A stretch of 63,524 nucleotides of DNA, filler included, from Diploschistes diacapsis (taxonomy: Eukaryota): assembly GCA_023645945.1 (NCBI GenBank). It is 23 parts of 23 records of this genome, joined end to end, with 100 filler letters (N's around TTAATTAATTAA, not from the genome) between each part and the next. Parts side by side here need not be neighbours in the genome. Positions count along the whole stretch, not along the records: positions 19,063 to 38,023 come from JALAIB010000389.1; 22 more parts are not named here. One strand, given 5' to 3'. Below, in pieces: positions 1 to 63,524 of this stretch (its first letter is position 1; every line of letters begins with the position of its first letter). Below the pieces are notes generated by a model that made no database searches, was not told the origin of the DNA, and saw nothing but the letters and a program-made list of their open reading frames with translations. A program made the position numbers and the translations under genes.

Positions 1-370
1 CGTCATCAGCATCCGCCGGCAGCAGTAGCGCTTGCAGCCTAGGGTGTCCATGGCGTCGCTGTTTGAATAACCAGACCGGGTTGCAGGTTAGCTGCTGTGT
101 GTCCTGCGTTGGATTTGGAGTTGCGGAGAGGGGGGGAGAGAGTGGGGTGCAGAAGGGAGAAGAGAGAAGGGGAGGGAGGGAGAAGGTACCCATCTGTGAT
201 GCCGGAGTCGAGCATGTCGAGATAGCGCTCCCAGAGGTCGCCGATTACCTGGGACGTGGTGGGTTACTATGGCATGTTTGAGGAGGATTGGGTAGGGAGG
301 AGAGGAGAGAAGGGGGTAAGAGGAGGGGAGGTACCTTGCCGCAGGAGAAGCAGCGGACGGGAACGATCAT
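1..370 (-). CDS. RPB10: RNA polymerase I/II/III shared subunit RPB10 (RPABC5), 3' end cut off by window edge
   Basis: Not in ORF track. Exons 370-335 (MIVPVRCFSCGK), 248-190 (VIGDLWERYLDMLDSGITDG) and 58-1 (DAMDTLGCKRYCCRRMLMT), joined by GT-AG introns; matches the RPB10 signatures RCFSCGK and RYCCRRM. Confidence 0.97.
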
Positions 371-1077
371 CTTGCCTGTGGTTGGGGAGGAGAGATGCGC
401 TGTGGAGAGAGGGGATGGGGTGAGGTAGCGATTACTGCCGGCAGCAGAGGAGCAGAGCAGCAGAAAGAAGGGAGTGCTGCTGCGGTTATGATGGGACTGG
501 GGTTTTGTTCCAGATGCGGGTTTGGAAGAATGTTGAAGCTGGTCGGTGTTTTGTTGATGGTTTTTCGCCGATGTGGCTCAAATACTCTAAGGATTCGATC
601 CCCTGTAGGCGATATCAATACACCGCCCTACAAGAGCTCGAAAGATGCTGTAGATCAATTATAAAATGTACAAGAGATACTCGAAACCCTTCGCGAGTTT
701 TCTTATATGATTAGTTAGGTAAGATGCTAATTAGAGTACGGTTGCTACACTGCTAACTGCTATTTATTGTTATATAAGAAAAACCCTGGTGAACGTGGCA
801 TTCTTTGTGTGCAATAATAATCGTACGCCACCCCACCTGCCTCGTACCTCGGCCCCGATGGCCGGGTAGACGTGTGGGCTCGAAAACCTAAGTGGGCCGT
901 AGGGCTGCGATAGGCGAGAACTTTTTCTCGAGCTCAGAGCTTGCTCAGAGCTTGCGCGGTTACGTTCCTGATGACCTCGAGTTTCCCGCAGAGCTCTGCA
1001 AAGTGTGAGGCTGGATATGGCTGTAAACAACCTTGTGTGTGATCCGGACTGGTTGTGATTGGTGCTCAGGATCGATA

Positions 1078-4000
1078 ATGGCAGTAATGGCGAAGCGCAA
1101 GCGGTCTGGTGACAAAACCGCAGTGGTCAGCGGTTCAGATGATGATGGAAGCTCATCTAAGAGAGTCAAGAGGAAGCACAAGACGGGAGATAATAACCTG
1201 GAAAAGGAAGATGGGCCTTCTCAAGCCAATAAGGGCGCCCAAGTTCCGAATGGTGCCGCAGCCGCTGATGCGAAGGCGAAAAAAGTAGGGAAGGACACGC
1301 TGCGAGAGGAGCGTGCAGCAGTCCTGGAGTCTGCAAATAAGCGATCGCTACCGAATGGAGCAGCAGATAAGGAGCATTCTGGGAAGCGCAGCCGGAAAAA
1401 GAAAGCTTCAGACCGAAAGGATCGCGAGCCAGTGAGCCACAGTGGGCAGGTGGAGGGGCTTGCTCCAGCTGCACAACTATCTAAACGACAGCGCTCAAGT
1501 CAGGAATCAACCAAGCAGCTAGAGGCAAAAGAACGGAAGAAGCGCAAGTACAGACCGCAAGACCCGGCAATTGAATCTGGTAGCTCTTGGATAGTGACTC
1601 CTGCTGTGGGCGGCCTCCAGTCCAATCTCGATCCTGTCTTCTCAAACGACGAAGAGTACGTGCAAGGAACCAGTTATCCACCAATGCTTACCTTAACAGA
1701 TACTTGATTGTCGCCTACCACGACTCTATCCGAGTTTTCGCCAGCGCAAGTTCCCTTCTGTTCCGATCCCTGAAACTGCGGAAGCGATCCATAGTCGCCT
1801 CGTTTCATCTTTCTCGCTCAAATCCTACTCAACTCTACATCTGCTTCGCTGATGGGCAGGTTCAGTTGTGGAATTGGCGTGACGGCACTTGGCTTCAAAG
1901 CTGGGACATCAAGTCGAGAATACTGGACTCGACCTGCTCTACAATTCATGACAAGTCAGACGCGCTATTTACTGTGGATGAGATGGGTGGTAAGTGGATG
2001 ATCACCGCTCACCAGCTGCAAGGTATGGATGGTGTCGAACATTCAGCTCAGAAGACACTCTATCGGACCGAGAGCCCCATCTCCATGCTGCGTGTGTTGG
2101 GCAATGGGCGATGCGTTGTCGCTACTGATCAAGAACGCGTTGTTGTTGGGTCGCGGCGAGACGAGTCTCCAGACGTCAAAGGTCTCAACTACAAGTGGTG
2201 GGAATTCAGTGTCAAAAGCGGAGTGACTACGCTAGATATCAAAGAGAATGCCGAAATGCAAGCTAAGCCCAAGTGGGCACTCTCCTTGGACCTCGTTGTT
2301 GGTTGTCAGGACGGGACAATTCAATACTATCTGGATATTGTCAACAAGCTGACTGACATCGAGAAGTCCAAGCGTGTCAAAGATCCGCCAAACACAACAC
2401 TGCATTGGCATCGTAGCTCAATTGGAGCTGTGAGGTGGTCGCAAGATGGCAACTACCTGATATCCGGAGGAGCAGAAACCGTGCTGACGCTTTGGCAACT
2501 GGATACTGCGGGACGCAGTTTTCTACCTCATCTGTCATCACCAATCGAAAGTATAGTAGTTTCTCCTACGGGTACATCGTACGCGATCCGTCTAGCTGAC
2601 AACTCGACCATGACTATCTCGACGCAAGAGCTACAACCCACAATGAACATTCCAGGTGTGCTTCTTCCATCTCTGCCTCAGCGGGGTGCAAATAGAAACA
2701 TGGTTGACCCCCGACCTTATTCAATCGCTCGAAGACCAGCCGTCGCGGTCTCCAAGAGGAACCCCCCGCAAATACTCCTTGCTGCACCTGCTGTCGCCTC
2801 GTCACAAAGCCACCCGGGAGCAAGCCCCAGTGCAACCCAGCTTCAGACCATTGATGCCAGATCTGGAACACAATTAGCCCGGCAGGCCTTAACTCGGACC
2901 AAAATCACAGATCGAAACATGGGTCCCGATGGGATTGTTATTGACGATCCGGACGTCATACTTCTGCAAGTTAGTAGCGATGGAAACTGGCTCGCAACGG
3001 TTGAAGAGTGGTGCCCGCCAGCTCGTGACCTCGATCCTGCTGCTGTAGGCCCTGAGGAACTCCTGATGAATCGAGCTGGGCGTCTGGAATCAAATCTCAA
3101 GTTTTGGTCCTGGAGTGAGGTGTCGTTGCAGTGGGAGCTTGTCACAAGGATCGATAGACCGCATCCGATTTCGAGCGAATTAAAGGGCGCAAGCGGTGTT
3201 GTGTTGGATCTTATCGCCGATCCTTCTTCATCCGCTTTCCTCACATTGGGCGACAATGGAGAGGTGCGCATGTGGAAACCCAAGCCTCGCTATAGGAACA
3301 ACGTACCTGTCAAGGATACCCGAGGCCTTGCGTTGATGAACTGGAGCTGCCGACAAATTATACGGCTGCCGCTGTCGTCTTCAATCTCCAAAGCATCGTC
3401 CAGGGCGTCTATTTCCCAAGACGGGTCGATGTTTGCCATAGCTCAATCCACGCAATCCGAGGCAGTGATGTACATTGTTGACGCTCGGTCTTCTCATATC
3501 CTTTCAATTCGCACCGATATGTTCTCGGGTCTTTTGAGGGATGTAGCAATACTTGGTCCGTACCTTATTATTCTGGCGAGTCAACTTGTGGTGTGGAACC
3601 TCGTCGACGACCGATTAAGCTGGGCTCTTGACCTTGGGTACTTTTCCAACATTCAACTACCCCACAAATATCTCGTTATCAATCCTGAGAGTAATACATT
3701 CGCCATTGCACTATCAGAAGAGAAGCAACGGCGAGGGCCAAGAACACGCGCTGCGATTTTCACACCCACATGCTCCACCCCCTTTTTAATAACAGAAACA
3801 ACGCATGTGCTAATAGCCCTTGTCTCTGCGTTCAACCAGAAGACCTTTTATGGCCTGGACAGCGCTGCTCGAGTTCTCTCTATGGTCCCATTCACCCATG
3901 TCGAGACAAGTCAGGTGGAGGTTGCAGAGATTTGGTCGGAGGAGCCACCCATCGCACAAGGCATGGAGAAAATCTATGGCAGCAAATTGATCAAAGACTA

Positions 4001-4184
4001 TGAAGAGAATGCGAAGCAAGCGACAAGGCTTGTGGTTGACCCCACTGAGGAATCCAATGTCGTTCGTCAGCATCAGCTTACCGAACTGTTTAATTATACC
4101 CAGCCATTTGCACTCCCGCCAGTCACTAGTCTATTCGAGCAGGTTGCGGGACTCATATCAGGCATCAAAAATGATTCAATTTGA
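1078..4184 (+). CDS. UTP17: U3 snoRNP/t-UTP WD40 protein Utp17/Nan1 (WDR75)
   Basis: Lys-rich N-terminal exon joined via intron 1656-1699 (GTACGT...CAG) to the 865-aa ORF; motifs LHWHRSSIGAVRWSQDGNYLISGGAETVLTLWQLDT, FLPHLSSPIESIVVSP and WLATVEEW typical of Nan1/Utp17. Start may be 1078 or 1087. Confidence 0.88.
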
Positions 4185-4363
4185 GATTATGGGCTATTCA
4201 TAGTCTTGCTGTGCTGAGAGAAAGAAGTATTGGCGGACAATATCGTTCAATAATAAAAGACACCAGGGCCACGAAGTCCTGTTCTCCTTCCCCAACAAAC
4301 CAGGAGGCGTTGTCTTCGGGAACGTGGTTTTTCGTGGCTGTCGTATGGAGTTCTCCAGCGTTA

Positions 4364-5195
4364 TCATACTGGCGTATACGTCACACATTTTGTGCTTGTC
4401 ACTATGCGAGTCTCTCCAACGTGGTAGTACACGACAACGGCGGTATTGACTGTCGTGTAATACTTGGTCACAGTCTATCAACGTCAGTATAGAGCTGTGA
4501 CCAGAAAGGCTTGGGCTGCTCACCTCTATGCTTCCTGTTATTGTGGCCGTGGATGTTATCGTTGCCGTCGCCTGCGCTTGAGTCGAGGACAAGCACGTGC
4601 AAGCGCTGGATACTTGTGCAGGCTGATACGACGTGAGGTAGTCGGGAAGCTGAGCGTCCCGCTTTCCACCGTCCGTGATTCCTTGAGGCGATCCTTCTCC
4701 TAGTCTCGCATTGGGCGCTGCTGTTATACTTGGTATTTGTGGCGCTGTTGTGGCGCAAGCTGCTCGGGTCACAGTCGTCGTTGTCGTCACAAGATAGTCT
4801 GCGTCGATCGTCATTGTACTTGAGGATATCAGCAAAGTCTCGTTGGGAATGTTTGCCAAGCTTACATGGTTGGAGTGCTGGTGGTCGTTACTGTTACAGT
4901 GACTTCTCCAAACAGGTCTGTCAGGGTCTTACGAGTCAGCACGGTCCTCACTGAATCAGCCACCGGAACTTACCGCGGGCTCAGTAACTTCAGCAACTGG
5001 TGATGGGTGAACATAGTTGGCATACGCTCTGCAGAATGCCTCTGCGGAGGCAAGATTAGATTGGAGAGCCTGGACCGGCCCATCGTTCACGCACTGTGCA
5101 CTGGTTGTGTTCACTGGTAATGCGTTCAACGGTAGAACGTGGGCCAGAACCGCCAATATGGCTAGTGCGCCACACGCACTTGTTCGTCGGGACAT
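4364..5195 (-). CDS. Multi-exon secreted Thr/Ser-rich, Cys-containing cell-surface-type protein
   Basis: Signal-peptide-like start MSRRTSACGALAILAVLAHVLPLNALP, ASAEAFC and VSSACTCL motifs, Thr-rich tracts, GTAAG/GTGAG donors. Exact exon structure not fully resolved. Confidence 0.6.
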
Positions 5196-5698
5196 GGCTG
5201 AAGGATCAATATCGGCTGGGAATGAAGGCGGTGCAGGTCTTCGATGTATCCAGCGGTCTGATCGAAGAGAAAAGGATAAGAAAAGAGCTTCTTCCATCTT
5301 TTATAAAATGCAGACTTATTTCACGAAACTTCTCCATCAACTTTCGCCACTGCAAAATGCCTCTTTTCTGATCGTCGATCTTGTCGAGCAGCATTCCAAC
5401 GTTGGGGCGAGCAGCTACCCAAACGACTTCATATTCGGAAAACGTACGAGGTATACGACAGGGCCGACATTACTTCCAGCGAATTAAACAGCACATAACT
5501 ACCGTTTCTAGAAGGGAGGGAATTTGAAAGATTCTCGTGGTGTCCTAGCCATCCTGCTGGTATGCAAAAGTGGAAAATCCATCGGCATATACGGCCCGTG
5601 CAGACGCGCTTACAGAAAGTCCATGCCAGCGAAGGGATGAGCATTTGAACTGTTGTCTAATAAGGATCGCACCAGTACTTCTCCGATGCCAAGATTAA

Positions 5699-8106
5699 TT
5701 ATTGCTCATCTTCCTCGAATTTTGGGTCACAGTATACGTCCTGCAGTACTATTCCTCCTTTCATCCCAGTGAACTTGTTGATCCACCCGAGGACTGTGTG
5801 ATACCACTTCAATGACGTTACCCTACCCAGCACAAAATGGTTCTTGTCTGGGAAATTCAATAGTCGGGCCTCGATACCCTTTGCCTTGCATACCTGGAAG
5901 ACTGCCATCCCTTCATCAAGCGGACAGCGAAAGTCCTTGTCTGAATGCACTACCAACATTGGCGTATTCCAGTTGTGGGTATAGAATCGATTGGGCTCCA
6001 TTTAACCCAAAGGTCCTTCTTGTCCCAAAGGGTACCACCTACCTCCCGGTTAATAGAACCCTATGAAATCGCTCGCCATCATGGACTGATGACTAAAGAT
6101 TCCGTCATGGGAGACCATTGCTTTGAGTTTCTTTCCGGGTGGCTGTCCAGCTATCCGATTCACCATGAATCCTCCGTAACTTCCCTCCCAGTGCGACTGC
6201 GTTCGAGGTGTCGACGTACTCTACGTTCTTCTCCACGTACTCGAAGCATTTGACAATATCGTCGTACGGGCGTCCACCGCAGTCACCTTCAATAGAAGTC
6301 ATGAATCCGTCTCCTCAGCCGGTCGACCCGCTGAGGTTAGGCGCGACAACAACATAACCTTGCTCAGCGATAACGGCAGGGTTCCACCGGATAGACCACG
6401 CATCCCACCATGCCGATTGAGGACCGCCATGAATTAGCAAAGCAAGGGGGTATTTCTTGTTCGCATCAAAGTGCGACGGTTGTTTCACCCATGCCTGCAC
6501 ATTGTAATCGCTTGCTCTTTGAATGTGATTTCGGTTAGCTGATGTGCATCGAAACCTAGGATAACGCTCTGTTTTGTTGCTGAGGAAATGCCCCTGGTGG
6601 TGTGAGATGCCGGGTTGAAGGTCGCGCAGAGGCTACTCTCAAGAATACAGGTCATGGTGATAAAGATTCGATCGGCACGCCTGGATTTTCTGTTGAGCGT
6701 ACTTGCAGCTGCGATGCTTCCATCTTGGGTCAAGCATTCTGGATGCCCGGACTGTCTTGGTCTTCTGCAAGATTCGTCCTCAATTTCAAGACTGAAAAGC
6801 CGCTGGTGCCCATGATTGTCTGCGACGAGAAACAGCGAGCTTGAGTCATTGACCCAGAGTATATTGTGAGGCCTACGATCCTAGATTCGATGCTTGCTGT
6901 CGTCTCAGACCAGCATACTCTCTTCTGCGGCTTTGCCGTCCAGACGCAAAAGGCAGATGCAGGCCGAAGAAGAGGGATTCTCGCGGTCTTTAGCGACCAG
7001 CACAGCTGCCATGTTGCCATCTAGTGCAAAGACAGGGCCTGACTGATCGCCCGTGTACCCCGGCGGCTTGATCCTTTGCGGTCGAGCCGGCTTCTCCTTG
7101 TGAAATGTTTCCAAGGGGATGTACCACACACCGTACAGTATACGCGAAGCAAGCTCAACTTCAGGATCCATCGGTTGAAGCAAGATGCCAGTTGGCGACA
7201 ATACGAAATTACCACCATCACTCATGAAGCCGCTGGGAAAGAATGGAAATTGGAGCTTTGTGCCTCTGAGGGCATTGACGATGGTGTCGCTGAGCTTCCA
7301 TTTCCCGTCTATATCCTTGAGCACGGTGTAGTAAAGAGCATATCGCTCTGGTGGGACCCATGCGTCCCAGAACCTAACAGGGACAATGCTATACTCACAC
7401 GCCGTGTGCAGGGGCTTTGGGACCTTTTTTGGTGTCGAGAAGGGTGCCTTTCGGGCTAGTCGGCGCTCCGAAAACAAAGGCAATGCTATTGCCGCCTTTG
7501 GAGCAGGTCTTGACATTTCTGATGGATGAGGGGACTGTACCGGCTAAATAAGGACTGCGGAAGCGCAACGGTCAGCGACTTAGAAGGGAAAGCGTGCTGT
7601 ATGGGTTAGAACGTGGAAGGTGGACAGGGATAGCCGTTCGGTGCAAAAATTTGGTTGGATGCGGAAAGTTTCCTCTGGGTGTATAGTACTTCCCTAACAC
7701 CGCCCGTGCTCTGAATAGCCGGAAGCTATAGCCACACGTGAAGGCATAAAGCAGGCGCAACTGGAGAAAATGTAACGTACCTACTTCTCCGAGTCCACAC
7801 CCCCCGATCCACACCTCCGTCTGCCCATCGCGAGCATCCTTCCCCCCCCTCTCAACCAAAGCACCGACGTCCTCGTCCCCATCGACGCTGTCCACGGGCG
7901 GGATCCGAATAATCTCCTTGGTCTCCGAGTGCGCGTCCGGCGAGGACGTCGCTCGCTCACCGTGAACAGCGCGTGCGTGCCGGCCGCATTTGGGCGTGGC
8001 GACGGAGCGGCGCCGGGGCGGTGATGAGGTGTCTGTGAGGGGAGGGTGATTTAGTATGGGAGTCTTGTTGTTGATGCTGGTCAGGGTCAAAGGGGGTTGT
8101 GGGCAT
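5699..8106 (-). pseudogene. Dipeptidyl-peptidase V-like S9 serine peptidase, disrupted
   Basis: Collinear fragments: RRSVATP...SETKEI (5' exon), [24 protein letters not shown]...[64 protein letters not shown]. In-frame TGA at 6315-6317, the GGSYGG nucleophile motif frameshifted near 6180, and several other frameshifts. Confidence 0.8.
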
Positions 8107-8523
8107 AGGGGGAGTGGGAAGGGATGACGGTCACCCTGGCTATATACCCGACCCCGACTCTGCGCAGTTGGAAATGGCGCAGAACTTTTGGTATCAACTG
8201 TAAAGTTTACTATCCTTGGTATATGGGTATCTAACCTAAGGTATGCTCTTTATACTCTTTGATTTTGCTATAGACAATGATAAATAGTCTGCTGCTGCAG
8301 CCCCCGTTCGCGTAGACCATGAAGCAGCCCGGGAGGGGGGGGGAAGTTGGACGCCATTCCAGCACGAGGCCATTATCGAGCTAGCAAGCACGCGTGGGAT
8401 GTTTCTAGACAGATCTGTATGCGTATGCCAGTTTTACGCATTGCTGTTATCTACCAGTTAACGGTTATTATAGAGGCTCGCGATGCAAAGAGACAAGTCA
8501 AGGATGTGTAGGCTTACGGCATC

Positions 8524-9699
8524 TCAGACCAAAAAAGTCCAGAAACTAGGGTACACGAACTCATCCTCGAAAATTCTTCTCACCTGCTCAAGAACGAACT
8601 TTTCTACCTTTCCTACATTCTTCAGCACCTGCTTCCCTCCATCCTTCTGCCCAATCTCGGTTTCGACCCTAATTTCGCGAAGTAGGCTGCCAATTTTGTC
8701 CGAAGGATCACGTGGTTTCGCTGGGCCATCGAGGGCGTTCTCTGCGCCAACTAGTACCTCTGCGTCTTGTTGGCCCAGAAAGCAGAAATGGGCTCGCTTT
8801 TTGAGGTAAGCTAGAAGCGCAACGCCATCGAAGGCCACGCCAGTCACATTGAGTTTTAATGGTATGCCAACAAAGGAAGGCATGGGATAATCGAGCAGGA
8901 TCTCTGCCGTCAGCGAAAGCCTGACGTTTCCGTCGTACGACATGTGCAGCACGATCTGAACGTCGTTCACCTCGGGCTCCGGACCCATCTCGCTCATGTT
9001 GTCCGGGGTGCCTGCAAGGTTGGAAGGTCCGGCAGAGTGGGCTGTAGAAGGCCGCGTCGAGGGATCGTGATATTCATCTGGCGAATTGTACGTTACTGGT
9101 GAGCGCAAGGGTGGATATTGCTGCTGTAGAGCTTCCAGCTGTGGCGAGCGCAGCTGTGGACTGTAAATGCCAGACTGCTGGTTTGCATGTCCGAAGCCAA
9201 ACGGCGTTTGATTGCCCTGAAAGCGAGCGCTGAGGGGCAGATGGAAGTAGCTGAGATTCGAAGTCCCTCCTGGTATTCCAGGCGTGCTTGACCTGGAAAG
9301 AAGGGGGCTTGCTATTTGCTCGACCAAGCTTATAGCAGAGTGCTGCCTCAGTGCATTTGGCCTGGCCGGAATGTCAGATAGCTTTGCGGCTATTTCCCTC
9401 CGCTCCTTCAACGAGCCACGAGGCTCTCCGCCAGCCACGCCAATGGCTACATCCTTCTCGCCCTCATCCTCCGTATCCTCATCCTCCTCATAGAAATCAG
9501 GGATAGGGTCGCAGACATCTTTGAGCTCGACCGTAGGCGGCTGGTCACCGAACTCGAAAGAATGAACCTCGACTGAGCGGATGAAGCGCGGTAATGCAAC
9601 CTGCTGGAACCTTTCATGGATGAAAGCTCGAATGGTCTCGGCAAGCTCGAGGCTGTCCGGGCCGGTGGTCAGGCTTGGCCAGTCAATATTTATGGACAT
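8524..9699 (-). CDS. MDM12: Mitochondrial distribution and morphology protein 12 (ERMES SMP-domain subunit)
   Basis: MSINIDW...FIHERFQQVALPRFIRSVEVHSFEFG N-terminus; LLDYPMPSFVGIPLKL and VLKNVGKVEKFVLEQVRRIFEDEFVYPSFWTFLV C-terminus. Confidence 0.95.
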   Translation of the reverse strand: MSINIDWPSLTTGPDSLELAETIRAFIHERFQQVALPRFIRSVEVHSFEFGDQPPTVELKDVCDPIPDFYEEDEDTEDEGEKDVAIGVAGGEPRGSLKERREIAAKLSDIPARPNALRQHSAISLVEQIASPLLSRSSTPGIPGGTSNLSYFHLPLSARFQGNQTPFGFGHANQQSGIYSPQLRSPQLEALQQQYPPLRSPVTYNSPDEYHDPSTRPSTAHSAGPSNLAGTPDNMSEMGPEPEVNDVQIVLHMSYDGNVRLSLTAEILLDYPMPSFVGIPLKLNVTGVAFDGVALLAYLKKRAHFCFLGQQDAEVLVGAENALDGPAKPRDPSDKIGSLLREIRVETEIGQKDGGKQVLKNVGKVEKFVLEQVRRIFEDEFVYPSFWTFLV

Positions 9700-9932
9700 T
9701 ACATTGGCTACTGGCACCCCCTTTTGAGAAATCAAAAAAAGTGAGAGGAACAGAGCGTAAATGACGTCAGAAGCTCAACCTCGAGATTAAGTTATGTCTA
9801 CAACTGGTAATTACCACTATCCTGAATACAAGGGTTATGAAATCAAAACCGTGAATAACTGCGAGCGAAGCGCTCCTGATTACCAGCCGCTGAAGCTTTT
9901 CTACGAGATCAATACGCTGATCCAATACAAAG

Positions 9933-10635
9933 ATGGTTGTAGGTCTCCTCGTCCTTGCCGCCATCCCCACAGTAACCGCCGTGGCCGAAGCAATTGCTGA
10001 GAAGGATAAACCCAAAGATGATAAGCTCGAAAAGAGGCAGATGAGGAAGTTCAACCTTACTTGCTGGTGTGAAGGCAAGAGTAAAGGCAAAAGCGACATC
10101 CATGGCGGAACTATCGTGCTTGGAGACGGCAAGGTATGCGTAGAGCAGCCGCTATATTGGGGTACGCTAATACATTTAGATGTGGGTTCAGTCTCCCAAG
10201 GCGAAGCCGGAACGGCGTCTATATCCTTTTGAAGGCTTCTACATTGAATACCCTGACGATGAACGACCCAAGCCAGCCCCCTTGGGCATGGTGACAAAGG
10301 TCGCTAGTGACCCAGTCTTGATGAACTGGATCTATATTGACCGCCAAACTTGCCAAATCTGCCATGGAAATAGGACAGTGAGTCGCCCACATCGTGTGGG
10401 TGATTGGGGGTGGAGCAACGACGATGACAAGGATTTCAACGACGACGAGGATCCCGGAGGCGTGGAATACGATGGCGAGGAGAAATTTGTGGCTGTGGAG
10501 CCTGTCCGCGGTGATACTGAAGGTAGATGGGAGGTGTGGTGGGACGAGCACGACAATCACCTACAAGGCAAGATCATGGGGAGAAAGGTTTTCGGGATAA
10601 GCCTTGAGAGAAAGTTTGTTGATGAACCCTCCTGA
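9933..10635 (+). CDS. Fungal hypothetical protein
   Basis: Two ORFs joined in frame by intron 10134-10179 (GTATGC...TAG); MVVGLLVLAAIPTVTAVAEAI start, PFEGFYIEYP and LMNWIYIDR blocks. Confidence 0.75.
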
Positions 10636-11597
10636 AAGGCTCGGAAGTCCTTCAGGGGCACATGTAGGCTCCGGCAGCTTCATAAGAACCTATTATGAAG
10701 CCACCCTCCCGGCGCACTACTTACGGTCGCCTTATACTACTGCGCTCTCAAGGACCGATCCACGCGGATCTGCGCACGGCGCTGAGCGAGGCTCTGGAGT
10801 TCAACAGCTTCATATGCAAGAATGCACAGAAACGGCCGGCCGGCTGGGGGTGTAACAGTCCTCAGAATATCGCTGACACATCCATGGCTCGATACGGATT
10901 CCGAAGAAATATTCCGAGGATCGCCGACCTCTCTCCAGTTGCTGTACCCGAAAGAGCTTCGAAAGGCACTGTTGGGACGAGTGACATCGCCGTAGATATG
11001 GAAAGCGGTATCTGGCTATGGGGGCAGTCCAGACGCAAGGCATGAGCGCTACAGGGTATTTGAAAGCAATGATGACCGGTGGCAGCATCAGTCGCCTAGG
11101 TCTAACTGTTGAGGACCTTCAAGCTCTGGTTTTACCTTTGTATACCGCACCTTTGATCGGACCGAATTGCAGACCCACGATAGCACCGAGCGGAATACTT
11201 GCACAGTACTTGTCGAAGCTGGCCTATTGCCAGGGGCAAGTCATACTTCGCATCATGATGATGCTATGAGCGAGCATTTTTGGCTATGTGGCCTAGCGGT
11301 AGATAATATTATCACAAGTTGGGAATGGGCAGCACGCCTTACCATTTGCGGAAAGTGACGTTGTTTCCCCTTGCAAAACCAAGAAAGAGTTTTCTTCTCC
11401 CGCATCCCTTGCTCTATATCACTACTCATGCTCCACCCTAGTGAATTGTGAAGAAACCTCGATGTCGATAGTCTATAGAAGATGATGCAGCAGTGGAGTG
11501 GTAGTCACAGTACCCAAGGGGTTTGCTGAAATACTGAGCTCCCCTCATCTCTTCCTCTTCTTTACCTCTCTCTGTTCCCTCCCACATAGTCTTACCC

Positions 11598-14500
11598 ATG
11601 TGTTCCTTACCATTGATCATCGTCAATGGCCTCATATCTAGTGTTTTGGTTTCTGGTGCTTCCGTTCAAAGCTCAGTATTTGGCACGGCCACTGTCGACA
11701 GCCTCCCGACAGCTGGCGCAACCGCCACCCTAGCTCCGAGCGGGACCAACACGCAGACATACGAACCCGAGTTTACTATTCCTACTAACGCCGATAACGG
11801 GGCAATACTCATCCCGAATATTGTTGACCCGCAAGCTGCCAATGCCCAGAGCGTGTGTCCCGGCTATAAGGCCTCGGACGTGCAGAGAACACAATATGGC
11901 CTGACCGCCTCCCTCTCGCTGGCTGGCAAAGCGTGCAGCCTGTACGGGAATGACGTGGGCCAGCTCACCTTGACGGTGGAATACCAGTCCTCAGATCGGC
12001 TCTCTGTAAAGATCGAAGCTTCGAACCTCAGTGCACAGAATTCGTCTTGGTTCATCCTTCCCGAATACCTTGTGCCAAGTCCTCAGCTAGATTCTGGCGC
12101 CAGCTCTACTATCATAGACAACGATCTTGGCTTCTTCTGGGAGAATGATCCGACTTTCTCGTTTTCGGTAATTCGAAAGTCGACAGGGGACGTCCTCTTT
12201 TCCACGGGAGGAACTCAGCTCGTCTACGAAGACCAATTCATTGAGTTTGTCAGCTCACTTCCCCAAAACTACAATCTCTATGGTCTCGGTGAAACTATCC
12301 ACTCCTTCCGCCTCGGAAACAACCTAACGAGGGTGGGTCGAGACATGAGCTCTCCGTATTGGCTAACTAGAATAGACCATCTACGCTGCGGACACTGGTG
12401 ATACTATAGATGCCAACATCTACGGCTCTCACCCAGTATATGTAGATACCCGTTATTACGACCAAGACAGCTCAGGAAGTTTGATGCTTGTTACAAGCAA
12501 TATCTCTGATCCAACCAAGGAATATGTCTCGTACTCTCATGGACTCTACAATCGCAACTCTCACGGGCAAGAAATACTCCTCAACCCCACAAACATAACA
12601 TGGCGAGCTCTCGGTGGAAGCATTGATCTGTACTTTTACGCAGGCCCTACCGCAAAAGATGTTGCTGCAACGCATCAACAAGCCGCCACAGGCTTACCAG
12701 CAATGCAAAAGTATCATACTTTTGGGTTTCACCAGTGTCGTTGGGGATATCGTAACTGGTCACAGGTGGCGGACGTCGTAGCCAACTTTGCCAAATTCCA
12801 GATTCCCCTGGAGCATATCTGGACAGACATTGATTATATGTATCAATATCGAGGTATGTAGGTTCGATATTCCTGGAAGAGAGGCCACTGATGGGTCCCA
12901 GATTTCCAAAACGACCCAATCAGATTCGGATACGACGAGGGTCGAGCCTTGATTTCTAACCTCACCGCCAATGGGCAGCATTACATCCCCATCGTCGACT
13001 CTGCCATTTATGTCCCAAACCCCCAAAACGCTAGCGACGCTTATGCTCCCTTCAATGATGGGAACGAGACGAATTCTTTCATGCTGAATCCCGATGGCTC
13101 CCTCTACGTTGGCGACGTGTGGCCCGGCTACACTGTCTTTCCCGACTGGCTCCCTGGTAGCGGAGCAGGAGAGTGGTGGATCAACCAGATGACCCAGTGG
13201 CATAGAAATGTCAACTGGAGTGGAGTCTGGATCGACATGTCCGAGGTTTCGTCCTTTTGTGTCGGAAGCTGCGGATCGAACAATCTTAGCTTGAACCCTG
13301 CACACCCGCCATTCAGCCTTCCCGGAGAGCCAGGGAGCTTGGTTCTGACATACCCTGAGGGGTTCAACCTCACCAACGCTACCGAAGCCGCTTCAGCCTC
13401 CTCCGCAGCTGCATCACAGGCTTCTGCCAACGCCGCAACAGCGCCCCCGATTCCAACCGCAACTACAACTCCCGACTACCTGCGGACTACGCCTACCCCT
13501 GGCGTTCGGAATGTGAACCATCCCCCGTATGTTATCAACAACGTGCAGGGCGACCTGGCGGTGCACGCCGTCTCGCCTAATGCCACTCACCACAACGGTA
13601 TCCAGGAATACGATGTCCACAACCTTTTCGGTCACCAGATCCTCAACGCAACATACAATGCCTTGCTCAACGTCTTCCCTGGCAAGCGACCTTTCATCAT
13701 TGGCAGGTCGACTTTCGTCGGATCGGGTCAGTGGGCCGGTCATTGGGGAGGAGACAACACCGCTCTGTTCGAGTACATGTACTTTAGTATCCCCCAGGCC
13801 TTGTCGTTCTCGCTGTTCGGTATCCCAATGTTTGGTGTCGATACTTGCGGCTTCAATGGCAACTCGGACGAGGAGCTCTGCAACCGATGGATGCAGCTTT
13901 CGGCATTCTTCCCGTTCTATCGAAACCACAACGTACTTGCGGCTGTTCCACAAGAGCCGTACGTCTGGTCGTCTGTAATTGAAGCCACCAAGACGGCTAT
14001 GAGCATACGGTTTCAGCTGCTGCCATACATGTACACACTCTTCTACCAAGCGCACACCACAGGGTCGACCGTAATGCGGGCCCTGAGCTGGGAATTTCCA
14101 AACGATCCTTCGCTTGCCGGGGCTGACATGCAGTTCTTCCTTGGCCCCGCTATCCTCGTCACTCCCGTGCTTGCGCAGGGCATGACTACGGTGGACGGCG
14201 TCTTCCCTGGAGCGGGCAAGGGCGAGATCTACTACGATTGGTACACCCAGAGTCGAGTCAATGCCAGCGCTGGCCAGAACATGACGATAGATGCCCCGCT
14301 TGGCCACATTCCCGTTTTCGTTCGGGGTGGAAGTGTCCTCCCTATGCAACAACCGGCAATGACGACCACTGCTGCGAGGAAGACTCCATGGAGCGTCCTC
14401 GTCGCCTTGAGCGAGGGGGGTGCAGCAAGCGGTAGCCTTTACCTTGACGATGGGGATAGTCTCAGTCCGCCCGCGATCCTGAATGTCAACGTAAGTGTTT

Positions 14501-14773
14501 CTTAGCTGCATGATATTTGGCTAACTGGGGTAGCTTGCTGCTACTAAGGGCGCCCTGTATGCTTTTGCCATGGGACATTTCAATGATACCAACCCTCTGG
14601 CGAATGTCATCATCCTCGGCGTACAGCAGAGCCCCACGAACGTTACCTTGAACGGCAAGAGCATAACAAAGGGGGTTACGTACAATTCAACCAGCAAAGT
14701 CGCCGTCATTGACGGGCTACAAAGTCTGACTGGTGGTGGAGCTTGGAGCAACGACTGGATATTGAAGTGGTGA
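11598..14773 (+). CDS. Secreted GH31 alpha-glucosidase
   Basis: Signal peptide, QSVCPGYKAS, NLYGLGE, GFHQCRWGY, IWTDIDYM, catalytic WIDMSE, GHWGGDN, GVDTCGF, RWMQLSAFFPFYRNHN; introns 12333-12375, 12854-12901, 14491-14532. Confidence 0.95.
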
Positions 14774-15012
14774 TGGTGTGCATGTTGATATCGGTTAAAT
14801 AGCGTTCTGGACGGAAGCAGAAGACGTATGGAATCTTTCACTCATCTATATCTGAGATGAAAAGCACACAATCTTGGACCAACAGTCCCCTGCGGTGCAA
14901 CTTGTTAGCTTTATTTGTTATCTAATATCTAAACACCGCCCAAACCTAGCTACCGGCGCGCATATATCGACCTCCTGTACACCTCTAGCATAAGCATATA
15001 ATGACATGATTG

Positions 15013-15107
15013 GCGGGGTTATTGCGCACACCCCACCAAAGCTTGTTGGTCTCGATTTACCCCACGATACTGTCACATCTGCGCAACCACAAGTTGGGGG
15101 AGCGGGG
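15013..15107. promoter_or_regulatory. Cluster of four SYGGRG (CreA/Cre1-type) motifs upstream of the lad gene
   Basis: GCGGGG at 15013 and 15102; CCCCAC (GTGGGG on minus) at 15031 and 15060; all within about 200 bp of the ATG at 15203. Confidence 0.45.
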
Positions 15108-15202
15108 GGTCCGGTCCTTTAAGAATGCCTCGATTCCTCTTGTCAGTTTCTGCCTGTCCAAGACTCGGAGTGGGATAGGCGACAATACTAGAAGTACTCG
15201 CA

Positions 15203-16361
15203 ATGTCAACAACAACTACTACCGTGACCGCCTCGAAACCGAACGTTGGGGTCTACACAGATCCTGAGCACAAACTCTGGGTTGCAGATGCCAAACCATC
15301 CAAAGAAGATGTCGCCGATGGGAAAGATCTGCAGGTGGGAGAAGTTTATGTGAAGGTTAGAAGTACTGGTATCTGTGGGTTCGTTCTCCAATACATTTTC
15401 CCCACGCAATGGCTGCGCGCTGACACTGTCCAGCTCCGATATCCACTTTTGGCATGCCGGCGCCATCGGCCCCATGGTCGTACGCGACACCCACATCCTT
15501 GGCCATGAATCTGCAGGCGAGATCGTGGCTGTCCATCCCACCGTCACGCACCTGAAGCCCGGAGATCGCGTTGCGGTCGAACCCAATATCATCTGCAATG
15601 CTTGCGAACCTTGCTTGACCGGTCGATACAATGGATGCCTAAGCGTCAAATTCCTCTCGACACCTCCATTTCCAGGCCTCCTACGTCGGTACGTCAAGCA
15701 CCCGGCCGTATGGTGCCACAAGATCGGGAATATGAGCTACGAGTTGGGAGCAATGCTCGAGCCTTTGAGCGTGGCCCTGGCGGGCATGGAGAGGGCCAAA
15801 GTGGCGCTCGGCGATCCAGTGCTGGTCTGCGGCGCTGGTCCAATAGGTCTCATGACCTTGCTTTGCTGCGCCGCCGCTGGGGCCGAGCCACTCGTCGTGA
15901 CGGACATAGACGAGGGCAGGCTTAAGTTTGCGAAAGAGATTGTTCCTAGGGCCCGAACATACAAAGTAGAGAGAGGCAAGAACGGGGAGCAATGTGGCGA
16001 CGATATCAGAGAGCTCGCGGGAACACCGATCAATGTCGCCATTGAATGCACAGGCGTGGAAAGCAGCGTCGCCAACGCAATATATAGCGTTAAGTTTGGA
16101 GGCAGGGTGTTTGTGATCGGAGTCGGCAAGAACGAAATCAACATTCCTTTTATGAGACTGAGCACGCAAGAGATTGATCTTCAATTTCAGTACCGATACT
16201 CCAACACCTGGCCAAAAGCTATCCGCCTGATCGAAGGCGGAGTCATCGATGTGACCAGGCTCGTCACCCATAGGTTCGACATCGAAGATGGTGTCAAGGC
16301 CTTCGAGACAGCGGCCGATCCAAAGACAGGAGCTATCAAGGTCCTGATACAGAGCGAGTGA
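15203..16361 (+). CDS. lad1: L-arabinitol 4-dehydrogenase (Zn-dependent MDR family)
   Basis: [17 protein letters not shown]-terminus; [20 protein letters not shown] across intron 15379-15433; [50 protein letters not shown]. Confidence 0.92.
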
Positions 16362-16594
16362 TGATCGGAGTACAACTGTATGATATATATACACATATAT
16401 AATGCAGCTTTTCTTTCGGCATCTGAAGTTGTTGTGAAACTCACGTAAAGGATTCAAACATGCAAAGCTCGATCAGTCTCCATGTGGACAGGGTCTTGCA
16501 AACCATGAGCGGAATAGTGTCGCAAGAAAAAGCCCCCTAGCTTCCGGTGGCGATGCGAAGCTGCTACCCCTGCGTATCGGAAAACACTGAATAT

Positions 16595-17747
16595 TCAGGC
16601 AAGTGTAGTTATGGAATGGATCCAGGCTAGATGAGCAGCCCAGGGCTCTGGAAGATTCAACTCGTCCATCGCACTCAAGATCCACGTCCGCCAATCTCCG
16701 TGGAACCAGCATTCCTTACGCATGAAGAGCGAGTAGTATGCGACAACAATCACAGCCTCACGTTGACGCTGGCGAAATGCATCCAGAAACTCAAAGCTCA
16801 GACTTGCCGGCCAACCCAGGAGCATCCCCGAAGACTGCTTGAAGGGAGTATTTGGTGAACCAGAGTCCGGCAGGAACCATTCTGCGATACGCTTGAGGAG
16901 TATGACCGGCGTCTTGAGGTAACGTCCATCCACAAGCTTATAGACGTCCGCTAAACGTGCGATCAGCTCAAGCTTGTAACCAGTTCCACCGATTACGAAG
17001 ACATCATTATCGAAATTCTTGAAAATCCCATTCTGCATTAACGGACCTATGGGACCATGCGTCACCTGTAGCCACGTCTGGGTGATGACGGTTGCCGTTC
17101 CCCGAATAAGCTTGAAAGCTTCGACCAGATCATCGAGTGGGTTATTCGGTCGCGATTGAACCGCCGGCAAGCCTAGCGCATACAACCCTACGAAGCATGC
17201 ATACATGGTGATTGCATGGGGCGATTCATTCGCCATGTTTGCAACAAGCGATTGCAGACGCGGCAGTCCCGAGTTCAGGGACTCCATGGCTTTCCGAACG
17301 TACTTGCATGGCTCTGCTACTTGCGTCGCCTTGTGTAGAGCTGCTATCGCGATGAGACCGTGAAGAAGGTAATGATTCGCGTATCCTAGGATTGGGGCTT
17401 GGATCTGATACACGGAGAGGGTAATGGCGTCGCCCAGAGTCAGTGCCGTACACACCGTATAATGGTGTATTAGCTCTAGATCGAGTATGGTGAAGGTCTC
17501 CGGGAGGGTGGACAGTGTCGTTCTCGTTTCTGCTACGTCTCGCTTTCGCTTTGGACCAGCAACCGTGAACTGGCATGGTTCGTCAAACCGGAGCCGACAG
17601 CAGCTTCCACAACGCGGTTTTTGTTCATCACACTGTCCATGTCAGCATGATTAGTACAATGCCGGAGGGGTGAATACACGCCTTGACACGACGTTGCCTG
17701 CACCTTGTGCAACCATTTCGTGTCTTCCTCGACCCTAGCTTTGGCAT
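16595..17747 (-). CDS. Zn(II)2Cys6 transcription factor (UPC2-like architecture)
   Basis: Exon 1 MPKLGSRKTRNGCTRCRQRRVK; intron 17681-17633 (GC...AG); exon 2 CDEQKPRCGSCCRLRFDEPC...LDLELIHHYT continues in frame into the 286-aa ORF (YLLHGLIAIAALH). Confidence 0.85.
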
Positions 17748-18532
17748 CCTCCTTTGGGCGAATAGATGTTAGAGCTGACACGTCTACTACTATAACATAC
17801 GCTTTAGCGGTTAGAAACGGGAAGCTGTAAAGTGTATGGTCAACCGATGATCACTGGTCACATAAGGCTTCTTTTAACTATAAGATAAGTTAATAAAGCG
17901 TGATCGGCGTGATCGGGATGCTAAGGGCGTTAAGAGTCTTGCAAGCGGCGCTTAGGGTCTCGGCTGGCTGGTATTTGAGGGGGATTTTGCCCTTCTTACT
18001 TTCTCTTCTTGCTTCAGCAATTAGTCCTAGCATGAATCTGCCCTGCGTACAGCTATCTTGCCACATTGTTGTATTCTATCCTTTACACTTTCACTCAATG
18101 GATCAACCTTCATCCTACTCATCATGTCCAAGTGGGCGAAAGAAACAACTGGATTCAGACAGTTATGACTTTCGACAAGGCCCTTGTTCTGTATTTAATC
18201 TTCTTTATAAGATTACCAACTTATGCTTATCATGCTGTAACAGGAACGGCCTTCACGGTACAACCAGTCATTGGGACCCTAACGAAATCGCGCACGTCAC
18301 CGTTCGTCTCTCGACGCCCACCTTGAGAGCAGGGAACTCGTGGTACACCCTCCATTGGCGCCCAGGAGGAGGGTCCGTGGTCCTTCAGCAGCCAAATAAC
18401 GAGGCTTCCAATACTAGAAGAAGGGACAGGGCCAAGGCCAAGAAGCAGAGGAGAATGAAAAGAAAGCAGGCAAAAAAGGAACAACAGAAAAAAAACGAAG
18501 ACAAAAAAAGATAAAGATAGCGACGAGGGTAT

Positions 18533-18962
18533 TGTTACGATCCAAGTACCAGACTTGGCACGTCCCAGCTTTGTTGTATATAGGTCAATCACGGGACGGG
18601 GGTCACGTGATACGCTTACTGCTCACGTTCATTCTCGTGAACGGCGAATAAGTCTTCGCCACCGTTCGATAATCGCGTTTATTTTTATAAGCGGCGAACC
18701 TCGAGAACATCGTTCGCTGAATTTACGATAAACGATAAGCGAGCTAATTATATATAAACGCGGTTTTATTTTCATGAAAAAAGACGTGTTTATTTTTATA
18801 AATATCTTTAATCATTATTCGGGATTAATTTATATTCGTTATTTTTATCTTTAAAAAACTTTCTTTCTAAAAATAATTTAAGATTTATAATTATTTTTTT
18901 TTTTATTTATATTTTTTTTCTAATAAAAATTAAATTTATTTTAACTTTACTCGTGTATATTT
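18533..18962 (+). mobile_element. LTR family A copy, truncated at contig end
   Basis: Starts TGTTACGATCCAAGTACCAGACTTGGCACGTCCCAGC, as do the copies at 38739 and 47133; becomes increasingly AT-rich toward the gap. Confidence 0.8.
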
Positions 18963-19062
18963 NNNNNNNNNNNNNNNNNNNNNNNNNNNNNNNNNNNNNN
19001 NNNNNNTTAATTAATTAANNNNNNNNNNNNNNNNNNNNNNNNNNNNNNNNNNNNNNNNNNNN
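18963..19062. other. Artificial contig spacer N44-TTAATTAATTAA-N44 (first of 22)
   Basis: Identical 100-bp spacer with six-frame stop linker recurs at 38024 and then about every 1.2 kb to 62413. Confidence 0.99.
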
Positions 19063-19390
19063 CCTTCAACCCCCTTAAATCAATCTCCAACCTCCCAAAC
19101 AGCCCACAATCCTCCGCCATCGCCATCGCCCTCAAACCCTCAAACCCTCAAACACCCTAACAACCACCCGTCCTTGCCCTTCCCGTGCCGTCCCAAACAC
19201 CACCCTCCTCCTCGTCGGTATCACAGTACTCCGCCCAACAGCCCGGCCCGCCAGCTCGATCGCAATGTCCAGGGGGCACAACATCCACGGGTAATCCCAA
19301 CGCACGCGCCCACCCTCCTCCTGCGGCGTTAGGAGAGCAGCGCCTTGCATCGCCCGCGCCCCCTTACGACAGCCTTTCCCCTTTCCGCCA
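19063..19390 (-). pseudogene. Degenerate Hsp70 linker/substrate-binding-domain fragment
   Basis: Across frames: KAVVRG / AMQGAALL ... LCPLDIAIELAGRAVGRSTVIPTRRRVVFGTAREGQGRVVVRVFEG / LRAMAMAEDCGLFGRLEI, resembling Hsp70 EAVAYGAAVQAAIL...PLSLGIETAGG...RNTTIPT...QVFEGER...DNNLLGKFEL. Runs off the contig end. Confidence 0.55.
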
Positions 19391-20351
19391 GGAACCCCCA
19401 CATGCCGCGCCCTGGCCTCCGACACGATGCGGGAAAGGCGAGCTCCGCAAGCCCCGGCTGTAGTGCCCAGCTTGCTGTCAGGATGTCGCGCCGCGAGGAG
19501 TTCAGAAGCCGCGGGCCCCGCGAGGAGCGGGGACGGCGTTTTTGCGAGGGTCGATTTGCGGGGGCGCTTCGCGGCAGCGTCTGCGAGCCCGGGGGGGCGG
19601 TTGGGAAGCGCACGGGGCTTTTTTCCGGGCGCGGCACGCCCATCGAACGGAAAAACACAACGCACCCCTTCCAGTCTCCCAAGATTTTTTCCGCCGAGGG
19701 CCTGATTGGGGAACGAGGGGTCTCGAAGGCCATCCTCCCGTCTTCCCGGGGCCCCCAATGGAAACGAATCCGCGTCGAATTCATGACGGGCATTTCCTAT
19801 TCGTGAATCCCCCCCGTTGCGATTTGTGCATTCCGTCGGCGAGGCTTGGCGTCTTCTCCCCAAGCTTCTTCTACCCGCTCATGCGCGCATGCCTCGATAA
19901 GAGTTTTGAGAGAATACGCGCGCTGAAACCGCAATGAGGGATGGGGACAGGTCGTGCAAGGCAGTCTTAGCAAGCCACTTCCCCGTATTTGGTATGGGAG
20001 GAACAGTTCACGGCAGCTGTTCGACTCATGACGGTTCTGCAAAGTCACACTAAGCAGATTTTTGGGATTTTTGTTGTTTCATTTGTTTAGTTTCATCGGG
20101 TTCCGCTATAAAGCGGTCCACCGGACGAATGCCTATCGCGCAAGCAACCTTCTCCTCTACGCTCAAGGGCGGCGTCTATTCATCCTCGCCATTCCATCCC
20201 TCAACTTCTTCAGGGTAACCGCTCTCCGCTCTCCGAAGCTGTGGTCCTTATCGTGAAAGTCTCCGTCCGCTAGGATTCTCTGCCCTCTAGGATCTTCACC
20301 TGCCTCGCTCCCCTTCTCCCCCCCCTCCCAACCACTCTACCTGTTCCCTCC

Positions 20352-22865
20352 TTATTCATCGTTCCATCCCAGCCCCTCCAACTCTCGCCTTACGGATTCT
20401 TCCGTGCCCATCTTTTGGACCTGCGTCCCCTCCAATTGCTCTCCTGCTGCGCGCCTCATTTTCAAATCATCAATAGCCCGCAGCTTCTTCGTCAGCGCGC
20501 GAACCTTCTTGTCCTGCGGCGTCGAGCCACCGGGTGTTGTCACGGTCAGATCCGGCATGGCAGAAGCTTCGGCAGCCTTGGCGATATCGATTTGCGGGTT
20601 CGTGGGTCGTTTCTCATTCGGTGCTGGGGTGAAATTGGTGTTGTTGCGCGCATTGTTATTGCTGCCACCTGGGCCAGGCGATTTGCCGCGTCCGTCACGG
20701 CGAGGGCCATTTCGGTTGTTACGGAAATCGCGATTGTCACGAAAGTCCCGGTTGTCGCGACCTTGGCTGTGGCCTCTTTCCCTTTGACGGTTTTGTGAGC
20801 GTGGCCTGTCGCTGGGCCTCAGCTCGCTATTGGTGCGCGACCGGTTGCGCTGATTGTCCCGTCTGTCTCTTCCATCCCGATCGTAGCCGTCTCGTCGGTC
20901 TCTATCGTAGCCGTCTCGTCGGTTCGGGCTACGGCCAAGACTTCGAGAGCGCGGCGTTTGACTCTCTGTCGTTGCCAATCGATCTGCTGCATCTTTAGCT
21001 TTTTTGTTCTCCCGTTTCTTCTTGTTCTTTAGCGCAGCTTTTGATAACTCGCCATCGGCGTCTGCGCCTTGTGTAGTCTCGGCAGACTCTGCGCCCGGGA
21101 CTTCCCTTCTTCGCGATCCGAACCCATTGATGCTGGACAAAGCGGAAGTGGTGCCGTCACGCACATATGCAGCACCCCCTTGATCCTCGCGCATGAATGC
21201 CAGTGGAGTAGTCGTTCCACGTGCACCAGGTGGCCTATAGGCACCAGCGGGTTTTGAGGGGGTCTTGACAGTGCTCAGGTAGGCGAGCGCCGATGCATGC
21301 GGTGTTGGCACAGGGTCAGTCTCTGGCAGCGATGTTACCGACTGTGGCCTCCATGCGACGTTGTACAGCTCGGTACCAGCTGGGAAATCCTCATTGTACA
21401 TTAGACCTCCAGCTACATGCCAGATTTTGATCGCGTTGTCAACCTTTAGGCGACCAACAGCAGTTAAAATGTGCTTGCCGTCTGGACTCCAGTCGCAGAT
21501 GCTAGCATTGCTTGCCTGCATAGATGCTACCTTTTCGTAATCCTTTTCCAGGTCGTAAACATCCAGTGCACCAGCTAGGTTACCGAAGCCTCCGACAACC
21601 AGAAACCTACCGTTGGGCGAAAAACGCAAGGTGTTTCTCGGGCCGAGAGAAAAACTGTGAGTTGCAGTAGCTTTCGCATTGAATATCGTTGTCTTGGCCG
21701 GCATGTAGCCGTAAACCACGGCAAAGTCCTTGGAGTTCGGTGACCAAGCGACATCGTAGATTGGGCCCTCTTTGTCTATACGATATCAATGCCAGGCTAC
21801 GCAACAAGCCCTGGGGTTGGCTTACCTAGGTCGATACGCGAGTCGAACTCGCCTTGAGCGCTAAGGAGATACAACGTTGTCTCTCCGTAGTAGCTCTTGC
21901 CAGATGAATCAACCTCTGTTTCGGCCTTGACGATGACACTCGTTCCTTGAGCATTCCATTTGAACTGCACCTTGTCCCCTTTGAAGAAATTCTTCTGGCA
22001 GACAGGCGTGCTGAACTGCGGGACATTGAAGACCTTGATGGATGCGGGTTGGCCCTGGGAAAGTATCTTAGCTCGGCCTCACACCGCTTTGAAATCGAAA
22101 AAGCCTACCTTCTGCGATGGTGAGAAGACGGCAATGCAGTTTGTCGTGCCCGGCGCAACGGCAAAATCCGAGACTCCTTCGACGCGGAGCTTATTCCAAA
22201 CCTTGCTCAGATCACCGCTCTCGTAGAACTGGATCTCATTGGTGACAGATCTGGCGCAGTACTTCTCATCGTGCGTGTACTGCAGGTTCCAGTTCGTTTG
22301 AGACTTCTGCACGAATCTTCCCACAATGTCCTGCTCGTCCCTCTCGTCCGTCTCCTTATTGCCGGTACCTAGAATGCTCCAGACTTTCAAGTTCTTGACC
22401 GCCTCCCCGTTCTCATCTTTTGTAGGCTGCTGCCAGGTGATGATATAGGTCCCAAGCGGGGAAAAGCCGAGCTCGAAGACTTTAGGGGCGTTCAGGGTCG
22501 ACACAACACGGCCAACGGAGGCATCCACGACAGTGACGCTGGTTATTGTAAGCGAGGAGCGGCATCCATATTCAGGAACCGCACCTGTCAGAACCCGCCC
22601 AAGCAAAGTATCGCCCATCCGGAGAGTAAGCGCAGCATCGCAGGTGTCCTTCAGGCCTGTTGGCAGTTTCTCAGTTTAGTGGTTTCATGGCTGTATCGCA
22701 GGATAGCAATTTACCTAGCAAAGCCGGGCAAAGGCTCATAGACAGGAGCTGCATCGACAACTCCAACCCCTCTCGAAGTTCGAACTAGGCCATGTTAGTC
22801 TCCGTTTCATTTTACATCCAGCGAGCGCACAGCTACGTACACGCAAATTGGGTAGGTGCGGCCAT
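20352..22865 (-). CDS. eIF2A: Eukaryotic translation initiation factor 2A (WD40, YGR054W-like)
   Basis: Multi-exon; MAAPTQFA start, FSPLGTYIITWQ, VYGYMPAKTTIFN, GPRNTLRFSPNGRFLVVGGFGNLAG, KPAGAYRPPGARG, DKKVRALTKKLRAIDDLK. Confidence 0.93.
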
Positions 22866-23815
22866 GACTGAGAGCTAGTGAAAGTCACAGAAAGACCAGT
22901 GGAGCGCTTCGGCAAGAGTAAAGCAGTCACAATAAGATTTCCAAGTTCAAACAAGCAGTCAAGGCAGCAGTTTAGACAAGTCCCACGCGATTTATATGTT
23001 CTTGGCTGAACTTCCGCAGAAGGGGCCTGGACCAAAGGATGAGCGGCGCACTTGGCTGTCAAGTAGACTCGATTGAACCAAAGCTTCGATAGTACAGGAG
23101 TTCGAGGAGTCAAGGAGAGGGTTGGCCGGCAAGAGAGAGGGAGAAGGGTGTAAGCACAACAAAGACTCGTTGGAGGTTCGTGTGTGGTATTTCATAGAAA
23201 TTCAGTAAGAATGCCAAGAACTTCGCTTCTGGGTTTTGTGGTATACGATGGTTTGCCTGAATTTGATGCCTCACGAGCATGTCCTGCCTCAAAAATGTAC
23301 TATGGCAAATATGGGCGGGTCTTTCCGTAGGCTACAGGTCTCCTAACTGGGGTGTTGAAAGAACAAGCGCTTTTCCATCGAGCACTGTATTTTGCGGAAC
23401 TGGACAGTACATAGAATAGTAGGCACTGATGGGCGTAAAGCTTTCTAGCCCTGACTTCTAACGTCAAGAATCTGGATGTCAGCCGAGAGCTGGGGAGTGT
23501 GATGTTTGCCATAAGGTCGAGGACCAAGCGGTCTTTTCTTACCACTTCTTATCACGTCTCAGCAGATGATGTTATTGACTATGGAAGAAAATACATAGTC
23601 CAGGCATTGAGCAACCGAGTCTCGCCCGCATATCCTAGCATTTATCGACCGCCTTGAAATGGCGAAAGGTATCCCGGGTATTCCTCACTGATCAACTCCG
23701 TTCAACCCGTCACTCCATACCGAAAATCACAACGATAACCCGCTTGCCATTAGATACTGTACAGAACGCCGGATTCCCCAAGTCCAGTAGCGGCAATATA
23801 AAAGTGTCAGAGCAA

Positions 23816-26386
23816 TCAGTAATTGCACCGTGCCCGTTCGTAGTATGCCAACTCATCTTCGATCGAATCGATAGCCTTATTCAAGTCCCCATTTGCAGCC
23901 GCGGCATGCACCGAAAGCATGCCACGTCCATCCATATCGCCATAACCCAGATTGATCAGAGCTTCGACGCAGTGCGAGATCCCCCATCTCGAGAACTCGG
24001 GATCCGGTTCCGGTTCGCGGGGGTGGGCTAGCTGTTCAATGCCCTCATAGGGGTCGACGCCGCCCGGATGCTCGGAAAAGGCTTGCTCTGTCAATGGGTT
24101 TTCGTCAGCTTCATTGTCGGGGCCGATGCTCCGCATGTTTTCTTGAGATCTGGAGATACTCAATGCCGTGAACTCCTCGAGAGTCTCGCGTTCTCTTTCC
24201 TCGAGAATCATACGTCGTATTGCCTCGTTCCCTCTTGCAAAGTCGTATAGCTCTTGGGATTCGGATGAAGGGGTGGTAACGAATTCAGAAGGCGTGTCAC
24301 AGAGAGGTTTCACGAATTTCAGAAGGCGTTGTAAGGCTTCAACTTTGCCGATGAAATGAGCAAAAATGTCAGAATTTGGCCTATCGTCCATCGTTTCGAC
24401 AATCTCAGACAGTTTATCAATGCTTGCGTGAAGCATAGCTTTCATCCAAAGATGAGTTTCAGTTGCATTTGCATCATACGGTCGTGAGGTTCTGTTTTGG
24501 GAAAGTTCGGGACAAGCGCTTGGTAGAGTTGGAAAAGGGTACTCTGATCCATTTTCCTTGCTTTTCCCGGGCGAGCCATCTGTGAGTGGTGATGTCGGTG
24601 AAGTCCCTCTAAGAGTACGCTCCGGGTAAAGCTCGCATAGGGTTTCAAACAAACCGCCACTTGTTGCCTGCGGTAACTGAAGCGTTCTTTTGTTCACCCC
24701 CTCGCGATGCACAAGCTCCGACAAAGCACTAGGGCGTTTCTCACCAAATGAAGTCGCAAGAGAAAGACTGGGCTTGAGGTGGCGTTTCTTCTCGCTCAAT
24801 AGCGATTGTGAGATCGAAGAATCAGAGGATCCAGCTTGTGGTGTAGCTGAAAATGCTTGCAGCCTGTGATTTCCATCCATGCGATTTGGAACACATGGCA
24901 TTTCTTTGGGTGGACTTCCCACTTTCTTGGAGAAATCTCCGCATTCTTCGTGAACCCTTTCACCGCTATTCTTGGCCGTGTGTCCCCCGGGAAGGTCATC
25001 ATCGACAGGACTCACTGGAGGGGTTTCCCCGACCTTTCCAAATTTCTGGATACCTACTAGGATGTCGCTCACTCGCCTTGTAGGGAATGAGATACCCTTG
25101 GCGTGCAGGTCTTGCTCAATACAGGCGGATGCTTCTTCCGTTGAGGCGACGAGTGTGGTCAAATCGAGCAGCACGTTCTGCCTTGCCACTGTGTGCACCT
25201 GCAAATGGCCGAATGGACTAGATCAAAGCTCAGCGCCCGATCCAAAGAAATCAGCATTACAGAACAATTGACCTACTCTCTGTTTAATAGCCAATGAGCG
25301 TGGTTGCCGGGAACATCTATGCGAAACTGGCGCAGATCAAGTTCCTCTCTGATATGGCCGGTGAGGAGAGATTCTAGTTCCTGGTAACGGGCATCTACCG
25401 CAATGCATTTGACTTTCATAGATCTGATACTATCGTCGAGGGTTTTGATAGCATGCTTCATCTGAGCAATTGCACTGGAGTATTGTGAGACCCTGCAGCG
25501 GGTTGGGTGATGTTGCTAACTTACGTGACAGAAGGTTGCTGCTTGACAAGTCGCGTATTGCAAGGATCCACCATACTCACAAGACCAAAGCCATCAACGA
25601 AGATCTTTGTCGGCAACTCGGCGCCGTGGTATGTTCCAGTACCTGAGTGCCGAAGAGACTCTGGCACTCTTCCTGCCCTGTTTCCGAGCTGCTGCAGATA
25701 GTGCACGATGCTCAGTGTACCAGTCATCAAATGGTCATCGCAGCTTTTGATGAGGGCGAGGCTCATCTCGTCAAGAGTGATGAGACCTTCATTACTGAGT
25801 CTAGAAGAGACAGCCTCAAACTGGTCATGGGTCTCGGCTTGGATGCGGGACCATATATTGCGTGCTATGTTTGAGTTCTGGACTTGGAAGGTGTGCATGC
25901 GTGAATAATCCCCAATTATGGGAGGCAGCTGGAGGTCATCACAATTGATGTCGAATGAGAAACCGGGGGTTTTGCCCCCGTTTCCGCTTTCGCTCAGCCT
26001 ATGAGCCAACTCGGTAGAAGTCCCAACCTGAAATGCATTGTCAGTCCCGGGGTGTCCAACAAAACAAAGATGAGAGCTGCATGAACGAGAATGGGAAATG
26101 TCGCAGCAGCGGTATCAAGGCAGGAACAGCAACTCACCATGACATCTTCGCCATCATCGTCAATGTACTTCAGCTTTGCCACTGGGAAGCTCGAGATGAG
26201 AATGTCATACGCTCTATCAGAGATTTGAACGATTGCGGCTCCCCTAGCGAATGCCGCGCTCCCGATCTGAGTTCCGGTCACAGGATGCTTGTATGGTATG
26301 AAATCAATTTCTGAGCTCGATGGATTGCACAAGCCCTGGAGCATAAAGCCTTTGAGCATCTTGTGCTTTACCGGCAGAGCTTCCAT
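23816..26386 (-). CDS. PB1-domain protein with C-terminal UBA-like domain
   Basis: Acidic OPCA-like motif LKYIDDDGEDVM followed after an intron by GTSTELAHRL; several introns; C-terminal CVEALINLGYG...AAAANGDLNKAIDSIEDE is UBA-like. Confidence 0.65.
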
Positions 26387-27212
26387 TTTGACGATTCGGA
26401 TGGTATGGATGGTAACAACTTTGAAGATGAAGAAGATGCAGGTTCGATTATTTTACTTTGGAGAAGTATGTTTTTGCCTCTGAGGCGTAAGGCACGCTTC
26501 ACGGTCCGGCCCCCATTGGCGGTGCAGTAAAGAGGATCAAAATTTAGATGGGGACGGAGACCCACTGGGATGGTCCGAGCGAGGTCGAGTAACTCATCAA
26601 CAACCTTTTTGATCGAAAGTAACCATAGATTTGTGACTTTCAGAAAGCCGTTTCAGTATTGGGGGAGTGCTAGATAATCCCTAGGTATTCTATGTGCGAC
26701 ACGGAAGCTCGCCACGATGCCGTGGTGACCAACAAGGCTGAGCTAGGTTTGGGGTCGAAGTTGACTAGGGTGGTTTTGGAGCCCATGTACCTTACGACTC
26801 ACGTCATCGTAGCGAAACCGTATCGCCGTTCCACCAGATTTTGACGGTACCTCTGCGTGTCCGTCGAGTTGTCCGCTTCAGGACTTAAAGCGAGTCCAAG
26901 ATCTCGAGCGGACAACTCATCGGACACGCAGAGGTACTTGGTAGTATCTCCCTGCGACTACTCACCCGAACACAGAGACCCAATATCAGTTACGGGGCAC
27001 GTTGGTCACAACATCGTAGATTGCAAAGACCAGGCAATCAGGTACTTTCATTAGGAACGCCTCATGAGACAAAAGGAACTCTAGACTGGGGTATCTACCA
27101 AATGCTCTATACTTGACCACGTTGCGAAAAAACCACCTCTGCTAGAGAACAGAGGACAAAATGAAACGCCACACCAGCCACATAGTACTTCCGCTCGCAA
27201 AACAAAACCACT

Positions 27213-28757
27213 CTAGAACTTCTTCAGAAACTGGCCCGGAATCAGCGCCTTACTGACGACGAACATCCCCGTGCCGACCGCGACGGTCACCCCCGCAAAG
27301 ACCTGCAGCCCCCAATAGCTGCCGTCATCCTCGCTCAGCAACGCCCCGCCAATCGGGTTCCCCACCAGCGCCGCAAACGAAATCACGGCGAACAGCGTCC
27401 CCGATCTCGTTCCGATCTGCCTGATATCGCTAATCTGCGCGATGATAGCCGGCATCACGCTGACGAAGGCCCCTGAAGCGAAGCCGTACAGGATGGCGAA
27501 GATGATGATGGGCGCATCGCCCCGCGAGGGGAGCCAGAGCGCCAGGTCAACAACGAAGCAGGCGGCGCACATGATGATCTGCACGTTGAACCGGCCCAGC
27601 TTGTCCGCGGCCCAGCCGGGGAGGATACGGCCGAAGATGGAGGCCGCGTTGAGGATGGAGAGAAGGTAGTTGCTCAGGTTAACGGACATGCCGAGGCTCA
27701 TGGCGCTCAGCGTGATGAAGTTGAAGGGGATAAACAGTCCCAGAAAAACAAAGAAGGCTGCCAAGGACAACGCAACAAAGGCAGGTTCGCGTAAAGGCTT
27801 GACGAAGTCCGTTATGGAGAAAGGTCGTGGGGAGGGGGGCAGGCGGGAGCGCACGGTCAGGTTGGAGATTGTGAGGAGGCCAAGGATGATGAAGCCGCAG
27901 ACGCGCATGGTCCACGGAAAGCCGATCTTCGGGATTAGGTTCTGGACCAAGATGGGAAATATGACGCCGCCGAGAGAGGAGCCCGAGGCCATAATCCCGA
28001 GGGCAAGGGCCCGACGTTTGTGGAACCAGGTTACAACGGTAGACATGGCGGGGTAGAAGACGGCGGAAGCGCCGATCGGGGAGCAGATACCTTGGGCGAG
28101 GAGGACCTGGTAGTATTCGGTGGAGACCGATGTCATCTAGGCAACTTTAGTAGGGGGGAAGTGGCAAGCAACGGAGGTCTGCAGCAAAGGCGTACCATTA
28201 GGCCGAAGATGTGCAGGAGACTCCCGCCAAGGAGAATCCAGCGTGGGCCAAAATTGTCGTATAGCTTGCCGAAGATGGGCCCCCCAAAGAACATGAAGAA
28301 GGTTTCAAGAGAGACAATCCACGAGATTGTGGAGGCGCTGTAGTTGGAGAGCAGGTCCGTTTGGTAGTATTCCTGGAATACACCGATTGCTGCCAACCCG
28401 TCAGTCTACACGAGTTTCTAGGGTTTTGAAGAAAGTCCTACCGTTGATCCATCCGAAGGAACAGAATAGACACAAAAAGCCTCCCACCACACACAGCCAC
28501 GCCTTAAAGCCGCCATCAGGGAACGAGCTTGGGTCGTGCATTCCCCCAGGTGGAGGGCCGCCACCGCCAGGTTTCTGTGACGGCAGCCTCTCGACATCTC
28601 TGCCTTGCGGCTCGTCCGCGACGTCCGGGAGGGCATTCGCCTCGGTGGGGCTCTTTAGCGGCGTGGGATAGCCGTATTGCTCCTTCCCAGGAAAGGATTC
28701 TTTCTCATCGTCCCGTGAGGAGGATAGAGAACCGCTTGTGTCGTAGCCTTGGGTCAT
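27213..28757 (-). CDS. MFS monocarboxylate-porter family transporter (Mch5-like)
   Basis: FPDGGFKAWLCVVGGFLCLFCSFGWIN, IGVFQEYYQ, GKLYDNFGPR, WFHKRRALALGIMASGSSLGG, GRILPGWAADKLGRFN; two GT-AG introns (about 28393-28440 and 28137-28194). Confidence 0.92.
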
Positions 28758-30966
28758 TTTTGGAAAGAAGGATGAAGAGGCCCCGAGACAAATCAATGAT
28801 AGAATGCTTTAGTTGGGATAGATATTAAGCAGTCGTATATATATCTATGGACAGATGACTGATACGCATACCAGCTCGGCGATTTTCGGCACGGCGATAC
28901 CGGCTCGGCGATGGCGGCTTAGGTAAAATGCTAGGTCCGAGGGCTCGGGTATAGATAGATGAGGCAGAGCAACAAAGATCAGACACAAAGCTGTAGCCCT
29001 AAGGAACGAAGGGCGATAACTTCTGGTAAGAGAGAGGGGCTGAAGAACGAACATTATGATTATAAGATGGGATTGAGTCAGAAATATCGGGTAATGTGAT
29101 GGCGCGACTTAATCCAGTTTGTCTCAGGAACACTTGGCTGGGCCGCTCCTTCACATATAGTGTGTATCTACCAAGCCGTTTAGCTCACATCTAGTTCCCA
29201 TAATATATATAGCGGCGAGGAACGGTGAGTCGCAGAAAAATCTATTTGTAATATTATCAGGTGATATAAGCGTGTGTGCGCTATTAAAACGACTTGAGAA
29301 AAGCTTAAAAAATTGATGGGGAGCCTAACTTAACGTGTACGCAAAACAATCGTAAGCCCTGCGTAGATGATGCTCCTGAGACAAAGCCGAGAAAGGGCGG
29401 CCTCGAAGACGGTTGGTAAAGGCAAAGGTAAAGACCCGGCTACCCGGGCACTGGCCACTTGCAGCAAGCCCTGGATGCAAAGGCAGATAGGGCTGGCTAC
29501 CCCATTCACCTTATTGAAGATTCTCGGGGAGTCGGGGGTGACATGCACCGAACACACACCGAAGAGAAGTTCGGCAGAGGCTGGAAGAGGCTGGAAATGG
29601 CGTAAAAATAAAATAGCGTGATCTCACGTGCCCACAGTTAAACGCTGCTTACCCAATCACAATACCACAGCTCATAAGTTGTAGCTGAGCTACCAAAGGA
29701 TGAACCATATTAATTGAATACTAATCGATGAATAGGTGAATTTAGAGACCGAGGCTGGAGACACTTACAGAGAAAGAGCTTCATAATGCTGATATATCCA
29801 GATCGGAAGCGTCGCATTTACGGCGATATTGATATCGGATGCATATTACATCATATTGAAAAAGGTATAAAGTTTGATTCCTACGGTTATCCTATCCACA
29901 ATGGAATTAAGCCGATGCTGTCCCCTGTCACGCAAGCTCAACGATGCATAGATATTGCATAAATCCTATAATAACGATTCATCATCCATTATATTACACG
30001 TCACGTTCATATGGGCCGCGTGAATTTCTTGCCCCGACTCGCCGAGAATGTTTGCAATAATAATACCGATCCCGCTCTGGAAGGTATATAGAGGGTGCAA
30101 TCTTCATCAATCTTTCAAGAGTTTCTTTTTTTTTTTTTTAGCCTTTTCTTTTACTTGCTTTTTTCAACTTCACAAATGATTAGCAAGTAGCAAAAAGAGA
30201 TTGAAAATAAACACAAGGAACTTGTTCAAATAGACATGCGAAGCTAGGGCGAGGGTGCTTGGCTGGGGATGGCAATCTGATCAAGTATCGTGAGCTGAGC
30301 GGCTTCACGGTATCCTCGCGAAAAGGAGCAAAAGCTGAAATATGGAAGATGGAGGCACGGTTAGTCAGAAGCAGAGTGCACTATACAGACTCACCACCGA
30401 CGACAATGCCCTACGAAAAGGGTGGTATATGCCGCCGAAAGTGGCGGCAGAATGTATATAGGTTTTCAATACAAAAGTAGTAGTATTTCCTTTTACTCAG
30501 TAACCTTTTTATCTGAGAATCCTTGTTCCATACTCTAATTCCAGAACCCGCTCTAAGCTCATTGACGCCTAAGGGTCTGGTTTCTGGGACCCCTTGCCCT
30601 TGCAAAGCGCAGCAGGGAGTGTGGCCTAAGCGCTAGTGATTTTTCATCCTCTCGCATATGCTCCCTTTACGAACTCCCACGGGCCAGGAAAACCGCAATT
30701 TAACGCGAAAGATGTGTGATGTCAACCGGGTTGATTTTATGGGGTTGTATGGCTCATATAATAGGGGTATTACTAAAAAAAATAGAGCTCAAAAATAGGT
30801 AAATCCCCTCTACCTAGTAAAAAGGTATGCGCGGAGACGCTAGGCGTTGGTTGGTCGATAAGCGAGCCCGAGCAGAGGCCGGGCGCTGATACCGACGCAC
30901 TCGTTAAATCCTGGAAGATAATTTAGTGTGATATATAATCTTCAAAATACTGAATAACACAAAATG

Positions 30967-31097
30967 GGACCTATGGCGCAATGGTAGCGCGTAAGTAATT
31001 GTTTATGTACTGTAATTTCAAATTCTAACGTTAGCCCAGGTCTGATTCCAGGCTTTGAGTTTCCAGAAGGTCACCCGTTCGAATCGGGTTAGGTTCA
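30967..31097 (+). tRNA. tRNA-Trp(CCA) with two introns: 49-nt spliceosomal-type intron (30991-31039) and 10-nt canonical 37/38 intron (31052-31061)
   Basis: Acceptor GGACCTA/TAGGTTC+A; D arm GCGC-AATGGTA-GCGC; anticodon arm TCTGA-TT-CCA-G...T-CCAGA; variable loop AGGTC; T arm ACCCG-TTCGAAT-CGGGT. A box 30974-30984, B box 31077-31085. Spliced length 72 nt. Confidence 0.9.
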
Positions 31098-31098
31098 C

Positions 31099-31105
31099 TT
31101 TTTTT
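31099..31105 (+). terminator. RNA polymerase III terminator (T7) of the tRNA-Trp gene
   Basis: TTTTTTT begins 2 nt after the discriminator base; a T6 run follows. Confidence 0.8.
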
Positions 31106-31508
31106 GGGTTTTTTGGGGGGTTGCACTATCTTCTTATTCTATATTGTGAATGACCTCCGTGCCTCCGTACTTTGTTTTTTGTGTCAAATTTGCCAGTTTC
31201 AAGATACCTGTTTGGATCTACACGAACGCTTTTGCAGGCCTTATTCATTCAAATATATCTCCCAATTCGAAAGGCAAGTAGTTGGTTCCGCGCGGTGGTG
31301 TTGCCCAAGGCTTATACCATCGTGCAACTTTGTTTGGGAAGCTGAGAACAACCATACTTGAGTAAAGAGCCCTTTTGGCAACCATTCTCGCCAACCTATG
31401 GTATGGAGTGTTGATATACAATCTTGTTGCTTCTGGGCTAAAATGGAAGCAGGCTTTATCGCCTTTTTGGTCAACTATTCCTCGAACACGCCATTCAGTA
31501 TATCGAAG

Positions 31509-33550
31509 ATGAGCGCATTCGACGGTTGATATGCTTGGAGTCTTTATGGCGGCTTCAAACGGGCTGTCAACTTCTTCGTTGCCCCAAGCGGTCAACTCAA
31601 AGCTACGCTCGCGATGCACTTGCACTGCCCCTCTTTCCACATTGCTGATCCGAGAAGCGAAGAATGTTTTGATGAATCATCTCCTTCAATTAAACAGCTT
31701 CAGTTGATAGGCTTCAGTTCGGAAAACGCTCTGTTTTTTGACCATCCATGTCGGAGGGAAGTCCATCGCCGAGGCGCAATAGGTGGGATTCGGGAGTACC
31801 TAAAGGAGGTTCTTGATGTACATGAAGCATTCATGCTTAATGTCCGGGACGAAATGGTTGCTGCGGTGGAGATTTGTTTCGGAAAGCACGTACAGGATCG
31901 GATGAAGTCTCTGTTCCAGCTAGAGCCTTTCCCGCTCTGGGGTCGATATCAGGGCGTTACCTTGTGGCTTGAGTGGATTTCTACAAGTGAGAACCGCCGT
32001 TTGGAGCGGATTCTTCTGTTCGTGATGCATCCAAACGCAATGCTATATATCGACCGTAACGGACCGCAGTGGAGGACATACGAGCTCAGTCTACGTGCTG
32101 CAGCGCAGATGGCAGGCATCACGATCGTAGAGGACATATGTGCAAAGAAACTCTGTCGCCCAGAGAACAGTAGGCTGAACCAAGTTCAGAAATGGGCAAA
32201 GAATGAGTTGAACGAATTAGCGGAACAGGAGCTCAGAGCTCAAGGGGTTCTTAAAGACAAGAAGCCACCTCTTCAACTTGCCGGCAAAACTTCTGTTAAA
32301 ATAGCTCGCGGACTGGCAATATCTCCTGAATTGCCTTTTCATGCCCAAAATCTCATCTCCGAAACCCACAAAGACGTCCGCAGTACAAAACGCAAGTTTT
32401 CAGACATTTCTGATGCGTATGGTACTCAGGTCATTCGAGAGCTAAACCCCCATCATAGAGATTCTCCCATGGGGAGGTCAGTAGAGGGGGATGATATTGT
32501 AGTGGATTCCGAAGTAGAGCTGGGGTAAGTGATGTGCAAATATCCCATTCCTTCCGTTATGCTAAGCAAAACAGATGGATATGGAATTCCAGAACGCACT
32601 GTCTGAGCTCTGCGCAGCAGATGAGCATTATTCGACAGAATTGAGTGCTCTCATTCACGAGGGTGAATTCAAAGTCTTCAGTGAGAACACGCTAGATTCG
32701 GTACCCTATATTCTCCAAAAGTGTATCAAGGATCAACCAAGTCTGAGGATCGATCGGGGACCAATTTCATCGTTTCAAAATTTGGTTCACGTCTACACGC
32801 TATTGAATCGCAAGCAGGATCAGTCTGAAATATCGAGCCTTGACGCATCAGACCTAGCCGCCAAGGTAGTTTCTCGCTTTTATACTCAAATATGGAAGTA
32901 TCGAGATGGGATTAAGGAGGAGTTTCGAGCCTTGACGATAGCAGGTCGAGAGAGTCTCCGAATTGTCTCTCGGAAATGTAGCAAATGTGGTGCAAGGCTA
33001 CTAGATGATGCATTCGCCAGATACAAGAAGCTTGATCAGACTAAGTACGTCGTGAGACAGCTCAAAATGGGATGCGGTTCTCCCGGATGCAACCAAAAGA
33101 GGATCCTAGCAATCCCGTTCGACGAATCGCTGAAATACTGTGTTCCAGATATCAATCAGCTTAACCGCAAACCAAAGGAAACACCAGGATGGGAGAAGCA
33201 TTTCGTGAGAACAAGGGAGGACTGCTTGGAAAATGAAATCCCGTCGACTATCGAAACGACATGCTCAAAATGTCACAAAGAGGGGGAAAAGAACGGCCCA
33301 AGGATCACGGATGAAAATGCTCGTTGGACGATCGATAAGTCACCGGCCTACTTACTGCGAAAACCAAAGGGATGCGGAAAACATAAGACAGCGGTATTTT
33401 TTCCAATTGATCTCTCTCTATTCCGAACATGCACACCGCAAGTCTAACTAAATTGTGGAAGAAGGTAGAGAAGGGAATACTTCAACTAGAAGAAGTGAAA
33501 TTCAATTTTGATCACTTCTTTGGTGTTACGCATCGCAATTCTTCTGCGTA
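31509..33550 (+). pseudogene. Probably disrupted gene: UDG-superfamily-like domain plus Cys-rich zinc-ribbon-like region
   Basis: ORFs 31614-32528 and 32575-33447 are separated by an intron-like 32525-32574 (GTAAGT...CAG) that is 1 nt out of phase. In-frame TGA at 31527; the C-terminus continues in another frame after about 33441 (SLTKLWKKVEKG...). Motifs AVEICFGKHV, LFVMHPNAML, CSKC x2, CGSPGC. Confidence 0.5.
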
Positions 33551-34108
33551 AGACAACGAAGGCTTTTTTATCTTAATCGTAGTAAATATGTCAATGAGGT
33601 AAAATGAGGTGGGACATACATAAATGCAGAGCTATTAAGCAGTCCCTGCCGTATCAAAAGGGGACGGTAGAGTTTTTGTTGCAATCTACTTTGTATACTT
33701 GTTATTGCTCCTTGTTCGTCTGCCCTGACTCATTTTTATTTTCCCCCCCTTCCGTCTCTGGGGTCTATTTTCAGGACCCTTCACCGTTGATGGTCGAGCT
33801 TGCTTGCAGGCTTGATAATGGTTGGTGTGAACATGAAAATTACAGGTCCCGTGAAGGTTTGCCAAAACCTCTATACTATTCCCAAGGAGCGACAGATTTT
33901 GATACCAACGAAATATAACATTTCAGCGTCGTTAACCCATTGTGAACAGAGTCGATGTTGTCGCAAGTATAGGTTGAGTTTGTAAGGAGAAGTGACTGCA
34001 GAGGACTTTTTGAATCATATGCCTTCAGCCTTATGAAACATTAGCATACGCAACTGCTGTATAGCCATGCTCGCCTCCAGCGAATCATCCAACCCCTCGG
34101 TCGTTCAA

Positions 34109-35439
34109 TCATTCAGCATAAGCCCTGTACACCTGCAAGCCTCCGTGCTCTGCCACATACTCCGTCTCAACGCCCTGTCCAACGAAGAAGATCCACCCCT
34201 CCTTCAACTCGACGTCCTTCCCCTCCGCCCTCATCTTGCCCTGCCCCTCCGTGACAATCATCACGCTCGGCCCCGCAATCCTCGGCACTTCCTCCTTCTC
34301 CCCATTCCCAAGTTTCGTAACCAGCATATTGAACTCGCTCAGCTCCGGCCTATACTCAACCGTCTTTCCATCTCTACCCTTTGCACTCTTTACCGGCTTG
34401 AGCAACATCTCCTCCTTACGGTGCGCATGGAATGTCAACGTGTCGGTAAAGAGTTCAATGTTGTCTCTGTCTGCAGCCGGGCAGAAGCCCACGTTTAACA
34501 CGTTGTCCGAGCGCGCCATGCACTCGACAATGTCTCCCGCGAACCAGGCGTGGATGCCGTCGGCCGGGACGTAGACGGCCTCGCCGGGCTGGAGGACGAG
34601 GAAGTTCATGCACAGCAGCGCGACCAAGGTTCCGTTATCTGCGGGGCCGTACTGGTCTTGGATGCGCGGGAGGAGATCGAGGATGAAGGCCTGGTCGCCG
34701 AACTCCTCTCGAGATACCTTGGCAAGGCTGTCCTGGACGGAGCGGACGATGTTTTCGGGGAGCTGAAGTAGCTTGGTGCACAGTTCCTTCATGCTCGACT
34801 CTGTGAGGGGGTGGGAGGGGGCATACTCGCGCAGTGGAGGGAGGGAGAAGAGGGAGGAGATGGTTTTGAAGTCCTTGAAGCCGGCGAAGGCCTCGAAGGT
34901 CGAGAGGGCAACGGCGATCTCGGGCTTGTGGTTGGGGTCCGAAAACTTGGATGGATCCTTCTTGTGGAGCTCAGTAGCGAGGTCCTTGTTCGGATGGAGT
35001 TGCAAGGGGAGAGCCTTGGCCATGGAGAGGATCTTGGGGAGGAAGGGGAGGTTGGTGCCGAACTTGTTTAAGACGGTCGGACCTAGGAGGGCTTCGCCGT
35101 TGGCTTTGAGAATCTCCTCGAGGGGCTTGCCTGTAGACAATGCGTAGGATGGGGTTGAGGGATGGTCGCCCATCCACATCTAGCCATCGCGTTAGAGACT
35201 GACACGGCAATGGGTGCATGGCTGTGGAAACGCTCTCACCTCGGCATATTCGGTATCATTGTCGATCTTGAAGTCTGTACCGGGTGTCCGGGCACAATAC
35301 CGCGCTGCTGCGGACTTGTCGCCTTTTTTGCCCCATGGATAATTCTATATGAGGTTACTGGCGCTTGCTTCAGATCGAGGCTAATCAAGTAGAGACTCAC
35401 GTTGCAGTTGCATTTCAGCTGGATGACTGAATCAACCAT
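34109..35439 (-). CDS. Mannose-6-phosphate isomerase, type I
   Basis: Exons MVDSVIQLKCNCN / NYPWGK...EYAE / MWMGDHPS; LPFLPKILSMAKALPLQLHPNK, DPNHKPEIAVAL, GDIVECMARSDNVLNVG. Confidence 0.93.
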
Positions 35440-35981
35440 GTTCATGTAAGATTCGCGTTTCGAGTAAGCTGCAGATAGTATTGAAGTCCCAGAGTAAAGA
35501 CGACATTGTTGACATTTTGGCAACCCTTTTAACCATGTTGGTTACATGAGCAACGTTGAAGTCATCGGCATATTCACCATGACGTAGGGCCCTCGTCGAG
35601 CAATCCGCAGCGAAGTTGTTGCGTCTATATATATGTTTCCTACTATATTGATAAATATCTGCAACCTCAGGTATGATGTGATGCCAGCGCACTGATTTTA
35701 GATCCTTCATTTCATACCCTATAAGGATGAGCGTCATCTTCGCCGTTGCTGACACACATCATTTCCAGTATACGATCACACTACTCTTTACAACTAGTCT
35801 CAATGCCTGGATGCCTGATCAAGCCTTTTGCCAGAGCGTTTCTCATGTATCCGGTAGTTGCTCTAACCCAACTTGACTATATGGCCGATGTTTCAACTAG
35901 ATATGGCATTCCAAAATTGTCCGTTACGGCATACGCTTGACCAGAATCATAGCCCCCTTTGTTCAGGCTTCGGGCGCCGCT

Positions 35982-38023
35982 ATGGAGTCCCCTGTACCTC
36001 CGTCTTACGAAGAGGCCACGAGTCGTGACTACCTGACGCTTGTTGCGCCATATGTTGGAAGCTCTGACTTGTGTAATGCGTCTCTTGTCTCCAAAGCATG
36101 GCACCGGATCTTCGCACCATGTCTTTGGGGCAACCCAGCGTCGCATTTTGGTACGGAAGACGATCGAGTCTACAGTGAGCAACAATCTCTCTCACGAACT
36201 TCGTTGCGCTTATCATTCATTTTCTTCAAGTTGCTCTGACAAGCTTCAAACATAATTTGCCACGAGTCAGGCCGCATGTTCGTGGCCTGACGCACACTCT
36301 TCATTTGCCGCCAGCTCAATCGGAGTTGTACGGTGAACCGCACCCAGAATGGCTAAGAGGTGTACTTGAGAGGTTGCTAAATCTTCAATGTCTGGCTGTT
36401 TCGCAGATTCCATTCTTTGATCACTCTTCGTTGCTTGCTTTGAAATACCCAAGTACATATGGCGCATCTTCCAATCCTGATGATGTACCAACGTTTCCTT
36501 TGCGACTACTCATTGCTACTCAATGCCTCAATGCGACCTCTGCGGGCCTGAGCGAGGCTTTGCTTCGCTGGCCCAATCTTGTGTTTCTTGATCTCTCGGG
36601 AACGTATCCAGCCAGGGACGCGAATGTCTTGCATAGCCTGGGCCACATGACGGCACTGCAAGTGCTCAAAATAAGACAAATAGGCCTAAGGGATGTGGGC
36701 TGTGAGATTCTGGCGGATGCTGTCGGAACCAGAATCCGAAGCCTCGATGTTAGAGGAAATGGGCTTACGGACGAAAGTGTTCGGACGCTCCTCGCCAAAT
36801 GCTTCCATCAGACTAGGGACATCCATACAGCGCAAAGACGAGCATTCGAAGCCGCGGCGGAGAATGAAGATTGGCCGACAGGGCTTGCAAGGTCAGATCC
36901 AGTCGTGCTTGATCAGTTCCGAGGTGATGATCTGGACCAGAGGTTCACGAAACGGCTAAGTCAGGCTGCTGCTGGTCGCATACCTACCGAGGATCTCCCT
37001 GCTACCGGTATAACTCACCTCTACATCACCAACAATCTTATCACAATTGAAGGCGTAGCAAGCTTGGTGAAGACCAAGAATCTGCATGTGCTCGATGCCG
37101 GGGACATAGCGACTACCAAGGCTCTTGGCAGGGCCAGAACACTCTCTTCTCTATCTAGCCCTGTCGCGCCGCCGTTCTTAGGCCCGGGGGTTGAGAAACT
37201 CACCGGAGTGTTAGAAAAGTTTGGTGCTGTCAACTTAACGTCCTTGCGTCTCCATCATGCTGTACTTACGACACCAGCGAACACTCAAGAAGAGGATCTT
37301 GCTGAGCTTGATAGCAGATCGCCATCCAACCCCTCGCATGAGCATGAGCGAGAGATTGAATCGACTGGCGGGTCTTCGGCTAGACAAGAGCTACCAACCA
37401 ATAGGGACCATCAAGCCGATATTGATTCGGACGCGCCTGTCTACGAGCTTGCCAACACCGCTCCAACACCCCGCTATGAGCTTTCTGCGGAATCGACGCA
37501 AGATATTGTTTCTCCCGTGGCAGATGAACGCAGTTTCCCTAGTGACATGCCTCCACCACCACCGCTGGATTACTCAGGTTCCACCCCTGAGGCTGATTTG
37601 GAAGCGGACGACGGTCTAACACCAAGACCGACCAGCCTTAATAACTTTGTACAAGGTATCAATAGTATACCCCCCTCCCGAACGGCGAGCACAAACATCT
37701 CAAACCTGTCCGTAAAGGAACCCCTTACCTCCAACTCCGCCCCTTCCCTCCTCACCCGCCTCATCTCCCGCCGGAACTCCCTGCGCTACGCCGGGCGCGA
37801 CCCAAACCGTGGTCTCCTCCCCGGTCGTCTCCCTTCCCTTCGCACCCTCACTCTGACCGAAGTCCCCCCCGCTACAATTTCCAGAACCATCCTTCAAAAC
37901 CTGAAGTCTTTCATCTCCGACTGCGCGCTAGAACACTACCTCGCCGTGTCCCAAGCAGACGCCGAATCCTTCCACCCCACCTGCACCTCCAAATTCCCTC
38001 GCCGCCATCATCAACAACACCAC
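35982..38023 (+). CDS. F-box-like/leucine-rich-repeat protein, 3' truncated at gap
   Basis: PPSYEEAT, DLCNASLVSKAWHRIFAPCLWGNPASHFG, intron about 36175-36230, LRR units (LVFLDLSGT, LQVLKIRQIGL, IRSLDVRGNGL). Confidence 0.8.
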
Positions 38024-38123
38024 NNNNNNNNNNNNNNNNNNNNNNNNNNNNNNNNNNNNNNNNNNNNTTAATTAATTAANNNNNNNNNNNNNNNNNNNNN
38101 NNNNNNNNNNNNNNNNNNNNNNN

Positions 38124-38299
38124 TGTTAATATATTATTATGATTTTAGGACCTATAAATAGTCGTTGATATTAAATTCTATTAAAATCGAATTATTATTA
38201 TACGAGGTAATCATTATTAAAAAAGATCGAATATAAGATAAAAATAATGATTTAAAATGGCCGGAATCTGGAGGTGGCCGGAATCCCCGTGAAACACGT
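38124..38299 (-). mobile_element. Fot1/pogo-like DNA transposon end (TIR)
   Basis: GGCCGGAATCTGGAGGTGGCCGGAATCCCCGTGAAACACGT followed by TA; the same TIR ends at 48620 and 52853 and starts at 51290. Confidence 0.75.
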
Positions 38300-38738
38300 T
38301 ATTATTATAGCCATAAAAACTATATCGTAATAAAAAATAAATACTAAAATATTAAAAAATACTTAAAATACTTTAAAAATAGTTTAAAAACGTACTTTTA
38401 AACCTTTTATAATCTTTTTTATATCGTGCTTCTTTTTCGTTTATTATATTTCTTTCCGCTTTTCCTTCATCTCCGCGTCCGGTCGTAATAATAAATAATT
38501 ATAAAGCTCACCCGCAGCGCAGAGTTAAAACGCGTTAAAATCCGTTATAATTATTCGAAGAATATCCGCGACGATAAAAAAACGCGTTTTCCACGCCGGG
38601 AAATCCGCAGGGAAGCTATAAACCCTCTCCGTAATAAGTAGCGGCGGTAAAGATATCCGAGCCCGCGTAGGCTCGACGCGAGCGGCGAGGATAAACGAGT
38701 TAAAAAACGGATAGACGAGTTAAAAAACGGCGAGGCAG

Positions 38739-39195
38739 TGTTACGATCCAAGTACCAGACTTGGCACGTCCCAGCTTTATATATAGATCAGTCACGGGAC
38801 CAGGGGTCACGTGATGCGCTTATTACTCGCGTTTATTCTTATAAACGGCGAATAGGCTTTCGTTATTATTCGACGGTCGCGTTTATTCTTATAAGCGGCG
38901 AATCTCGAGAATATCGTTCGTTAAGCTTGCGATAAACGGCGAGCGAGTTGATTATATATAAACACGATTTTACTTTCGTGAAAAAAAACGTGTTTATTTT
39001 TATAAATATCTTAAATTATTATTCGGGATTAATTTATATTCGTTATTTTTATTATTTTAAAGAGTTTTTTTTCCAAAGACAGTTTAAGATCTATAATTAA
39101 TCTATCTTCTTTTCCTACCACACTCCTCTTCTAACAGAAATCAAACCCACCTTAATCCTACTCGTGTATACCTTGTATAGATAGAGATCATAACA
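38739..39195 (+). mobile_element. LTR family A, complete (457 bp)
   Basis: TGTTACGATC...GATCATAACA inverted termini; homologous to 18533, 43653, 47133 and 59617. Confidence 0.85.
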
Positions 39196-39340
39196 TTTCG
39201 CCTATTTCGCCCGCTTTCGCTAAAACGTTTGGCGAAACATNNNNNNNNNNNNNNNNNNNNNNNNNNNNNNNNNNNNNNNNNNNNTTAATTAATTAANNNN
39301 NNNNNNNNNNNNNNNNNNNNNNNNNNNNNNNNNNNNNNNN

Positions 39341-39576
39341 GAATTTACTGACGCGGACATCGTAATAAAAATTTTTCGGCACGGACACTGACACGGACAT
39401 TATATTATAATAAAAGCACGGACACGGATACTGTAATTAAAAATTTTAAAACATTAATATTAATACGGATATTACATTTCCGTGAATCCACGGACACGGA
39501 CACCGCAGCTAAAAAATCTAAAACACGGATACTGACACTGTCAGTATCCGTGTCAGTGTCAGTGACGGCCAGCCTA
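39341..39576 (+). mobile_element. hAT-like MITE, right end
   Basis: ACACGG(ACAC) repeat array ending GTGACGGCCAGCCTA. Confidence 0.75.
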
Positions 39577-40457
39577 GGTTCTATATTAAAAAAATAAGAA
39601 CTTTTTTAATTTCATATGGGATTACTTCAAACTATTCCTATTAAATAGAATCAAGAACCTTATCAATCGCTCGCTATCAGTATATTAAAACTGGAACTCA
39701 ACAAAACAGGATTTTTATTAATTAGTTCAGAATTTCGAAGCGTACTATACCATACTAGAAGAACAATTAGATAACAAGCTACCGGACATAATGAGGATAT
39801 TAATATTTATAACCAAATTCGTCCAGAATTCTAGTATGAATTTATAAAGGCTTTTTATGATCCTAACAACTTCGACGTATTAATATTACTTGCGATCCGC
39901 TTGGAGAATGTAGGAGGAGGAGCGAAACAATCTTTAACTCGTTATAAAAATGACCTTTTTAGTAGAAATCGAGGGAATACGCGACGTTTAAGATTAAGAA
40001 GACTTTCTTATCGTTTACGAAAAAGAGGTTATCGCGATCGAAATATAAGTTCCGAACAAGGTTTTAGCACGTATAATAATCTCGTAGATATATTTTATTA
40101 TACGTGTTACGAGAAGGGGTATTACGCGAATGATTATTTTTAAAATAATAATTTAAATATTACGCTAGTTATTAACGTAAGAATAATAAGAGATTTAAAA
40201 AATTATCGAAGTCGATATTAAGGTCCGAAAAAGTCGATTCGATCTCGTTAAAAATAGGATTTATCGTTGAAATAATAAGATTACTCGATGGTTATAAGCC
40301 TATAATTATTAAGTTTGACCTCGATACGGGGGTATAATATAATTTTATTAGTAAAAAGTTCGCAGTCGAAAATTAATTGATTCGCTTATTTAACGTAGAA
40401 TTATCGATTCTAAAATGGGTTAATGATTTAAAAGTATATTGTTACGGAGTATATTAA
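39577..40457 (+). mobile_element. RIP-degraded Ty3/gypsy gag-protease fragment
   Basis: Zinc-knuckle relic (YTCYEKGYYAND, about 40100) and aspartic protease LDTG...NFIS (about 40320). Confidence 0.7.
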
Positions 40458-40557
40458 NNNNNNNNNNNNNNNNNNNNNNNNNNNNNNNNNNNNNNNNNNN
40501 NTTAATTAATTAANNNNNNNNNNNNNNNNNNNNNNNNNNNNNNNNNNNNNNNNNNNN

Positions 40558-41084
40558 TAATATCAGCGACCCCTAAAAACCATCATTTAAACAATATAAA
40601 AAGGATATATCGTGATTTTAGATCTGAGATCTCATTAAAGATAGATAATTAGCCAGATATTATACCTTCGGAAGATAACGAGTAATCAGGAACATCTACT
40701 TAAGAAGAGTTATTATTATCGAATAGACCGCCTATAAATACAAGATCAAGGTTACATTTAGTACGTACGACTTAGAATATTTTAAAACCGACGACGAGTA
40801 TAAATATTCCTTTTAATTGGTATCTCCTTTTTAAGCTAGGTATAACGGGAACTCCTTTCTTTATTAATAAAGATATATCCAAGTTTATTACTTAATGTGA
40901 AGAATTTTAAAAAGAATATCTTATAACGATAGAAGAGTTCTTTATCCGCTTGCCTAATTATAGCGAAAATTTTTTAATATATTAATTAAAGCTTCTTTTA
41001 AATTTATTAAACGTGACTAGACTATTTAAAAAAAAGCCTTATTTCGCGATAATGCTTATCTTAATATTCGATAGTAAATAAATA
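40558..41084 (+). mobile_element. RIP-degraded gypsy-type gag 5' region
   Basis: GITGTPFF...DISKF relic; reverse-complement homolog at 46638-47132. Confidence 0.5.
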
Positions 41085-41673
41085 ACGTGTTTCACGGTCA
41101 TCTGGGTCACCCCCCATCTGGGCCACTTCCAATCACTACCGCCAACATTCTACGGTTTTTAGATATAACCAGTTCGTCGTAATCAGAATTTAATTGATCC
41201 GAATCGAATTTATCTTTTTCTTTTTTATCCTCTTCGATTTTAGAAACGCGACGACGTTTTTTACGCGTTATAAGCCGTTTCGAAATTATTCGACTCGATT
41301 TAACCCGAGTTATTATTTTAAAAATTTCGTTTATATTAAATATAAACCTATTTTTTAATTCGATTCGTTTATTTACTTTACGTTTTTTACGATTATTAAG
41401 AAACGTTTTTTATTCTCGGTTTTCTTCACAAAACGTTATAAATTTAATATACGTCTATTTAAATATACGGGTTATTCAATTCGAATAACGTTGAATCGGA
41501 TTGATTAATTCTAAAACGACTCGTAACGTTTAATTAAATTCTTTATTAATCTTTCGTAATTCAATAATATTTAATAAAGAATTATATAATAAAAATAAAT
41601 CCAAATCGAATCGATTCGAGATTAAAAAAGGGCTAAAAAATGGATGTAAAAGGGTCCAATAAATTAAAAAAAG
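41085..41673 (-). mobile_element. Fot1/pogo-like transposon 3' end with TIR
   Basis: TA|ACGTGTTTCACGGTCATCTGGGTCACCCCCCATCTGGGCCAC TIR variant; minus strand gives basic TRKKRRRVSK; internal part shared with 47569-47753. Confidence 0.65.
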
Positions 41674-42165
41674 NNNNNNNNNNNNNNNNNNNNNNNNNNN
41701 NNNNNNNNNNNNNNNNNTTAATTAATTAANNNNNNNNNNNNNNNNNNNNNNNNNNNNNNNNNNNNNNNNNNNNTATATATTACTTATTATATATAATTTT
41801 ACGTCCAGATTATAATAAATGGCTGATTTTTTACTTATATTATTATAAAGATCAAGAGTTTAGGGACCAGATCTACTTCCGATAAATAAATTATAATATC
41901 CGACGGCTAATAAATGAAGGGTAAGGGATCAACATAATCTAAAAACCAGTCTCCGTTAACGACGAGCAGGAAGATGACTATGCATAACTTTTATTTGGCA
42001 TGCATCGTAAAATGGGAAAATAATGAAAAGTATTATAACACCGATAAAGAATTAGAAAATAATTTTAAAAAACAGTTCTATCCATATAATTAATAATAAG
42101 ATATAGACGACATAGGATGAAGAAGATACGAGGATGGTATTTATATCTCAATTATATAGCAAAGG

Positions 42166-42420
42166 TAGGCTGGCCGTTGCGTGCCACGGTCACTGACACG
42201 GACACTACCGCGAAAATTTTCTCGACACGGACACTTCCACGGACATTATATTATAATAAAAACACAAACACGGACACTACGATTAAAAGTTTTAAAACAC
42301 GGACACTTCCACGGATACTATACTATAATAAAAGCACGGACACGGACATTACGGCTAAAAATGTTAAAACACGGATACTTTCACGAATATTATATTATAA
42401 TAAATTTATCGAAATATTCT
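42166..42420 (+). mobile_element. hAT-like element, left end
   Basis: TAGGCTGGCCGTTGCGTGCCACGG terminus followed by ACACGG repeats. Confidence 0.7.
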
Positions 42421-42661
42421 TTCGCTTAAGAATTCCGTAAACTATTATAATAAGAAAGAAGCTTACCCGCAAACGTCGTAGTTATAATACGGAATAAAAT
42501 AGCTTTTCCGAAAATAAGAATAATTCGATTAAATCTGAACCAGAATTTAAATCTTAATTAAAATATAATAATAAAATTAATAATACCGTAATAAATGTTA
42601 TTATTAAGAATAAAATTATTTCTATTAAATGGATTAATGATACTAACGTTTTATTATATAT

Positions 42662-42889
42662 TGTTGAGCAGATAGGTAGAAGGTATGGCTGGGAGTTCAA
42701 CTAAGTTCCAGAAGGAGGTTCAGTTTAGTTGAACTCCGAGGTTCAGTTCAGTTAAACTTCCTGGAATTCCAACTAGACCGATTAAGGAATAGTATAAGTA
42801 ATAAGATTTAGCGTATCCCACGAAGATCAAAGTCTATAAAATAGGATAATTTCCCAAAAAATCTTTAAACTTTAATATATCTATTACGT
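42662..42889 (+). mobile_element. Ty1/copia-associated LTR
   Basis: TGTTGAGCAG start and GTTCAGTT repeats; homologous to 44595-44832 and 51928-52142. Confidence 0.75.
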
Positions 42890-42989
42890 NNNNNNNNNNN
42901 NNNNNNNNNNNNNNNNNNNNNNNNNNNNNNNNNTTAATTAATTAANNNNNNNNNNNNNNNNNNNNNNNNNNNNNNNNNNNNNNNNNNNN

Positions 42990-43652
42990 ATATAATATAT
43001 ATGCCTGGACTGAAAGTAAACTTTATATCGAGGTAAAAGTTATATAAGATAGAATTACGGGAGAGTTTTAATCAAAAAAGCTTATATTTATACGACGAGG
43101 ACGATCGGATCATTCTTATATATAAAAAAAAAATAGAATGTATTACTCGAGCAAAATTATAAAAGAAGAATATACGTATAGGGTAATTACGTACTTAATA
43201 GCTAAATTTAAATCAGTTGAACTGAACTCAGTTTAACCTAATTCTGAACTGAATCTAAAAGTACAGTCTAATAAAAACAGTTATTAACTATAGCACGCAC
43301 GTATAACCCATATAAGACCCAAGAAGCTCCAGAATTTATATAAAGTTACGATTCTCGTTAATCCTATGCGCATCGTACTTCATACGTGTGAAATATGCTA
43401 ATTAATTAAAACTAAATAATAGAATGGCCGTACGTTAATCAAACATAAGCAAAATATCTTAAATTTAATGAATATCGATATTTATAAATCTTTCTTAACA
43501 TCACTTAATAATAATCAATACCTTATGAAGATTATCGATAATTATTCGCGAAGAACCTAGTTATTCTCTATAAAACTTAAAAAAATACTATTCGTATTTT
43601 ATAACTCTAAAAAGTAAATAGAAAGCTTTAAAGCGGTAAACAACTAAAAACG
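42990..43652 (+). mobile_element. RIP-degraded Ty1/copia pre-integrase/integrase fragment
   Basis: Relics of PGLKVN, HAR..H, CEIC and IIDNYSRRT. Confidence 0.75.
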
Positions 43653-44105
43653 TGTTACGATCCAAGGTACTGTTCGGCAGTACTTGGCACGCAACAGCTA
43701 GTCGGGCACTTCCCAGCCATTCTTTATATATAGTCCAATCAGGGTAACACGGGTCACGTGATGAATAAAAGGTCTTAAAGATCATTCTACCTAGTCGTGG
43801 GTAGAAAGGGAGAACGATAGTTCTATTTATTTATTTATTTATTTTATTAAAAGAGCTGTTAGTTATATAAGAACGTCGTTATGGCCTTTATAAGTTTAGG
43901 ACGTGTTCATTTTCATAGATATCTTGAGTTATTGCTCGGGATTAATCTATATTCGTTATCTTTATCATTTTAGAGCCTTCTTTCTAGAAATAGTCCAAGA
44001 TCTGTAACTATTCTATCTTCTTTTTCTACTATATTCCTTTTTTAATAGAGACTAAATCCATTTTAATCCTACTCGTGTATACTTTATATAAATAGAGATT
44101 ATAAT
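43653..44105 (+). mobile_element. LTR family A variant inserted in copia integrase
   Basis: TGTTACGATCCAAGG start, GGGTCACGTGA box, 3' half matches 38739-39195. Confidence 0.75.
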
Positions 44106-44205
44106 NNNNNNNNNNNNNNNNNNNNNNNNNNNNNNNNNNNNNNNNNNNNTTAATTAATTAANNNNNNNNNNNNNNNNNNNNNNNNNNNNNNNNNNNNNNN
44201 NNNNN

Positions 44206-44832
44206 GACAGTATATTAACTTATCTCACGCCGCTAAATAAGTTCTATAATACTTATAATTTTTAAAAGATATTAATTATTTTAAACTTATAGGACTATCT
44301 TCATATACTGTCAGTCTATTTAATAATAATATTGGTTCCTTAGATCTAATAAAACACGCAAGGATTAACGACCGTTCAAAACACGTCGACATTACTTACT
44401 ATCACATACGAGATCTTATTAGACAGGGACGTGTTAAAGTATCTTATATTTTTATCGATAAAATAATTATTAATAAATTTACGAAATTATTAAATTACTC
44501 GAAACACGACGTTTTTATTAAAGAACTCGATCTAATTTAAAAGATATTTAATTAAATTATATAGATATGCCAAACGATTTCATTTATAAAGAAATATTAA
44601 GTAAAGAAATAGAAGGTATGGTTGGAAGTTCGACTGGGTTTTAGGAAAAAGTTCAGTTTAATTGAATTCTGAGGTTCAGTTTAGGTGAATTTCCTGGAAT
44701 TTTAATTAAACCGATTAAGGAATAGTATAAGTAATAGGGCTTAACGTATCCCGCGAGGATAAAAATCTGTAAAGTAGGATAACCTCCTTGACAAGACCTC
44801 TAGACTTCAATATATCCGTTACGTTGCCGAAC
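44206..44832 (+). mobile_element. Ty1/copia RNase H end plus 3' LTR (44595-44832)
   Basis: RSKHVDITYYHIRDLIRQGRVKV; LTR ends TTGCCGAACA. Confidence 0.85.
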
Positions 44833-45129
44833 AAATTTGAATAATTTTAGTAAACGACGGCTAGTTTTCGTTTAGTCTAAAATGACTGAAAAATGATGAA
44901 AAACGTTACACAACCGCTGTATAATGTCGAAAAAACGTTTTTTTATTTTTATTGAAGTCTACGCATGAAACCGCTTATAATGATATATTTATAAAAACAT
45001 ATTTTTTGCTACGTTATAACCGAATTTAATAGATAAAATAATACGTATTTTCGAGTCGTTATTTTTAATTCGCTTTAAAAAAAATAACTGCTGATATTGG
45101 AACATCCTGAACGTTTGTGGGTTCAAGGG

Positions 45130-45321
45130 TTGAACCCCGTAGGGCTGGTAGGGCTGGCACCCAGACTACTTATTTGTGCCCTCCTCCCACTTAGATAGTT
45201 TCGTCCTTACCTTTTCGAATCTGAACCATTCAGCCTACAGATGCCCAGTTACACGTAATCCTTCCGGATCAGGCTCAGCCCCCGGTAGTGTAGCACCTAT
45301 TCCTGTAGGGGCGTTCTAGAT
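45130..45321 (+). mobile_element. Gypsy-type LTR family E, 3' part
   Basis: Shares TAATCCTTCCGGATCAGGC(T/C)CAGCCCCCGGTAG with 55690 and 58131. Confidence 0.6.
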
Positions 45322-45421
45322 NNNNNNNNNNNNNNNNNNNNNNNNNNNNNNNNNNNNNNNNNNNNTTAATTAATTAANNNNNNNNNNNNNNNNNNNNNNN
45401 NNNNNNNNNNNNNNNNNNNNN

Positions 45422-46044
45422 TTCCGTAAATCCACGGACACGGATATTATAATTAAAATTTTTAAAATATTAATATTAATACGGACATTATATTTCCGTA
45501 AATTCACGAACACGAACACCGCAACTAAAAAATTTAAAACACGGATATTAACACGGACATTGTACCGCAGTAAAAGCACGAATACGGACACCGTAATTAA
45601 AAATTTTAAAACGTTAATATTAATACGGATATTATATTTCCGTGTATTTACGAACACGGACACCGCAATTAAAAAATTTAAAATATTAATATTAACACGA
45701 ACATTATAATTATAATAAATTCACCGAAACACCGCAGTGTAATTTTTTTTAAAAAAATAAAAGCGTAAGAAATAAACGTGATAATTCTAGAATTATTAAG
45801 AAAAAAAATTTTCAAAAGTAGGCTGGCAATTTCGTACCACGGTCACTAATACGGATACCGCAATAAAAAATTTCTCGACACGGATATTAACACGGATATT
45901 ATATTATAATAAAAACACGGATACGGACACCGCAGTTAAAAATTTTAAAATATTAATATTAATACGGACACCGCAGCTAAAAAATCTAAAACACTGACAC
46001 TAACACTGTCAGTGTCCGTGTCAGTGTCAGTGACGGCCAGCCTA
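45422..46044 (+). mobile_element. hAT-like MITE (internal duplicated left end at 45819, right TIR ending 46044)
   Basis: Same architecture as 62628-63241; ends GTGACGGCCAGCCTA. Confidence 0.8.
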
Positions 46045-47132
46045 ATCTAGACCTACGGCAGATCATAGTATTTTGAGAGTTTCTATTTCCGTTCCCAATA
46101 ATCAACCCGAACTAGATAAAGATGGCCGACGGTTAATAAAAAGATTCTTACGGGTCGAGATTCTTAATAAAAGAATAACACGTGAATCTAAACCTAAACC
46201 TGAACCTGAACTTATTAAACCGAATATATTATCAAAACCTTTTACGTCAACAACGAGTATTAAACACGTTATTAATAATCCAATTACGCATATAACATTT
46301 ATCAACGCTATACCAACAACGTCCAGTATACAGGATTCTTAAACAATAAATAACACGAGCGACGTTTCAATAACTATAAATGTTCAGGGCACTAAAAAGC
46401 TATATAACACGAATACCGCTATTAATAAACGATAGCGAGATATCGAGCAATTCTCATTAATTAAAACATTAAAAAATTATATAACGCTTATAACCAATAA
46501 ATAAGAAATAACGAACGACGTTATTTCAATATCGACGNNNNNNNNNNNNNNNNNNNNNNNNNNNNNNNNNNNNNNNNNNNNTTAATTAATTAANNNNNNN
46601 NNNNNNNNNNNNNNNNNNNNNNNNNNNNNNNNNNNNNCCATTGCGATATCTCGTAACTAATTTTACCAAATAGGTTTTAATATTCATCTATTATCGAATA
46701 TTAAAATGAACGTAATCCCGAAACAGAACCTTTTTTAAAATAATTTAGTCGCGCTTAATAAATTTAGGAAACGCTTTAATTAATATATCAACAAACTCTT
46801 CATTATAATTAAGCAAACGGACAAAAAAATCCTTTACCGTTATAAGATACTTCCGACAGAATCCTTCCTATTAAATAACAAACTTTGACATATCCTTACC
46901 AGTAAAGAAAGGAGCTCCCGTAATATTTAGCTCAGGAGCTGAATATTAGTAAAAAGAAATACCCATACTCGTCGTCGGTGTTAAAACATTCTAGATCGCA
47001 TATACTAAAAATAATTCTAACCTTACATCCGTAAACGGTCCATTCGATAATAACAATTTTTCTTAAATAGACGTTCTTGATTGCTCGCTTCCTTCCGAAA
47101 GCATAATATCCGATTAATTACCTATTTCTAAT

Positions 47133-47568
47133 TGTTACGATCCAAGTACCAGACTTGGCACGTCCCAGCTTTCTGTATATAGCCAACCACGGTGACAGGG
47201 GTCACGTGACTGATAGATACCCGTTAACAGATGTTTGTCAAGAACAGATCTGCTCGGACAATTGTTTGTTAATAATAACGTTATTACGACAGCTTGTTGT
47301 CGGTAGCTAGTTATTAGTTTAAATTATATAAAAACGCCGCCGTGGTCTTTATAAATTTAGGACGTGTTTATTTTTATAGATATCCTTAGTTATTATTTAG
47401 GATCAATTTATATTCGTTATTTTTATCATTTAGAGCCTTCTTCTAAAGATAGTTAGAGATTTATAACTGCTCTACCTTCTTCTCTTGCTTGCACTCCTCT
47501 TCTAAACGAGACCAAACCCACCTTGATCTATACCTTGTGTCTATCTTGTAGAGATAGAGATCATAACA
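47133..47568 (+). mobile_element. LTR family A, complete (436 bp)
   Basis: TGTTACGATC...GATCATAACA. Confidence 0.85.
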
Positions 47569-47853
47569 TTTAAATCGGTTTGAAATTATTTGACTCGATT
47601 TAATCCGAATTACTATTTTAAGAATTTCGTTTATATTAAATATAAAACGATTTTTTAATTCGATTCGTTTATTTAAATTACGTTTTTTACGACTATTAAG
47701 AAACGTTTTTTATTCTCGGTTTTCTTTACGAAACGTTATGAACTCAATATACGNNNNNNNNNNNNNNNNNNNNNNNNNNNNNNNNNNNNNNNNNNNNTTA
47801 ATTAATTAANNNNNNNNNNNNNNNNNNNNNNNNNNNNNNNNNNNNNNNNNNNN

Positions 47854-48384
47854 GAACTTATAGGACTATCTTTATTTATTATTAAACTATTAAGAAACAA
47901 TATAGGTTCTTTAGATCTAATAAAGCACGCGAGAATCAACGATAGATTAAAATATATCGATAGTATTTATTATTATATACGGGATTTAGTTAAACGAGAC
48001 CGTATTAATATTATTTATATACTTATAAACAAGATAATTGCCGACGGATTAACGAAACCATTAAATTACGTTAAACACGACATGTTCGTCAAAGAACTTG
48101 GACTAGTATAAAAGGCATTCAGCTAGATTAGATAAACATACCGATGGTTCCGCCCGTGAGGGAGTATTAAGCAGGCAGATAGAATGCATGGCTGGGAAGT
48201 TTAGCTGAACCTCAGGTTTAGGTTCAGTTCAGCTGAATCTATTAAGGTTCTTATTAATCCTAATCGGGAATAGTGTAAATTTATAAGGCTTAGTGGTTCC
48301 TATTGATATAAAAGCTTGCATATAGATTATTCCTTCTAGTGAGATCTCTAGATATCTAGACTTCAATACATGCGTTGCCCAAAA
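47854..48384 (+). mobile_element. Ty1/copia RNase H end, PPT and 3' LTR (48165-48384)
   Basis: IADGLTKPL relic; GAGGGAG PPT; homologous to 61202-61725 and 53137-53827. Confidence 0.85.
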
Positions 48385-48620
48385 ATTATCTCGATTTATA
48401 ATGGTCGATCGAGATACTTTAAATGCGCAGGTAGCGTCTCGAATGTTAATATATTGTTATGATTTTATGGCCTACGAATAGTCGTTAATATTAGATTTTA
48501 TTAAAATCGAATTATTACCCGAGCGAGGTAGTCATTATTGAGAAAGATCGAATGTAAGATGAAAATAGTGATTTAAGGTGGCCGGAATCTGGGGGTGGCC
48601 GGAATCCCCGTGAAACACGC
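48385..48620 (-). mobile_element. Fot1/pogo-like element end
   Basis: Matches 38124-38299; TIR ends GAAACACGC|TA. Confidence 0.75.
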
Positions 48621-48969
48621 TACAATTTCTCCGCGGTTAAGCTCCGTGAGCTTCGCGATTATTTAGACGAGGTTCTATTACGTGGATGGATTCGATCATT
48701 TAACAGCCCCGTAAGGGTTCCGATTTTATTTATACTGAAAAAAGATGACACCTTACGTTTATGCGTCGATTATAAAGAATTGAATAAAATAACGAGAAAA
48801 CCCGTTATTTATTATTTTTAATTAACGAGACGTTAGATCGTCTTATAAGCGCAAAATTATTTTAAAAATAGATCTAAAAAATACGTATTATCGTATCCGT
48901 ATTCGCGAAAACGATAAATAAAAAGATTATTTTTTGTATTAAATACGGCCATTTTAAATATCAGATGAT
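48621..48969 (+). mobile_element. Ty3/gypsy reverse transcriptase fragment
   Basis: LRELRDYLDEVLLRGWIRSFNSPVRVPILFILKKDDTLRLCVDYKELNKITRK, then KIDLKNTYYRIRIRE. Confidence 0.9.
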
Positions 48970-49069
48970 NNNNNNNNNNNNNNNNNNNNNNNNNNNNNNN
49001 NNNNNNNNNNNNNTTAATTAATTAANNNNNNNNNNNNNNNNNNNNNNNNNNNNNNNNNNNNNNNNNNNN

Positions 49070-49182
49070 TAATTTTATGTGTGGTTATGGAGCTCAAAAG
49101 CTCGCTTAAAACTATCTAGCGTAATTACATTATAATGTAGTGTTCCGCTTCGTGGGGTGTTCCGTTTCCTGGGGAAAGACGT
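49070..49182 (-). mobile_element. Second Fot1/pogo-like TIR family
   Basis: TGTTCCGCTTCGTGGGGTGTTCCGTTTCCTGGGGAAAGACGT|TA: ACGT terminus with internal direct repeat. Confidence 0.55.
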
Positions 49183-49239
49183 TATTCGAAACATATTAGA
49201 AGCTTAATAAACAATCTGATTAACCTATTTAGGTTAATA

Positions 49240-49990
49240 TTCTGACACACCCCCATAAACTGAAATAAATTAGTCGGTAATTAGGATTAATGAACTCGCA
49301 CTAATCCTATTGCGGATATGAATTCCTACCATTTTTAGTTAAGTACTGCCTTAGTAAGGCTATCCGCTAGTTGTTAATTAATAAACATATATCTTTATTT
49401 TCATTAGCTGTCCGAACAATATGGTATTAAATATCGATATGTTTTGTTTATTGATAATATATAGGGTTTTTTGCTAGCTCGATCGCTAATTAGCTATCCA
49501 TAAAAATATAGCTGTTCTTTTATCGCCTCGTTTAGCGCCATATATTCTACTACGTAACTACTTAGCGCTATTATTTTTTTGTAAAGTTGATACCCAGAAA
49601 ATGGCGCTAGTCCCGATTAAAAATAAATAACCGATAATTAATTTTCGGCTTTTATAATCCTTTTTTCAATCAGAATCGCAGTAACCTTTTAAGACATAAA
49701 AGATCTAATTATATAATCTATCAAAATTTCAGGTATGACGTAAGTATTGCCAAATGCGGATTAGCGCCGAAAAATGATCTAGGCCGGGATTTTATATAAA
49801 TCTAGCGCATAATTCCATTGGATAGGCTAAATCGGGTCTAATTATAATCGCTAAATATATTAGCGATCTTATTTCTTGCTAATATGCTTTTATTTCTTCC
49901 GCACTAGCATGTTAAGGGTTAGATTTAGCTTTATTTCCATTCGATAAAAATTAACTACGGTTTTAATACCCTTTTAGTATTTTTTTAGGT
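49240..49990 (-). mobile_element. Ty1/copia RT-RNase H fragment (different family)
   Basis: Minus strand: SLIYLAIIIRPDLAY, QLADSLTKAVL; GGGGTG PPT-like tract near 49250. Confidence 0.8.
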
Positions 49991-50284
49991 AACGTATATG
50001 CATAGCGAGCGGACACCCCCCCACCCGATTTTATGAACTTCCAACTTTTATATCAATTTTCTACGCGTATGATTATGGAATCATCTTTAATTAAAAATAG
50101 AATCATAATAACACTTTAAACTATTAAACAAGACCTAAATCTTAATATAAAACGCTTATTTTAGATATATAAGATTCTTTATACNNNNNNNNNNNNNNNN
50201 NNNNNNNNNNNNNNNNNNNNNNNNNNNNTTAATTAATTAANNNNNNNNNNNNNNNNNNNNNNNNNNNNNNNNNNNNNNNNNNNN

Positions 50285-51118
50285 GTAATATGTCAAATCA
50301 TTGTGTGGAGTGAAGATAATGGCTAGCTAAGCGGGGCCAGCGAGCAGTATATAGCCATAGTGGGCAGCATCGTCACAGATGCTGCTGCAGCGACGTCACC
50401 AGCGACGTCAGCTATGCCACTACAAGCCTAGCCAAAAGTAATTATGTTCCCCCTGTCTCTCATTAAAGAAGTTACTTTTTTAAAAAAAATTTTAAAAAAA
50501 TTTTAAAAAAATTTCCGAAAGCTTTAATTTTTGGAATTTCTCGGGGGCCGTACGACGTCGACAATAAAACGAGGATGCAGTTGCTGCATCAAATATTTAA
50601 AAAAATTCTAGAAATTCGAAAACAAGCTTTCTTTATATGTACTTAACAAGTACATTATATGTAGAGAGTGAAACGGAGCAGGTAATGTTCTTAAGACAAC
50701 CGGCTCGAAAGCTCTAATTTGAAATATTTATTAGATGCGGTACTGTGTGTAATACTAATGTATACAAGTGAGGTCCCAAAAGTAATTGGTTATGAAAACA
50801 ACAAAACACGACCTACCAACTTTATCAAGCCATTGCGCGTTTAATAAAGCTTCAATGAATGCGCAAATTAGATCATTTTGAAGCTCTTAAAAAGTAGATA
50901 ATATTAATATTTAGTTTACCATCCTTGCGCGTCTATATAAGCCTATATACGCTTCGATATAGAATGAATTAATATAATATGTAGTGGCATAGCTGACGTC
51001 GCTGGTGACGTCGCTGCAGCAGCATCTATGACGATGCTGCCCATTATGGCTATATGGGCTCGCTGCCCACCTAGCTATTTTGAAATCATCTTCACATCAC
51101 ACAATACAATACATTTAC
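50285..51118. mobile_element. Non-autonomous element with about 140-bp terminal inverted repeats (MULE/foldback-like)
   Basis: 50285-50424 is the reverse complement of 50980-51118; the inner about 80 bp are near-perfect. Confidence 0.7.
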
Positions 51119-51289
51119 TACATAATATTTCGTGCCCGTGTTTTACTATATTATAATAAATACACGGACACGGATACCGTAATTAAAAATTTTAAAACAC
51201 GGATATTAATACGAACATTACATCTCCGTAAATCCACGAACACGGACACCGTAACTAAAAAATCTAAAACACGGATACTAACACGGATA

Positions 51290-51399
51290 ACGTGTTTCAC
51301 GGGGATTCCGGCCACCCCCAGATTCCGGCTACTTCAAATCATTATTTTCATCTTATATTCGATCTTTGTCAATAATGACTACCTCGCATGGTAATAATT
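51290..51399 (+). mobile_element. Fot1/pogo-like TIR inserted at TA inside a hAT-like repeat array (51130-51289)
   Basis: TA|ACGTGTTTCACGGGGATTCCGGCCACCCCCAGATTCCGG. Confidence 0.75.
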
Positions 51400-51927
51400 N
51401 NNNNNNNNNNNNNNNNNNNNNNNNNNNNNNNNNNNNNNNNNNNTTAATTAATTAANNNNNNNNNNNNNNNNNNNNNNNNNNNNNNNNNNNNNNNNNNNNG
51501 GCTATAATATAGAAACGAGTACCTAATATAGAAATACGGATACTTATAAGAACAAAAAAGATACATATATCTACGATAAAAGTACCTAGACTAAACGGAA
51601 GTGGTATATTATAAAAAATATCTATAGATTAGGATAACCCGAATAATAAAAGGCATCCTTTGGAAAGAGCAGCAGGACTAACAACCACATCTGCTCCAGA
51701 TACAGACATACAAGATCAAGCTATTATTAACGAGCCAACATTACGACCCGAGGCTCACGATGTGGCACCTACCTTATAAACCCGAGATACACGATTACGA
51801 GAATAATAACATCGACGTTATAAAATTATTAAGCTAGTTAAACCACGTTTAAAAATAATCGACGTTAAGGACGTATTAATTATAATTAAGATTATTATAA
51901 AAGAAACTTACGATAAACGTTATAAAG

Positions 51928-52613
51928 TGTTTGGCAACGTAATGGATATATTGAAGTCTAGAGGTCTATCTAGGAGGTTATCCTACTTTGCAGACTTTTA
52001 TCCTTATGGGATACGCTAAGCCCTATTACCTACACTATTCCTAAACCGGTCTAGTTGGGATTTTAGGAGGTTCAGCTGAACTGAACCTCCTTCTGGAACT
52101 TAATTAGATTTTTAGCCATGCCTTTTGTTTGTTTGCTTAACATTTCCTTATAAGCGGAATCGTCCGGTATGATTATATAATTTAATTAGATATCTTTTAA
52201 ACTAGATCGAGTTCTTTAATAAAGGTATCGTGCTTCGAGTAATTTAGCGGTTTTATAAACCTATTAGCAACTATTTTATCGGTAGAGACATAAAATATCT
52301 TAATACGTTTCTATTTAACCAGATCTCGTACGTGATGATAAGCAATATCGATATGCTTTAAACGATCGTTGATCTTTACGTGCTTTATTAAGTCTAAAGA
52401 ACCAATATTATCACCGAATAAATGAATAATATATAAAAATGATCTTATAAAATCAAAATAACCAATATTTCTCAAAAACTATAAACATTATAAAGCTTAT
52501 TTAACGGCGTGAAATAAACTAATATACTTAATTTTTATAATTGACGTTTAAACTGAATTTTATTTTTTATTTATTCAGGATATTGATCTATCGTATAGCT
52601 AAAAGTTTAATTA
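51928..52613 (-). mobile_element. Ty1/copia RNase H end plus 3' LTR (51928-52142)
   Basis: Reverse-complement homolog of 44206-44832. Confidence 0.85.
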
Positions 52614-52713
52614 NNNNNNNNNNNNNNNNNNNNNNNNNNNNNNNNNNNNNNNNNNNNTTAATTAATTAANNNNNNNNNNNNNNNNNNNNNNNNNNNNNNN
52701 NNNNNNNNNNNNN

Positions 52714-53136
52714 ATAGATAATTGATTGAAAAGTAATCTTTTGAAAAGAAAAGAACATTAACTATTAATCTCGAAGAATTATTGAAGATTTAAACTATTT
52801 CTTGGCAAAAGTGGCCGGAATCTGGGGGTGGCCGGAATCCCCGTGAAACACGTTACGTAATTTACGTATATATTATTTACTCGATTTCTTTCTTATCTTT
52901 GAACGGGTTTTTTATATAATTATAAATTCAAAAAACGTACAAATAAGGTTTAAAATTATTAAACTTATTCCGTATAATATAAAAGAAATAATTAACAATT
53001 TAGATTTTAAATCTCGTACGTTTACGACTTCGAACTCTCGTCCGACAAATTCCGCATTTATTAATTTAAATACGTTTTATACGGCAATAAATGCTTTACG
53101 AGGTTCTAAAAATCTAAAATCTTAAATTATTAAATA
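52714..53136. mobile_element. Fot1/pogo TIR (ends 52853) abutting a pogo transposase C-terminal relic
   Basis: TIR ...CCCGTGAAACACGT|TA; then LDFFL.FER.F...KNVQ..FK...LIPYN relic on plus strand. Confidence 0.65.
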
Positions 53137-53827
53137 TTTTGGGCAACGCATGTATTGAAGTCTAGATATCTAGAGATCTAACTAGAAGCAATAATCTGCA
53201 TGCAAGCTCTTATACCAATAGGATCCACTAAGCCCTATAGACTTGCACTACTCCCGATTAGGATTAATAAGAACCCCAATAAGTTCAGCTGAACTGAACC
53301 TGAACCTAAGGTTTAGCTGAATTTCCCAGCTATGTATTCTACTTACCTGCTCAACACTCCCCCACGGGCGGAATTATCGACATGTTTACCTAATTCAGCT
53401 GGATGCCTTCTATACTAATTTAAGTTTTTTAACGAACATGTCGTGTTTGACGTAATTTAATGATTTCGTTAATCCGTCGGCAACTATCTTTTCTATAGAT
53501 ATATAAATAATATTAATACGGCCTCGTTTAACTAGATCTGGTATATAATAATAAATAATATTAATATATTTTAATTTATTATTAATTTTCGCGTGCTTTA
53601 TTAGATCTAAAAAACCAATATTATCTTTTAATAATTTAATAATAAATAAATATAATTTTATAAATTTTAAATATCTAATATCTTTTAAAAACTATGCGTA
53701 CCTTACGGCCTACTTCACGACATATAATAATCTAATATATTTAACTTTAGTTGTCGAGATAGAAACTAAACTTTATTTTTTACTTATTTATAATATTAGG
53801 CCACCATATAACTAAAAGATATATCTA
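53137..53827 (-). mobile_element. Ty1/copia RNase H end, PPT and 3' LTR (53137-53356)
   Basis: Reverse-complement homolog of 47854-48384; CTCCCCC PPT complement at 53357. Confidence 0.85.
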
Positions 53828-54421
53828 NNNNNNNNNNNNNNNNNNNNNNNNNNNNNNNNNNNNNNNNNNNNTTAATTAATTAANNNNNNNNNNNNNNNNN
53901 NNNNNNNNNNNNNNNNNNNNNNNNNNNTAAGAAAAATGAATCTAAGAAAGAAAAGGACGAAAAAAAATTGGAAAACGATAATCATATTTTATGCTTTTAA
54001 TAGCACTGTTGTCATAATATAGATTAAAAGACGAAAAAGAGGAAGAAAAAGAAAATAATTAAAAAAAATATAAAAATCGTTAATTCGATTTATTATACTA
54101 ATGTAAGTTAAGCGATTGTAACGGTCGGTATAGTTTATTTTATAAATTTTATAATTATATTAATTAACGGCGAGGGGATTATTATTAATCGCGATTTAAT
54201 CGCGATTATAAACTTTAAATCCTTATTTAGATATCTTTCGTTCCGCGGACTAAATTTATAAAATTAAATTAATTAACGTTATTATTTCTTAATAATCTGA
54301 TATTCCGACGTAATTATACATTTAAATATTAATAAGTTATTAATATTTATACTTTCTCGTTATAATAGATACCGGTATATATCGTTAAATATTTAAAGTC
54401 TGATAAGAATTCTAAAAGATC

Positions 54422-55040
54422 TGAAACGCCAGCGCAGGAAAGGATGTTACTCTACCGGGGGCTGAGCCTGATCCGGAAGGATTAAATGTAGCTTGGGTAT
54501 CTATAGGTAAAAGGTCTCGATTCGAAAAGCTGAAGAAAAAATTATTTAAATAAAAGGAGGGTACCGTTAAGTAATATGAATATTAAGTCTATCGGGGTTC
54601 GGGAACTACTTATCTACACAACCACCCTTTAACCCTACCGTATCTTAACAAGCACCTGGGTATTAACCCTGCCGTGTCTTAACAAACACCTAGGCATTAA
54701 TTCTGCCGTGGCTTGGCAAGCACCTGGGCATTAACCTTACCGTGGCTTGGCAAGCCCCTAAACACTAACCCTGCCGTGGTTTAACAGGCCCCTAGGCTGG
54801 GCTGTCTTACTACCCCCTTTTCTAGATGCTTGTGTTTCTTACAAACGCGATGCTCTTTTTTAGTCAATCTTTATTTCGATCTTTATTTTTTTTTTTAATT
54901 TATTTAAAAGTATACCCGTTGTTTTTTCGTAATAGATGTTTCCGTCTTTTTAAACTTCTTTTAACGTCGTTTTTAATTAAATCTATTTTTAAATTTTATA
55001 ATAAAGTATAATCGTCGTAATAATCGATATCGTTTTATTT
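54422..55040 (-). mobile_element. Gypsy family E 3' end: LTR 54422-54809, PPT and internal flank
   Basis: Reverse-complement homolog of 57566-58193, including the 34-bp tandem repeats. Confidence 0.8.
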
Positions 55041-55140
55041 NNNNNNNNNNNNNNNNNNNNNNNNNNNNNNNNNNNNNNNNNNNNTTAATTAATTAANNNN
55101 NNNNNNNNNNNNNNNNNNNNNNNNNNNNNNNNNNNNNNNN

Positions 55141-55280
55141 TGGGTGCCAGCCCTACGTGGTTCGGGTCCTACCCGCCTACACAGCCACCCCCTAACATCC
55201 TTGGCACGGTTGGTACCCGTCATGTGACCCTGCCGTCATGTGACCCCGGTGGCTTGGCACGCCTGGGCTGATCTGTCTCA
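55141..55280 (-). mobile_element. LTR family E variant, 5' part, truncated by gap
   Basis: Reverse complement of 55440-55595; ends GATCTGTCTCA. Confidence 0.75.
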
Positions 55281-55439
55281 ATAAACGATAATATAAACTA
55301 TTATAATCGTTTATAATAAATAAATAACGCGTTTCGGGTCGATTCGGTTTAATTAAAAACTTAAAAATATATATAAGCCATTAATAACCGTATCTATCTA
55401 TTATTTATCTTTTATTATTAATATTAAATAGACAGTTTC

Positions 55440-55752
55440 TGAGACAGATCAGCCCAGGCGTACCAAGCCACCGGGGTCACGTGACGGCAGTGTCACATGA
55501 CGTCAGGGTCACATGACGGGTACCAACCGTGCCAAGGATGCTAGGGGGTGGCTGTGTAGGCGGGTAGAACCCGAACCCCGTAGGGCTAGCACCCACACAC
55601 TATTTAGTCCTGCCACCCTCCCACCTAGATAATTTCTTCTCTAACTTTTCGAATCGAGACCTTTTACCTACAGATACCTAGCTACACGTAATCCTTCCGG
55701 ATCAGGCCCAGCCCCCGGTAGTGTAGTATTCCATTCCTGCGCTGGCGTTTCA
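55440..55752 (+). mobile_element. LTR family E variant, complete (313 bp)
   Basis: TGAGACAG...GGCGTTTCA; 3' half shared with 57792-58193. Confidence 0.8.
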
Positions 55753-57565
55753 GAAATATATTTATTCGGGATTTTAATAATTAATAAATATCTCGTTTAT
55801 GGCTCGTCGGTTTACCGGTTTATAAATATAATGTTTTTTATAATAAACGTCGTAAGTTAAACGAATCGTTAAGATACCGTTATGGAAATATAAACGGGTT
55901 AGGATTTGTTTCGTATATCGGATATAGGCGAATTATTTAATTAATCTTCCGAAATAGCGATGCGTTGGCTTGTTAGTAACGATCCGATATTATATCGTTA
56001 TTTTTACCTTTTTAGGACGAATGTTTTTATTTTTAAAGGTAATAGAGACGTCTTCGCTTCTAAATATGGTAATAAAGTTTCTACGAGAATAAAACAAATA
56101 ACTAACGAAAATAAGAATAAAAAATAAAAAAAAAGATAAAGAAAATGAAACTTTTATACTAAACCCACGTTAGTAATAAATCAATAATAATAATATATTA
56201 AAGTGTTAACGACTCGCCGTCGACGCGTTAGCCAGAAATTAATAAATATTAACNNNNNNNNNNNNNNNNNNNNNNNNNNNNNNNNNNNNNNNNNNNNTTA
56301 ATTAATTAANNNNNNNNNNNNNNNNNNNNNNNNNNNNNNNNNNNNNNNNNNNNGGATATTAAATTTAAATTTCTAATATATACAAATTAGAATATATTTA
56401 TTTATTTATTTAATCTTATTCTAATCTATCCCTCGGGGGGCATATAGGACTAACTATGCGTCTTCTCTAAAGAAAAAACCTTTGGAGTGCTAAAACCCTA
56501 GAATTCGGCGTTTACCGCTTTACTGACGATTCGGTTCTTATCCGTTCCTACGTCGTCTATAATATCTCGTCGGGATACTATTACCTAGCTAGCCGGGACA
56601 TCGTAAAATAAAAAAAACGCGAAATTATACTAGGTAAAGCGGTCTATACGTATAATCTAGCCGGAAAGGATTCGGATCCCTTACGGATCTATCGTTAATC
56701 ATTTTTAGTTTAATCTTTCTTAATTTCTTAATTCTTTTTTATTATATAGGGTATAGAAAATGGTTATATATCGGACCGTTTCTAATTCGCCGTTATAACG
56801 GTATCTTAACGATTCGATTCCGGGGACGTTTTATTTTTTAAAACATTTATTCAACCCGTTTATACCGATTCTTACCTAAATCGTTATTGAGCTTTTTACT
56901 TTTCTTAACCCCCGGTACAAATCGAGAACCTTGCGGTCTTTCGATGTTATAACGATATCCCCTTCTCGCCCCCTCTCCGGGCCAAGGGAGAACATAATAT
57001 CTTAAAATCTTAAAATATTATGCGCGGACCGGGAATTCCGCGTTAGTTTTCAGCATAACATAGGATTTTAGGGTCCTATACCCATCGTCTGTTTTTATAC
57101 GTTTAAATAAGCGAAGTTTATCCGTATCTAGATCCTTCCCGATTTACTCCTTAAATATATCTCGTTTATTTACGTTTAAACGTTTAAATCTTTCGACATA
57201 CCGACGCGCGCGTCCGTTCTCTTAAATTATATAAATAATATCTTCGACAAAAATATAATCTCCTTCCCTTCGAAACGCACCAAAGATTAAAACTTAATAA
57301 AAAATAAGGTTTTTAAAGCTAACAATCGTTATTATTATATATCACGCCTCGCGTAGGATTCGAAGATCTTCCGTTTCGCGTTATTTATAACGATTTCTCG
57401 ATAATAAGTTAATTACGTTTTATAAAAGCTCCGTCCGTTATATTTTTAATTAAATAACGTAATACNNNNNNNNNNNNNNNNNNNNNNNNNNNNNNNNNNN
57501 NNNNNNNNNTTAATTAATTAANNNNNNNNNNNNNNNNNNNNNNNNNNNNNNNNNNNNNNNNNNNN

Positions 57566-58193
57566 TAATTTTTCTTTTTTAGAATGGAAGTAACCCGCGT
57601 TTTAGATAAAATGTCATCTATATCGTTATTATTTTTAAAATAAATGAATGACTTGTAATTAATATTTATTATAAAAGAACAACGGGTATTCTTTTAAATA
57701 AATTTAAAAAAAAGATAAAAATCGAAATAAAAATTGATTAAAAAAGAATATCGCGTTTATAAGAAACATAAGCATCTAGAAAGAGGGGTAGTGAGACAGC
57801 CTAGCCCAGGGGCCTGTTAAGCTGGGCTTGCCAAGCCACGGCAGGGTTAGTGCCCAGGTGCTTGCCAAGCCACGACAGGGTTAGTGCCCAGGGGCTTGCC
57901 AAGCCACGGCAGGGTTAATGCCTAGGTGTTTGCCAAGACACGGCAGGGTTAATGCCCAGGTGCTTGCCAAGACACGGCAGGGTCAGGAAATGGTTGTGTA
58001 GACGGGTAATTCTCGAACCCCGGTAGATCTAACACCCACACTACTTAACGGTACTTTTCTCCCATTTAGATAATTTTTTCTTCAGCTTTTCGAATCGAGA
58101 ACTTTTATTTATAGATACCCAAGCTACATCTAATCCTTCCGGATCAGGCCCAGCCCCCGGTAGAGTAACATCCTTTCCTGCGCTGGCGTTTCA
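57566..58193 (+). mobile_element. Gypsy family E 3' end: chromodomain-like relic, PPT, LTR 57792-58193
   Basis: EWK/E.TRVLDK-like relic; AGAAAGAGGGGTAG PPT directly before TGAGACAG; LTR ends GGCGTTTCA. Confidence 0.75.
57826..57983 (+). repeat. 34-bp tandem repeat (about 4.6 copies) inside LTR
   Basis: GCCAAG(C/A)CACG recurs at 57830, 57864, 57898, 57932 and 57966. Confidence 0.9.
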
Positions 58194-58677
58194 TAAAGAT
58201 AATTATCGAAAACTATGTTAAAATAATAACGAACTTAACGAATTTCTAATTTAATTCACTGTACTTGTTATCGAAACAAGGATCCTCGAAAATAATTAAA
58301 TATTAGATATAAAAGAAAAACTGGCCGATCGTTTTTAGACCGTTTTCCTAAACTGAAACCCCGAGACGATTTAAGAGATAAAAAATTAATTACATATATT
58401 CGACCGTTACCTGAAAGTAAAAGACCGAAACAAGATAATTACTTTCGCGATCAACACCCGAAACAATAGTTTATATATTTCTCGTCCCCGGAGGACATTT
58501 AGAGATCGTAGTAAAAAAGAACCTAAAACTTTCGTCGACGTAACCAGCGAAAAACCGACCATGTCTATTAAGGAATAAATTAATAATAAAACCTATTATA
58601 ACTGTCATAAGAAGGGACATTTCGATAGTAATTATTTCGAGCGAGAACCCAAGTCGGAAAAAGAGTAACCTCCTTAT
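58194..58677 (+). mobile_element. Retrotransposon gag C-terminus with zinc knuckle
   Basis: YYNCHKKGHFDSNY (RIP-altered CX2CX4HX4C) near 58593-58635. Confidence 0.7.
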
Positions 58678-58777
58678 NNNNNNNNNNNNNNNNNNNNNNN
58701 NNNNNNNNNNNNNNNNNNNNNTTAATTAATTAANNNNNNNNNNNNNNNNNNNNNNNNNNNNNNNNNNNNNNNNNNNN

Positions 58778-59092
58778 CCTTTATTTCTTACGTTTTTATT
58801 TTTTTATCGCGGTGTTTCGATAGATTCACGATAATATTTCGATAAATTTACAATAATATAATATCCGTAATAATATCGTGTTTAAAAATTTTTGGCGGTA
58901 ATATCCGTGAAAATATCCGTATTTTAAAATTTTTAGTCGTAATATCCGTGTCCGTGCTTTTACTACAGTGTAGTGTCCGTAAAAGTATCCGTGTTTTAAA
59001 ATTTTAACGGTAGTGTCCGTGGCAGTGTCGTGTTTTAAAAATTTTCTCGGTAGTGTCCGTGGAAGTGTCCGTGGCACGAAACGGCCAGCCTA
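58778..59092 (-). mobile_element. hAT-like element, left end
   Basis: CCGTGT repeats ending GGCACGAAACGGCCAGCCTA. Confidence 0.75.
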
Positions 59093-59246
59093 ATTTAAAT
59101 CCTAGGCGTTCGGATCTCTTCGATTTAAGTTTATCTTAAGCCAGCGTACTCGAATCCGCATTTATAACCGTTTTAGCTGCCGGGAAGACTTATTTCTAAT
59201 GATTAAAAATGCAGTGGTTCGAGTAGGCTAATTCGAGTTTATAACC

Positions 59247-59526
59247 TATTTGGTAACGTAATGGATATATTGTAGTTTAGAGGTCTTATCTTAAGAAATA
59301 ATTTTATTATATAGACTTTTATATTTCACGGGACTCGCTAAGCTTTATTATTTATATTACATTTCATCGGTTTAGTTAGGATTTCACCGGATTTTATGAA
59401 ATTTAACTGAATTAAATTGAACTAAATCTCGATAAGTTCACCTGAACTGAACTTCCCGGGTTCTCCCGGTGAACCTCTTGGAACAAGCCGAGCTCACAGC
59501 CATGCCTTCCGTCTGCCTACTCAACA
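59247..59526 (-). mobile_element. Copia-associated LTR (solo-like)
   Basis: TATTTGGTAACG...CTACTCAACA, homologous to 51928-52142. Confidence 0.7.
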
Positions 59527-59616
59527 ATTTTTAATACGTTAAATAATCTTTTAATTCGTACGCGCGTTTTTTATTCTTTTTTCGTTTATTAAATGCCTTA
59601 TTTATCGTACGAAATT

Positions 59617-59889
59617 GTTATGATCTCTATCTCTACAAGGTAGACACGAGGTATTGATTAAGATAGGTTTGGTCTCGTATAGAAGAGGAATATAGGAAAG
59701 AAAAGAAATAGATCGGTTATAGGTCTGTATTGATCTCTAAAAATATTACTATCTGTTAATAGAAGGTAACAAATATAAATTAATCTCGAGTAATCGTTAA
59801 AAATATTTATGAAAGTAAACACGCCCCGACTTAAGAAAACCATAGCAGTATTTCTATATAATATAAAACGATAATTAATTATCGACAAC
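59617..59889 (-). mobile_element. LTR family A, 3' half
   Basis: TGTTATGATCTCTATCTCTAC is the reverse complement of the family A 3' end. Confidence 0.75.
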
Positions 59890-59989
59890 NNNNNNNNNNN
59901 NNNNNNNNNNNNNNNNNNNNNNNNNNNNNNNNNTTAATTAATTAANNNNNNNNNNNNNNNNNNNNNNNNNNNNNNNNNNNNNNNNNNNN

Positions 59990-60457
59990 CTGTAATAAAA
60001 GCACGGACACGGATATTATAATTAAAAATTTTAAAATATTAATATTAACACGGACACTATATTTCCGTAAATTTACCGAAATATTACAATAAATACATCG
60101 AAACATCGTAATAAAGAAATTTTAAAAAAATAAAAACGTAAAAAATAAACGTAATAATTCTAGAATTATCAAAATTAAAAAAATAATTTAAAATGTTTCG
60201 ATAAATGCACGGACACGGACACCGTAATAAAAAAAATTTTCGACATGAATACTGACACGAACATTACATTATAATAAAAACACGGACACGGATATTGTAA
60301 TTAAAAATTTTAAAATATTAATATTAATACGGATACTGTACTTCCGTGAATCCGCGGACACGGACATCGCAGCTAAATTATCTAAAACACGGATACTGAC
60401 ACTCTTAGTGTCCGTGTCACTGACACGGCCGTGTCAGTGTCAGTGACGGCCAGCCTA
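59990..60457 (+). mobile_element. hAT-like MITE, right part
   Basis: ACACGG arrays ending GTGACGGCCAGCCTA. Confidence 0.75.
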
Positions 60458-61201
60458 CGTTATACGTTAAATAATAATTCTTAAAATCGAGATCAAGATA
60501 TTTAATACGACGAATAAAATATTTTGGCCGAAGTTTTAAACTTTGATTTAATTAAGTCTATTATAAACACCAGGCGCGCTGTCTAGGGAGACTTCCCTTG
60601 CTGTAGTAGGTAGGTAGTCGCAGGTGGTGTAGTAAGGGAATGTAATGTGATCTCGTAGTCAACAGCATACCTAAGTAGGACATTTGTGAGGTGTAGGATG
60701 TATTGATTGTCTAGAACTACCTAACAGACCTCCTTATATAGAATTGTTTTGAGGGACTCGCCTCCCACCAAATTTATAGCCTACTTTTATGTTTATATAC
60801 GACCCTCCCTTCAATAGTTCGCTGTTCTATAGCGAACTTTATATAAATCTTATTAATAAAAAACTTAAATCCCGTTATTTTCTTATTTTAACGTAATCTT
60901 ATACCTTCTAAACAACGGTAATACTTAGAGGTCTATCTTCTTCAATATTTCTTCCTCGACGTAACAATATTCCTGAACTTAGTCCCCTGCATTTCACTCT
61001 CTCGAATCACGGTAGGACAGAAGGGCGATAATTATCTAAAAATATCCCTAATTTTTACCGTATCTCTACCATTCGTAAATACCCTTCTAAAAACCTTCTT
61101 ANNNNNNNNNNNNNNNNNNNNNNNNNNNNNNNNNNNNNNNNNNNNTTAATTAATTAANNNNNNNNNNNNNNNNNNNNNNNNNNNNNNNNNNNNNNNNNNN
61201 N

Positions 61202-61725
61202 CTTTATTTATTATTAAATTATTAAAAGATAATATTAATTCTTTAGATCTAATAAAGCACGCGAGGATCAACGATAGATTAAAGTATATCGATATTATTT
61301 ATTATTATATACGGGATTTGGTTAAACGAGGCCGTATTAATATTGTTTATATATTTATAAATAAAATGATTATCGACGGATTAACGAAATTATTAAATTA
61401 CGTTAAGCACGATATGTTTATTAAAGAACTTGAATTAGTATAAAAGGCATCCAGTTGGATTAGGTGAACATGCCGATGGTTCCGCCCGTGAGGGAGTGTT
61501 GAGCAGATAAGTAGAATATATAACTGGGAAGTTTAGCTGAACCTCAGGTTTAGGTTCAGTTCAGCTGAACCTACTGGGGTTCCTATTAATCTTAATCGGG
61601 AGTAGTGCAAGTCTGTGGGGCTTAGTGGATCCTATTGGTATAAGAAGCTTGCATGTAGACTCTTCCTTCTAACTAGACTACTAGACCTCTAGATATCTAG
61701 ACTTCAATACATGCGTTGCCCAAAA
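61202..61725 (+). mobile_element. Ty1/copia RNase H end, PPT and 3' LTR (61497-61725)
   Basis: GAGGGAG|TGTTGAGCAG; homologous to 47854-48384. Confidence 0.85.
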
Positions 61726-61857
61726 GTCTTTATAGATTATCCGGCGCCTCGAGAAGCCGTCGGCGCTATATATATCTTTATAAAATATAAAAAGTAGGTA
61801 TTTACGTTAGTTTTTATATCTTAAGGCTCTTAATCTCGCGATAAGGATTATAATAAT

Positions 61858-62313
61858 TAGGCTGGCCGTTTCGTGCCACGGTCACTGACACGGACACTGC
61901 AGCAAAAATTTTTAAAACACGGACATTGACACGGACACGATAATTAAAATTTCAAAACACGGATACTAACACGGACATTACCTTTTTATAAATTCACGGA
62001 CACGGATACCGTAATTAAAAAATTTAAAACACGGACACTAACACGGATACTATAATTAAAAAATTTAAAACACGGATATTAACACGGACATTATATTTCC
62101 GTAAATTTATTAATACGGATACTACATTATAATAAAAACAAGAAAACATTTTTTTTTTTTAATATTTTTAAAATTATTACGCTTATTTCTCACGTTTTTA
62201 TTTTTTAAAAATTATTTTTAAAAACACGGACACGGATACGGACACCGCAATTAAAAATTTTAAAATACGGATACTAATACGGACATTATATTTCCGTGAA
62301 TCCACGGATACGG
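61858..62313 (+). mobile_element. hAT-like MITE, left part
   Basis: TAGGCTGGCCGTTTCGTGCCACGG terminus plus ACACGG repeats. Confidence 0.78.
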
Positions 62314-62627
62314 NNNNNNNNNNNNNNNNNNNNNNNNNNNNNNNNNNNNNNNNNNNNTTAATTAATTAANNNNNNNNNNNNNNNNNNNNNNNNNNNNNNN
62401 NNNNNNNNNNNNNTATACGGACACGATAATAAATCTATTAACACGAATATTACGATTAAAAATTTTAAAACACGGACATTTTCACGGATATTATATTGTA
62501 ATAAAAACACGGATACGGATATTACGGCTAAAAATTTTAAAACACGGATATTTCCACGGATACTGCACTATAGTAAAAGCACGAACACGGACATTATGGC
62601 TGAAAATTTTAAAATACGGATAATGCC

Positions 62628-63241
62628 TAGGCTGGCCGTTTCGTGCCACGGTCACTGACACGGACACTGCAGCAAAAATTTTCTCGACACGGACACTGAC
62701 ACGGACACTGCACTGTATTGAAAGCACGGACACGGACACTGCAATTAAAATTTTTAAAACACTGACACTGACACGGACAGTGCATTTCCGTGAATCCACG
62801 GACACGGACACCGCAGTAAAAAAATTTAAAACACTGACACTAACACGGACACTATAAGTGCAGTAAATTCACGGAAACACCGCAGTGTAATTTTTTTAAA
62901 AAAAAATAAAAGCGTGAGAAATAGGCGTGATAATTCCAGAATTATTAAAAAAAAAATTATTTAAAAGTAGGATGGCCGTTTCGTGCTACGGTCACTGACA
63001 CGGACACTACAATAAAAATTTTCTCGACACGGACACTGACACGGACACTGCACTATAATAAAAGCACGGACACGGACACTGTAATTAAAAATTTTAAAAC
63101 ATTAATACTGACACGGACACTATACTTCCGTAAATCCACGGACACGGACATCGTAGCTAAAAAATATAAAACACTGATACTGACACTATCAGTGTCCGTG
63201 TCACGGACACGGCCGTGTCAGTGTCAGTGACGGCCAGCCTA
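62628..63241 (+). mobile_element. Complete 614-bp hAT-like MITE with 8-bp target-site duplication, nested in a relative (62414-63282)
   Basis: 12-bp TIR TAGGCTGGCCGT/ACGGCCAGCCTA; flanks ATAATGCC (62620-62627) and ATACTGCC (63242-63249). Confidence 0.85.
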
Positions 63242-63282
63242 ATACTGCCACGGCCGTGTCAATATCCGTGACGGCCAGCCTA

Positions 63283-63524
63283 ATGTAAATATAAGCCATC
63301 TTAATCAAAACTTCCCCGTAAATTTATTTTATATAACTTTTGCCCCGATATAAGGTTCGCTTTTAACCCTAAAACATATATAACATATCCTAAATATAAA
63401 ATGCCATTACCATATTTCACCTTAACCTTCCCAGCGTAGTCTAAATAGAGTATTCTTTCCCCGACTTTGATTCGTCGTTTTCGAATAAAAATCAATTTTC
63501 TAAGCAGATGTAACTAATTAATCA
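63283..63524 (-). mobile_element. Ty1/copia pol fragment
   Basis: IKVGE...VIYVLGLKANLISG, the same region as the start of 42990. Confidence 0.65.

Follow-up and report, generated by a model that had tools for sequence, protein, structure and literature searches.

A tRNA-Trp gene of a lichen-associated ascomycete with a candidate spliceosomal intron in addition to its canonical tRNA intron

Spliceosomal introns occur in transcripts of RNA polymerase II and endonuclease-type introns in tRNAs, and in the textbook view the two are kept apart. The tRNA-Trp(CCA) gene analysed here raises the question of whether both kinds of intron can reside in a single tRNA precursor. The gene is located in a stretch of 63,524 nucleotides, filler included, from Diploschistes diacapsis (GenBank assembly GCA_023645945.1), which is called the window below; the part containing the gene comes from record JALAIB010000389.1. 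A phosphomannose isomerase reading frame in the window matches, with 100% identity, a protein that carries the label of a MAG of D. diacapsis, a lichen fungus. The next match to this frame has 75% identity, and named matches in several classes of Pezizomycotina have about 55–58%. Positions 40001–63524 of the window are sharply AT-rich, with a GC content of 0.27–0.32 compared to 0.47–0.53 before 36 kb, and this block looks like the isochores left by repeat-induced point mutation in filamentous ascomycetes.

Direct reading of the sequence places the tRNA-Trp(CCA) gene at positions 30967–31097 (+), divided into three exons of 24, 12, and 36 nt. An earlier interpretation of the same DNA, referred to here as the sequence-only reading, had described a 49-nt insert with the signals GTAAGT, TTCTAAC, and CAG within the gene, and both its sequence and its coordinates are exactly as described. 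The features of the locus are as follows.

30931–30939 (+): TATA-like element ATATATAAT, 28–36 nt upstream of the tRNA 5' end
30967–30990 (+): tRNA-Trp exon 1, GGACCTATGGCGCAATGGTAGCGC, tRNA positions 1–25, acceptor 5' strand and D arm (ARAGORN, Rfam RF00005)
30974–30985 (+): A box TGGCGCAATGGT, within exon 1
30991–31039 (+): spliceosomal-type (GT-AG) insert of 49 nt, between tRNA positions 25 and 26
30991–30996 (+): 5' splice site of the insert, GTAAGT
31023–31029 (+): branch site of the insert, TTCTAAC, predicted branch A at 31028, 11 nt from the 3' end
31037–31039 (+): 3' end of the insert, CAG
31040–31051 (+): exon 2, tRNA positions 26–37, anticodon stem 5' strand, anticodon CCA, and G37
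31052–31061 (+): canonical endonuclease-type tRNA intron of 10 nt, GCTTTGAGTT, at site 37/38 (ARAGORN)
31062–31097 (+): exon 3, tRNA positions 38–73, anticodon stem 3' strand, variable loop, T arm, acceptor 3' strand, and discriminator A
31076–31086 (+): B box CGTTCGAATCG, in the T arm, within exon 3
31099–31105 (+): run of seven T, terminator-like for RNA polymerase III by its presumed function, separated from the discriminator by a single C

The boundaries of the insert can slide by 0–2 nt because GT is repeated, and the GT-AG rule is satisfied in one register only. Pair 31–39 of the anticodon stem is an A·C mismatch in the window, and the same mismatch is present in all the relatives compared. 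The TATA-like element may serve as an upstream promoter element for RNA polymerase III, a role that we assume from the Pol III genes of fission yeast. A weak match to snoRNA U18 (3' half; 16.7 bits, E 2.6, gathering threshold 47) in the AT-rich region upstream of the gene (30920–30958, +) is most likely due to chance.

Standard scanners overlook the gene, as had been anticipated. ARAGORN with default settings found no tRNA and Rfam at gathering thresholds no match across the 63.5-kb window, and a permissive Rfam scan of the whole window missed the tRNA-Trp gene and returned one unrelated sub-threshold match. When the Rfam scan was targeted to positions 30900–31160 alone, RF00005 was matched with 39.8 bits (E 2.5e-7; gathering cut-off 29 bits) over model positions 1–71 of 71, with a 74-nt unaligned block. 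After the insert 30991–31039 had been cut out by coordinates, ARAGORN, which is blind to the uncut locus by default, called tRNA-Trp(cca) with a 10-nt intron at 37/38 and a tRNA of 72 nt. Together with the Rfam score, this call confirms the proposal that removal of the insert yields a 72-nt tryptophan cloverleaf. With introns allowed, the call of ARAGORN for the uncut locus was tRNA-Gln(ttg), interrupted by an intron of 57 nt; this candidate was rejected because its anticodon stem is poor and the locus gives a clean tryptophan reading once the insert is removed. Since the defaults of both ARAGORN and Rfam miss the gene, an essential tRNA may appear to be missing from the tRNA set of a fungal genome, or genes of this kind may be annotated as pseudogenes.

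A search of public sequencing runs returned 20 rows with the stretch or part of it, plus two from the study of the best-matching run, a lichen metagenome (X1); none of these is recorded as RNA. X1 is probably the source of the window itself, and the comparison rests on the runs X2, X3, and X4. The runs X5–X20 contain 0.05–0.08 of the sampled words and X21–X22 almost none; the contig comparison comprises X1–X4, the contigs of which were placed on positions 30600–31400 at 80% likeness. The gene together with its insert is bridged whole by one contig each from X2 (30841–31171), X3 (30903–31102), and X4 (30956–31158). No contig joining the exons without the insert was found in X1–X4 at 80% likeness, where X1 gave one record and contigs show presence, not absence. 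In addition, metagenomes were scanned with a pattern consisting of 16 nt of exon 1, any 30–60 nt, and GTCTGAYTCCA, in which the GT-AG rule was not imposed. The scan, which captures window-like exon sequence with a gap of 30–60 nt, identified two loci, L001 and L002. L002 is syntenic with the window (blastn 89–95%) and contains an insert of 51 nt with GTAAGT...TTCTAAC...CCCAG. The presence of the insert in contigs of three further runs and in one metagenome contig speaks against an assembly artefact.

The inserts of the close relatives differ from that of the window in their interior. All three runs share the changes 31030 G>A and 31031 T>C, which are the only ones in X2. X3 has 30999 T>A and 31035 C>T in addition, and X4 has 31002 T>C, 31007 G>A, and 31012 G>C as well as an extra CC following 31017. 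L002 carries exactly the variants of X4, and therefore the two were counted as one lineage. Because X2, X3, and X4/L002 are all close to the window, they amount to one clade. None of the eight distinct insert changes over X2, X3, and X4 is located in GTAAGT, TTCTAAC, or CAG; within this clade alone, the conservation of the splice signals is marginal, (33/49)^8 or about 0.04 by our arithmetic. The 10-nt intron varies as well, with 31059 G>A in X3 and changes at 31052–31053 in X4/L002, whereas no differences are listed at the 72 exon positions in X2, X3, and X4. Taken together, the three runs have 11 distinct changes in 59 intron sites and none in 72 exon sites, which by the same arithmetic has a probability of (59/131)^11, about 1.5e-4. 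The alignment of window positions 30903–31158 to L002 contains 25 changes in 184 non-exon sites and none in the 72 exon sites (P = 2.7e-5). Thus, X2, X3, X4, and L002 exhibit the pattern for which orthologues were to be inspected: splice signals are kept, the interior of the insert diverges, and the exons are under purifying selection.

Two further peculiarities of the locus became apparent in this comparison. The branch site of the window lies inside a perfect 10-nt palindrome, CTAACGTTAG (31025–31034), whereas X2, X3, X4, and L002 read CTAACACTAG; the palindrome is peculiar to the lineage of the window, since the relatives carry the changes at 31030 and 31031. Large insertions and deletions distinguish the relatives immediately 3' of the tRNA gene. 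About 980 nt of L002 (409–1388) are absent from the window (31158–31193), X4 has loose ends at both 31158 and 31193, and at 31180–31201 of X2 a block of 20 letters is replaced by 152 others.

A second, divergent lineage has the same design of an insert plus a canonical intron in tRNA-Trp. The likeness of L001 to the window is confined to the tRNA part, in which the gene is ordered as GGACCCGTGGCGCAATGGTAGCGCG, an insert of 59 nt, TCTGATTCCAG, an 18-nt intron at 37/38, and the remainder of the tryptophan tRNA. The insert reads GTATGT...TACTCAT...AATAG, and its interior is unrelated to that of the window insert. Under the GT-AG rule the insertion site is 26/27 in L001 and 25/26 in the window, one nucleotide apart, and the mature sequence is the same. 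Given this offset, the inserts of L001 and of the window clade may be non-homologous. A protein search with the 163-aa reading frame of L001 gave two matches, neither of them named. After removal of the inserts, ARAGORN called Trp(cca) in all three sequences (window, L002, and L001), and the RF00005 matches of L002 (39.9 bits) and L001 (33.1 bits) are full-length (1–71 of 71) and above the cut-off, like that of the window. In a three-way alignment of these sequences, 20 of the 21 cloverleaf pairs are kept in all. Relative to the window, both bases of two acceptor-stem pairs are replaced in L001 (U-A by C-G and A-U by G-C), and one T-stem pair is U-G instead of C-G. The shuffle control of this alignment is weak with three sequences (55/500), and the slid controls drop to 22–49% paired.

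The inserts have the attributes of U2-type spliceosomal introns. A 5' splice site of the form GTRNGT is positioned at the exact boundary, as GTAAGT in the window and L002 and as GTATGT in L001. The branch motif CTRAY, expected approximately 10–35 nt before the 3' end, is represented by TTCTAAC, which is kept in X2, X3, and X4/L002; the TACTCAT of L001 is weaker than the consensus. The 3' YAG is CAG in the window and L002 and TAG in L001. Mononucleotide shuffles of the window insert contained all three signals jointly (GTRNGT at the start, CTNAY 5–35 nt from the end, and a terminal YAG) in one of 300,000 trials, and the corresponding frequencies were 0/300,000 for the insert of L002 and 3/300,000 for that of L001. 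The insert was also said to share its size and signals with mRNA introns of the window, and five ORF-bridging intron candidates agree with this statement: they are 43–49 nt long, compared with the 49 nt of the insert, and their branch A lies 9–10 nt from the 3' end, compared with 11 nt. The sequence-only reading had further argued that the insert can be read through by RNA polymerase III since it lacks a run of four T. The longest T run in the insert is indeed three, but the argument carries no weight, because eight of the nine ORF-bridging mRNA intron candidates of the window lack such a run as well. As a possible introner-like element or other dispersed repeat, the insert was compared with the 63.5-kb window, where it matches one site, namely itself, when up to three mismatches are allowed; within the window it is not a dispersed repeat. 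Close to one of the ORF-bridging intron candidates (43 nt, 14491–14533) there is a sub-threshold match to the HDV-like CPEB3 ribozyme at 14092–14158 (−), with 25.7 bits against a gathering threshold of 35, E 0.015, and model positions 1–78 of 78; it may be due to chance.

The insert might instead be an ectopic tRNA intron that depends for its removal on a ligase and a protein endonuclease, the latter being the tRNA splicing endonuclease with a relaxed motif or some other nuclease, with the GT-AG appearance being incidental. It would then be comparable to introns in the D arm of tRNA genes from red algae and nucleomorphs, and nuclear tRNA genes of Cyanidioschyzon merolae do contain ectopic and multiple introns (PMC3728597; PMC3978253). 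Moreover, if the GT-AG rule is not imposed, the inserts of both lineages can be written at 25/26. Endonuclease-type introns are recognised by two 3-nt bulges separated by a 4-bp helix (bulge-helix-bulge, BHB) or by position 37/38. However, a central helix with four of four pairs was formed in none of the configurations at the insert junctions of the window (0/363), L001 (0/242), or L002 (0/363), and the sites of the inserts are 25/26 or 26/27. The canonical 10-nt intron, in the same test, has a 4/4 helix AUUC/GAGU flanking the cut sites, formed between the anticodon loop and the intron, and is positioned at 37/38. We therefore rejected the BHB reading of the 49-nt insert. Furthermore, the minimum-energy folds of the inserts have no common structure, and it would have to be a coincidence that two unrelated inserts both possess a consensus 5' hexamer, a branch-like motif, and YAG, a combination found at most three times in 300,000 shuffles. 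We regard removal of the insert by a protein endonuclease as quite unlikely. A group I intron, including small degenerate forms, should follow a 5' exon ending in U and itself end in G. When the boundaries are set by GT-AG, the last base of the 5' exon is C in the window and G in L001, and the sole register with a 5' exon ending in T gives an insert ending in T; this candidate was rejected. Retention of the insert in a 132-nt RNA with a function other than that of a tRNA, for example as a tRNA-like regulatory RNA with an extra arm, would give a role to the small hairpin that the first part of the insert forms beside the D arm in the minimum-energy folds of the window and L002. Nevertheless, the whole precursor folds no more stably than its shuffles (z = −0.85), the insert of L001 is unrelated in sequence and length, and retention does not explain why the splice signals are kept, which makes it highly improbable.

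The remaining alternatives concern the transcription of the gene and its fate. RNA polymerase II could transcribe the locus, perhaps from the TATA-like element, after which the spliceosome would remove the insert and RNase P and RNase Z would cut the tRNA out. Such a transcript would be a usual host, as spliceosomal introns normally occur in transcripts of RNA polymerase II (PMC12530127), and the TATA-like 9-mer at −36 to −28 is identical in L002 although the flanking bases differ. On the other hand, the A box, the B box, and the T7 run one base past the discriminator are the standard layout of a Pol III gene. RNA polymerase II is not needed for splicing, because U6 RNA made by RNA polymerase III is spliced in fission yeast (PMC5855946). 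A conserved host transcript is absent from the comparison with L002 and L001, since the downstream context differs in the former and is unrelated in the latter. Transcription by RNA polymerase II is thus unlikely. The gene could also be dead, with an intron-like or mobile sequence lodged in it and intact copies elsewhere supplying the tRNA; this would agree with its being uncalled by standard scanners and with the A·C mismatch in its anticodon stem. The mismatch is, however, common to all the sequences, and the insert is single within the window. Relaxed constraint is contradicted by the unchanged exons of X2 and X3, by the absence of changes in the 72 exon sites of the window and L002 next to 25 in the 184 neighbouring sites, and by the compensatory acceptor-stem changes of L001. 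The exons have been under purifying selection after the insertion, and therefore the gene is not a pseudogene; we consider a dead gene very unlikely.

Based on these comparisons, the gene is, as judged from its sequence, functional, and its 49-nt insert is most likely removed by the spliceosome, splicing being deduced from DNA. Because the layout is kept in related fungi and the tRNA parts are intact, the tRNA probably needs both splicing systems. We assign a probability of about 0.7 to the reading that this nuclear tRNA-Trp(CCA) gene is functional in a lichen-associated ascomycete and that its precursor would contain two different kinds of introns, removed by the spliceosome and then by the endonuclease. 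The suggestion that one pre-tRNA may need both machineries is thereby supported by selection on the exons, by the kept insert, by the second lineage, and by the lack of a BHB motif.

A pathway for the maturation of the tRNA can be proposed. RNA polymerase III would start from the A and B boxes inside the gene, possibly with assistance from the TATA-like element near −30, read through both introns, and end at the T7 run. The spliceosome would then excise the 49-nt insert, with U1 pairing to GUAAGU, U2 to UUCUAAC, and a lariat forming at A31028. This step would join C25 to G26 and produce the predicted junction GGTAGCGC|GTCTGATT. Removal of the insert would restore the hinge where the D arm meets the anticodon arm, and the L-shaped body of the tRNA would arise only then. 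The tRNA splicing endonuclease presumably uses the L-shaped body to find the 37/38 intron, so that the endonuclease and tRNA ligase would remove the 10-nt intron last. The position of the insert, at the hinge that shapes the body read by the endonuclease, makes it plausible that the spliceosome acts first. The 5' splice site abuts the D stem directly, which could hinder the binding of U1. It is possible, at somewhat below even odds, that these fungi have no tRNA-Trp gene other than the interrupted one; every decoding of UGG would then require the action of the spliceosome on a Pol III transcript, followed by that of the endonuclease. In that case, the tRNA would be the first one known to depend on both splicing systems. 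Its design would either predate the split of two divergent ascomycete lineages, with a one-base slide of the site, or have arisen twice at the same hinge. It could tie the capacity for translation to the availability of the spliceosome, as has been proposed for the spliceosomal introns of lichen rDNA.

A tRNA gene with a selected and conserved spliceosomal-type intron would join snRNA and rRNA genes as an exception to the separation of the two intron kinds, and both splicing systems would act on one precursor of approximately 130 nt. As a small testable model, it would allow one to ask how a Pol III transcript that is uncapped and highly structured is engaged by the spliceosome and how introns enter non-coding RNA genes. 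A 2025 paper (PMC12530127) assigns spliceosomal introns and tRNA introns to different classes, each with its own hosts. Spliceosomal introns have been described in genes for U6, U2, U5, and U1 snRNA and for rRNA, and the available part of the 2018 review that lists them does not name tRNA as a host (PMC5855946). A literature search, in which subscription journals were mostly missing, turned up no account of a tRNA gene with a spliceosomal intron, so an earlier description is possible. The insert would be an ectopic spliceosomal intron in a non-mRNA gene, and the tRNA host and the accompanying canonical tRNA intron appear to be new as far as the literature found goes. The precedents named in the sequence-only reading, fungal U6 snRNA and ascomycete rRNA genes, can be found in PMC5855946 and PMC8527467.

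Introns outside 37/38 are known from the tRNA genes of C. merolae, nucleomorphs, and archaea. As in tRNA-Trp, those genes can have two introns, one of them outside 37/38, and are missed by standard scanners. However, red-algal ectopic introns are based on the BHB motif (PMC3978253; PMC3728597), and the algal and archaeal introns are BHB-defined and cut by the endonuclease, whereas the tRNA-Trp insert lacks a BHB and has GT-AG ends, the 5' hexamer, and a branch site. The mRNA-type introns of U6 genes, found in Schizosaccharomyces pombe (Tani and Ohshima 1989) and in many fungi (Canzler et al. 2016; both as cited in PMC5855946), are more similar to the insert. Fungal U6 introns have canonical signals and unrelated sequences (PMC5855946). 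Both U6 and tRNA-Trp are small structured RNAs from Pol III-type host genes, and in both, unrelated introns with canonical signals occupy nearby sites in different lineages. In contrast to U6, the tRNA precursor also bears an endonuclease-type intron. Furthermore, the tRNA is outside the spliceosome, and therefore the idea of reverse splicing into an active-site RNA does not obviously apply. Lichen-forming ascomycetes contain spliceosomal introns in their rDNA (Bhattacharya et al. 2000, cited in PMC8527467), and yeast removed a lichen-type rDNA intron from Pol I transcripts (PMC8527467). These rDNA introns resemble the tRNA-Trp insert as ectopic spliceosomal introns of lichen fungi in genes not transcribed by RNA polymerase II. 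They differ in that their host is an rRNA precursor made by RNA polymerase I from multi-copy rDNA, whereas that of the tRNA-Trp insert would be a Pol III precursor of about 130 nt.
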